DNA of 45,817 nt, taken from positions 1 to 45,817 of the IMG/VR virus record IMGVR_UViG_3300046000_002502; one strand, written 5' to 3'. The translations under genes and the position numbers were made by a program. Numbering within the stretch: the first letter of the stretch is position 1; every line of letters starts with the position of its first letter. The notes under the pieces were generated by a model, which did no database searches, was not told the DNA's origin, and worked only from the letters and a program-made list of their open reading frames with translations. Origin of the DNA: a virus (taxonomy: Duplodnaviria; Caudoviricetes). Shown piece by piece: positions 1 to 45,817 of the stretch.

Positions 1-167
1 TTTACTTTGATCTCGCCGATTGTCGGGTTCGTGTCCTTTTTAGACCACGAAACATCCCGCCAAACAGCGCAAACCTTGGTGTTGGTGTTCTCAGTCCCGA
101 CGATGCCCGTCAGATTCGCGCAGCCGTTCAGGATCAAGGTTGACGGAATTAGCAGCATCCAGCGCAT
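1..167 (-). CDS. o-spanin (Rz1-like lipoprotein), 3' truncated by window edge; not in ORF track
   Basis: Manual translation from ATG at 167: MRWMLLIPSTLILNGCANLTGIVGTENTNTKVCAVWRDVSWSKKDT...; lipobox LNG-C, GAGAGG RBS, overlaps the 3' end of the upstream TM protein in another frame. Confidence 0.8.
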   Translation of the reverse strand, partial: MRWMLLIPSTLILNGCANLTGIVGTENTNTKVCAVWRDVSWSKKDTNPTIGEIKV

Positions 168-321
168 CTTTGGTCCTCTCAATAATGTCAGCCTGGGCCT
201 TTGCCTTCATGTCTTCGACGGCGTCGGCCCTGATTTTGAGATAGATGCCAAAGAGGGCGGCGAGAATGACGCCCCCGATGGCAATGTACCGCCCGATCGG
301 GCTAAACAGTAAGGTGATCAT
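91..321 (-). CDS. i-spanin (Rz-like)
   Basis: N-terminal TM helix (YIAIGGVILAALFGIYL) followed by a helical periplasmic tail; directly after the endolysin and overlapping the lipoprotein gene. Confidence 0.75.
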   Translation of the reverse strand: MITLLFSPIGRYIAIGGVILAALFGIYLKIRADAVEDMKAKAQADIIERTKDALDAANSVNLDPERLRESDGHRRD

Positions 322-1037
322 GCACCATCCTCGTCAAGCCTCTGTTTCCGGAAAAACCAAACCGCACCAGCCGCTGCGATAATCACAAAGAGGATTAGGA
401 TCGTCGGGCTCAAGGACCCGAGCAAATCGCCACCCTCACGGACCATTGGCATGACTTCTTGAACGACCGCAATCGTGCCCAACCCGCCAGCCGCCACAGC
501 GGCGTTGGCTTCCTTCGACTGGGTAATTGATTTGCGGGCCTTGGGCTGATCCGGTTCTGCACGGGCCTCGTCTACAGAGATCGGCTTCTCGGTATCAAGG
601 CCGCGCCACAACTTGACCTCTGCTCTCCTGCGGCGAACCAGACCCGGCAATTCTTTGCCGCCGCCCTTGGTCCACTTCATAAACTCGGCAGGAACCTCGT
701 CAAACTTCTCAGCGTTCACCTTCTTCAACAGCGTAGACTTTTGCAGAGCGCCCACGCCAGCATTGTAAGCAAAGTCAACCAGAGCATCAAACTGGCCCTG
801 TGTCAGATCGACCTTGACGTACTTGCGGACGCCCTCTTCGTACTGCTCCATATCCCGCGCAAGGACTTCTTCAGCTTCGTCCTTGGTAATCACAAGATCA
901 GGGTTAACGATTGGAGCGCCTGCGGCAGTTGTATGGCCGTAGCCAATGGTCCAAACCGATGCCGGGCATTTATATGCCTTTAGTCTAAGACCCTCAAACT
1001 CTTTCACCGTGGCAAGTCCGGCTGCTGACATCTTCAT
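318..1037 (-). CDS. GH24 phage lysozyme (endolysin) with C-terminal hydrophobic/TM tail
   Basis: EFEGLRLKAYKCPASVWTIGYGHT, QFDALVDFAYNAG and GLVRRRRAE motifs; C-terminal TILILFVIIAAAGAVWFF helix. Confidence 0.95.
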   Translation of the reverse strand: MKMSAAGLATVKEFEGLRLKAYKCPASVWTIGYGHTTAAGAPIVNPDLVITKDEAEEVLARDMEQYEEGVRKYVKVDLTQGQFDALVDFAYNAGVGALQKSTLLKKVNAEKFDEVPAEFMKWTKGGGKELPGLVRRRRAEVKLWRGLDTEKPISVDEARAEPDQPKARKSITQSKEANAAVAAGGLGTIAVVQEVMPMVREGGDLLGSLSPTILILFVIIAAAGAVWFFRKQRLDEDGA

Positions 1038-1048
1038 TTCAACTCTCC

Positions 1049-1762
1049 CTATTTCGCGATCTCACGCGCAGTTTGGTTAATTCGGGCTTTCACAGCAATT
1101 ATATCACGCGGCGGTTGTTTGAAAGCAACGGCAACATACCCAACCATATGGCCTGCGTCAGGTGGTGCAGATCCCCGGCACAGGTAAGTCACGTTGCGAC
1201 TTAGCAGCCATTCACCGAGATCCGACGACGCCTCAAACGGCTCACAGGCTATCTCGCCGTTCAGCATCGCTATTGCCGCACGGTTCCTGGCTGGTGATCC
1301 TGAAAAGAACGCACCCTTGCGCCCCTCTAACGGCAAATATCTGCCATCCGCTGACAGAACAACTTTCGTTGTGCGCGCGTTCTTGCCAAGGTCAACTGAA
1401 TGGATCATTACGGCTTCAGCCCTGAGATCGCGCATTAGTAGACCACCTGCACCCGCTATGTGCTGGTCGTCCGCCAACACTGGCATGGTGTCGCGACTGA
1501 GCATTGATCCGACAAGCTTGTCCTGCTGTTCGTAGATGATGTAGCCAGCCAGACCAAAGACGCCCAGACCAATAACTGTTGCCAGCTTAAACGGGCTGTC
1601 GATCCACTTTACGAGATCAAGCGCCTTGTCGATCGGCCCACCGGGAGGCTTGGGAGGCGCGACAACGACTTCTGGAATCTTAGCGACAGGCTTCCTGCGA
1701 GCGGCTGGCTTCTTTGCCAACGGCTTCTTTGCCAATACCTTTTTAGCAGGAAGTTTTGCCAT
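1049..1762 (-). CDS. single-TM membrane protein with periplasmic GAF-like domain, candidate T4 gpT-type holin
   Basis: K/A/P-rich N-terminus, TM LATVIGLGVFGLAGYIIY, ~150-aa C-terminal domain with two Cys ending ...VGYVAVAF...INQTAREIAK; immediately upstream of endolysin; start inferred from TAATG overlap. Confidence 0.5.
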   Translation of the reverse strand: MAKLPAKKVLAKKPLAKKPAARRKPVAKIPEVVVAPPKPPGGPIDKALDLVKWIDSPFKLATVIGLGVFGLAGYIIYEQQDKLVGSMLSRDTMPVLADDQHIAGAGGLLMRDLRAEAVMIHSVDLGKNARTTKVVLSADGRYLPLEGRKGAFFSGSPARNRAAIAMLNGEIACEPFEASSDLGEWLLSRNVTYLCRGSAPPDAGHMVGYVAVAFKQPPRDIIAVKARINQTAREIAK

Positions 1763-2232
1763 TATGCCATCCAAACTGCTAGGATAAGTAATCCTGCCAT
1801 GATCGTTAACGCTGCCAACACAACTAGCCCCAGTTGAACCAAGTCGTCCCGCATTCGCTGGGCTTCACGAGCTTTCTGTTCTTCAAGCTGTCTCTGTTGC
1901 TTCCGCACGCGAATGACCTCTTTAAGAACTTCCTCCCAACCCCGTACTCCGTAAATAGATATAAAGTCGTTCTTTACCTTCTCCGCCATCTCTGCCGCTT
2001 GCTTCCGCTTCATGACGGTATCAAGGGCAATTTCTTCGGCAGTCGTTTTACTAAATAGTCTAGGCCTCGGCGGTGTCTTGCTGGCCTGAGTTAGTTTAGC
2101 GACCGACCCATACAATTTCGCGACATCGCCGCACATTGAGTTGATGTCTTTGCCGAACTTAATGCCCTGCTGAACTGCGTTGAAGGCAGTCTTGGCTGCT
2201 CCAAAGACAAGCGCGATTGTAGCAGGGTCCAT
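1762..2232 (-). CDS. hypothetical coiled-coil protein with C-terminal TM helix
   Basis: 156-aa ORF, coiled coil then LGLVVLAALTIMAGLLILAVW; lies in lysis cluster. Confidence 0.7.
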   Translation of the reverse strand: MDPATIALVFGAAKTAFNAVQQGIKFGKDINSMCGDVAKLYGSVAKLTQASKTPPRPRLFSKTTAEEIALDTVMKRKQAAEMAEKVKNDFISIYGVRGWEEVLKEVIRVRKQQRQLEEQKAREAQRMRDDLVQLGLVVLAALTIMAGLLILAVWMA

Positions 2233-2241
2233 GTCATTACC

Positions 2242-2421
2242 TTACCCCTGCTTCTTTCCCAACCACCGCTGCACAGTGTCAGTCTCGTAAATCCGTATGC
2301 TGGTCCAGATGATCGTGAACAGCGCCGCTGCGTGTGGAAGCACGTTTGTTAATGTCCCTATGACCGTGATGACGGAGGCGGCATCCGCGACGTGCTTGAT
2401 CGTTTCATCTGGTCCAGTCAT
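2242..2421 (-). CDS. small hydrophobic protein, putative holin (59 aa; not in ORF track)
   Basis: Manual translation MTGPDETIKHVADAASVITVIGTLTNVLPHAAALFTIIWTSIRIYETDTVQRWLGKKQG; fills the gap between neighbouring genes; GGAGG upstream. Confidence 0.65.
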   Translation of the reverse strand: MTGPDETIKHVADAASVITVIGTLTNVLPHAAALFTIIWTSIRIYETDTVQRWLGKKQG

Positions 2422-2422
2422 T

Positions 2423-2926
2423 TCACGGTGCCTCCGGCCATGTCACGTTCCAAGGGAACCCTTCTTGCACTGTAACATCACGCAGAGCCTGACGGTAGGT
2501 AGCCCATGCGGGTTTGTCAGCTGTGCTGTCAGCAATCTGCGTCCAGTCGCACTCTGCCAGCTTGTCGTTGCGGCTGGTGCGGACGGAGGCGGCTTGTTCT
2601 GCGTCCTTGGCGACTTTGTACGCAGCCTCTGCCTCGGCAGCAGTTGTGGTGACGCCATCTTGTGTGGTGTCCGTGAACACCGGGCCAAGGATGTACTTGG
2701 TGAACCACTTGCCCTCGATCTGCTCGATGCCGTCATACTGGCTGTACTGGTAGACCGTACCGCCGGAGGCTTGCGGTCCTTCAAACACAGGATCAGCGCC
2801 AATAATATCAAGGATTTCCTGCGTAAGAACAGGGGCTTTCCAAGCTGCGTTGGCTGCGGACTTCAGCAGCATACGGAACTCGCTGTCCTGCATTAACTGG
2901 CCTGTGGAGCGGATGCGGATGGTCAT
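2423..2926 (-). CDS. tail fibre assembly chaperone-like protein
   Basis: C-terminal VRTSRNDKLAECDWTQIAD...WATYRQALRDV...FPWNVTWPEAP signature; follows the tail fibre gene. Confidence 0.8.
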   Translation of the reverse strand: MTIRIRSTGQLMQDSEFRMLLKSAANAAWKAPVLTQEILDIIGADPVFEGPQASGGTVYQYSQYDGIEQIEGKWFTKYILGPVFTDTTQDGVTTTAAEAEAAYKVAKDAEQAASVRTSRNDKLAECDWTQIADSTADKPAWATYRQALRDVTVQEGFPWNVTWPEAP

Positions 2927-2937
2927 GATCGTGTTCC

Positions 2938-5013
2938 TTACGCGATTGCCAAGAAGATAAATGTGCCGCCGTTAGCATTGATTGCAGCGGGAGCCGTGGA
3001 GCTGATTTCAAAGCCAGATGCAGCCGTGTCAACGTAGTCGGTATTGGTGACTTCCGCAGCCGTGCTGTTGAGCCACAGATATGGATCATTGCCAGCAACT
3101 ATGCCGCGTGCGCTGTCCCAGACGTACCAGTCACCTGTAGAGCCCGAAGAGTCGGCGCGCTTAATCATCACAAACCTTGAGCCAGCCGTAAACCCACAGT
3201 TGATGGTTTGCGTTGAGCCAGTGCCGGTGTATGAGCCAACTTTAGATACACCTGCAACTGTGGCAAAGAGATAGGCAACGCACGTGGCGGCAGACACATT
3301 GAGAGCAGTTATGATGTTTGAACCTATATACTGAATGTTTACTGTTGTTGGTGTCGCTATTGAAGAAATTGCAAAGTCTCCTTGAGAGCCGTCTGTCGTG
3401 TTTAAATAAACAGAGCGATAGTTAGACCCGACTTTTGAAAGAACCTGCCAGTACCCCCCATATGTGCCACTTTGACTTCTTGATCTGATAATCAATAACT
3501 CCGGCGTTACTCCAAGATTGTGGGTTTGAAGGTTGGTGCTACCAGTCCCAGTATAGCAAAACTCATCGAAAAAGCCGGGGGCACGGCGAAAAGACCAAAA
3601 GATAGCATCTTGACCCGCGCTGGCAAAGTTTTCCACAAACGCTACATTTGAGTCGAAATAGTTAATATATGGCGCCACATCAGTCTGTTCGGCAACTGTT
3701 GAGTTTAAACGAAGCTGTTGCGTCCCACCACGCAATCTATCAAATGAATAGTTTGTTCTTCCCGCTGTCGATCTACCATTTCTCCACCATTCCATATCAA
3801 CAGGGAAATTAGTTGTAACTGTAGTTGGTGCAGTAGTAGTCTGGGCAACAGGACTAAACACCTTCGTCGCATCAGTCGGCACCTTCATCGGGCCACGGCG
3901 GATGGCGATGTAGATGTAGGTGTCGCTAGTAGTGTTAGCTCCAGCCGCAGTTGTATTAATTTGAAAGCCTGTCGCAGTCGGGCTGATGGTGTTTCCGCCC
4001 TGTTCTGCGGCTGATGTATTTGGACGCAACAATTTTGTGCTTCCCGTATTTACATCTGACACTGGCATTCCACGCATTGTGTCGTACATAAACCAATCAA
4101 CTGCCGAAGTAGTATTTTTGACTATAATAAATTGCGGCTCATATCCTAAATTTATAGCTGGCCCCGGATTTACGCCAGTACCCACATAGCTCCCACACGA
4201 AATCACATTGTCCGTGCCGGTCAGGCCGAAGCCTCCTGCGTTGTGAGCAAATAGGTAGGCGACGTAGGTGCCGCCATTAGCGGTCAACCCCAGCGTAGAG
4301 CTAACATTAAAGGTCGTACTTGTTGGCGTCCAAAAGAAACCTGTGTCTTCCGCAGCGGTGCTGTTCAATATTATGTATTTATTACCTATTCCAGACAGCC
4401 CTCTATGGTAAACATACCAACTAGCCACGGCATCTGTGCGTTTTACAATGATGCAACCCGGTTCTGAACCTAAATTGTGTGAGATTGTAGCGTTAGAACC
4501 CGTGCCAGTATACGTCACAATATCAAAAAATTTCGGCTGCTCGCGGAAGGTCCAAGAAACCATAGTATCGTTCAGGTTGTTTACGTTCCCGTTTGACCCA
4601 AGAGAAAAACCTGTCGTATTAAACGCAGATACGGCCGTCCCAGCAGGATTTATTGCGGCGTTTGAAGAATTTGAAAAAACAACGCTGTTAACGCCACGGA
4701 CAGTATCCTGTAGCCAATGATTTGATGTTCCAAACTCGGAGGTCCGGCCCTTCATCCAAACCAAACCCCCATTGGCGGACAAGTTAACCCCATTGGTGAT
4801 CGTCTGCGTGGAGCCGTTGCCCGTGTACAGGTACGTCGAGAACACGTCTTCAATGAAGTTTGGAACATTCCCCGCCAACGGCCATATGCCAGCCTTCGCG
4901 GCCTGTAGCTGCTGGTCGAGCGTCCATATGCCGGGAGCTGTGCCGTTCTCATACGGTCCCGCAGGAACAACAGGGGTCTTCGTGATGATGCCGCCGGGGT
5001 ATCTCGTGCTCAC
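2938..5013 (-). CDS. tail fibre / receptor-binding protein with internal YTG[NT]G repeats
   Basis: Five or more repeats of YTGxGS..TIxHxLGxxPxxIIxK; G/S/T-rich beta-strand composition; position in tail module. Confidence 0.75.
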   Translation of the reverse strand: MSTRYPGGIITKTPVVPAGPYENGTAPGIWTLDQQLQAAKAGIWPLAGNVPNFIEDVFSTYLYTGNGSTQTITNGVNLSANGGLVWMKGRTSEFGTSNHWLQDTVRGVNSVVFSNSSNAAINPAGTAVSAFNTTGFSLGSNGNVNNLNDTMVSWTFREQPKFFDIVTYTGTGSNATISHNLGSEPGCIIVKRTDAVASWYVYHRGLSGIGNKYIILNSTAAEDTGFFWTPTSTTFNVSSTLGLTANGGTYVAYLFAHNAGGFGLTGTDNVISCGSYVGTGVNPGPAINLGYEPQFIIVKNTTSAVDWFMYDTMRGMPVSDVNTGSTKLLRPNTSAAEQGGNTISPTATGFQINTTAAGANTTSDTYIYIAIRRGPMKVPTDATKVFSPVAQTTTAPTTVTTNFPVDMEWWRNGRSTAGRTNYSFDRLRGGTQQLRLNSTVAEQTDVAPYINYFDSNVAFVENFASAGQDAIFWSFRRAPGFFDEFCYTGTGSTNLQTHNLGVTPELLIIRSRSQSGTYGGYWQVLSKVGSNYRSVYLNTTDGSQGDFAISSIATPTTVNIQYIGSNIITALNVSAATCVAYLFATVAGVSKVGSYTGTGSTQTINCGFTAGSRFVMIKRADSSGSTGDWYVWDSARGIVAGNDPYLWLNSTAAEVTNTDYVDTAASGFEISSTAPAAINANGGTFIFLAIA

Positions 5014-5017
5014 GGTG

Positions 5018-5272
5018 CTACCTCAAGTTCATTGGGTCAAACGGCTTGTTAGCCTCGTCAATCTCAGCTTGTGTAGCCTGACGCACAACCCACGTCATGC
5101 GCCACGTACCGCCGTCATTTACCGGAGCGCCCTCGCCACAGCGTTGCGTTGCACGGTCAAACTCCGGCGGGTCTGTCCACTGAACAACGGCGTACTCACC
5201 TGCCGGGTCAAGGGCAATGTCGCCAGCGTGGCGCGGGTACTCATTGGTGGATAGCTTGATGTACGCGGTCAT
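5018..5272 (-). CDS. hypothetical protein, possible tail fibre chaperone
   Basis: 84 aa; P.FD..TQ...EG.P....G.W...W.V pattern resembles part of the 2423-2926 product. Confidence 0.55.
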   Translation of the reverse strand: MTAYIKLSTNEYPRHAGDIALDPAGEYAVVQWTDPPEFDRATQRCGEGAPVNDGGTWRMTWVVRQATQAEIDEANKPFDPMNLR

Positions 5273-6660
5273 ATCGTCGTCACCGAAGATGTAAGGGTTG
5301 TAGCTGCATCTGTGAGGGTAGATGCGGAGTCTGTGAGGGTAGAGGCCGCATCTGTAAGGCTAGATGTGGCGCTTGTTAAAGATGTTGCGGCGTCGGTTAG
5401 CGTTGAGGCAGCATAGGTAAATGAAGCCCCATCAACCGTGTAAGTCCCCGTCAGAGAACCATCTCCGGGAAGTCTTGCAAACAGGAAATCATTTGTTCCA
5501 ACGGCATTTGATTGTCCACAAACATAAACAGCGCCCGCACTATCAACGGCTATGGAACGTCCTATGTCGGTTGATGTTGAGCCAAGCCTGCGTTGCCACT
5601 GGATCGTGCCAGAAGTGTTATACTTAGCTATCTGGAAATCATTTGAGCCGCTGGCGTCGGCTACGCCGCAGACATAAACATTTGCAGAGCTATCAACGGC
5701 TATTGAATAACCAATTTCGCTCCCTCCGGCGTGTAGCCTGCGTTGCCATTGAATGGTGCCAGAAGTGTTATACTTGGCTATTTGCAGGTCTTGTGAAATG
5801 CTGCCAATACTCGAATACCCGCAAACATAAACATTACCAGAGCTGTCAACCGCTACAGAAAAACCAACATCACCTGCGGCGCTACTGAGGCTACGTTGCC
5901 ACTGGATAGTGCCAGAAGTATTGTATTTAGCTATTTGGAAAGTTGTTGTTCCGCCGTCGGCTGACGATCCGCAGACATAAACATTTGCAGAACTGTCTAA
6001 AGCTACAGAATAACCAAAATCATTTGATGCAGAACTAAGCCTGCGTTGCCATTGAATGGTACCAGAAGTATTATACTTGGCTATTTGGAAGTCATTTGAA
6101 CCACTGGCGTTTGAAGACCCGCAAACATAGAGATTTCCAGAGCTGTCTACAGAAATAGAATATGCTTCAGTGCTAGTCCCTCCTAACAGTTTGCGTTGCC
6201 ACTGAATTGCCCCCGAGGTGTCGTATTTAGCTATTTGAAAGGCGTAATCCACACCAATAACAACGTGGCGGCCACAAACATAGACATTACCGGAACTATC
6301 GACAGCAACAGAATACCCTTGATTGAGATTGGAGCCGCCAAGTTTTCTTTGCCATTGAATGACGCCAGAAGTATTATATTTGGCTATTTGAAAGTCAGTT
6401 GTTCCACTAGAATTTGACCACCCGCAAAGATAAACATTGCTAACGCTGTCAACAGCTACGGAGTAGCCTAATTCATTTACGGCCCCTCTCAATATTCCAA
6501 TCCAATAGGGGAAATTGCCTGCTGTCGGCCACGTTCCCGCAGCGGTGGACTGCATTTGCTGCGTCAGTGTCCAAATTCCATTCGCCGTGCCGTTTGCGTA
6601 CGGCCCCGTTGGAACGGGCGCAGTCGCGCTAATCACGCCACCCTTATAACGTCTGGACAT
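5269..6660 (-). CDS. beta-propeller (SBBP-like repeats) putative receptor-binding/structural protein
   Basis: Seven ~50-aa repeats GYSVAVDSSGNVYVCG...FQIAKYNTSGTIQWQRRL; N-terminus shared with the 2938-5013 product. Confidence 0.8.
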   Translation of the reverse strand: MSRRYKGGVISATAPVPTGPYANGTANGIWTLTQQMQSTAAGTWPTAGNFPYWIGILRGAVNELGYSVAVDSVSNVYLCGWSNSSGTTDFQIAKYNTSGVIQWQRKLGGSNLNQGYSVAVDSSGNVYVCGRHVVIGVDYAFQIAKYDTSGAIQWQRKLLGGTSTEAYSISVDSSGNLYVCGSSNASGSNDFQIAKYNTSGTIQWQRRLSSASNDFGYSVALDSSANVYVCGSSADGGTTTFQIAKYNTSGTIQWQRSLSSAAGDVGFSVAVDSSGNVYVCGYSSIGSISQDLQIAKYNTSGTIQWQRRLHAGGSEIGYSIAVDSSANVYVCGVADASGSNDFQIAKYNTSGTIQWQRRLGSTSTDIGRSIAVDSAGAVYVCGQSNAVGTNDFLFARLPGDGSLTGTYTVDGASFTYAASTLTDAATSLTSATSSLTDAASTLTDSASTLTDAATTLTSSVTTI

Positions 6661-6669
6661 GATAATTCC

Positions 6670-7068
6670 TTACGAGGTGATGACTTCGTAGCTGATCGTG
6701 TAGGTGATGCCAGACGCCGTGCCGCTGGTGACCGTGATCGACGTGCCTTCCATCAAATAGATGGCGGTCGTCTTGTCGGTCACGATCAGCGATGCGTCAG
6801 CCGGAACCGATACCGTCGAGACAACTGGGTATGCTGTGCCGCCAGCAGGAGCCGAGCCCTGAGCAACAGCGCCGTTGCTGTAGATCGACACTGTGGTGTC
6901 CACCGCAGATGTGCCGTTGACGTTAGCCGCAACGATCTGGTTGATCTTGAAGACCGTGCCAGATGCAGCCGCATTAGGCAACAGGACGACGGCTGTCGTG
7001 CCGCTAGGCGTCAGGTAGGTGGTTGTGCCGAGGATGGATGTTACGTTAACAATGTTTGGGTTGGCCAT
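6670..7068 (-). CDS. putative virion structural protein
   Basis: 132-aa beta-rich ORF with AGGAG RBS, in tail module. Confidence 0.6.
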   Translation of the reverse strand: MANPNIVNVTSILGTTTYLTPSGTTAVVLLPNAAASGTVFKINQIVAANVNGTSAVDTTVSIYSNGAVAQGSAPAGGTAYPVVSTVSVPADASLIVTDKTTAIYLMEGTSITVTSGTASGITYTISYEVITS

Positions 7069-7077
7069 GACAGCTCC

Positions 7078-7395
7078 TTACAAACCGAAGATGATAGAGA
7101 AAGCGACTGCCTGGCCTTTGGTTGCACCGCTAGAAGCAGTTACGAAAGATAGATTTCCAGAGCCGTCAGTTTTGATGATCTGATTCGCGGTTCCGTCAGC
7201 TGTCGGATACTTCAGCCCCGCTGGGTTGTTGATCAGACGCTTGACGGTGCCCGATGCGTTCTCAGCGTACAGAGCCATATCCGCGTCGTTGATGTTGATC
7301 GCAAGCTCACCTTGCGCAAGATCAGCGGCCAAAGGCACAGCTGCGGCTGTCGTCGTGCGATAGAGCTGGATTGGAGTAAATCCTGACTGTGCCAT
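7078..7395 (-). CDS. putative tail fibre-associated structural protein
   Basis: PLAADLAQGELAININD and YPTADGTANQIIKTDGSGNLSF motifs typical of phage fibre segments. Confidence 0.6.
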   Translation of the reverse strand: MAQSGFTPIQLYRTTTAAAVPLAADLAQGELAININDADMALYAENASGTVKRLINNPAGLKYPTADGTANQIIKTDGSGNLSFVTASSGATKGQAVAFSIIFGL

Positions 7396-7399
7396 AATC

Positions 7400-7744
7400 C
7401 TACCTCAGATTTTCAAGTTTGTAGAGCGTCTTCATGTGAAGAGCCGTCAGCTCGTCAACTATGTTCTCAAGAGCAGGAATGTTCCCTGCAATCTTATCCC
7501 GGTTTTCGTTCAGCCACAGTATCTGATCTTTGATCTGGGCAACAATATCTTCTGCCTCGTTCTCCACTTCCTCGACAATGCCGAACACGCCTTGATAGGC
7601 TTCGACCAGCTTGTCTAGGCCGCCAACGACGCCCTCATAATACTTACCCAGAGCCTTGTGCTCAGAATAAGATTTTGTCTTCCAATGCGCAATATGAGTT
7701 GCGTCACGAAGTTTGAAGGTCTTGTCGATCAGTTCCTCAATCAT
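7400..7744 (-). CDS. Dps/ferritin-like four-helix protein (DUF5856-like)
   Basis: HIAHWKTKSYSEHKALGKYYE...DKLVEAYQG and terminal KTLYKL resemble phage Dps-like proteins. Confidence 0.65.
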   Translation of the reverse strand: MIEELIDKTFKLRDATHIAHWKTKSYSEHKALGKYYEGVVGGLDKLVEAYQGVFGIVEEVENEAEDIVAQIKDQILWLNENRDKIAGNIPALENIVDELTALHMKTLYKLENLR

Positions 7745-9807
7745 CAGAATGTTCCCCCAGAGATACCGCTTGTGGCGACTACAGTCGTAAATGTGCCAGC
7801 CGCAGCAGAGGCACCGCCAATTACCGTGCCATCAATCGTGCCAGCGTTTATATCGGCTGTGTCAGCAATTAGGCTGTCGATGTTGGCTGTTCCGTCAATG
7901 AACAAATCACGCCATTCATGTCCTGTTCTGCCAAGGTCATAAGTGTTATCTGTCGCAGGCGTAAATTCTGAATTGACACGACCTACAAAATTTATTGTGT
8001 CAGCGTTACTGCTGCCAAGCGTCGAGTTATCGTTTACAGTCAAATCTGTAAATGTTCCAGCCGCTGCTGTCGTAGCACCGACAGTCGTTCCGTTGATTGT
8101 TCCACCCGTCACGGCCACAGAAGTTGCATTCTGCGTGGACATTGTCCCCAAACCCGTAATGTCGGTGTTGGGGATAGTCGAAGAAGCTGTCAGCGCAGAT
8201 GTACCAGTGCCCTTAACATAGCCTGTTAAAGTTGTCGCACCCGTGCCGCCGTTCGCCACACCCAACGTGCCACTCAAAGTGACCGCACCCGTTGTGCCTG
8301 TGCTAGGTGTGAAGCCTGTTGTGCCTGCGCTGAAAGAGGTCACACCCGCCGCAGGAGCAGCCGCCCATGACGCTGTCGTACCGTCAGACGTCAGCAAGTA
8401 ACCGTTGGAGCCAATACCCAATCGAGTGGCGCTGTTTGTTCCGTTGCCGAGGATCAGGTCGCCAGTTGTGGTGATAGGCGACAAAGCGTTAAACGCTGTA
8501 CCTGCTGTTGTCTGGCCGGTGCCTCCAGAGGCAATAGCCAGAGTTGAAGACAGCCCTGCCGCAGTGCCTGTGGTGTTCTGGTTCCATGTAGGAATAGCAC
8601 CAGCTAGGTCTGCGTAAGCGATGCTGACGACACCGACCTGACCGTTAACAGAGCTGACCAAGTTGGTCTGGTCGATCTTCTGCCATGTGGCGCCGTTGAA
8701 GATCGCCCAGTCACCGACTTGCCAGTCAGTCACGCCATCCAGATTGGTCGAGCCAGCAACGGAGACAATGTAGTAGTAGCCGTTAACACCCGTGCTAGAA
8801 ACCAGCGTAGGTGTGTTGGTCGATGCGTTCCAAGATCCTTGGTACGACAAACCGCCAGTGAAACTTGCAGTCGTCGCGCTGGTAATCACACCCTTGGCAT
8901 TTACCGTGATCACGGGGATAGCAGTGGAAGACCCATAGGTATTCGCAGCAACGCCCGAAGCTGGCAGGTCTGCATTTACTAAGGAGCGGAAAGCTGTGGG
9001 AGCCGCAGCACCCGCCGCAGGACCGGCGTAGACCACATTGGCGGGCTGGTCCACAACCAACAGCGCAGAGCCCCATGTAGGCGCCCCAGCGCCACCTGAG
9101 ACCAGCACTTGGCCAGCAAGCCCAACAGGTCCGATGTACAAGCCGTCAGCGCCGGACCAGACAATAGCTCCCGCAGCGGCGACGAGACTGCGAGCAGTGC
9201 CGCCGTTGCTTAGGCCCAATATCCCATCGACTTCGTCATCTAATGCCAGATTGACTGCAGGATGCTTGTGGTCGGCGCGGGAGATATTGGTCGATGAACC
9301 AGCGGATCCTGTTTGGAATCCAGACTGCGGCGTCGCACTAGACAAGTTGGCCGTCAGGGTGACGTTGGCGTTTAACGCCCCGCCGCCACTCAGGCCAGTT
9401 CCAGCGATGACTTGGGTCGTGGTCGGGACGTAGCCAGATATGGTTGCCGGTATAGACGTCGCGGCCATCACTCGGCCAGTCGAGTCAACCGTGAAAACCG
9501 GGATGTCAGTTGCAGTCCCGTATGTGCCGGGCGTCACACCGCTAGAGGCAAGCTGCGACGAGCCAACGCCGCCGTTCGCGATGCTGAGGGTGACATTGCC
9601 AGTCAGCTGACCGCCGCCCGTCATGCCCGTTCCAGCGATCACCTGAGTGCTGGTCGGGACGCCAGCAACGGACAACAGATCACCGACACGGATTTGATAA
9701 TTGTTGCCCTGGTAGACAATCATCATCAAGCTGTTTTCGTCCGCAACCGGAGCGATGGGCAGCTGGGTCAGGCGTGTCGGTATTAGATTGCTGGGGACGT
9801 CAACCAT
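7744..9807 (-). CDS. long tail fibre-like structural protein
   Basis: 687 aa, G/T/S/A-rich; repeated SGVTPGTYG...VDSTGRV and ANGGTGATT motifs, YQGSWNASTNTP module. Confidence 0.75.
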   Translation of the reverse strand: MVDVPSNLIPTRLTQLPIAPVADENSLMMIVYQGNNYQIRVGDLLSVAGVPTSTQVIAGTGMTGGGQLTGNVTLSIANGGVGSSQLASSGVTPGTYGTATDIPVFTVDSTGRVMAATSIPATISGYVPTTTQVIAGTGLSGGGALNANVTLTANLSSATPQSGFQTGSAGSSTNISRADHKHPAVNLALDDEVDGILGLSNGGTARSLVAAAGAIVWSGADGLYIGPVGLAGQVLVSGGAGAPTWGSALLVVDQPANVVYAGPAAGAAAPTAFRSLVNADLPASGVAANTYGSSTAIPVITVNAKGVITSATTASFTGGLSYQGSWNASTNTPTLVSSTGVNGYYYIVSVAGSTNLDGVTDWQVGDWAIFNGATWQKIDQTNLVSSVNGQVGVVSIAYADLAGAIPTWNQNTTGTAAGLSSTLAIASGGTGQTTAGTAFNALSPITTTGDLILGNGTNSATRLGIGSNGYLLTSDGTTASWAAAPAAGVTSFSAGTTGFTPSTGTTGAVTLSGTLGVANGGTGATTLTGYVKGTGTSALTASSTIPNTDITGLGTMSTQNATSVAVTGGTINGTTVGATTAAAGTFTDLTVNDNSTLGSSNADTINFVGRVNSEFTPATDNTYDLGRTGHEWRDLFIDGTANIDSLIADTADINAGTIDGTVIGGASAAAGTFTTVVATSGISGGTF

Positions 9808-10116
9808 TTAAAACTCCAGATACCCGTTGCCATCTTCGGTAATAATAAACTCATCTCCAGCTTCTTGAATCAACCCAGCCGGGTGCGTGTTTATCGGAGT
9901 GTCAGGCCGAACGAACGGAAGAACAATCTGATCCGGAGCCCGAGGAGCAAGCCTGTATGGATCGTACTGGTCTTTATCTGCCTCGCAAACCATTAAACCC
10001 GGATAGTTCGGATCAGGCGAAAGTGCGGACAGGAACATCTTGCGAGAGCAACGCGCACATATCCCGATGCCATAGGTCGATTGGCCTGTCGGATCAAGAT
10101 ATAAAGCATTGCTCAT
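9808..10116 (-). CDS. small virion-associated protein with CxxC motif
   Basis: GICARCSRK...GLMVC; C-terminal IITEDGNGYLEF. Confidence 0.65.
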   Translation of the reverse strand: MSNALYLDPTGQSTYGIGICARCSRKMFLSALSPDPNYPGLMVCEADKDQYDPYRLAPRAPDQIVLPFVRPDTPINTHPAGLIQEAGDEFIITEDGNGYLEF

Positions 10117-11093
10117 CGGGTATAAACTCCAATTCCAGGGTTAATCTGAATTGGCGAGCCGTCATTATCCCCGTCCCATGCGCGCTGCATGCTGATGGCT
10201 TGGCGCTGCTCAAGGACAGGAATTAGGTTGATGTCAACAGCGGCAGTTTCCGCAGCAACTTTTGAGGCTAGACCGTCGACGATCGCCTGAAGCCAGCGTT
10301 GCGGAACCTCAACATCCTGCTGAAGGTTCTGGGTGTCCATTATTTGACGGTGGCGCCACAGGATCAGCTGGGCTTGTTCAGCCGCAGGGAAAGGCGCTGG
10401 CCATATGTAGACAACCGGAACCGGCAGGTCCCTCTGGTAGTAGAAATTGCTCGGGCGACCGGGGAAAACCTTGTTGCTTTGGTTGACGTAGTTGTCTCGG
10501 TTCAACTGCCCGAGAGGGATCTCGTTGGGCATGTTGCCGAGGGAGATCACTGCATAATTGATCGGGCTGGTCGATGTAATGCGGAAGTAAGGATAGGCGA
10601 GAGCGCCAGAGATGTCAGTCCAAGTAATCTCGCCAGCTGCCGCGACGACAGACGAAGTCCCAACCGTAACCCAGACAGTCCCATTGGTGCTGACCTGGAA
10701 GGTGACTGGGACAGAAGCTGCCGACCATTCAATTCCAACGGTATCGACCACCGTCTGAGAAGAGAAAGAAACTGTGTAGACTGTTGATGTTGAGACAACT
10801 GTCCCAGTCACAGGCTGGAGCGTCCGGTAGTTGAGGTTCAGAACGTCGACCGTACCAACAGGCAGCTCTACGACCGGCTGGTTTTGGTACATCGGAAGGA
10901 TCAGCTTCTCAATGCACCAACTCGGAGTTTTGATGTTCGCCATTTCTGACAGGAGCAAATACAGAGAATCGAGCGCATAGGATTGCATCTCGGCTGTGAT
11001 TGCTTGAGCCGGTAAACGACAGCGCCTGAAGGCGTGGTCAACCACCTTCAGCGCGTTAAACGTCGTACTACCGATACTGCCAGAATAGGCCAT
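10113..11093 (-). CDS. head-tail adaptor / tail tubular protein A-like, with inserted beta-sandwich
   Basis: Helical N-terminus (ALDSLYLLLSEMAN), GRPSNFYYQR...VYIWPAP and EVPQRWLQAIVDGLA; position after capsid genes. Confidence 0.6.
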   Translation of the reverse strand: MAYSGSIGSTTFNALKVVDHAFRRCRLPAQAITAEMQSYALDSLYLLLSEMANIKTPSWCIEKLILPMYQNQPVVELPVGTVDVLNLNYRTLQPVTGTVVSTSTVYTVSFSSQTVVDTVGIEWSAASVPVTFQVSTNGTVWVTVGTSSVVAAAGEITWTDISGALAYPYFRITSTSPINYAVISLGNMPNEIPLGQLNRDNYVNQSNKVFPGRPSNFYYQRDLPVPVVYIWPAPFPAAEQAQLILWRHRQIMDTQNLQQDVEVPQRWLQAIVDGLASKVAAETAAVDINLIPVLEQRQAISMQRAWDGDNDGSPIQINPGIGVYTR

Positions 11094-11154
11094 GCTGACT
11101 CCGGGTTGGGATTGATGGTGGCAGCTGATTCAGCAAACCCGGATCATTAAGAGT

Positions 11155-11643
11155 TTAGCAGCTTCCCTTAGCCATGCCACCCGTAGCTTTCCGCGTAATC
11201 ATCGGCTTGGAAGAATGAGCAGGAACGCCACCGCGAGACTTCTTAGTCATCTGGCCGCCCATGTTCATTTTTGTCTCACCACCATGCTTCATTTTTGAAT
11301 AGCCGTCATCCTTCATCATTTTGCCGCCCATGTTCATCTTTGCAGGGCCGCCATGCTTCATCATCGTCATCTCATTCGGCAACGCCGGTGCGGTGTTCCG
11401 CATCGTTTCGCCGGGGTTCTTGTTGGCCATAACCCCAAGAGCTCCACGATTGCGGAGCATACCCATAGGGGCTGCGGGAGCCTTAACAGTCTGGCGCTTA
11501 ACCATTTCCTCGCGCTTCATGCGCGGTGTTTCCATGGATTCACGCTTGACCATCGCCTTGCGGCTGGGGTACTTGCCGCCATCCTTCATCCCGGCGCCTT
11601 TGTCGGAAGTAAAGGTGAAATCTTTAACTTTTCCTACGGTCAT
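11155..11643 (-). CDS. basic low-complexity protein with seven xxxGG repeats (putative internal head protein)
   Basis: MKDGG, MKHGG x2, MNMGG x2, KSRGG, KATGG; K/M/G-rich. Confidence 0.65.
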   Translation of the reverse strand: MTVGKVKDFTFTSDKGAGMKDGGKYPSRKAMVKRESMETPRMKREEMVKRQTVKAPAAPMGMLRNRGALGVMANKNPGETMRNTAPALPNEMTMMKHGGPAKMNMGGKMMKDDGYSKMKHGGETKMNMGGQMTKKSRGGVPAHSSKPMITRKATGGMAKGSC

Positions 11644-11652
11644 GACCTTACC

Positions 11653-12063
11653 TCAAGCGGTTGCATAAGTTTTGATGCACTCAAGAACGATGGTGTAGGT
11701 GTCGCCAGCAGAATGGTCATGCGTTGTGAACGCAATGTCGCCCGTTCGGCCAGTACCCGTATTATTGGATATGCCGCCGAACGACGAAAAATCCATCAAG
11801 TACGGCCCGTTGGCCGGGATTAACCACGCCAAGAGGTTGGTGGTTGCCACCCAAAAAACACGGACTTCCATACCGTGCGCGGACATCCATATCTTGTTGA
11901 TCTTGACGCCGGTGCAAGCAAGCCCGAATGAGTTCGGGCTCAATGTCGAGACGTCCACCTTGACGACAGCAGTTTCGCCGGTTCCGTCAGAGATGTTCGT
12001 GAACTTCTGGATGACGAGACGTTCGCCATCAAGGATTGTCTGTGATGTTACATTGTCAGCCAT
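11653..12063 (-). CDS. putative virion structural protein
   Basis: 136-aa beta-rich ORF with GGAGG RBS in capsid module. Confidence 0.6.
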   Translation of the reverse strand: MADNVTSQTILDGERLVIQKFTNISDGTGETAVVKVDVSTLSPNSFGLACTGVKINKIWMSAHGMEVRVFWVATTNLLAWLIPANGPYLMDFSSFGGISNNTGTGRTGDIAFTTHDHSAGDTYTIVLECIKTYATA

Positions 12064-12080
12064 GTGGCCCTCCTGTGAAA

Positions 12081-12100
12081 ATGAGGGCCGAAGCCCTCAT
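12081..12100 (-). terminator. UUCG hairpin (possible terminator or processing/stability element)
   Basis: Minus strand ATGAGGGC-TTCG-GCCCTCAT followed by TTT. Confidence 0.6.
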
Positions 12101-12103
12101 TAA

Positions 12104-12589
12104 TTAGGCAGTACGTGTGAACACGTAAGCCGTTGCGCTGGAGAACATGAGAGTGTAACGCGCCAGACCTGTTACACCAGAGGCGACAGTTAAGTCACCA
12201 AAGCTGCCGGGGGTGTCAGCCGCGCCGCTAGACAAGATACCGTTCACGGCAACCGCAATGGTCACTGTGCTGGCGCCAGCAGTGTTGTCAATGTACAGGT
12301 CGAAAACTGTGCCTCTAGCTGCGCCCAGTGCTGCACCAAGCAGGGTGCCTGTGGGAAGCGTGATGGTGGTCGGTGCGGCAGAAGTAGAGGTGATGTAGCC
12401 GGTTGCTACCTCAGCTGCGGTAGCTGTTGCAGTGGCGTTGATTGCGGATGTCGTAGCGTGCGTTATACGGCCCGTTCCGGCGACGTTGCCCGTTATGTTG
12501 CCTGTCACGTTGCCTGTCACGTTGCCCGTGAGCGCACCGATGAAGCCGTTGGTCGAGGTAACTGGACCAGAGAATGTTGTTGAAGCCAT
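12104..12589 (-). CDS. putative head fibre / decoration protein
   Basis: MASTTFSGPVTSTNGF start with GAGGA RBS; (TGNV)n repeat; follows major capsid gene. Confidence 0.6.
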   Translation of the reverse strand: MASTTFSGPVTSTNGFIGALTGNVTGNVTGNITGNVAGTGRITHATTSAINATATATAAEVATGYITSTSAAPTTITLPTGTLLGAALGAARGTVFDLYIDNTAGASTVTIAVAVNGILSSGAADTPGSFGDLTVASGVTGLARYTLMFSSATAYVFTRTA

Positions 12590-12674
12590 GTTCAAATCCT
12601 CACATGCGAGATAAGCGCAACAGTCTGCATGTCGTCAGCCGGGACTGTCTGTTGCACCGGGAAGCCCGGTAGTC

Positions 12675-12708
12675 CCCTGCTCGGCTCGGGGAGGAGAGCC
12701 GAGCAGGG
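12675..12708 (-). terminator. 13-bp hairpin downstream of the major capsid gene
   Basis: CCCTGCTCGGCTC-N8-GAGCCGAGCAGGG perfect inverted repeat; no clear U tract. Confidence 0.55.
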
Positions 12709-12716
12709 TTGCTAGC

Positions 12717-13631
12717 TTAGACGCCAGCGGTGCCGTAGATGCCACGCGGGTCGGTCCAGCCAACCGTGTAACGCTCGGTAGCCTTGTAGCGCATGGAGTC
12801 GGTTTCGAAATCGCCTTCCATGGACTTGTCGAGGCCGCGACGCATCATCAGCTTCAAGCCTTCCGGAGCATCCGTCTGCACCCACCAAGCGGTGGAAGAC
12901 GTGATACGGGAAAGGTTGGCCTGACCCTTCGACAGCAGACCCATCGACTTGACGGGGTTGATGTCGTTGTCGGCGGTGCCAGTGCGGAGAACGCTCTTGA
13001 GGAGCACTTCAGCCTGGAACACGTTCGACGGACCAGTCACGATCTGCGTCGGCGTCAGACGGATACGCTTGCCGTTGTTGTCAACAGCGTTGCGGATCTG
13101 GATGAGCATCTGCTCAAGCGATGTCTGCGACAATGCAGCCGGTGTGCTGAGCACATTGCTGAAAGTGCCGCTGACGATCGGGTGGCTGGCGTTGTTAAGA
13201 GAAACGCCGTCGCCGCCCACGTACGCAGAGTTAAACGCACGGTTGAGGATGTTCGCCGAGAGCGTCTCCTTCGTCTCGATCAGAGACTGAGCCAAGTGCT
13301 TGGCATAGGTCTGGCCGATACGAATGTGATCGCCGTCTTCCACGAGGACCTTGGTCAGCGAGAACGCAAGACCGTAGACCTTGTAGAGGTAACGCTGCAG
13401 GAACAGCACGCCGCCGGACTGATAGCTAACAGCCATACCGTCGGGCAGCTCAGGCGCAGCGCCAAAACCATAGAGCACAGGCTCTTCGTGGTAGTTGCGC
13501 GGAATGCCCTTCTGCTCACGGAAGACCATCTTCCATTCGTCAGCACGCTGATCATAAACACCATCAAAAACTTCGTTCAGGATGGGCTCAACAACTGACC
13601 GGAAGTCAGTACTACGCATAGGAGTAGCCAT
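12717..13631 (-). CDS. major capsid protein (HK97 fold)
   Basis: 304 aa after scaffold and decoration genes; GGDGVSLNNASHP, DFETDSMRYKATERYTVGWTDPRGIYG motifs; GGGAGG RBS. Confidence 0.9.
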   Translation of the reverse strand: MATPMRSTDFRSVVEPILNEVFDGVYDQRADEWKMVFREQKGIPRNYHEEPVLYGFGAAPELPDGMAVSYQSGGVLFLQRYLYKVYGLAFSLTKVLVEDGDHIRIGQTYAKHLAQSLIETKETLSANILNRAFNSAYVGGDGVSLNNASHPIVSGTFSNVLSTPAALSQTSLEQMLIQIRNAVDNNGKRIRLTPTQIVTGPSNVFQAEVLLKSVLRTGTADNDINPVKSMGLLSKGQANLSRITSSTAWWVQTDAPEGLKLMMRRGLDKSMEGDFETDSMRYKATERYTVGWTDPRGIYGTAGV

Positions 13632-13645
13632 AGTTTAAGCCTCCC

Positions 13646-14245
13646 TTAAACAGAGTTGACAGCCGCCTTGTAGTGATGCTCGTTGATACGAACAGTTGCC
13701 ACTACATAAGCGTCGGTGAGCGAGTCATTGATGTTGTACGCAAAGCCGGTGATCTGGAACTGGCCAGAGGTCGCCTGAATCGCGGTCAGCAGGGTGTTCG
13801 AAAGACCCGTAGCAGTCGAACCACCGGGAGAAGCAACAGTCCAGTCGCATTCTTCGCCCACAGCGGTCTGAACCGTCGTGGTGCCAGGCGTGCCGGGGTT
13901 GTTGTACTGGACATCAAAGAGCGTCTCCGGGTCATCGTAGACCCAAGCAACGATCTCAGTGCCTGTAGCGCCCGACGGCCAGAAGGGGCTGATCGTCGGC
14001 TTGCCAGAAGAATCAAGATACTGGCAGCCAGCGAAGATGCCCAGCAGGGAGATGCCGTCAACGGTGCCCGAGCGGGTGCCGTCAGAGGTTCCGAGCTGGA
14101 TAACGCCGTTGTCGGTCAGCTTCACCGGATCACCGGAGAAGATGTTCGCGGCATATGTGCTCGTGATGGTGTAGGCCTTCGGTCGAATCTGACCACTGTT
14201 GTGGTAAGAGGCTCGAAAGCCAAAAGGTGCGCTAGTCGAGGACAT
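13646..14245 (-). CDS. capsid cement/decoration protein
   Basis: APFGFR...NIFSGDPV...GIFAGCQY...VYDDP motifs; directly upstream of MCP. Confidence 0.65.
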   Translation of the reverse strand: MSSTSAPFGFRASYHNSGQIRPKAYTITSTYAANIFSGDPVKLTDNGVIQLGTSDGTRSGTVDGISLLGIFAGCQYLDSSGKPTISPFWPSGATGTEIVAWVYDDPETLFDVQYNNPGTPGTTTVQTAVGEECDWTVASPGGSTATGLSNTLLTAIQATSGQFQITGFAYNINDSLTDAYVVATVRINEHHYKAAVNSV

Positions 14246-14273
14246 AGTAGCTCCTATTGGTTAAAGAGGGTGA

Positions 14274-14846
14274 TCAGGAGAGATCAAAGATCGCATCCCG
14301 GCGTTGCCCAATCTCCATATTGCCATCACCCAGGGTCAACCGCGACTTTGAGGACTTGGCCTGCTGCTCAAGGAACTCTGCAGTATCCGTGAGTTTTTCC
14401 TCTTCCCGCATAGGCGCATCGTGGTGCGCCTCAGTCATGTACTTTTCGTACAAGGACATCGGAAGCTTAAAGGCCAGCATCTCATTAACCCCGATGAAGC
14501 CCTGCCAGTCCCCAGTCTTGAGGGTGGCATATTCCCAGCCAGGAACGTCTTCTGGCTTGACGGGCTCGTAGCCCAGACGAATGCGCGTCTGGATGGAATC
14601 ACGAGGATTAGTCGTAGTAAGCCAGCAACAGTGCCAGCCGGGCATTTGAGGCAAGTCCGGTAGAGAGGACTGAAAGAACTGTTGACGGAACATAGCAACC
14701 CGCTCGTCATCAGAAATCGCTCGATTTTCCGTAACGGCCCTATCGGCCATCTTGCGGCTCTCGCGAATTCCGTCTTGTTGCCTGAGACCCTCGTTGCGGT
14801 TCTCGCGGCCACTTGCAGCAGATTTCTTAAAAAGTTCGTCGTTCAT
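14274..14846 (-). CDS. conserved head-module hypothetical protein
   Basis: LPDLPQMPGWHCCWL...RIRLGYEPV...EMLAFKLP pattern; between scaffold and capsid genes. Confidence 0.65.
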   Translation of the reverse strand: MNDELFKKSAASGRENRNEGLRQQDGIRESRKMADRAVTENRAISDDERVAMFRQQFFQSSLPDLPQMPGWHCCWLTTTNPRDSIQTRIRLGYEPVKPEDVPGWEYATLKTGDWQGFIGVNEMLAFKLPMSLYEKYMTEAHHDAPMREEEKLTDTAEFLEQQAKSSKSRLTLGDGNMEIGQRRDAIFDLS

Positions 14847-14907
14847 ATCCCGCTCCTTACAGCGATTGAAGACATTATGCAGTCTTCATGGGGAAAAAGA
14901 AAGTGTT

Positions 14908-15834
14908 TTATTGTTTGTTGTTCCGGTCGTACTCGGCATACTTCTTGACATACCGCATACGGAGGGTCGGATCGTCCCAGACGCCCGCATCAATCAAGGC
15001 CTGCTTACGGTCAGGATTGATGTAAACCTCGTTGCGGGTTGTCGCGGGAGCGTGCTCTCGCCCAGATCCAACGGCTGGCCCGCCTCGCGGCTGGCGATCA
15101 GACCTCTGGCTCGACTTTGAGTTCCCAAACTTCTCCGGGAGGCGACGAGCAGCTCGCGAACGAAGCTCGTCCCAATACTCTTCCGTCTGAGGGTTCAGGC
15201 CTTCTTTGGCCAAGGATTGGTCAATCGCCAAGACGATCGCTGAACTCTCGTCCCTGCCCTGCGCGTCATACCAAGGGTTGTCTTGGATGAACTCTTTCGC
15301 GTAGTGCATTGTTAAATCATCAACTTTAGGCATATTAGGCTGAGGGCGATTAGTCTCCTGCTTGGCAGCAAGGAGCTGGTTCATCGTCATCATAGCCTGA
15401 TCGCGGTAGCGCATCGCCTGCGTGACGTCAGTCCCGTTGCCGGAATCGACTGCCTTTGCGATTACACGTTCCGCAAGTTCGGCGTCGTTCTTGGCCTTGT
15501 TGATGCGGGCGTCGATCTGGCCCATGTCGATCTGCTGGAAACGCTGTTCGTGAACAGTGAACCTGCGCTCAAGATCGTCATTCCTCTTGCGAAGGAAATC
15601 CAGCTCCAGCTTATCCCTGCTGATCGCCTTCCCTCGCCGGTCTTTGCGCTCTTGCTTTTCTTGGCGGCGGCGTTCGCGAATAGCTTCACGCTCGCTCTCG
15701 TTATCGTCGCCTGAGCCCCGAGCAACTCGCTCATCGCCATCATCGGGATCATCATCCGGATCCTCTTCAACAATTACGAACTCTTCAGCGAGGGGCTTCT
15801 TATCCTCGTCGTCTTCTTTCATTACATTAGCCAT
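14908..15834 (-). CDS. capsid scaffolding protein
   Basis: Acidic N-terminus, long coiled coil, NPWY motif, C-terminal helix ending KKYAEY; position. Confidence 0.7.
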   Translation of the reverse strand: MANVMKEDDEDKKPLAEEFVIVEEDPDDDPDDGDERVARGSGDDNESEREAIRERRRQEKQERKDRRGKAISRDKLELDFLRKRNDDLERRFTVHEQRFQQIDMGQIDARINKAKNDAELAERVIAKAVDSGNGTDVTQAMRYRDQAMMTMNQLLAAKQETNRPQPNMPKVDDLTMHYAKEFIQDNPWYDAQGRDESSAIVLAIDQSLAKEGLNPQTEEYWDELRSRAARRLPEKFGNSKSSQRSDRQPRGGPAVGSGREHAPATTRNEVYINPDRKQALIDAGVWDDPTLRMRYVKKYAEYDRNNKQ

Positions 15835-15848
15835 TAGTCATCTCCTTG

Positions 15849-16259
15849 TCAGATGAATGCTTTCACTGCAATCGGGTCGCCGATTACATCGCCGAGAAGG
15901 TCAAGATCATTGAAGATCACGAACATGGCGCTGTCGTCGCTATTGATGGCAACTTCCCATCTGTCGCCGCCATACTTGGGGACACGAACAAATTGCCCCG
16001 GCGAACACCAATCGCCCTCTGGCCAGTTCGCCAAAGTTGTCCGGTTTTTGAACGCACCCGGACCCATGGAAATAACTTTGGCAACTTGAGTGTTCCACTT
16101 TTCAGTGTCTCTAGTCTCTTCGGCAAAGTGAATACCGAACTTAGACTTCTTTTTTGGAGTGCGGATTTGCACCAGAACGCGGCTACCGAAAGGCCGAATA
16201 CCAGGACATACTGGCGGAAAGGCCTCTGCAATGGCGTTCTCAAAGGTCTCGTTCTCCAT
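15849..16259 (-). CDS. groES: GroES-like co-chaperonin
   Basis: IRPFGSRVLV, AKVISMGPGA, VRVPKYGG, IFNDLDLLG; start chosen from GAGGAG RBS. Confidence 0.85.
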   Translation of the reverse strand: MENETFENAIAEAFPPVCPGIRPFGSRVLVQIRTPKKKSKFGIHFAEETRDTEKWNTQVAKVISMGPGAFKNRTTLANWPEGDWCSPGQFVRVPKYGGDRWEVAINSDDSAMFVIFNDLDLLGDVIGDPIAVKAFI

Positions 16260-16437
16260 ATTTCTCCTCATTGGTTAACTGCAAAAGTATGTTGATGGCT
16301 GCCTCGTAACCGGCAACCAGACCAACGCGATACCCATACTCAAAAGCATTGCGTTCTTGCGGTCGGCTCAAGGCATCGAGAGCAAAGTCTCTTTGTGCTG
16401 CCTTGAGCCGGTCCAGAAGTTGTGTTTCGAAGTTCAC
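16240..16437 (-). CDS. hypothetical protein
   Basis: 65-aa helical ORF, GTG start overlapping the upstream stop. Confidence 0.65.
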   Translation of the reverse strand: MNFETQLLDRLKAAQRDFALDALSRPQERNAFEYGYRVGLVAGYEAAINILLQLTNEEKYGERDL

Positions 16438-16571
16438 GGATTAGGCTTCGAGTATTTCGGCGGCTTCGGAAGGTTCTGCCCGTCGACCTTCAGCCCCGCT
16501 GCAAGGCGGTGCTTCTGCTTCACTTCGGGGTTATCAAGGGACACAGTCCCAGTGGTCGGCTTGTCAGTCAT
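16434..16571 (-). CDS. small hypothetical protein (45 aa; not in ORF track)
   Basis: Manual translation MTDKPTTGTVSLDNPEVKQKHRLAAGLKVDGQNLPKPPKYSKPNP; AAGGAG RBS; GTGA overlap with next gene. Confidence 0.6.
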   Translation of the reverse strand: MTDKPTTGTVSLDNPEVKQKHRLAAGLKVDGQNLPKPPKYSKPNP

Positions 16572-16586
16572 TACAACTCTCCTTCA

Positions 16587-19076
16587 TCAAGAACCGGGAT
16601 TGATCCCTGTGCCGGTGCTCACAGAAAACTTCTCGCCCGAGATAATCTCAAGCTGGGCGAGATTCATTGCCGTTTGGTTGTCAGAGTCGTTCATCTTCTG
16701 ACGGATCGACAGCTCAGCGGCAGTGCGCTGATCTTCCGACGACTGACGCAGCTGCTCACGCTGGAGATCAGACTGATCCTTCTGCTGCTTGGCTGCGAGC
16801 TCTGCCTGCTTGGCCTGCATCTGTTGACCGAGCTTCTGCTGCTCGATCTGCAGACGCTGCTGGTCAGACTGCGACCTCTGCTGGAGAGCCTGTTGCTGAA
16901 TGCCGACATTCATCTCAGCGATCTTCATGCTGTTGTCAGGCGGCATCGGGGGCTGGGGCTTGAACTGCTGGGCAGCCTCATCAATCTGGGCGAGCTGCTG
17001 CGAGAACTGGCCAAGCTGCTGCTCAATGAACTGCTGAACCTGCATGATCACCTTCGCCTGCTCTTGCGCTTCTTCCTTGATCAGGTTCTCGTTCTGCGCC
17101 CGATCAACAGCCTCATGCGACTCCTGCAGGTAGTAATTCAGCAGATGATCACGCAAATGGGTCGCCATCGGATAGATGTACGTCCTCATAATAACGGGAT
17201 TTGAGCCAAAGACAGGCGATTCAAGGAACTTCATATGAAGCATGATGTGGGCAAGGTGATCTTGCCGTGGCAGGACGTAGACAGGCCTGCCCATGGCGGC
17301 AGCGACGTTCTCGCTGACGGGGTCGACGTCTTCTTTCCCCGGAATAGGCGCCAAAACCTCGTCTGCAGGCACCTTCATAGTGCGCAAGAACATCTCTTCG
17401 ACCTTGCGCGGGTCGTACATGCCGGGGATTGCAGCTGAACGCTGCATAATTGCCTGAATTTGAGCAAAACGCTGCGTTTCGCTGAAAATAGCCGGGTCGC
17501 TGACGGGTACGACGTCCAAAGGACCGTCGAAATCAGTCAGATTGATCTCAATCCCGGCGTCTTGAGCCTCAATGTCTTCTTCGGTCATGTAGGCAGCGTC
17601 AATCCGGTGAAGGATCTTGAAGCAACGCGCCATTGAGTTGTGAAGACGGGAGTGGATCGAGCTAAATACGACCATCCCCTGCTCAATCAGGGCCATCGTC
17701 GTCCCGACGGGCTGGTTCGGGTTGGCGTCAGACAGCTTTTCGAACGAAGTCTGAACTACGCCCTTGCCTGCGTCGACGAGAAACCCGAGAAGGCTGAACA
17801 GAACCGGGCTCGGAGGATTGAAAGGCATCGCCATAGCGATCTTTCGCACGTCGTCAACAAGCGCCCCGCCGTCAATCTCGACGACTTCGGTCGGCTGAAG
17901 GTTGATTGTCTGGCCGTTGGGGCCGCCCTTCAGCTTCAGGAGCGTCGGGATGTTCTGGATGTGGGCAGAATCAAGCAACGCCCGCAGAGCGCCTGTCGCA
18001 GCCCCACTCAGGCCACCGATCATGTGCGTCAGACCGATTGGGTAGGCGCCACGCCAAGGGACGAACGGGAACTCAACGATCCAGTCCATCTCGTTCTTGT
18101 TCTTGTCTTCAACATCCCAGTTCCGATACAGGGACAAGGCTTTGCCGGTGGACTTGTCAACGCTCAGGATGTAGGGCGATGTGCCTTCGTCGAAATCCAA
18201 AAAGGTATAGATTTCGTATATGGCCCGCAGACCGTCTTCGTTGTAGCTGGTCTCCTTGCGGCCCTCGATCTTGTCGTTGGCCTGGCTCGCCTTGCTAAAT
18301 TCAGGATCGCCCGGCTCTCCGAGGTCGACGTCCATATACATGCCGGACTTCACCCGGCGCTGGTATTCCATCTTGGTGATGTACTGGACGTGCGTCTTGC
18401 GCTCAGCGGTGTAGAAGTTGGTGGCCGCAAACGGCAGATAGATGTCGTCGATCGCGACAAATTCTGACGTCGGGCGCCGACGCTGGCCATCCCACATGAA
18501 CTTCATGTATTGACCGCCGCCGAGAGGCAGCTGGGTTGAGAGCTGCTCAAGTTCCGACCGGAACTCAATCATCTGCTCGGTCACTTGCCAGTTCATGAAC
18601 GTGGCCTTGCGCGTGGCCTTGTCCATCTTCGCGCGGTCTTTGTCGCCATAGACCTTGCTCTTCACGGGTCCGTTGGGCGGGAACACTTCTTTCATAAACC
18701 GCGCGCTGAAGTCGACGCACGCCTCGACCAGCATCGGATGAACGACCCTGTTGGCGCCGTTGAACTGAGCGCCGCCTGGTGCGTCGTCGCCCAGACCGGT
18801 GCGGCGCAGACCCTCTTCGTATTGTTTGTCGCGCTTTTCGCGGGCTTCCTTGTCGCGGTCGATCTTATCAAGAAGATCGCTGACCGCCATCTTCAGCTCG
18901 TCCTGATCGACCTCGTCGACGATGTTGGCAAAGTGAGCAAGGCGCTCGCGGTCTTCCTGCTCTGTCTCAAGCTGGACGATTGCGCCACCATCTTCAGTGT
19001 CTTCAACACCCGGCTCATCGTCAGGCAGAGCAAGCGTCTCGCCGACATCCTTGTCGTCGTCCATCGGATCAGCCAT
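16587..19076 (-). CDS. portal protein (podovirus-type, long C-terminal coiled-coil barrel)
   Basis: 829 aa; HPMLVEACVDFSAR, YPIGLTHMIGGL, PVGTTMALIEQG; Q-rich C-terminal coiled coil; between TerL and scaffold. Confidence 0.9.
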   Translation of the reverse strand: MADPMDDDKDVGETLALPDDEPGVEDTEDGGAIVQLETEQEDRERLAHFANIVDEVDQDELKMAVSDLLDKIDRDKEAREKRDKQYEEGLRRTGLGDDAPGGAQFNGANRVVHPMLVEACVDFSARFMKEVFPPNGPVKSKVYGDKDRAKMDKATRKATFMNWQVTEQMIEFRSELEQLSTQLPLGGGQYMKFMWDGQRRRPTSEFVAIDDIYLPFAATNFYTAERKTHVQYITKMEYQRRVKSGMYMDVDLGEPGDPEFSKASQANDKIEGRKETSYNEDGLRAIYEIYTFLDFDEGTSPYILSVDKSTGKALSLYRNWDVEDKNKNEMDWIVEFPFVPWRGAYPIGLTHMIGGLSGAATGALRALLDSAHIQNIPTLLKLKGGPNGQTINLQPTEVVEIDGGALVDDVRKIAMAMPFNPPSPVLFSLLGFLVDAGKGVVQTSFEKLSDANPNQPVGTTMALIEQGMVVFSSIHSRLHNSMARCFKILHRIDAAYMTEEDIEAQDAGIEINLTDFDGPLDVVPVSDPAIFSETQRFAQIQAIMQRSAAIPGMYDPRKVEEMFLRTMKVPADEVLAPIPGKEDVDPVSENVAAAMGRPVYVLPRQDHLAHIMLHMKFLESPVFGSNPVIMRTYIYPMATHLRDHLLNYYLQESHEAVDRAQNENLIKEEAQEQAKVIMQVQQFIEQQLGQFSQQLAQIDEAAQQFKPQPPMPPDNSMKIAEMNVGIQQQALQQRSQSDQQRLQIEQQKLGQQMQAKQAELAAKQQKDQSDLQREQLRQSSEDQRTAAELSIRQKMNDSDNQTAMNLAQLEIISGEKFSVSTGTGINPGS

Positions 19077-22000
19077 TAGTTCCCTCGTAAATCTGGTTAG
19101 CGAGATTTGCTATTTCGTCTGCGTTATAGGGGGTCACGGCTCCGCCTTCGGCGAAGGGGATGCGCAACCCGCCTTTTACAGAGATGTTTGGTTTCATATT
19201 GGTTCCGGGCACCTTGCCGTAGCTGGCATCCAGCATCAGCATGACATCACGCAGCGGGAGCGTAATGCCGCCGCCGATGTCGATGTAAGGCCCAGCCTGA
19301 ACGACACGCCCACGGGCTTGCGAGCCTCCACCCAGATCAAGCTCGAACGGCGCGATGTTGGCTGCGGGGTTAGAGCCAGCAAGCATCTTCTGCAAGTTGG
19401 TGAGCTCATCCTCTGCTAAGGTGGCCTTAACCGGACCACCCTCGTCGTAAGTCTGAACGCGCTGCTTGGGGGACAAGCCGCGTTGCCATTTGCCGACTGC
19501 GTCGCTGTATTGATCTTCGTAATTGTCGAACGGCCCGACGCTCAGGGGGAGGTTATACTTGCGCGCAAGCGTCTCCCACTCGTCGGCTTTCTTCTTCCCA
19601 AGGCTGCTGTAGCCCTTGGAATACGCCTCGCGGGCGAGCTCTCTGGCTCGCTCCTGCATGGCTTCGGAATCACCTTCAAACATCTTTTTGAAGTTGACCT
19701 CGCCGCCTTCGGCATACGCCGCTTGGCCTTTCAGGATGTTCTCCCGCATCTTGGGTGTGATGGTGATGGAGGGGGCGGAGATGGAATGCCTCACCTTCGA
19801 TATAAGCTCCATCTTCTCAGCGTGGGGCAGGGCCGCAACCTCATCAACCGTCATCCCAAGCTCTCGGGCAATGTCGGGGGCTGAGATAGTGTAATTTTGA
19901 ACTGGCAAACGGCCCTTCTCAATCTTCGCCTCTGGGTCGAGCTTCTTCAGCAGCTTGCTCAACTGATTGGGCACAATCTTGTCGTAGTAGGTCTTCATAC
20001 CCTCGCCGCCGACAGATAGGTCTTGGCCAACCAAACTTCTTGTAGCATTCTTATATTCTGTTGCGTGGCTTGTCCCCATATTGCTGTTTGCTTCTTTTGC
20101 CAAATTACTGAAATATCTAGCCCCATATTCGGCAGCAGCTTCTGGCGAATTGGCTACACCCATACCAACATGAGTAGACCATCCCCAAGGAGCAGAGATT
20201 TGATACCTACCTTCTTTTGGAACAACAATAATATCGTTGTTCGTTAGCTTTTCATTAAATACTTTTGGGTTCACTAAATCTTGATCAAGAAGTTTTTTTG
20301 CTACGTCTTTTCCTATCAAATCAGGCAGCTCCCTATCCGCATCAACAATTCTTTTATTTATAACTTGATCTCCTGAGGGGCTGTACGCCCGTAACTTGTG
20401 ACCCCCCGCTGGATCATTTTCCAAAACAAGACGACTAATCTGCTTGCTCAAATCATACCGCTTCGCCTGCTCCGCGCCCGGCGTCCAAACGACCTTGTCG
20501 TAGCCGCCCTTTGCAGCTTCGGTCAGGATGTCTTTCAGCGCAAGGTCGGTCCACGCGGCGGTGTTGGTGACGTAGGGGGCGGCAGGCGGTTTGTCAGTTT
20601 GAATGAGGTTGTTCCTGTTGCGCATGGCGTCAATATAATCTGTTCCAAAATGTTCGTTTCTTGGGTCGCCAAGGACCCAAGAAGGTATGCGCCCGCTTCT
20701 GGCCTCTGCCAAAGCGTTACCCATTTCAATGTCGTTCAACCCTATTGAAGAAAGGTGATTGCGCAAAGCATTGCCTGCATCGTCTAATTTTTCTTGGGCT
20801 TGTTCCACAATTTTTGGATCAAGGTTTTGCTTAAACCCCTCCTTCTTCCCCTTCTGCCCCCAGTCGCTCTGTATCTCCTCAACGTGCAATATCTTTTCGT
20901 TGTTTGGGCCGGTGCGGTCGGCCATGCGGATGTGCGCTAGGACGTTGGGGTCGTCCCAGTGGGAGGAGCGAAACTCCGGCGGCAAATTAGTGTTTTTGCC
21001 AATTAAATCAGTGTGTATTTTGGTGTATTTTTTAATACGTGCTTGGGCCTCAACCGCCTCCGGCGACCCGGGGGCCGCGTTTGCGTAATCAGCAACAGCT
21101 TGAGTTCGAAGAGATTTGGCCTCTGCCGTTTCTTTTCTTAAAGCACCAGATTGGTCGGGTGTCTTTAACAACACCTCGCGGTAGTTCTCGCCGCCGGGGA
21201 GTGTGTACTTCTGGTACTTGGGCGCACCTTGCCCGCCCAGTCCTTCGGCTTCCTCCCACGCCAAGGTAAGGCGCTGGGACTCATCAAAGTTCCCCTGTCG
21301 CTCCGCCCTGTTGATTGCGTTCTGCCATTCATCAGCCGTGCTGTAGGGATACGTATTCTCTTTCTGCCCCAAAACCTTCCGCTCGATCTGCGGCAGGCTG
21401 TCCTTAAAGTAGGCCGCAGCCTCATCCTTGGTGACTTGCGGCTTGCCAGCGAACGTGGACTGGAACCCTTCAAGCTCCACGGGCTTCACGCCCTGCTTCG
21501 CCAACATAGCCGCGAACTGCTCAGGTGTTCCACGCGCTTGCGGCAGCGAACTTGCTACTTCTTCGCCGTAGCTGTACAGGCCAACCGGCGAAAGCTCACG
21601 CACGAAAGCCTCGGCCCCTTCCGTGCCTGCTTGTGCGCCACGCCGTACTGGTCCAGAACCCAGAACCATACCGGAGCCCTTAACCGCCGGAGCCACACCG
21701 CTCATTAGGTTACCGGCCATTTCAATGAACCCCGGCATAGCAAGACGAGCTTCGCCCTCACCGCTAACCATCGGCAAGCCCAAAGAGCGGCGCAGGAACT
21801 TCAGGCGATTGCCTTCAGCGTCAACGGGGTAAGACCCAAACTCGTCAGCCTTAACATCCACTGCGCGATCCGGCAGAGCTAGACCAGACAGATCCATGGC
21901 CGAACGGGCTTGCTCGCTCATACGCGCCTCAAGCAGCTCACGCGGCGACGGAGTAGAATTAGCGGTAACGTAGTCGGAAATCCCCTGCCCTATCCGAGAC

Positions 22001-24612
22001 AACGCACCGCCAATGCCCGTTCCGGCTCTGGGATTAACCGGGGCAGATGCAGCCTTGATGGCCTCCAACGGCGCCATCTCGACGTCTGCCGGAGCCATCT
22101 CAGGAGGCAGCGCCTCAGCTTGGGCTACTTGGCCTTCAAGGATCTTGTCGAGATCTACTGGGCCACCTTCAGCATAGTCCATGCCGAAGCCACCACCACC
22201 GAACCCGCCGTAGCCCCCGCCACCGTAGCCTCCACCACCAAAGCCGGAATTGTCGCCAAAGTTGTAGTTGGTGTTAAGACCGAACCCAGGAGTTGCGCCG
22301 ACATTGCCGAGGCTACCGCCCAGACCAGAGTAATCAAACCCGCCGATGTTGCTTGAGTTGTACCCGCCGACTAAGCCGGGGTTGCTCATGTTGAACTGGC
22401 CGCCGACTACGTTGTTGAAGTCCTGCTGCCAGTTGCTCGCATTGGTTGCAAGCTGGTTCTGCTGAATGGCGTTCTGATCTATTGCGTCGTTTCTGTAAAC
22501 CCGAAAGGTGCTTGGGTCGAAGGTACTAACCCCGAGCCCTGTGTTTGCGCCCGGCGTTACGCTAGGGTTAAACGTATAGTCATAGTCGTCGCCGACAGTG
22601 TTCTGGTCGATTGAGTCGTTTCTATAAACCCGAAGAGAGTTGGCTGTCTCAAGATTGCCAGCCGTTTGATTGGTGTCAAGCGGGTTCACGTCCTCGACGT
22701 AGCGCCTTGCGCCATCGCTCTCGGTGTAACGCCTGCCGTCTTCACCTGTAAAAATCTGATCATTGGCTTCTGCATCATTAAAAGCCTGCAGGGTGGCCGC
22801 TTCCTGCTCGTCGATATAGGTTTGAACGCCATCTTTAAAGATAGACTTCCTACCGTCGTCATCGGTAAAGATCTGAACCTGGGCAAGCACCGTATCGCTC
22901 GGACGGCTTGCTGGTAATGGAGCCCCCCAGATCGCGTTCCTCTGTCCCTGCAAATTGGCGATCTTGACCTGAAGGTCCGGTCGATATTTAGGATTGTAGA
23001 AAGTGTTGTACATGGACAATCCTTCACTACCAGGGACAACCCTGCCAGCATCGCCCTTATAGTTCCTCCATGCTGCCCCTGTTGAGGGTTCGCCAGTAAC
23101 CGGGTCAAACCCGCGCCAATCTGTTTGTGATCCAAGGACTTTGTTCTGGCCAAGAGTAAAATAGTTCCTTAGCTGATCTCTTGCCTGCTGGACAATCGCC
23201 ATCTTGGCAGGGTCTTTGCTGTTCAAAAGGCTATTTATACGACCAGTCGCGTATGCCCCCTCAACTTCGTCCTCGGTTATTTGATCGGCGAGAGTTTTAG
23301 CGAAGCGACCGCTGGGCCTAGTTTTGTCGTAAGCATAGGCGTTCTTCTCAAGGAAGTTGTTAGCGGCGGCTCTGTTGCCGATCGCCTCATAAATTCCCAA
23401 TACTTGGTTTGGGTCATCAGTCAACCCGTATTCCCCAAGCCCGGCTCGGAGCATCATGTCATAATCTTTTTTAGTAGGTGTGTAGCCCCACCATGTCTTC
23501 CAAGGTGCGGCCCCAGTAGCGTCTGTGGCTCTCTGCCCGCCGATAGATTGCTCTAGCTTGGCGTACTGCTCTCTTCCTTCATCGCTGCCAGCAAACTGCT
23601 GACCGATGTCGCTCAAGGACAAATTGTTTTGAGCTGCTGTGTCTTTCCAATACTTCAGGCCGTCATCATCAGCCCCACGATCAAAGTAATCAAGAAAAAG
23701 CTTTTGAAGACCCTCATCCGTGACATCACCACCTCGGGCATAGCCCTGCACGGCGCCGCCTGCACGCTTGGTCAGGAGATCCGTCGTCATGTCGTAGTCG
23801 CCGGTGTTGCCAATAGCTGACTTGACCATCTTGGGATCGTAGACGACGACTTCGCGCGTTCCGTCAGGGTACTTGAGGATGGCGCCGTCGTGGCCCTTGC
23901 TCATAAGATCCCTTGTGAATTCGTCGATCTTGTCTTGGCCCATTGAGCTCATGGCCTTCTTCTCGGCCATCGTGAACTCGTAGGGATTGGTCAGGCGACC
24001 ATAGAGAGGCGTGATGTTCTCGCCCACTGGGCCGCGCTTCATCATGGCGTACAGGTTAGCGCCCGCTGGCGTGTCAAACGCATAGACGCCTCGACCCATC
24101 CAGCCAGTGTCCTTGCGGTCGGGGTGGTTCGTGTCGAAGTATTTGATGTCGCTTTTGGAGCCGTGATAGAGGCGCGTCGGATCTCCGTCCTTCTCGCGCA
24201 GCACCGAGCCTTCCATGAAGTTCGCAAGACCCTTGCGCATTTTGTTGAGCGGGCCAGCCTCAGCCTCCGTCGGATCCATCACCATCAGGCTAGAGCCAGC
24301 AGCCAGCGCCGCCTTGCCAGCCTTGGACGCCGGGCCTAACGGACCCGCAGCCATGAACGCGACGTCCGATGCGGACTGCGGGATCATGAAGTCAAGAGCG
24401 GCGGTCGTGCGGCCAGCGTCTGACGCCAAGCGCCCCGCTATCCTGCGTGCCTGCTCCTCAGTCCCGCCCTGCGCAATCACGTAGTCATAGGTCTGCTTGG
24501 CGATCTCTTCCGGCATACCCATGGTTTTGCCGTAAGCTTGCGAGACAGACTTAGCAGCCTTGTCAGCGTACTTCAGAAGGTAGGATGTGAAGGAGTCATC
24601 ATCTTTGGCCAT
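19069..24612 (-). CDS. large polyvalent (multidomain) protein, probably virion-associated
   Basis: 1847 aa; ART-like domain (LYHGS...GRGVY...EVVVYDP), DUF4214-like helix pair, SleB/hydrolase-like segment, EEIQSDW domain; segments separated by [FY]xxGGxV motifs. Confidence 0.75.
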   Translation of the reverse strand: MAKDDDSFTSYLLKYADKAAKSVSQAYGKTMGMPEEIAKQTYDYVIAQGGTEEQARRIAGRLASDAGRTTAALDFMIPQSASDVAFMAAGPLGPASKAGKAALAAGSSLMVMDPTEAEAGPLNKMRKGLANFMEGSVLREKDGDPTRLYHGSKSDIKYFDTNHPDRKDTGWMGRGVYAFDTPAGANLYAMMKRGPVGENITPLYGRLTNPYEFTMAEKKAMSSMGQDKIDEFTRDLMSKGHDGAILKYPDGTREVVVYDPKMVKSAIGNTGDYDMTTDLLTKRAGGAVQGYARGGDVTDEGLQKLFLDYFDRGADDDGLKYWKDTAAQNNLSLSDIGQQFAGSDEGREQYAKLEQSIGGQRATDATGAAPWKTWWGYTPTKKDYDMMLRAGLGEYGLTDDPNQVLGIYEAIGNRAAANNFLEKNAYAYDKTRPSGRFAKTLADQITEDEVEGAYATGRINSLLNSKDPAKMAIVQQARDQLRNYFTLGQNKVLGSQTDWRGFDPVTGEPSTGAAWRNYKGDAGRVVPGSEGLSMYNTFYNPKYRPDLQVKIANLQGQRNAIWGAPLPASRPSDTVLAQVQIFTDDDGRKSIFKDGVQTYIDEQEAATLQAFNDAEANDQIFTGEDGRRYTESDGARRYVEDVNPLDTNQTAGNLETANSLRVYRNDSIDQNTVGDDYDYTFNPSVTPGANTGLGVSTFDPSTFRVYRNDAIDQNAIQQNQLATNASNWQQDFNNVVGGQFNMSNPGLVGGYNSSNIGGFDYSGLGGSLGNVGATPGFGLNTNYNFGDNSGFGGGGYGGGGYGGFGGGGFGMDYAEGGPVDLDKILEGQVAQAEALPPEMAPADVEMAPLEAIKAASAPVNPRAGTGIGGALSRIGQGISDYVTANSTPSPRELLEARMSEQARSAMDLSGLALPDRAVDVKADEFGSYPVDAEGNRLKFLRRSLGLPMVSGEGEARLAMPGFIEMAGNLMSGVAPAVKGSGMVLGSGPVRRGAQAGTEGAEAFVRELSPVGLYSYGEEVASSLPQARGTPEQFAAMLAKQGVKPVELEGFQSTFAGKPQVTKDEAAAYFKDSLPQIERKVLGQKENTYPYSTADEWQNAINRAERQGNFDESQRLTLAWEEAEGLGGQGAPKYQKYTLPGGENYREVLLKTPDQSGALRKETAEAKSLRTQAVADYANAAPGSPEAVEAQARIKKYTKIHTDLIGKNTNLPPEFRSSHWDDPNVLAHIRMADRTGPNNEKILHVEEIQSDWGQKGKKEGFKQNLDPKIVEQAQEKLDDAGNALRNHLSSIGLNDIEMGNALAEARSGRIPSWVLGDPRNEHFGTDYIDAMRNRNNLIQTDKPPAAPYVTNTAAWTDLALKDILTEAAKGGYDKVVWTPGAEQAKRYDLSKQISRLVLENDPAGGHKLRAYSPSGDQVINKRIVDADRELPDLIGKDVAKKLLDQDLVNPKVFNEKLTNNDIIVVPKEGRYQISAPWGWSTHVGMGVANSPEAAAEYGARYFSNLAKEANSNMGTSHATEYKNATRSLVGQDLSVGGEGMKTYYDKIVPNQLSKLLKKLDPEAKIEKGRLPVQNYTISAPDIARELGMTVDEVAALPHAEKMELISKVRHSISAPSITITPKMRENILKGQAAYAEGGEVNFKKMFEGDSEAMQERARELAREAYSKGYSSLGKKKADEWETLARKYNLPLSVGPFDNYEDQYSDAVGKWQRGLSPKQRVQTYDEGGPVKATLAEDELTNLQKMLAGSNPAANIAPFELDLGGGSQARGRVVQAGPYIDIGGGITLPLRDVMLMLDASYGKVPGTNMKPNISVKGGLRIPFAEGGAVTPYNADEIANLANQIYEGTNG

Positions 24613-24615
24613 GGA

Positions 24616-24894
24616 TCACCACTTAACCTTGTCAGCCCAATAGGCAGCTGAGGACGGACCTTTAGCAATGTTCTCTGCGTGGCGAGACTTGAACGAGGCG
24701 CGCTTAGCCTTCATGCGGTCTGACTCGCCCTCTTTAGGCTTACCGGCTGTGCTCGCCCCCTGCTCGCCGAACCGGATGATCTTCTCCTTGCCGCCGACGC
24801 TAGTCTTCACAACGTGGGACTTGGTCGGATGGCTCGGGGTGCGCCGAGGCTTGTTCAGAGGCAGACTAGCCTTATCGACGCGAGCGACCATCAC
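24616..24894 (-). CDS. small basic conserved phage protein
   Basis: KIIRFGEQG...RASFKSRH...SAAYWADKVKW. Confidence 0.75.
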   Translation of the reverse strand: MMVARVDKASLPLNKPRRTPSHPTKSHVVKTSVGGKEKIIRFGEQGASTAGKPKEGESDRMKAKRASFKSRHAENIAKGPSSAAYWADKVKW

Positions 24895-25058
24895 TTGCCC
24901 CTTGCAGCGCGCATGTTGTCGACGAGGTTCGGGTAAGGCCGACCGGCAGCCTTCGCCGCAGCCTTGGCCGACGCCTTCTTGTCAGATGACAACGCTTTGG
25001 GCTTGCCGAGATCAGACGGGCGGCTCTTGGACCAAATCGGCTTGGGCTTCTTTGTCAT
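24891..25058 (-). CDS. small basic phage protein
   Basis: AKAAAKAAGRPYPNLVDNMRAA; GAGGTG RBS before MTKKPK. Confidence 0.7.
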   Translation of the reverse strand: MTKKPKPIWSKSRPSDLGKPKALSSDKKASAKAAAKAAGRPYPNLVDNMRAARGK

Positions 25059-25068
25059 GGCCATCACC

Positions 25069-26640
25069 TCACGCTGCATACGGGTTGATCTTGGGTTCGC
25101 TCTTGGGCCTCACGTCGTCGATGTCTTTGGCTTGCGGCAGATCGAACCAACCGTCGTTCTTAAAGTAGATGATCGCCTGAGAGAACGTGTCAACATAATC
25201 ATCGTGCTGCGCGACAGGGAACTTGGACATCTGCTTGAGAAAGCCGTCAGCCCAGCTCACCGTCAATCCCTTATTCTTGCCCGACTCCGGGATCCAAAGC
25301 AAGCCCAATTCAAGTGTAGGGGCTGCCTGATGGGCGCGAGACACCTTGTCGGCGTTGCCGGGGTTGTAGCCGACGACCGGCACCCTAGCCAGCCTGAGAT
25401 CCTGAATCAGGGACTGGCCCGACGCTTTCGCCTCGACCAAAATGCGGTCTGGCCTTCGAGCCCGGTTGTGCGGCGAGTCCTTGGTCATGCCGCCGTACTC
25501 GGTCGACCAGTCCTTGATCGCCCGTGCTCTGAGCTCAGGATACGACAGGTGCTCGTCCCATGCGTCGATCAGCATCGCGTTGCGCTCACCCTTGTGGGTG
25601 AAGATCGCCCAGACCGTGCACGCGGTCGGATCGCCGGTCGTCTTCTCAGTGAAGGCGCAGTCGTACGACTGCAAGATGTATTCGAACGGCGGCAGACCTT
25701 GACCCGACGGCCACATGTTGAAGTGCTGCGTCTTGAGTATGCCGCCCTCAGCAGGCGCGGGATCTTGCTGGAGCTGGCCTGACGTCCCGTAGGCGCCGAG
25801 CCGCGACTTCAGCGAGGCGATCTCCTTCTCGCCGAACCGCTCGGGGCAGATCAGCTCGCCCTTCTTCTTGCGCGGGTCGTACTCCCCGAGGCTGGTCCGA
25901 CGGGTGACGCCGTCCCACTCCGCCGGAATGCAGATGTGCTCCCAGCCCGACATCTCGTCGAGGATCAGACCGCTGATGTCGCGCTCATGCAGACGCTGCA
26001 TGACGATCACCATGGCGTCGCGCTTGGGATCGTTCAGGCGGGTCGACCAGACCATGTTGAACCACTCGATCGCCGACTCACGCATAACGTCAGACTGGGC
26101 TTCCTGCGCCGAGTGCGGGTCGTCGAGGATCAAGCGGGAGCCGCCTTCGCCGGTCGCCGTGCCTCCGACCGACGTCGCGATCCGGTAGCCCGTCTCTGTG
26201 TTCTCAAACCGCTGCTTGGCGTTCTGGTCGCCTGCCAGGTGGAACAGATGGCCCCAGCGATCCTGAAACCAGGGCGACTGGATCAGGCGCCGCGCTTTGA
26301 GGTTGTCGCGGATGCTGAGCGTGCTGGAGTACGACGCGCATAGGAACTTCTGCTGGGGCTGGGTGATCCACTCCCACATCGGCCACATGACGCTGACGAT
26401 CGTCGACTTGCTGTGCCGGGGCGGGATGTTGATCAGCAGGCGCGTGATCTCGCCGCTCGTGACCGCCTCAAGGTGCTCGCAGATCTCCTCGATGTGCCAA
26501 GACGGCACGAAGTTAATGCCCGGCTCGACGACGTGCCACGACTGCTTGACGAACTCGTACAGCGACGCGGACGCAGCCCGACGATCGCGCTCCCAGTTCA
26601 CCATCTCCAGCATAGCTTTGGGGTCGAGCGGTGCGTTCAT
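25069..26640 (-). CDS. terL: terminase large subunit
   Basis: Walker A-like INIPPRHSKS, Walker B LILDDPH, VMQRLHERD, nuclease motifs QSYDCA, VEAKASG, HDDYVD. Confidence 0.97.
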   Translation of the reverse strand: MNAPLDPKAMLEMVNWERDRRAASASLYEFVKQSWHVVEPGINFVPSWHIEEICEHLEAVTSGEITRLLINIPPRHSKSTIVSVMWPMWEWITQPQQKFLCASYSSTLSIRDNLKARRLIQSPWFQDRWGHLFHLAGDQNAKQRFENTETGYRIATSVGGTATGEGGSRLILDDPHSAQEAQSDVMRESAIEWFNMVWSTRLNDPKRDAMVIVMQRLHERDISGLILDEMSGWEHICIPAEWDGVTRRTSLGEYDPRKKKGELICPERFGEKEIASLKSRLGAYGTSGQLQQDPAPAEGGILKTQHFNMWPSGQGLPPFEYILQSYDCAFTEKTTGDPTACTVWAIFTHKGERNAMLIDAWDEHLSYPELRARAIKDWSTEYGGMTKDSPHNRARRPDRILVEAKASGQSLIQDLRLARVPVVGYNPGNADKVSRAHQAAPTLELGLLWIPESGKNKGLTVSWADGFLKQMSKFPVAQHDDYVDTFSQAIIYFKNDGWFDLPQAKDIDDVRPKSEPKINPYAA

Positions 26641-27113
26641 TACTTGGCCGCCGCCTTGCTCAGCATCTTCTGCATCACCAGCAGCTCATCGTCGCTTAGA
26701 CCCTTCAGGTTCATGGACGCGACCGTGATTGGGCCGCCGTCGGCGCCAGTATGCTCTTGCGTGACCTTGTCGCCGTACTTCCTCGGAGACGTCTTCGCCG
26801 CGTGCCACTTGCGTGCGTCGATGCGGTTGCGCGCCCTTTGCGGATCCGTCTCGGTGTCCGAGATGTCTAGGATCTGCGCCGCAAACGTATCCTGCTGATC
26901 CTCGCGCGCACGCGCGTAGGCTTCGGCAAACGCGGGCTGCTTCCTGAGCCACCCATAAACGGCATCCAACCCCGGCATGTCGTCGTCAGAACAGATCGAC
27001 GTAATCGTCCGCCCTTTGGAGATCATGACGCAAATACGCTCAGCGACGGCGACGGTATACGTCGACTTGGCTCCGTCCTGCTGCCTCAACTCAGGCGGTT
27101 TCTTTTTAGTCAT
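26640..27113 (-). CDS. terS: terminase small subunit (Sf6 gp1-like)
   Basis: ICVMISKGRTITSIC...MPG...WL...FAEAYARARE, RIDARKWHAAKTSPRKYG, EHTGADGGPI; directly upstream of TerL. Confidence 0.9.
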   Translation of the reverse strand: MTKKKPPELRQQDGAKSTYTVAVAERICVMISKGRTITSICSDDDMPGLDAVYGWLRKQPAFAEAYARAREDQQDTFAAQILDISDTETDPQRARNRIDARKWHAAKTSPRKYGDKVTQEHTGADGGPITVASMNLKGLSDDELLVMQKMLSKAAAK

Positions 27114-27135
27114 TCGGCCTCCAGCTTAACTTAAC

Positions 27136-27178
27136 GTCCAGACGCGGACGGAGTGTGGGGGGACGCCCGCGTCTGGAC
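27136..27178. other. 12-bp inverted repeat between GapR and TerS
   Basis: GTCCAGACGCGG (27136-47) / CCGCGTCTGGAC (27167-78). Confidence 0.55.
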
Positions 27179-27201
27179 TCTAGCCCTGGGATGGGGCAGG
27201 G

Positions 27202-27471
27202 CTATTGCTTTGACTGTAACACATATTGCCCGAGCGGTGTATCGGAGAGCTGACCGAGGTACAGCTCAATCATCGCCCGCTCGGCTTCACGCTCCTCGAC
27301 GGTTCTCTTCCGGAGCGCGACGATCTTGCGGATGATCTTGGTGTCGAAGCCATTTCCCTTGGCCTCTAAGTAAATTTGCTTAATGTCTTCAGCGACTGCG
27401 GCCTTCTCGACCTCCATCCGCTCAATTCGTTCGATCACTGACTGGAGCTGGTTGTTGGTTATGTCTATCAT
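27202..27471 (-). CDS. GapR-like nucleoid-associated protein (DUF2312)
   Basis: QLQSVIERIERMEVEKAAVAEDIKQIYLEAKGNGFDTKIIRKIVALRK; GGAGG RBS before ATG at 27471. Confidence 0.9.
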   Translation of the reverse strand: MIDITNNQLQSVIERIERMEVEKAAVAEDIKQIYLEAKGNGFDTKIIRKIVALRKRTVEEREAERAMIELYLGQLSDTPLGQYVLQSKQ

Positions 27472-27657
27472 GTTGTCCTCCATTGACGGCATCGAGGATG
27501 TACTGAGCTTGATCGAGGCAGTACTCACACAGCTTCGGGCACACGGGCGAGCCGGTGTACGAGCATAGAGCTGTTGCGATTGTTTCGACCATTTCCCATC
27601 CTCTGAGGCAAACCTAGCAGCACCCAAAAAAAAAATCAAAAAAAGTTATCAGCCCAC

Positions 27658-27705
27658 TTGCAACCAGAAATTAGTTCTGGTAGGGTTACTTCATCGGCCC
27701 AGACC
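27658..27705 (+). promoter_or_regulatory. early promoter/operator/leader cassette copy 1
   Basis: TTGCAA-17 bp-TAGGGT; spacer overlaps the perfect inverted repeat ACCAGAA-N5-TTCTGGT; leader TCATCGGCCCAGACC; upstream A-tracts 27626-27644. Confidence 0.8.
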
Positions 27706-27725
27706 AACCAACCCCGGAGCCCAGC

Positions 27726-28016
27726 ATGTCCTACGCCCCCTACTACAACACCCCCGCCATGACGCAGCCCGCCCTGAGCGGCCTGATCCATCACGCTGAG
27801 ACGCGAGTGTTCTTTGAGTACAGCGCCCGCCCCGATGGTGACCGCCCCGGCTTGTCAGTGACTGATTTCCCCTCCCGCGTTTTCACTTGCGACGGCGATC
27901 GCGCCGCCCGCATCTTGAAGACCGTGGCTTATGTGGTCATCGACGAGGACGCCGACGGTGAGCCAATCGTCGAGAAATGGCCCCTCGCCAGCAACCGCGC
28001 CTACGCAACAATATAG
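27726..28016 (+). CDS. early hypothetical protein
   Basis: 96-aa ORF with GGAG RBS directly after cassette 1. Confidence 0.7.
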   Translation: MSYAPYYNTPAMTQPALSGLIHHAETRVFFEYSARPDGDRPGLSVTDFPSRVFTCDGDRAARILKTVAYVVIDEDADGEPIVEKWPLASNRAYATI

Positions 28017-28029
28017 GGGCTTCGGCCCC
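28016..28029 (+). other. UUCG tetraloop hairpin
   Basis: GGGGC-TTCG-GCCCC immediately at the stop codon. Confidence 0.55.
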
Positions 28030-28064
28030 TACCTACCCAGCCAGCCAGACCAACGGAGACCAAC

Positions 28065-28352
28065 ATGACCCAGACTTTGACGCAGACAGAGATCCAGACC
28101 CTCGCCGCCGTCTACACCGACGCCATTAAAGACGCGGTGACGACCGACGAGTGGAATGAGATCGTGAGGCGCAATGAGACTGAGTACAACGGCGCCTTCG
28201 ACGCCACGCACGACTTTGTGGACGCGAACCACTATATCCTCGCGGCGTATGAGGAGATGTTCAGCACGGAGCCGTCTATGGATGAGCGCAACATGATTGA
28301 GCTAACATCAGCCGTCGATTACGCTCTCAAAACTTTTTTCAAAAAAGTTTGA
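28065..28352 (+). CDS. early hypothetical acidic protein
   Basis: 95 aa; preceded by partial leader copy CCAGACCAACGGAGACCAACATG. Confidence 0.75.
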   Translation: MTQTLTQTEIQTLAAVYTDAIKDAVTTDEWNEIVRRNETEYNGAFDATHDFVDANHYILAAYEEMFSTEPSMDERNMIELTSAVDYALKTFFKKV

Positions 28353-28360
28353 GAAAGCAC

Positions 28361-28443
28361 TTGCATCCAGAAATAAGTTCGTGTACGGTCAATTCATCGG
28401 CCCAGACCAAACAAACTAACTAAACCCAAAGGAGACCAACATG
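28361..28443 (+). promoter_or_regulatory. early promoter/operator/leader cassette copy 2
   Basis: TTGCAT-17 bp-TACGGT; 28389-28443 identical (55 bp) to 28744-28798. Confidence 0.8.
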
Positions 28444-28692
28444 ACAAAGACGCACCCGATCAGCCTCAAGATGGAATACGGCCCCAAGACAATTAATGGC
28501 GACTACGCAACGCCAGAAGAGGCGCAAGCGGCGTATTGCAACGCGCGCGATGCCTCTGGGCTTGGTGGGTCGAAGTGGGGTTCAGCGCAGTTGACAAAGG
28601 GCAGCGTGAGCTGCGGTTGGATCAGCTATAATGGGCGCGTATGGTCGTCCAAGAATGACTTGATCCTCGTCATGGAAGCCCCCCAAAAATAA
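28441..28692 (+). CDS. early hypothetical protein
   Basis: 83 aa; RDASGLGGSKW...ISYNGRVW; AAGGAG RBS. Confidence 0.75.
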   Translation: MTKTHPISLKMEYGPKTINGDYATPEEAQAAYCNARDASGLGGSKWGSAQLTKGSVSCGWISYNGRVWSSKNDLILVMEAPQK

Positions 28693-28715
28693 TTTCTGGA
28701 TGTAACATTTTCCTG

Positions 28716-28798
28716 TTGCATCCAGAAATAAGTTCCACTAAGATCAATTCATCGGCCCAGACCAAACAAACTAACTAAACCCAAAGGAGACCAACATG
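28716..28798 (+). promoter_or_regulatory. early promoter/operator/leader cassette copy 3
   Basis: TTGCAT-17 bp-TAAGAT; same leader and RBS as copy 2. Confidence 0.8.
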
Positions 28799-29080
28799 TC
28801 CAACCACTCAGCTCTCGCCGACCGTTACGCCCTCATCAAATCAGAGATCGAAGCCCTGAACAAAGAGCTTGAGAAGGTCCGTTTTGAGATCAAACAGACT
28901 GGCGTTGAGCGCCTTGTAGGCGAGCGCGCGATCGTCGAATTCTGTCTCTCAGAGCGTTCAACGCTCGACACCAAGGCGGCTAAAGAGTTCATGACCGCCG
29001 ACCAAATCGCCGCTTGCACCAAGGTGACGCTGGTCGAGACCCTGCGCATTAAGCCCAACCTCAACGTCGTCGCGATTTAA
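28796..29080 (+). CDS. early hypothetical protein (N-terminal coiled coil)
   Basis: 94 aa, LADRYALIKSEIEALNKELEKV; AAGGAG RBS. Confidence 0.75.
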   Translation: MSNHSALADRYALIKSEIEALNKELEKVRFEIKQTGVERLVGERAIVEFCLSERSTLDTKAAKEFMTADQIAACTKVTLVETLRIKPNLNVVAI

Positions 29081-29090
29081 GGGGGGAACC

Positions 29091-29357
29091 ATGGCACGCA
29101 GCGCACCTGAAATAATCGCCGATCTGTTTGGCTGTGACATTGAGGAGGTGAGGCGGGTGGCGTACCAACCCCGCCACCACTTCTCCCCCGTGTACTCTTG
29201 GGACGACAGCCCATGGTCCTATCTGTGCTGCCCTCCGGCAGGGCGCCAGCCTCCCAAGAGCATCCCACTGAAGTGGGAGATAGTTGGTTCTCCTTGGTAT
29301 GACGAAGCGGGTGCGCGACCCGTGTGGGGTATACAGCACAAAAACACCAAAAACTGA
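29091..29357 (+). CDS. early hypothetical protein
   Basis: 88-aa ORF with GGGGGG RBS. Confidence 0.65.
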   Translation: MARSAPEIIADLFGCDIEEVRRVAYQPRHHFSPVYSWDDSPWSYLCCPPAGRQPPKSIPLKWEIVGSPWYDEAGARPVWGIQHKNTKN

Positions 29358-29395
29358 TCGAACTAGAAATATTTTCTAGATGCAACATTTTCCTG

Positions 29396-29467
29396 TTGCA
29401 TCCAGAATAAAGTTCCGGTAAGTTTAATTCATCGGCCCAGACCGACCAAACCAAAGGATACAACATG
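29396..29467 (+). promoter_or_regulatory. early promoter/operator/leader cassette copy 4
   Basis: TTGCAT-17 bp-TAAGTT; leader TTCATCGGCCCAGACC; AAGGA RBS. Confidence 0.8.
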
Positions 29468-29752
29468 TTCAACCCCGACACCAAGACCCCCGCCCTCGCC
29501 GCTTGCACCTACGTCATCGATGAGATTTCCCTCCCCAACTTCCTGCCGGGCGTCATCTTCTACGACGTGTCGCTGTCGCTGGAAGTGTCCTGTGGCGATG
29601 TCTACATCGACAGCGTTTGTTTCTCTGAAGGCCGCAATTTCAAAATCTTTAAGGTCGGTGATTGGATGTTTGACAATTTCGTCAAGGCTATCAACGCCGA
29701 CGCCAAATGGGCTGACCGCATCATCGACGCTTGCAAGGAGGCAGCGGAATGA
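29465..29752 (+). CDS. early hypothetical protein
   Basis: 95-aa ORF after cassette 4. Confidence 0.75.
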   Translation: MFNPDTKTPALAACTYVIDEISLPNFLPGVIFYDVSLSLEVSCGDVYIDSVCFSEGRNFKIFKVGDWMFDNFVKAINADAKWADRIIDACKEAAE

Positions 29753-29940
29753 GCTTGATCGTCACAATCATCAAGATCACAGACGACATTTCCCCTACGG
29801 GGGATTTGTCCTACGCCTTCCTCGACGCATTCGAGGCAGCAATCTTTGCCCATGAGGCGGCAGAAGCCGGACGCAAAGTTCTTGAGCGTAAGCACATGCC
29901 GCTACAAACATCTGAAACAGCATTGGAGGACATGAAATGA
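29749..29940 (+). CDS. hypothetical protein
   Basis: ATGA overlap with upstream gene; AAGGAGG RBS. Confidence 0.65.
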   Translation: MSLIVTIIKITDDISPTGDLSYAFLDAFEAAIFAHEAAEAGRKVLERKHMPLQTSETALEDMK

Positions 29941-30128
29941 ACAACCCAGTCCAAATCAAACGCGAAGACGACGGCACCATGACCTTGACCTATTTCGGCA
30001 AGGTTGTCGGCTGGATTCGGAAAGATCAGGGCTTGCGCTTGTGGCGCGCAATGACTGTGCATGGCGACATCCTGCACCGTGCCAGCCTCGACAGCGCACG
30101 CGCTGCCCTCATGCAAGCGTACCACTGA
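29937..30128 (+). CDS. hypothetical protein
   Basis: 63 aa; ATGA overlap; GGAGG RBS. Confidence 0.65.
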   Translation: MNNPVQIKREDDGTMTLTYFGKVVGWIRKDQGLRLWRAMTVHGDILHRASLDSARAALMQAYH

Positions 30129-30349
30129 TGGACACGGAAACCCTCGCCCGGATCATGGAAGACCACGAGATCCGTCACCGTGATCTCGCCCTTATTGCGG
30201 GCCGCACTGAGCGGGCCGTCTCAATGTGGGTCAACGGCGTCAGACCTATCCCACGGGCGTTGGCGTTCGTGTTGCTGGCCCTAGATCAGGACAAAATATC
30301 GCCAGAATGGCTCTCCTACCACCTTCGAGAAATGAAGGCGAAGTCCTGA
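30128..30349 (+). CDS. XRE-type helix-turn-helix regulator
   Basis: RHRDLALIAGRTERAVSMWVNGVRPIP HTH pattern; TGATG overlap. Confidence 0.8.
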   Translation: MDTETLARIMEDHEIRHRDLALIAGRTERAVSMWVNGVRPIPRALAFVLLALDQDKISPEWLSYHLREMKAKS

Positions 30350-30378
30350 AGCCTCTAAGAGCCTCGTAGAAGCCCCTC

Positions 30379-30411
30379 CAACGCCCGCTGGTACATACCC
30401 AGCGGGCGTTG
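30379..30411. terminator. hairpin between convergent operons
   Basis: CAACGCCCGCTGG-N7-CCAGCGGGCGTTG 13-bp stem. Confidence 0.65.
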
Positions 30412-30456
30412 TCGTATCGGGCTTCCTTGACCCCTCTGCCGCTATCCCACGATCCA

Positions 30457-31080
30457 TCAGAACGGGATAGGGTCGTCGATCGGCGCCTTGCTGTCAGGAA
30501 TAGCGTCTAGCGGGTCTTTGATTCGGGTGCGAACCCGCTCCACCGTCGACCCCGGAAACGTCTGGTGGATCTTCGCCAGCGCAGGGAACCCGTGGATCAG
30601 GTGCCCGATCTCGTCGAGCGTGTAGACGTCGACGAACCTACCGTCGGGCCTGACCTTGCGTGCGTCGTCCACGGTCCTGACCAGCGCCACCGTCCGGCCA
30701 TCCTCAAGCGCCAGCTCCCAGACCTCAACCGCACGCTCAGGGCTACCCGCTGCCGTCGCTGCCTTGTCGAGCGCACGCCATGCAGCGCACATCCGCTTGC
30801 CCTCCCGGATCACGTCCTGCAGATCGCCGTGCCAGGTCGCCCGGTTGAGCAAGTAGCGTTGCCGATCAAACTTCTCGCGCAAGTCCACCGGGACGAGCAA
30901 CCTCAGCCGATCGACCCCCCACTTGGTTTCCATCTCAATCGCCAACAGATCAACATCGTCGATCTCTGCCTGGCCGGTAATGAACGTGCCAACCGTCGCA
31001 TGCCAGTTGGGGACTGATGGGTGCAAGGTCGCTACACTGAAGTTACTGTTCTCTGTTGCGTGATGCTTGTACTTAGCCAT
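30457..31080 (-). CDS. conserved phage hypothetical protein
   Basis: KWGVDRLRLLV...DDPIPF; likely start MAKYK at 31080. Confidence 0.7.
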   Translation of the reverse strand: MAKYKHHATENSNFSVATLHPSVPNWHATVGTFITGQAEIDDVDLLAIEMETKWGVDRLRLLVPVDLREKFDRQRYLLNRATWHGDLQDVIREGKRMCAAWRALDKAATAAGSPERAVEVWELALEDGRTVALVRTVDDARKVRPDGRFVDVYTLDEIGHLIHGFPALAKIHQTFPGSTVERVRTRIKDPLDAIPDSKAPIDDPIPF

Positions 31081-31142
31081 TTGGACTTCTTTCTGAGTTG
31101 GTTGGGGGCTGTGCCCCAACCTATACGAAGTATAGGGGGGTA

Positions 31143-31269
31143 ACCTCCGCAAACCTCCGCTAATGATTTCAGTTAGTTACGGTATGACCTCCGCAACCTC
31201 CGTACATAGTTCCGCATAACGATTTCAGTGGGTTACGCATCGACCTCCGCAACCTCCGCACAACCTCCG
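31143..31269. repeat. seven ACCTCCG direct repeats (iteron-like)
   Basis: Copies start at 31143, 31153, 31187, 31196, 31243, 31252, 31263, within a ~55-bp imperfect tandem duplication. Confidence 0.75.
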
Positions 31270-32666
31270 TAAGCCTTTTCGGCGTCTAAATAGGCTCCGA
31301 TGACTTGCGCTGCGAGCGGCGGGACGATGGCGTTTCCGTAGGCGCGCAGCTTTCCCACTCTGTTGGGTATCCCATGAGCCAGCAGGGAAATGCCGGGTTG
31401 AGCGCGCCTCGCTTTGCCGTCGGCTCCTGTGAGCCAGATGGCGTTTGACCAATAGCTTTTGCCATGACTTGCAAGTCTGTGATGGCCGTCCGGTTGCTGT
31501 GCGTCCCATCCCTCACGCCCATCCGAAGCTTCATTGCCAAATGTGCTTCCGGCGTTTTGTTGTCCGGCTGAGCGCACGGCGTCGGCCATGTGGCTGTGAT
31601 CTGTTGCGCTACCCAGTTGACGTCCACTTGCCTCTTCTTCCCGTCTGGCGTTTTGCCCGTCGTCGTCATCGCGCCGTCCTTCGGCGTGCGACCACCGTTT
31701 GGCGTTGTCGGCGTCGGCCATGTGGCTAGGTCCGCTACTGCCCGCGCCGTTCTGGGAAGAGACGACTGCTGCCTCGTTGGCAATTGCGATTGCCCCGCCT
31801 TTGCGTCCTCTGCATTCGGCGTCGGCCATGTGGCTGTCATCGCCAGCGCCCTGATCGCCACCAGACCCGCGCTGTTGCCCGCCTCGTTGTTCCCGTTCTT
31901 GGCTGGCGACAAGCTGGTCGGCGTCGGCCATGTGGCTGCTGCCTGACGTGGCAATTGGTCGAGCCTCACCCTCCCATTGGGACCCTCCGTCGCCATACCC
32001 GCGCTGTCCTTCCAGTCGCGTGTTGTTGGCGTCACCCAAGTCGCCGCCATAAATTGAATTTCGTTCCTGAGACGACACCCCGGAGTATATTGTTCTGCTA
32101 CATATTTCTCCCACGCCGCCGCGTCCCCCATTCTCCCCGCATCCTCGACTGTTGGCGTCACCCAAGTTTTCTGCGACCCAGTAGAGGCGGCTCCTGATGT
32201 GGGGGGCGTCCACCGCGCAAGCCGGGATATCGACCCCCCGGCTGGCGTATCCTTCTGCCTCCAGATCAGCTCGCACTCCGTCGAGCCAACCATACCCAGC
32301 CTGTCCCGCAACTTGCTCTCCCATAACGACAGGGGGCCGGACGGCGCCGATGAGACGAAAGAAGTGCGGCCACAGGTGCCTTGGATCGTCGACACCCGCT
32401 CCTTTGCCCGCGACCGAGAACGGCTGGCACGGGCAAGAGCCGGTCCAGATTGGTCTGTCATCGGGCCATCCTGCAAGCCGTAGTGCGTGGCTCCATCCAC
32501 CGATCCCGGCAAAGAAGTGGGCTTGGGTGAAGCCTCTGAGGTCATCAGGTGCAACATCGACAATTGATCTGGTATCGACTTCGCCATCTGCTATGTGCCC
32601 CGCTTTGATAAGGTTACGCAGCCACTGGGCTGCGTAGGGTTCGATCTCGTTGTAATAGGCGGCCAT
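31233..32666 (-). CDS. C5 cytosine DNA methyltransferase, catalytic (alpha-like) subunit
   Basis: FFAGIGG (motif I), GSCPCQPFS (IV), EQV (VI), HIRSRLYWV (VIII), LRAYGNAIV (X); central region is low-complexity with MADA/LGDA repeats. Confidence 0.9.
   Translation of the reverse strand: MAAYYNEIEPYAAQWLRNLIKAGHIADGEVDTRSIVDVAPDDLRGFTQAHFFAGIGGWSHALRLAGWPDDRPIWTGSCPCQPFSVAGKGAGVDDPRHLWPHFFRLIGAVRPPVVMGEQVAGQAGYGWLDGVRADLEAEGYASRGVDIPACAVDAPHIRSRLYWVAENLGDANSRGCGENGGRGGVGEICSRTIYSGVSSQERNSIYGGDLGDANNTRLEGQRGYGDGGSQWEGEARPIATSGSSHMADADQLVASQEREQRGGQQRGSGGDQGAGDDSHMADAECRGRKGGAIAIANEAAVVSSQNGAGSSGPSHMADADNAKRWSHAEGRRDDDDGQNARREEEASGRQLGSATDHSHMADAVRSAGQQNAGSTFGNEASDGREGWDAQQPDGHHRLASHGKSYWSNAIWLTGADGKARRAQPGISLLAHGIPNRVGKLRAYGNAIVPPLAAQVIGAYLDAEKAYGGCAEVAEVDA
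31286..32587 (-). CDS. nested +1-frame ORF: putative MTase specificity (beta-like) subunit with six W[PV]TP modules; start uncertain
   Basis: 433 codons open entirely inside the MTase gene; TWVTPT x2, TWPTP x4; C-terminal LNPAFPCWLMGYPTEW (motif IX-like). Confidence 0.75.
   Translation of the reverse strand: MAKSIPDQLSMLHLMTSEASPKPTSLPGSVDGATHYGLQDGPMTDQSGPALARASRSRSRAKERVSTIQGTCGRTSFVSSAPSGPLSLWESKLRDRLGMVGSTECELIWRQKDTPAGGSISRLARWTPPTSGAASTGSQKTWVTPTVEDAGRMGDAAAWEKYVAEQYTPGCRLRNEIQFMAATWVTPTTRDWKDSAGMATEGPNGRVRLDQLPRQAAATWPTPTSLSPAKNGNNEAGNSAGLVAIRALAMTATWPTPNAEDAKAGQSQLPTRQQSSLPRTARAVADLATWPTPTTPNGGRTPKDGAMTTTGKTPDGKKRQVDVNWVAQQITATWPTPCAQPDNKTPEAHLAMKLRMGVRDGTHSNRTAITDLQVMAKAIGQTPSGSQEPTAKRGALNPAFPCWLMGYPTEWESCAPTETPSSRRSQRKSSEPI
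31577..32167. repeat. six module-boundary direct repeats in the MTase locus
   Basis: CGGCGTCGGCCATGTGGCT at 31577, 31709, 31817, 31919; TGTTGGCGTCACCCAAGT at 32024, 32150; periods 132/108/102/108/126 bp. Confidence 0.9.
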
Positions 32667-32667
32667 A

Positions 32668-33321
32668 TCAAAACGCCTCTGGGTTGCCGGTGAGCGGTGG
32701 CACCTTCATCCATGCCGCGACGCCCGAATTGACCTTGATCAGGGTATCCCAGTCATGGCTCATGTTGCGGGGTTGAGGCACGAACCAGCCAAACCCATCA
32801 AGGTAACCGCCAAAGAATATCTGGCCAGTCCACGTCCTGAACAGCACTTGCCTACCCGAGGCGGGCATGTCCGTTGAGGTGTAGATCCAGACGGGGGTTG
32901 GCTGCGGGGAAGGAGGAGGAACGGGCTTTTCCGTATTGGGGTCACGGAGCGCAAGCCCGGCGCAAGATAAAACACCCTCAATCTCTTCTAAGCACTTTCG
33001 CCCAAAGTTCGGGACGCGAAGAAGCTCCTTGGAGCTACACTCAACGACGTCGCCAATGGTATATAAGCGATCATTCATCAGTGTATTGTAAAGCCGAGTG
33101 CTTAGCTCAAGTGACGGAACAGGGGTGTCTAAAGTGATCTTATGTGGGTGTGTTATGTTGGTTTCCTGTTGAGCTTTTTTCTCTAAAAACGGAACGTATT
33201 CCTTACCGTTTGTCATGTTGGTATTCCTTTGTTTTGCACCCTCTACATACCGGAATTTATTTCCGGGATCAACAGGGGAGTTAGGTGCCTTGACTTCCCC
33301 CACGAATTGAATGTCGGGCAT
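32668..33321 (-). CDS. RNA polymerase alpha-CTD domain protein with C-terminal DUF551-like domain (start uncertain)
   Basis: LELSTRLYNTLMNDRLYTIGDVVECSSKELLRVPNFGRKCLEEI; WIYTSTDMP...VAAWMKVPP. Confidence 0.8.
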   Translation of the reverse strand: MPDIQFVGEVKAPNSPVDPGNKFRYVEGAKQRNTNMTNGKEYVPFLEKKAQQETNITHPHKITLDTPVPSLELSTRLYNTLMNDRLYTIGDVVECSSKELLRVPNFGRKCLEEIEGVLSCAGLALRDPNTEKPVPPPSPQPTPVWIYTSTDMPASGRQVLFRTWTGQIFFGGYLDGFGWFVPQPRNMSHDWDTLIKVNSGVAAWMKVPPLTGNPEAF

Positions 33322-33406
33322 TAACGGGTATTAACGGGTATTAACGGGTATTGACGGGTATTGTGCGGTAATGTCCGTTAATACCCGTTGCTAATCCCCG
33401 TTAATA
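33320..33406. repeat. 10-bp iteron-like repeats, direct and inverted (candidate origin)
   Basis: ATTAACGGGT x3 plus ATTGACGGGT (33320-33359); inverted copies at 33375-33389 and 33397-33406; just downstream of primase-helicase. Confidence 0.75.
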
Positions 33407-33422
33407 TGCGTTGCCCTGTATT

Positions 33423-35597
33423 TCAGTCGATGCTGCCCGTAACCCGAAGCCCCTGCATCTTGGTTCCCTTGTCCCGCATCTCATAGCTGAGGACGCCGTT
33501 CTGGAGCCAAGTCTGGATCATCAGCTCGGCTGTCTTTTCAGCCACGTCGAACTGCTGCTTGATGATCGACGAGGCATAGCGACCCTGCTTGCGGGACTGC
33601 GGCATTGACGACCAGGGCTTGCCGATGTTCCACGCCGAGCCGATCGCCTCAAGGATCGTGCGGCATGTCGCCTTGTCTGGCCACGCACCTTTGTCTCTGG
33701 TCGGCTCGTCGCAGGCACGGGCAAATAGGCTGGTGGTGCCCTTGATGTCGCCGACCGACTGCTCGACCATCTCGAACGCCTGCTTCCAGCCATCCTGCGC
33801 CGCCTTGATCTTGCGCGCCGTCAGGTAGCCGATCTTCTCACCCTGCTCCCGCTCAATCAACAGCAGGAAGTCACCGGCGCCGTCGAAGACGCTAGAGCCA
33901 CGCAGATTGCCCGCACGGCTAGTGTGGTGGACGCCGGTGACCGTGGCGCTGAATATCTCGCGCAGCGCGTCACAGGCCCGGATGAACAGCGTCATGTCCT
34001 TTTGAAGGTTCTCGTCTGCACCTGGCAGCACTCTGGAGACGGTGTCGACGTAAACGGCGACAGGGAACTCGCCCGTCTGATCCACGATCGTCTGAACCGT
34101 GCGGATCAGCTTGTCGACGTCCTTCTCATCCATGAAGTTGATGGACTGCCGGATTAGGTAGAACGGCGCGTCATCAGCCTTCACCCCGAGTGCTGTCTCC
34201 CATGCCCGCAGTCTGAACTTCATGTCGCCGACGCCCTCGGACGAGATGTAGATCACTGGGCCGCTACGGTTGATCTTCCTGTTCCACCACTGGTCAAGGC
34301 CACAGGCGATTGAGAGGGCTTGACCTATAGCGATGAACGACTTGCCGCAGCCGGGAGCTCCAAAGATGAACCCTAGGGCGTTCTCGATCATGATCGTCTC
34401 AACCAGCCACGTCGGATCTGGCAAGGTCTTGATCCCCTTCACGTCGAGAATCTCAAAGACGTTGAGGTCTGCGCCGAATTCAGCCTCTGCATCACTATTG
34501 GCATCTGATCCCCCGTTTCCCCCGTTCTCCCCCGTTCTTCCCCCGTCCTCTTCCCCGTTCCCCCGATCTTGTTTCCCCGACCCATAAGACGGGGTAGCTT
34601 CTCTCAGGGGTAATGGCGCCTCAGCATGGCGACAGACTTTGTCATCCCATTGATCGAAGGCGTGCTTGAGCTTTTGGCGCAGCAGCGAAATGCCGCGCCC
34701 CTCACGCTCCAGCAAGATGTGATTGGGCGTGCCGCGCTCAACGATGCGGGACTTGGTTGCTGTTTCGTATTTCGTAAACAGCATTCGCAGGATGTTGTCC
34801 TCATCCGCCTTCGAAGGCTTGATCGGGCACTGACGATACTCATCGACGACGCGACCCCAGACCATGCGGGTCATGTACTCTTCGCGCCCGTCTATGATGC
34901 GCCCGAACTCGTTCTTCGCCATCTCAGGCGTCTGTGTTTTCTCAGCCGGTCCCGACGCAGTCGTCGAGCCGCCGCCGTAGGTCTTCACAAGTGCGTCGAT
35001 CTCGCCGCACAGCCATTGCGGCGCCATCGAGATCTCCATCTCCCACGGCTCAAGCCCTGCGTCCCACTTGTAGGGCGTGCCGCTTTCGTGCATCGACGGC
35101 GGCAGCATTGCGAAGCCACCCTGGCCGCGGATGTCTACCCCGATGCTGGTCTTACAGGTGGGAGGCGTCCATCCTGCGGGCGCCTGAAACAAGATCTGCT
35201 TCCCGCCGCCGCCGGTAGTCTGGCGAGGCGTCTCAATGTCGCCGCCCATATTGTGAAGGGCCAGAAGCCCGTCCCACCATGTGGCAGCCGCAGGGTTCTT
35301 ATGCAGGTCGAGGTCGATCATGAATACATTGCCTGAGCACTGGCCCGTGATCATGCCCATATTGTTGCGGCGTGCGTGCTCACCCTGCTCGCCATACCAA
35401 CGCTCAAAGGTGAGATCCGGCGCAAGCTCGTGCTCTAACGCACGCCACTTAGGAAGCGCAGGGCGCTTCCACTGCGTGCGGTTCTCTGACGGCGTCATAG
35501 CTGGCACGACCTGAAGGCCAGCATCTCTGTACATCCGCGCCCACTCTGTGGGATCGGCGAAGTCGGGGTCAAATTGCTGCACTGATTTCGCGCTCAT
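33423..35597 (-). CDS. bifunctional primase-polymerase (Prim-Pol) fused to RecA-like AAA helicase
   Basis: IDLD, TTGGGGKQILF, IDIRG-like VDIRGQGGFAMLPPS; Walker A GAPGCGKS, YISSEG, VYVDT, VHHT. Confidence 0.9.
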   Translation of the reverse strand: MSAKSVQQFDPDFADPTEWARMYRDAGLQVVPAMTPSENRTQWKRPALPKWRALEHELAPDLTFERWYGEQGEHARRNNMGMITGQCSGNVFMIDLDLHKNPAAATWWDGLLALHNMGGDIETPRQTTGGGGKQILFQAPAGWTPPTCKTSIGVDIRGQGGFAMLPPSMHESGTPYKWDAGLEPWEMEISMAPQWLCGEIDALVKTYGGGSTTASGPAEKTQTPEMAKNEFGRIIDGREEYMTRMVWGRVVDEYRQCPIKPSKADEDNILRMLFTKYETATKSRIVERGTPNHILLEREGRGISLLRQKLKHAFDQWDDKVCRHAEAPLPLREATPSYGSGKQDRGNGEEDGGRTGENGGNGGSDANSDAEAEFGADLNVFEILDVKGIKTLPDPTWLVETIMIENALGFIFGAPGCGKSFIAIGQALSIACGLDQWWNRKINRSGPVIYISSEGVGDMKFRLRAWETALGVKADDAPFYLIRQSINFMDEKDVDKLIRTVQTIVDQTGEFPVAVYVDTVSRVLPGADENLQKDMTLFIRACDALREIFSATVTGVHHTSRAGNLRGSSVFDGAGDFLLLIEREQGEKIGYLTARKIKAAQDGWKQAFEMVEQSVGDIKGTTSLFARACDEPTRDKGAWPDKATCRTILEAIGSAWNIGKPWSSMPQSRKQGRYASSIIKQQFDVAEKTAELMIQTWLQNGVLSYEMRDKGTKMQGLRVTGSID

Positions 35598-35612
35598 GTT
35601 TTATCTGACTAG

Positions 35613-36071
35613 TTAGAGGTTTTCCGCGCCATACTTTGCCAGCAGCGCGGCTTCTGCTCGGCCATGATGTTTCTTCAATCTAAAATTGTCTGAGGATGGC
35701 CAGTATTGTATCGCACGCGCTCGGGCTTGCTCTTTGTCTGACGACAGGGAATAGAACTTCTTCCACTTACCCGGCGTGACCAGAACCATCGGGATCTGCA
35801 ACGCCGCGATCGTGCCGCGCGCCATTCCGTATGCGACACCAAAAGTAAAAGTTGATCGCACGCCCTGCTTGGGCATTGAATGCACCAGCTCGACCACAGC
35901 CAACATTGGTGCGAAGCCTTTGATCAGATCGGCGAGGGCTGCTGCGTCGATCTCGCCATTAGCAAGGGGAACGTCGAGAGACGCGATCTTCTGTGGATAC
36001 TCAGGGAAATAAAAAGCGACCGCGCCGGAATTGCCGGGGTCAACGCCCATGTAGCAAGCTGGATTGGTCAA
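35613..36071 (-). CDS. RuvC-like Holliday junction resolvase
   Basis: MGVDPGNSGA, VVELV, STFTFG, VTPGKWKK, GRAEAALLA. Confidence 0.85.
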   Translation of the reverse strand: MTNPACYMGVDPGNSGAVAFYFPEYPQKIASLDVPLANGEIDAAALADLIKGFAPMLAVVELVHSMPKQGVRSTFTFGVAYGMARGTIAALQIPMVLVTPGKWKKFYSLSSDKEQARARAIQYWPSSDNFRLKKHHGRAEAALLAKYGAENL

Positions 36072-36271
36072 GCTGCATTCCTCTTTTGTTTTCTGTCCAT
36101 CGCCTGAAAGTGCTCAGGCTTTATCCTACCCCTAGCGGCTGCGATGATCGCGAGACGCCACCTGTGGGGTACATGATTGCGTTGGCGCCATTTACGACGC
36201 GCCCAGTATTCGACCTCTAGCTTTTCAGCCAGCTTGTCTATGAGGTCCCAGTCGAGGTGATTTGTGCTCAT
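36068..36271 (-). CDS. small Cro-like HTH protein
   Basis: LAEKLEVEYWARRKWRQRNHVPHRWR; first gene of a divergent operon. Confidence 0.6.
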   Translation of the reverse strand: MSTNHLDWDLIDKLAEKLEVEYWARRKWRQRNHVPHRWRLAIIAAARGRIKPEHFQAMDRKQKRNAA

Positions 36272-36276
36272 TCGCA

Positions 36277-36358
36277 ATCGTTGGACATTTTATCCAATAA
36301 GTCAATTGGGTTGTTGGACAAAAATTCCCTTGACGTGCTTTTGGAAAAAGTCCAATCT
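36277..36358. promoter_or_regulatory. divergent promoters with TTGGAC-N5-GTCCAA-like operators
   Basis: Sites at 36281-97, 36314-30, 36339-55; -35 TTGACG at 36330 (+) and TTGACT at 36305 (-). Confidence 0.6.
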
Positions 36359-36386
36359 TTGCAAATCGAAAAAACATGAGAACCAA

Positions 36387-37133
36387 ATGAACCCATTCGA
36401 GCACTATAACATCCAACATTTGTCGCCGTCTTCATGCAATCTCTTCATCGGTTCTCCGGCTATGTATGTGCTAGAGCGCGTGATGGGAAAGAAGAGCAAA
36501 GTCGGCGCAGCAGCGCATCGTGGCAATGCTGTTGAAGAAGGTGTTGTGCACGGTCTTATGGGTGCAAGCGATGAAGAGGCAATCAAGAAAGCCAAGAGCA
36601 CGTTCGGTCGTTTGACTGCACTGAGCGGTGATCCCAGACGTGAGAAAGAAAGCAACAGCATTGAGGACATGGTAAAGCAAGGTCTGACCGAGCTTCGCCC
36701 ATATGGACCGCCGTCGTCGACGCAGGGCAAGATCGAATGGAAGGTCGAGGGGTTGATGGTTCCCTTCATCGGCTTCTACGACATCGCTTGGGACGACCAC
36801 GGCATCTTGCTCGACATTAAGACGACGCATGCGCTGCCGTCGCAGATCAAGATCAATCATGCCCGGCAAGTTGCTTTATATGCTGCTGCGCTTGGCAACA
36901 ACATCAGCCCGCGACTGTCGTATATAACGACGAAGAAGGTCGCGACATATACACTGGAGAACGTGGAGAGCCACGTACGTGCGCTGGAGCGCATTGCGCT
37001 CACGATACAAAGGTTTCTGTCGATCAGCAAAGACCCAAATGAGCTTGCCTCGTTGGTTGTGCCTGATATAGACAGCTTCTATTTTTCAGATCCCATGGCA
37101 CGTCAAGCAGCGTTTGAGGTGTGGGGTCTGTAG
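36387..37133 (+). CDS. PD-(D/E)XK exonuclease (RecB/Cas4-like fold)
   Basis: HLSPSS, RGNAVE, GFYD, LDIKTT, QVALY; likely start MNPF at 36387. Confidence 0.85.
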   Translation: MNPFEHYNIQHLSPSSCNLFIGSPAMYVLERVMGKKSKVGAAAHRGNAVEEGVVHGLMGASDEEAIKKAKSTFGRLTALSGDPRREKESNSIEDMVKQGLTELRPYGPPSSTQGKIEWKVEGLMVPFIGFYDIAWDDHGILLDIKTTHALPSQIKINHARQVALYAAALGNNISPRLSYITTKKVATYTLENVESHVRALERIALTIQRFLSISKDPNELASLVVPDIDSFYFSDPMARQAAFEVWGL

Positions 37134-37192
37134 GAATTGCCCGCGTGGGCGAAGGCGAGCGTTGAGCCAAATCAGCGCATTGTAAGTGGAGA

Positions 37193-37867
37193 ATGAAAAT
37201 GGCACTTGGATTTAATCTCGGTGGCGGCGGCGGTGGAAACTTCTTGCCGATCATCAAATACGACGCACGCGCTGGCCGCTTGTTTCGTGTTGATAGTGAA
37301 GACGGCGTTAAGACGTCAGTCGACATCACTCGCAACTTCAAAGCTGTCTTTGACTTTGATAACGTAGAGACTGGGTGGATTAAATTCGCTGCGGGATCTG
37401 CTCCTGAGTTCAAGATGGTTCCGTTAGGTTCTGACGAAGGCGAGAAGCCCTCTGACGAATACAAGCACGGCTTGCGCATGTGCGTGAAGCTGGGCGCTGA
37501 AGTTGGCGGCGACTGCCGTGAACTTGCAGGAACGTCTGTCGCATTCCTTGGCGGCGTTGATGCGCTCCACGATCTGTATGTGGCTGGTGTGAAGGAGAAC
37601 GCTGGTAAGCTGCCGGTCGTTGTTCTCGACGAGACTGTGCCGATCGAAAGCGGATCGGGTTCAAAGAAGTCAACCAACTATCGCCCTGTGTTCTCGATCG
37701 CGGCTTGGGTGTCGCGTCCGAAGGATCTCGTGGCAAGCTCACGCTCAGCAGCTCCTGCTGCTGCTGCACCAACCCCGAAGTCTATCCCACCGTCCACTGG
37801 CTCTACTCGTGCGGCTCCGCCCGCTCAGAAGCCTGCGCCCGTTGTCGATGAGGACGAGTTCGGTTGA
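37193..37867 (+). CDS. putative single-stranded DNA-binding protein
   Basis: Follows nuclease; beta-rich core (IKYDARAG, NYRPVFSIAAWVSRP), A/P linker, acidic tail DEDEFG. Confidence 0.65.
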   Translation: MKMALGFNLGGGGGGNFLPIIKYDARAGRLFRVDSEDGVKTSVDITRNFKAVFDFDNVETGWIKFAAGSAPEFKMVPLGSDEGEKPSDEYKHGLRMCVKLGAEVGGDCRELAGTSVAFLGGVDALHDLYVAGVKENAGKLPVVVLDETVPIESGSGSKKSTNYRPVFSIAAWVSRPKDLVASSRSAAPAAAAPTPKSIPPSTGSTRAAPPAQKPAPVVDEDEFG

Positions 37868-37873
37868 TTAAAC

Positions 37874-37893
37874 GGGGCGCCTTCGGGCGCCCC
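37874..37893 (+). other. UUCG hairpin after SSB gene
   Basis: GGGGCGCC-TTCG-GGCGCCCC. Confidence 0.6.
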
Positions 37894-37910
37894 ACATCAC
37901 CGGAGAGAAG

Positions 37911-38150
37911 ATGCACAAGTTTGAAGTTATCTTGAATATGCCTGTGCGTGAAGGACCTCTGGTTCATAGGATCATTGCTACACATCCTCTGCCTACTGCG
38001 GACGCATTCATGCGGCAACTCGTTGAGGCTGGGTACATTGTTGTTGATGAATGGTATCCAGACCCGCACACGCGAGTTTTAAAAAACCACGGACCAATAG
38101 CTTTTAATTACACAGTCGTCGCCAAAGTAAAACTCTGGGACGGTAAATAA
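37911..38150 (+). CDS. hypothetical protein
   Basis: 79-aa ORF with GGAG RBS. Confidence 0.7.
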   Translation: MHKFEVILNMPVREGPLVHRIIATHPLPTADAFMRQLVEAGYIVVDEWYPDPHTRVLKNHGPIAFNYTVVAKVKLWDGK

Positions 38151-38161
38151 GGGGGATCAAA

Positions 38162-38557
38162 ATGGAATACGAAAACATTATGCACTCGGCGAATGAGATG
38201 TTCGCTGATCGTGGCGCTCAATATGGCGACATGAAGGCAACACTCACACGCCAGGCGAAGATCGCTACTCTTATCCTTGGCAAGCCTGTCACGCCCTATG
38301 AGGTTGCAATGATCCTTCACGCAGTTAAACTGGGTAGGCTGGAAGGTCGCCGCAACAAAGCAGACACATACATTGATGGCATCAACTACTTTGCATTTGC
38401 GGCTTCCTTTGCAACAGCAGGAGACGAAACCCTAGAGGATGACATCGTCGCTATGGCAAGGCGACTAGCACCCCGCAAGCAGGAGAATGCGAATGTTCAA
38501 AACGGCAGTAGTGACAGCCGTCCTGATCTCGTTCACGATGACAGTAATCGCGAGTGA
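38162..38557 (+). CDS. DUF6378-like protein
   Basis: DRGAQYG...VAMILHAVKLGR...DTYIDGINYFA. Confidence 0.75.
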   Translation: MEYENIMHSANEMFADRGAQYGDMKATLTRQAKIATLILGKPVTPYEVAMILHAVKLGRLEGRRNKADTYIDGINYFAFAASFATAGDETLEDDIVAMARRLAPRKQENANVQNGSSDSRPDLVHDDSNRE

Positions 38558-39095
38558 GGAAACAGCAGCAGACTTTTTCCGCAAGGATAAAGAATACTGG
38601 AGTAAAGGATTGGTGGCGCCAGATACGCCGTCGTGGGCAGGATCCCTCAGCGTAGGGGCAATGTCTGACACAAGTAAGCAATCGGTCGCAAAGGCCGTTG
38701 CAAAAGAAGCCAAGGTTCGCCTCGGCGAGCAACACGTCAACACAGCTCTGCGGCTAACAAAGTTGGAGAGCGGTTTTAGGTGCCACGTTCTTGGGCCAAA
38801 GACGCGCCACGGACGGGCAGTAGGCCCACTACAGGTTCTACCCTCCAGCGCGCGTGCGTTGGGGATCCATAACCTCCATGGGGACTGCAAGGCGCAGATC
38901 ACAGCGGGCATTCTTCACATGGAGAAATGCCTGTCTGTTGGAGCAAGAACCTACTCGCAGATGGCGGCGTGTCATGTTGCGGGTTGGGGTGGATGGAACA
39001 AGCGTTTGACCCGCAAGGCTGAACGCTACAAGCAACAATACATTCGGATGGCAGCGGCATCTAATGTGCCGTCATGGGCAGGAGCACTTCGGTGA
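38487..39095 (+). CDS. lytic transglycosylase (SLT-like) with signal peptide
   Basis: LTKLESGF catalytic Glu, AVGPLQV motif, hydrophobic N-terminus. Confidence 0.8.
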   Translation: MRMFKTAVVTAVLISFTMTVIASEETAADFFRKDKEYWSKGLVAPDTPSWAGSLSVGAMSDTSKQSVAKAVAKEAKVRLGEQHVNTALRLTKLESGFRCHVLGPKTRHGRAVGPLQVLPSSARALGIHNLHGDCKAQITAGILHMEKCLSVGARTYSQMAACHVAGWGGWNKRLTRKAERYKQQYIRMAAASNVPSWAGALR

Positions 39096-39220
39096 TGATG
39101 GAATACCTGATGGTTTTACTTGTGGTGGTGGCGACTTTCGCCGCCACCTTGGCGTCCCTTTGGTCGGCCATAGCTATATGGCTAACGGTTGATTTGGTAT
39201 TGGAAAAACTTGGGAGGTAG
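39095..39220 (+). CDS. small membrane protein (41 aa; not in ORF track)
   Basis: MMEYLMVLLVVVATFAATLASLWSAIAIWLTVDLVLEKLGR; TGATG overlap; fills the gap. Confidence 0.55.
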   Translation: MMEYLMVLLVVVATFAATLASLWSAIAIWLTVDLVLEKLGR

Positions 39221-39222
39221 GG

Positions 39223-39750
39223 ATGGGGAAAAGAATTGAAGATTTTGACCTCATAACGCAAAAGATGTTGCGGATGTGGGAGAAAAACAAAACGGCAAAG
39301 CAGATCGGCGACGAGCTTGGTGTGACGAAGAACGCAGTTATAGGGCGAGTAACCAGAGCCCGCATGGCTGGATTACAATTAAATCGAGCATCGGTGATCA
39401 GGAAGAAAGTGTTCGAGTGGCCGTCGCCTGTGGCGAAACCTCATATGATTGCCAGAGAGCCCCAATCAAGGTGCGAGCCCCTATCAATCTTTGAGACGAC
39501 GACTCAAAAGAAGAGCAAAAGATCCATCACACTATTTCAGTTGAAGAGCACGTCATGCAGATACATCCTCAACGACGACCCGTATCACCCGATATACTGC
39601 GGCGCACCGAAAGAAAAGATCTCCTACTGTTGCGAGCATTACGCGCTTTGCTATCACGCGCCGTCGGTAGGGCCAAGAAAGAAGAGGCCGAAGAGGAAGG
39701 GGGGGATAGAGTACGGTGTTCGGGGTGGCATTACACTTTCGGATGGGTGA
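39223..39750 (+). CDS. gcrA: GcrA-like cell-cycle transcription regulator
   Basis: LRMWEKNKTAKQIGDELGVTKNAVIGRVTR HTH; LFQLKSTSCRY...YCG...YCCEH C-terminal domain. Confidence 0.85.
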   Translation: MGKRIEDFDLITQKMLRMWEKNKTAKQIGDELGVTKNAVIGRVTRARMAGLQLNRASVIRKKVFEWPSPVAKPHMIAREPQSRCEPLSIFETTTQKKSKRSITLFQLKSTSCRYILNDDPYHPIYCGAPKEKISYCCEHYALCYHAPSVGPRKKRPKRKGGIEYGVRGGITLSDG

Positions 39751-39932
39751 GGCGTTCTGATCTGGATGATGAGCTTTGCGGGTTCTGCTATGAAGACCCC
39801 GAGGGCACGATCATTGTCTCACCTGAGTTGCACCACAAGAACGGAATCTATTTAGACTGCAGAGAAGACCAACAAACAAAAGAGCTATACCTGTGCGTGA
39901 GCAAGATACCAAAAATCATGAAGACGAAATGA
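39747..39932 (+). CDS. hypothetical protein (start uncertain)
   Basis: 3' part of ORF 39555-39932; GTGA overlap with gcrA stop. Confidence 0.5.
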   Translation: MRRSDLDDELCGFCYEDPEGTIIVSPELHHKNGIYLDCREDQQTKELYLCVSKIPKIMKTK

Positions 39933-39953
39933 ATCGAACCAGCCAAGGATCTT

Positions 39954-40157
39954 GTGATGTTACTACAACTCAATCCTGCAATCCCAGTGATTACGCCTAA
40001 CGGCAAGGCGCTTGCCCATGTCCTGATCGACTACGGGCCAGAGTACGATCTTGTTTGGGTTTGTTTTGAAGAGAACAGCGAGTGCTGGTCTTGGAGGAAT
40101 CAGGACATCAAGGCCGATGCGAACATTACGTTTGGCCGCCCTAAGCTATCGAAATGA
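39954..40157 (+). CDS. conserved phage hypothetical protein
   Basis: LQLNPAIPVITPNGKALAHVLIDYGPEYDLVWVCF. Confidence 0.7.
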   Translation: MMLLQLNPAIPVITPNGKALAHVLIDYGPEYDLVWVCFEENSECWSWRNQDIKADANITFGRPKLSK

Positions 40158-40375
40158 GCGAGTACAAAGATGAACTTGGGAAAGTTTACGGCAGATTGAC
40201 TGTCGTCAATCGCGAATATCCCAAACGAACCTTCTTGCAGCGTCACCGGGCAATCTGGCGGGTGCGATGCAGCTGCGGAACCGAGATGACTGTTAGCGGC
40301 AACCTGCTGCGGCAGAGGATTTACAGAGAGTGCGGGACATGCGCACAGGCATGGGGGCAGAAAGATGAGCAATGA
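40154..40375 (+). CDS. small Cys-containing protein resembling the N-terminal repeat of HNH/AP2 endonucleases
   Basis: GKVYGRLTVV...WRVRCSCG...ECGTC; no nuclease domain follows. Confidence 0.6.
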   Translation: MSEYKDELGKVYGRLTVVNREYPKRTFLQRHRAIWRVRCSCGTEMTVSGNLLRQRIYRECGTCAQAWGQKDEQ

Positions 40376-40706
40376 TTTTGGAACACCTGACAGACCAAAA
40401 AACGTGCTGGAGGCTCAGTTCTGGGACTTCCACGAGGTCAACCCGCAGGTTTATTTGCTGTTCAGCATGTTTGCTACCGAGGCGGCTCTGGCTAACAGGG
40501 GGAGGTTTGGAGTAGGTGCGATCTTTGAACGGATGAGATGGTTTACGACCGTCGAGACACGCGGTGAAGAGTACAAGTTGAACAACAACTACCGGGCATA
40601 CTATGGGCGGCTGTGGATGCGCAATAACCCCGAGCATGATGGGTTTTTCTCTACAAGAACTTTGCTTGCAAAAAAAATAACGGTTGGAGAAACGGAAGAT
40701 GACTGA
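40365..40706 (+). CDS. conserved phage hypothetical protein
   Basis: FWDFHEVNPQVY...IFERMRW...YKLNNNYRAYYGRLWM. Confidence 0.7.
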   Translation: MSNDFGTPDRPKNVLEAQFWDFHEVNPQVYLLFSMFATEAALANRGRFGVGAIFERMRWFTTVETRGEEYKLNNNYRAYYGRLWMRNNPEHDGFFSTRTLLAKKITVGETEDD

Positions 40707-40908
40707 CGATCTTGTGAAGCGGCTGCGCGAATATTGTGATGGCAACAACGATCTGATGGATGCTGCCGCCGACCGCATCGAAGCATTGCAAGCGGCATTG
40801 CGGAAGATTGAAACCTTAGAACTAGACCCACGAAACTCAGGTCAAATGTGGGTCGAGGCGTTAAGGCAGATCGCCCGCAAAGCACTAGGGGAGAAGACAA
40901 ATGACTGA
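40699..40908 (+). CDS. hypothetical protein (MTDDLVKRLR family, copy 1)
   Basis: MTDDLVKRLRE...AAADRIEALQAALRKI...IARKALGEK. Confidence 0.7.
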   Translation: MTDDLVKRLREYCDGNNDLMDAAADRIEALQAALRKIETLELDPRNSGQMWVEALRQIARKALGEKTND

Positions 40909-41131
40909 TGATCTTGTGAAGCGTTTGCGGCGCGATTTAGCTTCAGGATTAAGCGCCAGCATTGGCGACACGAAAGACGCAGTCGACCACATCGAGAACT
41001 TACAATACGCCCTGCGCTCTATCGCTGAGACACCAATCGGCGCTGAGATACCTGACCGCACAACGATCTGGGGGTTGGCGGTCCACATGCGGGAGACTGC
41101 GACGGATGCGCTGAAGGATGGGAACAGATGA
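40901..41131 (+). CDS. hypothetical protein (MTDDLVKRLR family, copy 2)
   Basis: MTDDLVKRLRR...AVDHIENLQYALRSI. Confidence 0.7.
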   Translation: MTDDLVKRLRRDLASGLSASIGDTKDAVDHIENLQYALRSIAETPIGAEIPDRTTIWGLAVHMRETATDALKDGNR

Positions 41132-41316
41132 GCGATGACAAACTACAACTAATTTGCCGCTGCTGCGATACGATCTTTGACGTCTGCACTATGCCGACTG
41201 ACACAGATGCAGTGGTCAAAGCAATCAACGGATCAAAGTGTCCGACCTGTGAAACTAGCGGCAGGACGTCTCATTTGTACGTGGGAGGAAAGAAAGATGA
41301 GGAAGACAGAGCCTGA
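41128..41316 (+). CDS. small zinc-ribbon-like protein
   Basis: CRCC...CPTC. Confidence 0.6.
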   Translation: MSDDKLQLICRCCDTIFDVCTMPTDTDAVVKAINGSKCPTCETSGRTSHLYVGGKKDEEDRA

Positions 41317-41524
41317 ATGGACGCCTGAGCAGATCATCAAGGTCCGCCGGATATATCGAAGCGGAGGAACCATTCAGGACGCTATAGAGGCGCTCAGCAC
41401 GGACCTGAGCTACAAGGCCGTGCATACCAGGGCGTCAAAGCTTGGGATCAAGTTCGTGGCGATAAACCGAACGCACGATGGAAAGTCAAAGCTGATCTTG
41501 CAGGAGCACGGCATTGCTGAATGA
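41297..41524 (+). CDS. hypothetical HTH-like protein
   Basis: WTPEQIIKVRRIY...AVHTRASKLGI; GGAGG RBS before ATG at 41297. Confidence 0.6.
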   Translation: MRKTEPEWTPEQIIKVRRIYRSGGTIQDAIEALSTDLSYKAVHTRASKLGIKFVAINRTHDGKSKLILQEHGIAE

Positions 41525-41527
41525 GAA

Positions 41528-41552
41528 GGTCTGGCTTGCGCCAGACCCCTTT
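41528..41552. terminator. hairpin between convergent genes
   Basis: GGTCTGGC-TTGC-GCCAGACC followed by CCTTT. Confidence 0.6.
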
Positions 41553-41563
41553 ACTCAATTGCA

Positions 41564-43639
41564 TTACTTATTCTTTTCCCGCTGCTCTTTTCTCTGCTTG
41601 AGAGCTTCTTCAAGGCTTGGACCTTCTGCAGGTTTACCTGCTCTTCCCTTCAGGGATTCTTCTAGCGAAAGATCGTCTGGTTGAGGAGCCGAAGGCAACG
41701 CGACAGTCGTGCCTCCTACTGTACCCGTTTCAGCAGCGCCGAACCTCTGCGCCTTCACCGCCTGGCGTGCGTCAAAGTCCTCAATAAGTTTTACCGCAGC
41801 CGCCACTTCGCGAGGGCTTTCGGAAGATAGCATCTTGGATATTTTTGCTGCTACGTCGTCGGTGATGATCGCACTTCGGCTGAGTCTGCCTGCCATTGAC
41901 GAGAGAGAGTTGATGAAGCCTCCGCCAGTCGCCACATTGATGGCAACGTCACGAAAATTTGAATCTTCACCAAATTGTGCGTTCAACCTATTCCCGCGTT
42001 GGGCTTGAATGCCTTTGAGGCTTCTCGCTGCTTCATCGACCAGCTTACTCTCCAATTCAAGAGCCGACTTGAAAAGATCAAACTTCTGAGGGCTATCAGA
42101 TATTGCTTGCATCCTAGCTGCCATCTCTGGAGAATTAATAATCCTCTTTGCAAAGTTGGCATCTGAGCTTGTGCTCATAACGTAGCTTTGGAGGTAGCGA
42201 TCAGCGCCGGTTCTAAAAGCCTCTCTTTCGGCTTCGCTGCCCATATCCGCCAAAGTTCTTGTAATTAACTCGGGCTTCATCTTGCCGAATTCTGTCATCC
42301 CACTATTCAGAGCCTCTTTGACCTCTGCATAACCTCCAAAAATTTTGCGCGCCTCCTTATAGTCTGGGACGGATTTGTCGAACGCTTCTAAAAAGGAATT
42401 CTTCTCTTCTACGTAGGAATCACCAAGAGTTGTTCTTTTCTTAGTAATAGAGTCGGTTTGCTTATCGATTAAGTCGTCCAGGTTTCTTTTAACTTGGTCT
42501 AAAATTTCAACTGTTGGGGCAACCCGTTCTCCTATCTTCTTACCAGAAGCATCAAGTACAGGAACCGTTGGCAATTTTAAACCTTTAGCCTCCAGAGATT
42601 TTTCATACAAAGCCAAAGCGTCTTTAAATTGCGGACGCTCCATATATTTCAACACTTCAGGGTCTTTTACTTCGCCGTAAGCATAAGCCGCATCATAATA
42701 TGGCTTAGCTTTTGTCCTAAGATCATCTGCTAATCTATCATTTTGCCCGAAGTAATCGCCTCTGGTGCCCATGGTTTCTCTGACTTGGCCCATGACACGA
42801 TCACGAGACCCCGTAATTTGTCGCTCTAAGGGTTCCTGCATAATTTTAGCGGCAGAGCCGGACTTCTGCGCGACAAAATCTGCCAAGTCAGTTAGCTTCT
42901 CGCCAGTATTAGAAGCCATTGAAGGGAAACCCTTCTGCTCATATTCGTACATCTTTTGATATATATCTTGGGGCTCCATATCGTCCGATTTAAGGGTACC
43001 GGATATTTTTCCCAGAGCACGGTTTTCAATAAACTTCTCACTGGGAAGGATACGCTCCCTCAGATAGCCAAGCCCAGAGCGAGCACCACGAGCTATAACT
43101 GGAACACCTGCGCCAACGGCAGTTCCCAACATCGTTCCGCCGATAGCCCCAGAAAGCCTTTCGTCTTGCTCAGCTGTTCCTGCACCCGTGATCAAGCCCT
43201 GTCCAGCACCCACTCCCATAGAGCGCACATATGGATTGGATCCTGCAAAGCGGGAGAGAGCGCCCAAAGACCTGGCACCAGCTGCCGCAGCTGCTGGCGC
43301 TGTTGCGCCTCCGGTTGCAGGGGCTGCCAAGATCGCAAGGGCAGTTGGCACCATACCGCCAGCAAATTCTGCAGCGCCAGACGTAAATGGATACCGATCT
43401 GCAAAGCGACCGTATTCTTTGCTGATGCTTTTTTGCAGATCTTCGTAGGTGCCTTCACCCCTTTGCGCCCTAGCAAAAGCCTCTGCTTCGTCACCCGTTC
43501 CCATGCCAAGGCCTTGGCCCAAAAACGCCCGAGCTAATCCTGCCGGTATGCTCGGAGGAGGAAGGTTCTCGGTCATCTCACGACGCACACGAGCTTCGTC
43601 CATCCTGTCGATGATGCTGCGGGGTACATCAACCATCAT
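41564..43639 (-). CDS. putative DNA ejection / internal virion protein
   Basis: 691 aa; G/A-rich hydrophobic N-terminal region then long helical body; last gene of a late-strand block. Confidence 0.65.
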   Translation of the reverse strand: MMVDVPRSIIDRMDEARVRREMTENLPPPSIPAGLARAFLGQGLGMGTGDEAEAFARAQRGEGTYEDLQKSISKEYGRFADRYPFTSGAAEFAGGMVPTALAILAAPATGGATAPAAAAAGARSLGALSRFAGSNPYVRSMGVGAGQGLITGAGTAEQDERLSGAIGGTMLGTAVGAGVPVIARGARSGLGYLRERILPSEKFIENRALGKISGTLKSDDMEPQDIYQKMYEYEQKGFPSMASNTGEKLTDLADFVAQKSGSAAKIMQEPLERQITGSRDRVMGQVRETMGTRGDYFGQNDRLADDLRTKAKPYYDAAYAYGEVKDPEVLKYMERPQFKDALALYEKSLEAKGLKLPTVPVLDASGKKIGERVAPTVEILDQVKRNLDDLIDKQTDSITKKRTTLGDSYVEEKNSFLEAFDKSVPDYKEARKIFGGYAEVKEALNSGMTEFGKMKPELITRTLADMGSEAEREAFRTGADRYLQSYVMSTSSDANFAKRIINSPEMAARMQAISDSPQKFDLFKSALELESKLVDEAARSLKGIQAQRGNRLNAQFGEDSNFRDVAINVATGGGFINSLSSMAGRLSRSAIITDDVAAKISKMLSSESPREVAAAVKLIEDFDARQAVKAQRFGAAETGTVGGTTVALPSAPQPDDLSLEESLKGRAGKPAEGPSLEEALKQRKEQREKNK

Positions 43640-45817
43640 TCGCCTCCTTCGGGCTTCGGCTCTTCTTTTGTCTTCTGGCGATACTTGCCAGACGCAATGT
43701 CAGCAAGACGCTGCCGTTCCTTCTCAATGCCTCTCTGCAAAGCCTCTGCGCCTTGCATTATGATTTCTTTACGAGCGGCCATGCTCTTAGCCCCGAGACC
43801 TTGGATACTCAGAAGCAATTTAATGTCGGTGTCTGACAAGACACCCTTCATCTTATCTGCAGCAGAAGAAATAGTATTGCTCTTTAAGGCCTGCTCTAAC
43901 AGCTCACTTGCTTCTACTTTCTTATCTTTTGGCATAGTGTTTTCAAGAATCGTTCGCTGCAGACGGCTGGGCAACGAAGCGTCAAACGCTTTGTCAGTAA
44001 CCCTAAAGGCGGTGTCGAGGTCTCTCTGGGCTTGTTCAAGTGTGCTTATCTTGTCCTCAGATTCAAGTTTCATTTTTGTTTCTGGGACGGACAGGGTTTC
44101 GTCAGCTTGCTTTCTTGCTGCTTGTTGGGCGTCAAGCCTTTGCTGCGCCAAGGAAAGTGTCTTTTCTCTGGCGTCCTGAGCTGCTTTTTTCTGTTCCATT
44201 GATGCGTTCAATCGCGCCATTGCTGCGTCAACAGAAGTCTGTCCGATCTCTTTAGTCCGCGCCGCATGTTCCGCGGTTCCCGGAATAAAACCTTCGTCCG
44301 TTGACTGCTTGCCAGCAGCAGACTGGGGTTCGCCAGAACGAATATATTGGTTGATCGTGTCTTTAAAGAACTGACGACGGTCTTTATTCTCCTCTGCGGC
44401 CTGCCCGCTCAACCTATCAAGCTCCTCTTTCGAGGTGCGCATCGTCAGATCTTGACCCTTCATCATCAGCTCAAGGTTGCGAGCTCTGGCCGCGCGCTTG
44501 GCTGCGGTCGTATCCTTTGAGAACTCGCCAAGCTCTTTTGCCGCCATTGAGACGTTCTCAAAGATGTTACCGGTCCTGCTCGGAGCACCAAATGCAGCCG
44601 CCAACCGGAAATACATCTCGGCTTTAGACGGTGCGTTTTCCTTTTCGCTAACCATTGATTTCTCAAGAAGAGCCCGGAAAGCCTCAGTGTCAGCACGCGA
44701 CTTCTCGCTTGCTGCTTGGATCCTGCTGGTATAATCCGCTCGGGGTCCAGCGTAGTTTCTGTAGAGCTCCTCCATGTACTCGCGACTTGGAAGTCCACGC
44801 CTACCTGCAACTGCACCAGCACCTGCACCAGCACCTTCGCCTGCAGCATCAGGGGCAGGCGAGCCTGTTTGAGCAGGAGGCTGAGCTGTGGTGACCGCAT
44901 TTCTGCGGTTCATATTTTCAAGGATTTGTTCTGCACTCATCTGAGGGCCATCATCGGGCGGAGATACAACCGTCGGACGAATCGGCTCTGCACGAGCTGC
45001 AGCTTTCGGCGCATCGCTAACTACAGCAGTCGGCGCCTGAGCAACCTGAACAGGCATCTCAATGTATGGAAGATCCGTCGGGTTCTCCAAACCATAGATG
45101 TCCGCAAGGGTCAAAAGACCACCTTGGTCACCAATTGACTGCCTGTTCTCAGGGCCGCCTCTGGAATATCCTTTGACAGACCCGCCATGGGAGAACTCTA
45201 CGCCGCCATCGGTGTAGGGATTATACTGGCCGGTATCAGGGTCGCGAGTGTACTGACTCCCTGACTGATCTTGGTATCGACCGTAATAGCCATCAACTGG
45301 TGTGTACATTTTGGCAATGTCGTTCAGACCACCACCAGTCGTGATTCCGGTGTTCGTGCCGGTCGTGGTTCCAGTGTTCGTACCAGTCGTCGTACCAGTG
45401 TTCGTACCAGTCGTCGTGCCAGTTGTGGTCCCGGTCGTCGTGTCAGTCTTCACCTTTGACGCATCCAAGAGGGCAGCATCAAACTGGCTCGGGCTGATTG
45501 CCCCAGAGGCCAGCTGCTGGCTCCAGTAGGCCAGACCTTTTACGTCTGGCTGTGCGGTATTCAAAATAGTCTTATACCTGTCTGTGACGAGGTCTTTGTA
45601 ATACGCCGGGTTTGTTGTGTAGATAGGGTTGGTCAAAGCCGTCGGCGGCACTTTCGCAACTGTCGTGGCAGTTGCTTTTGGCTGGAACTGGGGCATGTCG
45701 TAGATAGAAGCCCCAGCCAAGCGGCTGCCATAATCTTCTTGGTATTTCTTGTAGGCGGCAGTGTCGGTGTCGTAATTCTTCATCTTCGACTCGAAATTTG
45801 CATCCGCAAAGTCGGTC
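43636..45817 (-). CDS. putative DNA ejection / internal virion protein, 5' truncated by window edge
   Basis: Frame stays open from 45783 to the edge (...TDFADANFESK-M); DUF4214-like segment, TTTGTNTG repeats, FSHGGSV/YSRGG motifs, coiled-coil C-terminal half. Confidence 0.7.
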   Translation of the reverse strand, partial: TDFADANFESKMKNYDTDTAAYKKYQEDYGSRLAGASIYDMPQFQPKATATTVAKVPPTALTNPIYTTNPAYYKDLVTDRYKTILNTAQPDVKGLAYWSQQLASGAISPSQFDAALLDASKVKTDTTTGTTTGTTTGTNTGTTTGTNTGTTTGTNTGITTGGGLNDIAKMYTPVDGYYGRYQDQSGSQYTRDPDTGQYNPYTDGGVEFSHGGSVKGYSRGGPENRQSIGDQGGLLTLADIYGLENPTDLPYIEMPVQVAQAPTAVVSDAPKAAARAEPIRPTVVSPPDDGPQMSAEQILENMNRRNAVTTAQPPAQTGSPAPDAAGEGAGAGAGAVAGRRGLPSREYMEELYRNYAGPRADYTSRIQAASEKSRADTEAFRALLEKSMVSEKENAPSKAEMYFRLAAAFGAPSRTGNIFENVSMAAKELGEFSKDTTAAKRAARARNLELMMKGQDLTMRTSKEELDRLSGQAAEENKDRRQFFKDTINQYIRSGEPQSAAGKQSTDEGFIPGTAEHAARTKEIGQTSVDAAMARLNASMEQKKAAQDAREKTLSLAQQRLDAQQAARKQADETLSVPETKMKLESEDKISTLEQAQRDLDTAFRVTDKAFDASLPSRLQRTILENTMPKDKKVEASELLEQALKSNTISSAADKMKGVLSDTDIKLLLSIQGLGAKSMAARKEIIMQGAEALQRGIEKERQRLADIASGKYRQKTKEEPKPEGGE
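45333..45444. repeat. 12-bp-period coding repeat (TTTG/TNTG)
   Basis: ccagtcgtcgta / ccagtgttcgta units. Confidence 0.75.

Follow-up and report, generated by a model that had tools for sequence, protein, structure and literature searches.

The locus described here lies in the virus record IMGVR_UViG_3300046000_002502, which comprises 45,817 bases (the window, analysed over its whole length) and has a completeness of 84% according to CheckV. Terminase, portal, capsid, primase-polymerase and GcrA-like genes were found in the window, the last of which hints at an alphaproteobacterial host. On the minus strand two genes are nested, the smaller one (beta) being read wholly within the larger one (alpha) at +1. 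The matches to this methylase stretch are lake-water metagenomes, and RNA data sets are absent among the matches listed. No stable RNA structure was found around the start codons of alpha and beta (z -0.41). The features of the locus are the following:

31233..32666, minus strand: alpha, 477 aa, predicted C5-cytosine methyltransferase catalytic chain (PF00145, phrog_363, fold model)
31286..32587, minus strand: beta, 433 aa, nested at +1 in alpha; N-terminal part, six modules, motif-IX-like end
31461..32144, minus strand: alpha residues 175-402, stop-free filler above the array (pLDDT <50; 49% identity against 82% in beta)
32039..32164, minus strand: module 1 (type T34), beta 142-183, 126 nt; missing in frame from the X7 contig
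31931..32038, minus strand: module 2 (T01), beta 184-219, 108 nt; commonest type, with a TPTTRDWKD pattern like Bacillus TRD units
31829..31930, minus strand: module 3 (T02), beta 220-253, 102 nt; this type makes up 38 of 403 modules
31721..31828, minus strand: module 4 (T23), beta 254-289, 108 nt
31589..31720, minus strand: module 5 (T14), beta 290-333, 132 nt; first in the X5 contig, last in the X4 contig
31448..31588, minus strand: module 6 (T09), beta 334-380, ~141 nt with the end set by rule; the complex model places its WPTP junction against alpha
31334..31414, minus strand: motif-IX-like segment of beta, LNPAFPCWLMGYP, double-coded with the conserved segment of alpha before motif X
31577, 31709, 31817 and 31919 (31577..31937), plus strand: four identical 19-bp junction repeats, CGGCGTCGGCCATGTGGCT, exact match
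32024 and 32150 (32024..32167), plus strand: two identical 18-bp variant repeats, TGTTGGCGTCACCCAAGT, exact match

Alpha is matched by PF00145 with E 3.9e-12 (46.7 bits against a cut-off of 22, residues 74-165) and by phrog_363 with E 4e-79, and its model resembles HhaI/HaeIII (Foldseek E 5.6e-8). The motifs GSCPCQ, GEQV, RSRLY, FFAGIGG and GNAIV can be read in its sequence, and the class features of PF00145 are all present (PC of motif IV, motifs VI and VIII, FxGxG, motif X, Rossmann-like large domain). On sequence grounds alpha belongs to the C5-cytosine DNA methyltransferases (PF00145), and methyl transfer is predicted. The canonical I-to-X order of PF00145 enzymes was not found in alpha. 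Its motifs are permuted to II-III-I-IV-VI-VIII, filler and X, the numbers being labels assigned from what we take to be the consensus. The Glu-containing motif was located ahead of FxGxG in all 119 scoreable matches (132 loci). The C5 methylase permutations described in the cited part of the literature begin in the variable region, unlike that of alpha (PMC5944983).

The model of alpha is confident over most of residues 1-170 and over 445-467, and pLDDT drops below 50 over 175-402 and 426-443. Over the array, the outer frame contains no stop and the third frame contains 11. Residues 405-445 of alpha are well conserved regardless of the module content. Since this segment overlaps the motif-IX-like end of beta, its conservation in alpha has another cause. 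At three related loci (L047, L038 and L021) the distance from beta motif IX to alpha motif X is 521, 485 and 170 nt (usually 50), which means that extra sequence is read there in alpha alone. A second C5 methylase with the canonical motif order was observed at L098:4467-5393, with a +1 beta that ends in the same motif and contains three WxTP modules. The module system thus occurs with a second alpha subfamily as well.

Beta is matched by phrog_1008 (E 1.9e-26), and no Pfam match was obtained. Its array consists of six different WxTP modules of 34-47 aa. The original prediction had delimited an array of TRD-like modules in a methylase; the array lies where it had been placed, but the feature is larger and consists of two nested minus-strand genes (31233-32666 and 31286-32587). 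Repeats spaced at multiples of 3 had also been seen in it, and these are confirmed, with module lengths of 126, 108, 102, 108, 132 and ~141 nt. On translation the repeat gave TW[PV]TP when read in the inner frame and HMADA/LGDA when read in the outer one, as had been noted. The junction repeats stand at the starts of WxTP modules, and neither CGGCGTCGGCCATGTGGCT nor TGTTGGCGTCACCCAAGT has further copies in the whole window. From the wobble frequencies at the junctions of other loci, the chance that four 19-mers are identical at all 5 wobble sites is ~4e-5. Downstream of the array, the residues N, P, W, L, G and P of the motif-IX-like segment are invariant in 58 sequences, which were chosen by that motif.

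The likening of the locus to a protein-coding repeat-spacer array did not hold up. At the wobble sites, WPTP junctions of one genome agree with an identity of 0.44 (32 pairs, those of the window included), and junctions of different genomes with 0.41 (1,508 pairs). Elsewhere, 4 viral contigs contain a single exact copy of the 19-mer each, and 4 other loci a single exact copy of the 17-mer each; only in the window does the latter occur four times. The exact DNA repeats are therefore peculiar to the window copy, and the analogy fails. The perfect copies in the window probably come from repeated recombination among close relatives. In all family members, the WxTP junction motif supplies a short shared sequence.

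Selection over the array was assessed from like modules at different loci. In 281 pairs from 30 loci, the differences per beta codon position 1/2/3 amount to 0.19/0.13/0.43, and the amino-acid identity is 0.82 in beta versus 0.49 in alpha. In the catalytic region the pattern is reversed (0.64 in beta, 0.83 in alpha). A beta wobble T before AA, AG or GA, which was counted in loci pre-selected as open (though 40 of 42 are open), occurs in 0 of 574 cases in the array versus 370 of 2,062 elsewhere. Selection acts on beta over the array, and alpha is only kept open there. That the inner frame carries the selected modules and the outer one filler, as had been predicted, is thus borne out by the 82% versus 49% identity between like modules. 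The locus is a clear case of a region that evolves fast in one frame while it is held stop-free in another.

The family to which the locus belongs is very large and mostly unannotated. A search with beta gave 1,217 matches among 8,000 candidates, and the family comprises 7,357 clusters (50% identity) at E<=1e-30 and 31,359 at E<=1e-3. Through beta 55 loci were found, 42 of them with all three marker motifs. In 40 of these 42, no stop interrupts alpha between motifs IV and X, and beta is at +1; the remaining two are apparently one frameshifted contig in duplicate. An independent sample from prokaryotic genomes was fetched with the catalytic motifs of alpha alone, without using beta. It contains 80 loci, and 61 of the 62 that could be scored have the nested layout. 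By pattern count these carry 1-7 modules (mode 3), a lower bound because one locus (L107) was undercounted. The patterns missed 18 alpha-found loci, of which 15 were read by eye, and all 15 carry a beta with modules. Single-module betas occur at five loci across both sets, and the module is located just ahead of the motif-IX-like segment. In the betas that were read, at least one module is present in every one except L033 (strict pattern).

A fusion of alpha and beta into a single chain was not found; the search for longer proteins gave two matches, both long arrays, which is weak evidence. The betas P0123 and P0124 carry about 11 and 9 modules when read by eye. In four long betas that were read, the extra length is a nuclease-like insertion rather than an alpha fusion. 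Such a nuclease-like domain (HNH-type by eye) was observed in the N-terminal part of beta in L031:1775-3103, P0084, P0171, P0203, P0208 and P0249, and in L031 alpha stays open across the insertion. Actinophage methylases have been described with recombination and hidden HNH insertions (PMC9957025, PMC11855218), the latter of which resemble those in beta, as far as the cited part extends (PMC11855218). Target-recognition modules are not mentioned in the searched parts of these two papers.

The annotated cytosine methylase of phage epsilon15 (AY150271, L058:1113-2282) hides a four-module beta, with types like T01 and T24. In both records that were opened, this phage and a Klebsiella prophage region, beta is unannotated. 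Around the loci, genes for phage replication and recombination, integrases and other methylases predominate. Among 75 flanking proteins (the longest neighbour of at least 180 aa on each side; 75 of 85 listed), type II restriction-enzyme models gave no match. Two helicase-like neighbours match type I/IV or other defence models. No member linked to a restriction enzyme was found among these neighbours, so none of the modules could be assigned a known site.

Module number, content and order differ among relatives, as the original prediction allowed: 112 distinct architectures were counted in 121 betas (403 modules, 91 types), so they are not fixed across homologs. Type T01 accounts for 41 of the 403 modules and has 18 copies in 61 prophage loci. 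Of the 82 pairs of types found together two or more times, 27 exist in both orders. When the cores are at least 85% identical, only 4 of 138 pairs share an architecture, and modules at least 90% identical were found on cores below 70% identity in 259 pairs. In a larger set, 850 modules of 292 proteins fall into 224 types with an estimated total of ~340, counts that depend on the chosen clustering threshold. The same type does not occur twice in any of the 292 proteins (mean 18.5 and minimum 7 in 1,000 shuffles). The number of modules among relatives ranges from 1 to about 11.

On a core tree with 117 leaves, T01 requires at least 18 gains or losses for 38 carriers, T09 at least 9 for 11 and T03 at least 26 for 27. 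The types T02 (at least 7 for 38 carriers) and T04 (at least 5 for 24) are more clade-bound. Some types have a preferred position, with T03 last in 25 of 27, T16 first in 6 of 6 and T04 last in 0 of 24 cases. Two loci, L002 and L012, match the window at 85-94% identity for kilobases to either side, yet L002 has one module in common with it and L012 none. At three joints in lake contigs, the net lengths missing are 126, 444 and 141 nt and correspond exactly to module 1, modules 1-4 and module 6; these three are the joints with known intervening letters, and five others with unknown letters between their sides were excluded. The lake contigs were matched at 88% likeness and are probably related phages rather than proven variants of one population. 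In the X7 contig, a stretch of 119 nt that matches module 2 without a difference adjoins a core that shows 29 differences over 339 nt. Gain, loss and reordering affect modules as whole in-frame units. The earlier proposal that the phage acquires, swaps or drops units by means of its DNA repeats stands as far as in-frame loss of whole modules is concerned, which the lake contigs display, and falls for dedicated repeats as the device.

The modules were also compared with known TRDs. The multispecific Bacillus phage methyltransferases (phi3T, SPR, rho11s) use consecutive ~40-aa TRDs, one per target. As a reference served 120 relatives of the SPbeta enzyme, 77 of which yielded a total of 217 Thr-anchored units. 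These were reduced to 19, with which 231 non-redundant junction windows of the WxTP family were compared column by column. The commonest residues from the Thr on are L-T-A-T-D-G-K-G in the Bacillus units and P-T-A-S-D-(G)-K-G in the WxTP family. At positions +3 to +11 past the Thr, the likeness amounts to 0.364 bits per column (control -0.07 +/- 0.085), although the anchor pattern and the span of positions were picked once the sequences had been viewed by eye, and the reference comprises no more than 19 units. This value was reached by 0 of 2,000 controls drawn from 336 pattern-matched unrelated windows and by 0 of 2,000 within-window shuffles. An RDYK/DWK-type pattern is present in 4 of the 19 Bacillus units, 22 of the 231 WxTP windows and none of the 336 controls. 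The M.SPR unit HTLSASDWRG lines up with TPTTRDWKD of module 2. The segment ahead of the Thr has no likeness to the Bacillus units, being outscored by 1,898 of 2,000 controls. According to the portion of the source cited, the base-reading residue R240 of HhaI lies upstream of T250, which contacts the backbone (PMC11879396).

Profile methods gave no link to known TRDs. The module HMM scored 0.3 bits on the SPbeta enzyme, within the range of shuffles, when run on the SPbeta and phi3T enzymes; hhalign of the modules with known TRDs remained below 1% probability; a profile of the last module with motif IX had no match in PDB sequences; and a search of the ESM Atlas returned nothing that connects the modules to known TRDs. 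Standard profile methods also miss motif IX and are thus insensitive here. The likeness of the modules to Bacillus TRD units is regarded as genuine but incomplete evidence that they are TRDs. In canonical C5 enzymes the TRD is located just ahead of motif IX, according to the cited part of PMC5944983, and the single-module betas put their module at that place, before the motif-IX-like segment.

A complex of alpha and beta was modelled with a score of 0.88 (best control 0.01). This lies above the mark, which 116 of 157 solved complexes attain, as do 2 of 215 mismatched pairs. The model runs agree in at least 43% of contacts, with a partner pLDDT of at least 46. Confident contacts involve beta residues 82-125, 329-341, 373-382 and 392-419, and beta 405-407 touches alpha 443-450. 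Among the modules, only the WPTP junction of the last one (beta 329-341) is confidently placed. Halves of a split enzyme can pass by their likeness to solved single-chain enzymes, so the model supports that alpha and beta bind but does not show it. The model of beta alone is of low confidence (mean pLDDT of the modules 56), and a wide fold search with it was uninformative (best Z 2.5).

The conserved end of beta may be motif IX, as suggested by its position, a weak likeness and its modelled packing on motif X. Its LNP.F..WLMG.P scores only -2.8 bits against LQGFPENW of EcoHK31I, and no significant profile match to the canonical motif IX was obtained. Motif X is present in the alpha of the window, and an IX-like motif is not.

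Among known systems, M.EcoHK31I comes closest in layout. Its beta lies inside alpha in another frame, with motif IX on beta and the TRD on alpha, and it recognizes YGGCCR, as given in the cited part of the literature (PMC2836561). The gene (L141), located with a primer from the supplement of PMC2836561, is present in 81 of 5,426 E. coli genomes; in the one genome opened it stands beside a NotI-family endonuclease, and it encodes an alpha of 309 aa with a beta of 176 aa inside it at +1. Both systems are C5 methylases with the second chain wholly inside alpha at +1. However, alpha of M.EcoHK31I contains motifs I-VIII and X in canonical order, whereas that of the window is permuted. Beta of M.EcoHK31I contains no WxTP module and scores below 0 bits against the beta and module profiles (-0.9 bits with the beta profile). 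A TRD on alpha, typical of M.EcoHK31I, was not found in the window either, where the variable region of alpha is unselected filler. Finally, M.EcoHK31I is monospecific and paired with a restriction enzyme, whereas the window locus is a phage orphan with its variable, selected part in beta. Membership of the M.EcoHK31I family was dropped once the actual gene had been read, since its beta is not a detectable homologue (-0.9 bits). Judged by the sequences, the layout is shared and the membership fails. A further oddity was observed at L138:1504-3492, directly before a nested alpha/beta family member: a C5 methylase is fused there to a second methylase domain, and an LSQVLE motif like that in beta of M.EcoHK31I can be read in a stretch of it that is open at +1.

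The temperate Bacillus phages provide the other half of the comparison. Their enzymes, which are orphans used against restriction, carry several TRDs in a row within a single chain as a defence against many restriction systems, according to the cited part of PMC12707154. With M.SPR, M.SPbeta and M.phi3TI the window shares tandem, different units of ~35-45 aa before motif IX, with a conserved Thr and in varying number; in 77 Bacillus relatives, 1-5 units per protein were found between motifs VIII and IX. The post-Thr pattern is in register, and both are orphan phage enzymes. In contrast, the Bacillus enzymes are one polypeptide in one frame with T-L, whereas the window has two nested open frames with T-P. 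Their multispecificity has been shown experimentally, as far as the cited source extends (PMC12707154), and that of the window is predicted. The two-chain, nested-gene architecture is what sets the window enzyme apart from them; it had been missed in the original reading of a multispecific methylase, of which the module array stands.

Other phage methylases are more distant. In cluster O mycobacteriophages (Corndog gp6/gp7), overlapping split methylase genes were described, and whether two products are made was left open in the cited account (PMC4351075). They are likewise phage C5 methylases in two overlapping frames, with the C-terminal helices in the second frame, but the cited account does not mention a module array (PMC4351075), and they are likened here by description only. 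Prophages of Paracoccus and Sinorhizobium encode relaxed-specificity m5C methylases of ~700 aa (PMC3925955, PMC6536676, PMC5537653). These are also prophage orphan C5 methylases, and they partly protect many sites, as stated in the portions cited. The Paracoccus enzymes were considered as experimental support and rejected, as they belong to another family: Pyei1_p05 is single-chain, has no module match and contains 18 and 5 stops in its two other frames. Two further papers provide general background only in their cited parts (PMC11954522, PMC3483164). Nesting (M.EcoHK31I) and TRD arrays (Bacillus) have each been published separately, and the window family combines both. No account of a nested subunit with shuffled WxTP modules was found in the literature searched, REBASE, most subscription journals and older scans being outside reach.

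Taken together, the locus probably encodes a two-chain multispecific anti-restriction C5 methylase with one site per module, up to six sites in all. Alpha, as the SAM-binding and catalytic domain, would assemble with beta into one cytosine-C5 methylase. Translation of alpha would have to continue across the array as far as motif X, which would give the chain a long disordered loop there, for which the open frame is observed and the disorder predicted. Beta would contribute a docking N-terminal part (binding predicted), the modules and motif IX. Each WxTP module would recognize a separate short DNA site; in consequence up to six sites may be methylated, which would likely let the phage escape several host restriction enzymes. 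Modules would likely be exchanged by ordinary recombination with co-infecting phages or prophages at the short WxTP-coding junction. Duplicates may be unseen because a second copy of a type would presumably add no further site.

An unlikely alternative is that the modules bind host proteins of restriction or other defence systems and not DNA, while a fixed or relaxed specificity is set by the C-terminal segment of alpha. It would accommodate the lack of a profile-level TRD match, the TRD of M.EcoHK31I in alpha (in the cited part of PMC2836561), the conservation of alpha 405-445 whatever the modules and the more than 200 types, a large number for short DNA sites. The in-register match past the Thr to Bacillus TRD units, including the RDYK/DWK-type pattern, argues against protein binding. 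So does the location of the modules directly ahead of the motif-IX-like segment, with at least one per beta except L033 (strict pattern), and the conserved segment of alpha is otherwise explained by its overlap with beta motif IX.

It is more doubtful still that at any time a single module is in use (probably that adjoining motif IX), with the rest as a stored reservoir and rearrangement as the switch of specificity. The confident contacts at the last WPTP junction only (beta 329-341) and the preference of some types for the last place (T03 in 25 of 27) would fit such a switch. However, non-last modules are as conserved as last ones (identity 0.82 in both, 312 and 55 pairs), with the third positions most variable in non-last ones. 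A number of types stand almost exclusively at the first or an internal place (T16 first in 6 of 6, T04 last in 0 of 24), and the Bacillus enzymes use arrayed TRDs in one chain, according to the cited part of PMC12707154. That the array is a functionless neutral or selfish tandem expansion via DNA repeats can hardly be entertained: four identical 19-bp repeats are far beyond chance (~4e-5), but all units are different and never duplicated, purifying selection acts in one frame, modules at least 90% identical sit on cores below 70% identity (259 pairs), exact repeats are not general in the family, and the codon-position pattern largely refutes it.

With the multispecific two-chain methylase as the preferred explanation, we lean towards a wider reading in which phages and prophages of many bacterial groups would share an exchangeable, mostly unannotated library of several hundred DNA-recognition modules of 35-45 residues, one site each. 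If this is true, the anti-restriction range of a phage could be read from its module string and would change with it. Should one module equal one site, the 224 types (estimate ~340) would form a natural dictionary from peptide to DNA target; phage counter-restriction would be predictable from sequence; plug-in specificities would be available for methylase engineering; and the TRD-array principle of a few Bacillus phages would extend to a global scale.

Several further observations concern the rest of the window. The motifs GGCC, CGCG, CCWGG, AGCGCT, CGGCCG and GCCGGC (0 versus 38 expected) are strongly depleted throughout, a depletion that cannot be tied to particular modules. Repeats of the AACCTCCGCA type with a period of 56 bp stand at and just beyond the end of the methylase gene (31142-31276). 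Directly upstream of it, at 32668-33321, a protein with an RNA polymerase alpha C-terminal domain is encoded, and a cluster of 10-bp direct and inverted repeats that adjoins the primase-polymerase gene (33315-33412) is likely a replication origin. Next to the portal gene, at 19069-24612, lies the gene for a protein of 1,847 aa with an ART-PolyVal ADP-ribosyltransferase domain.
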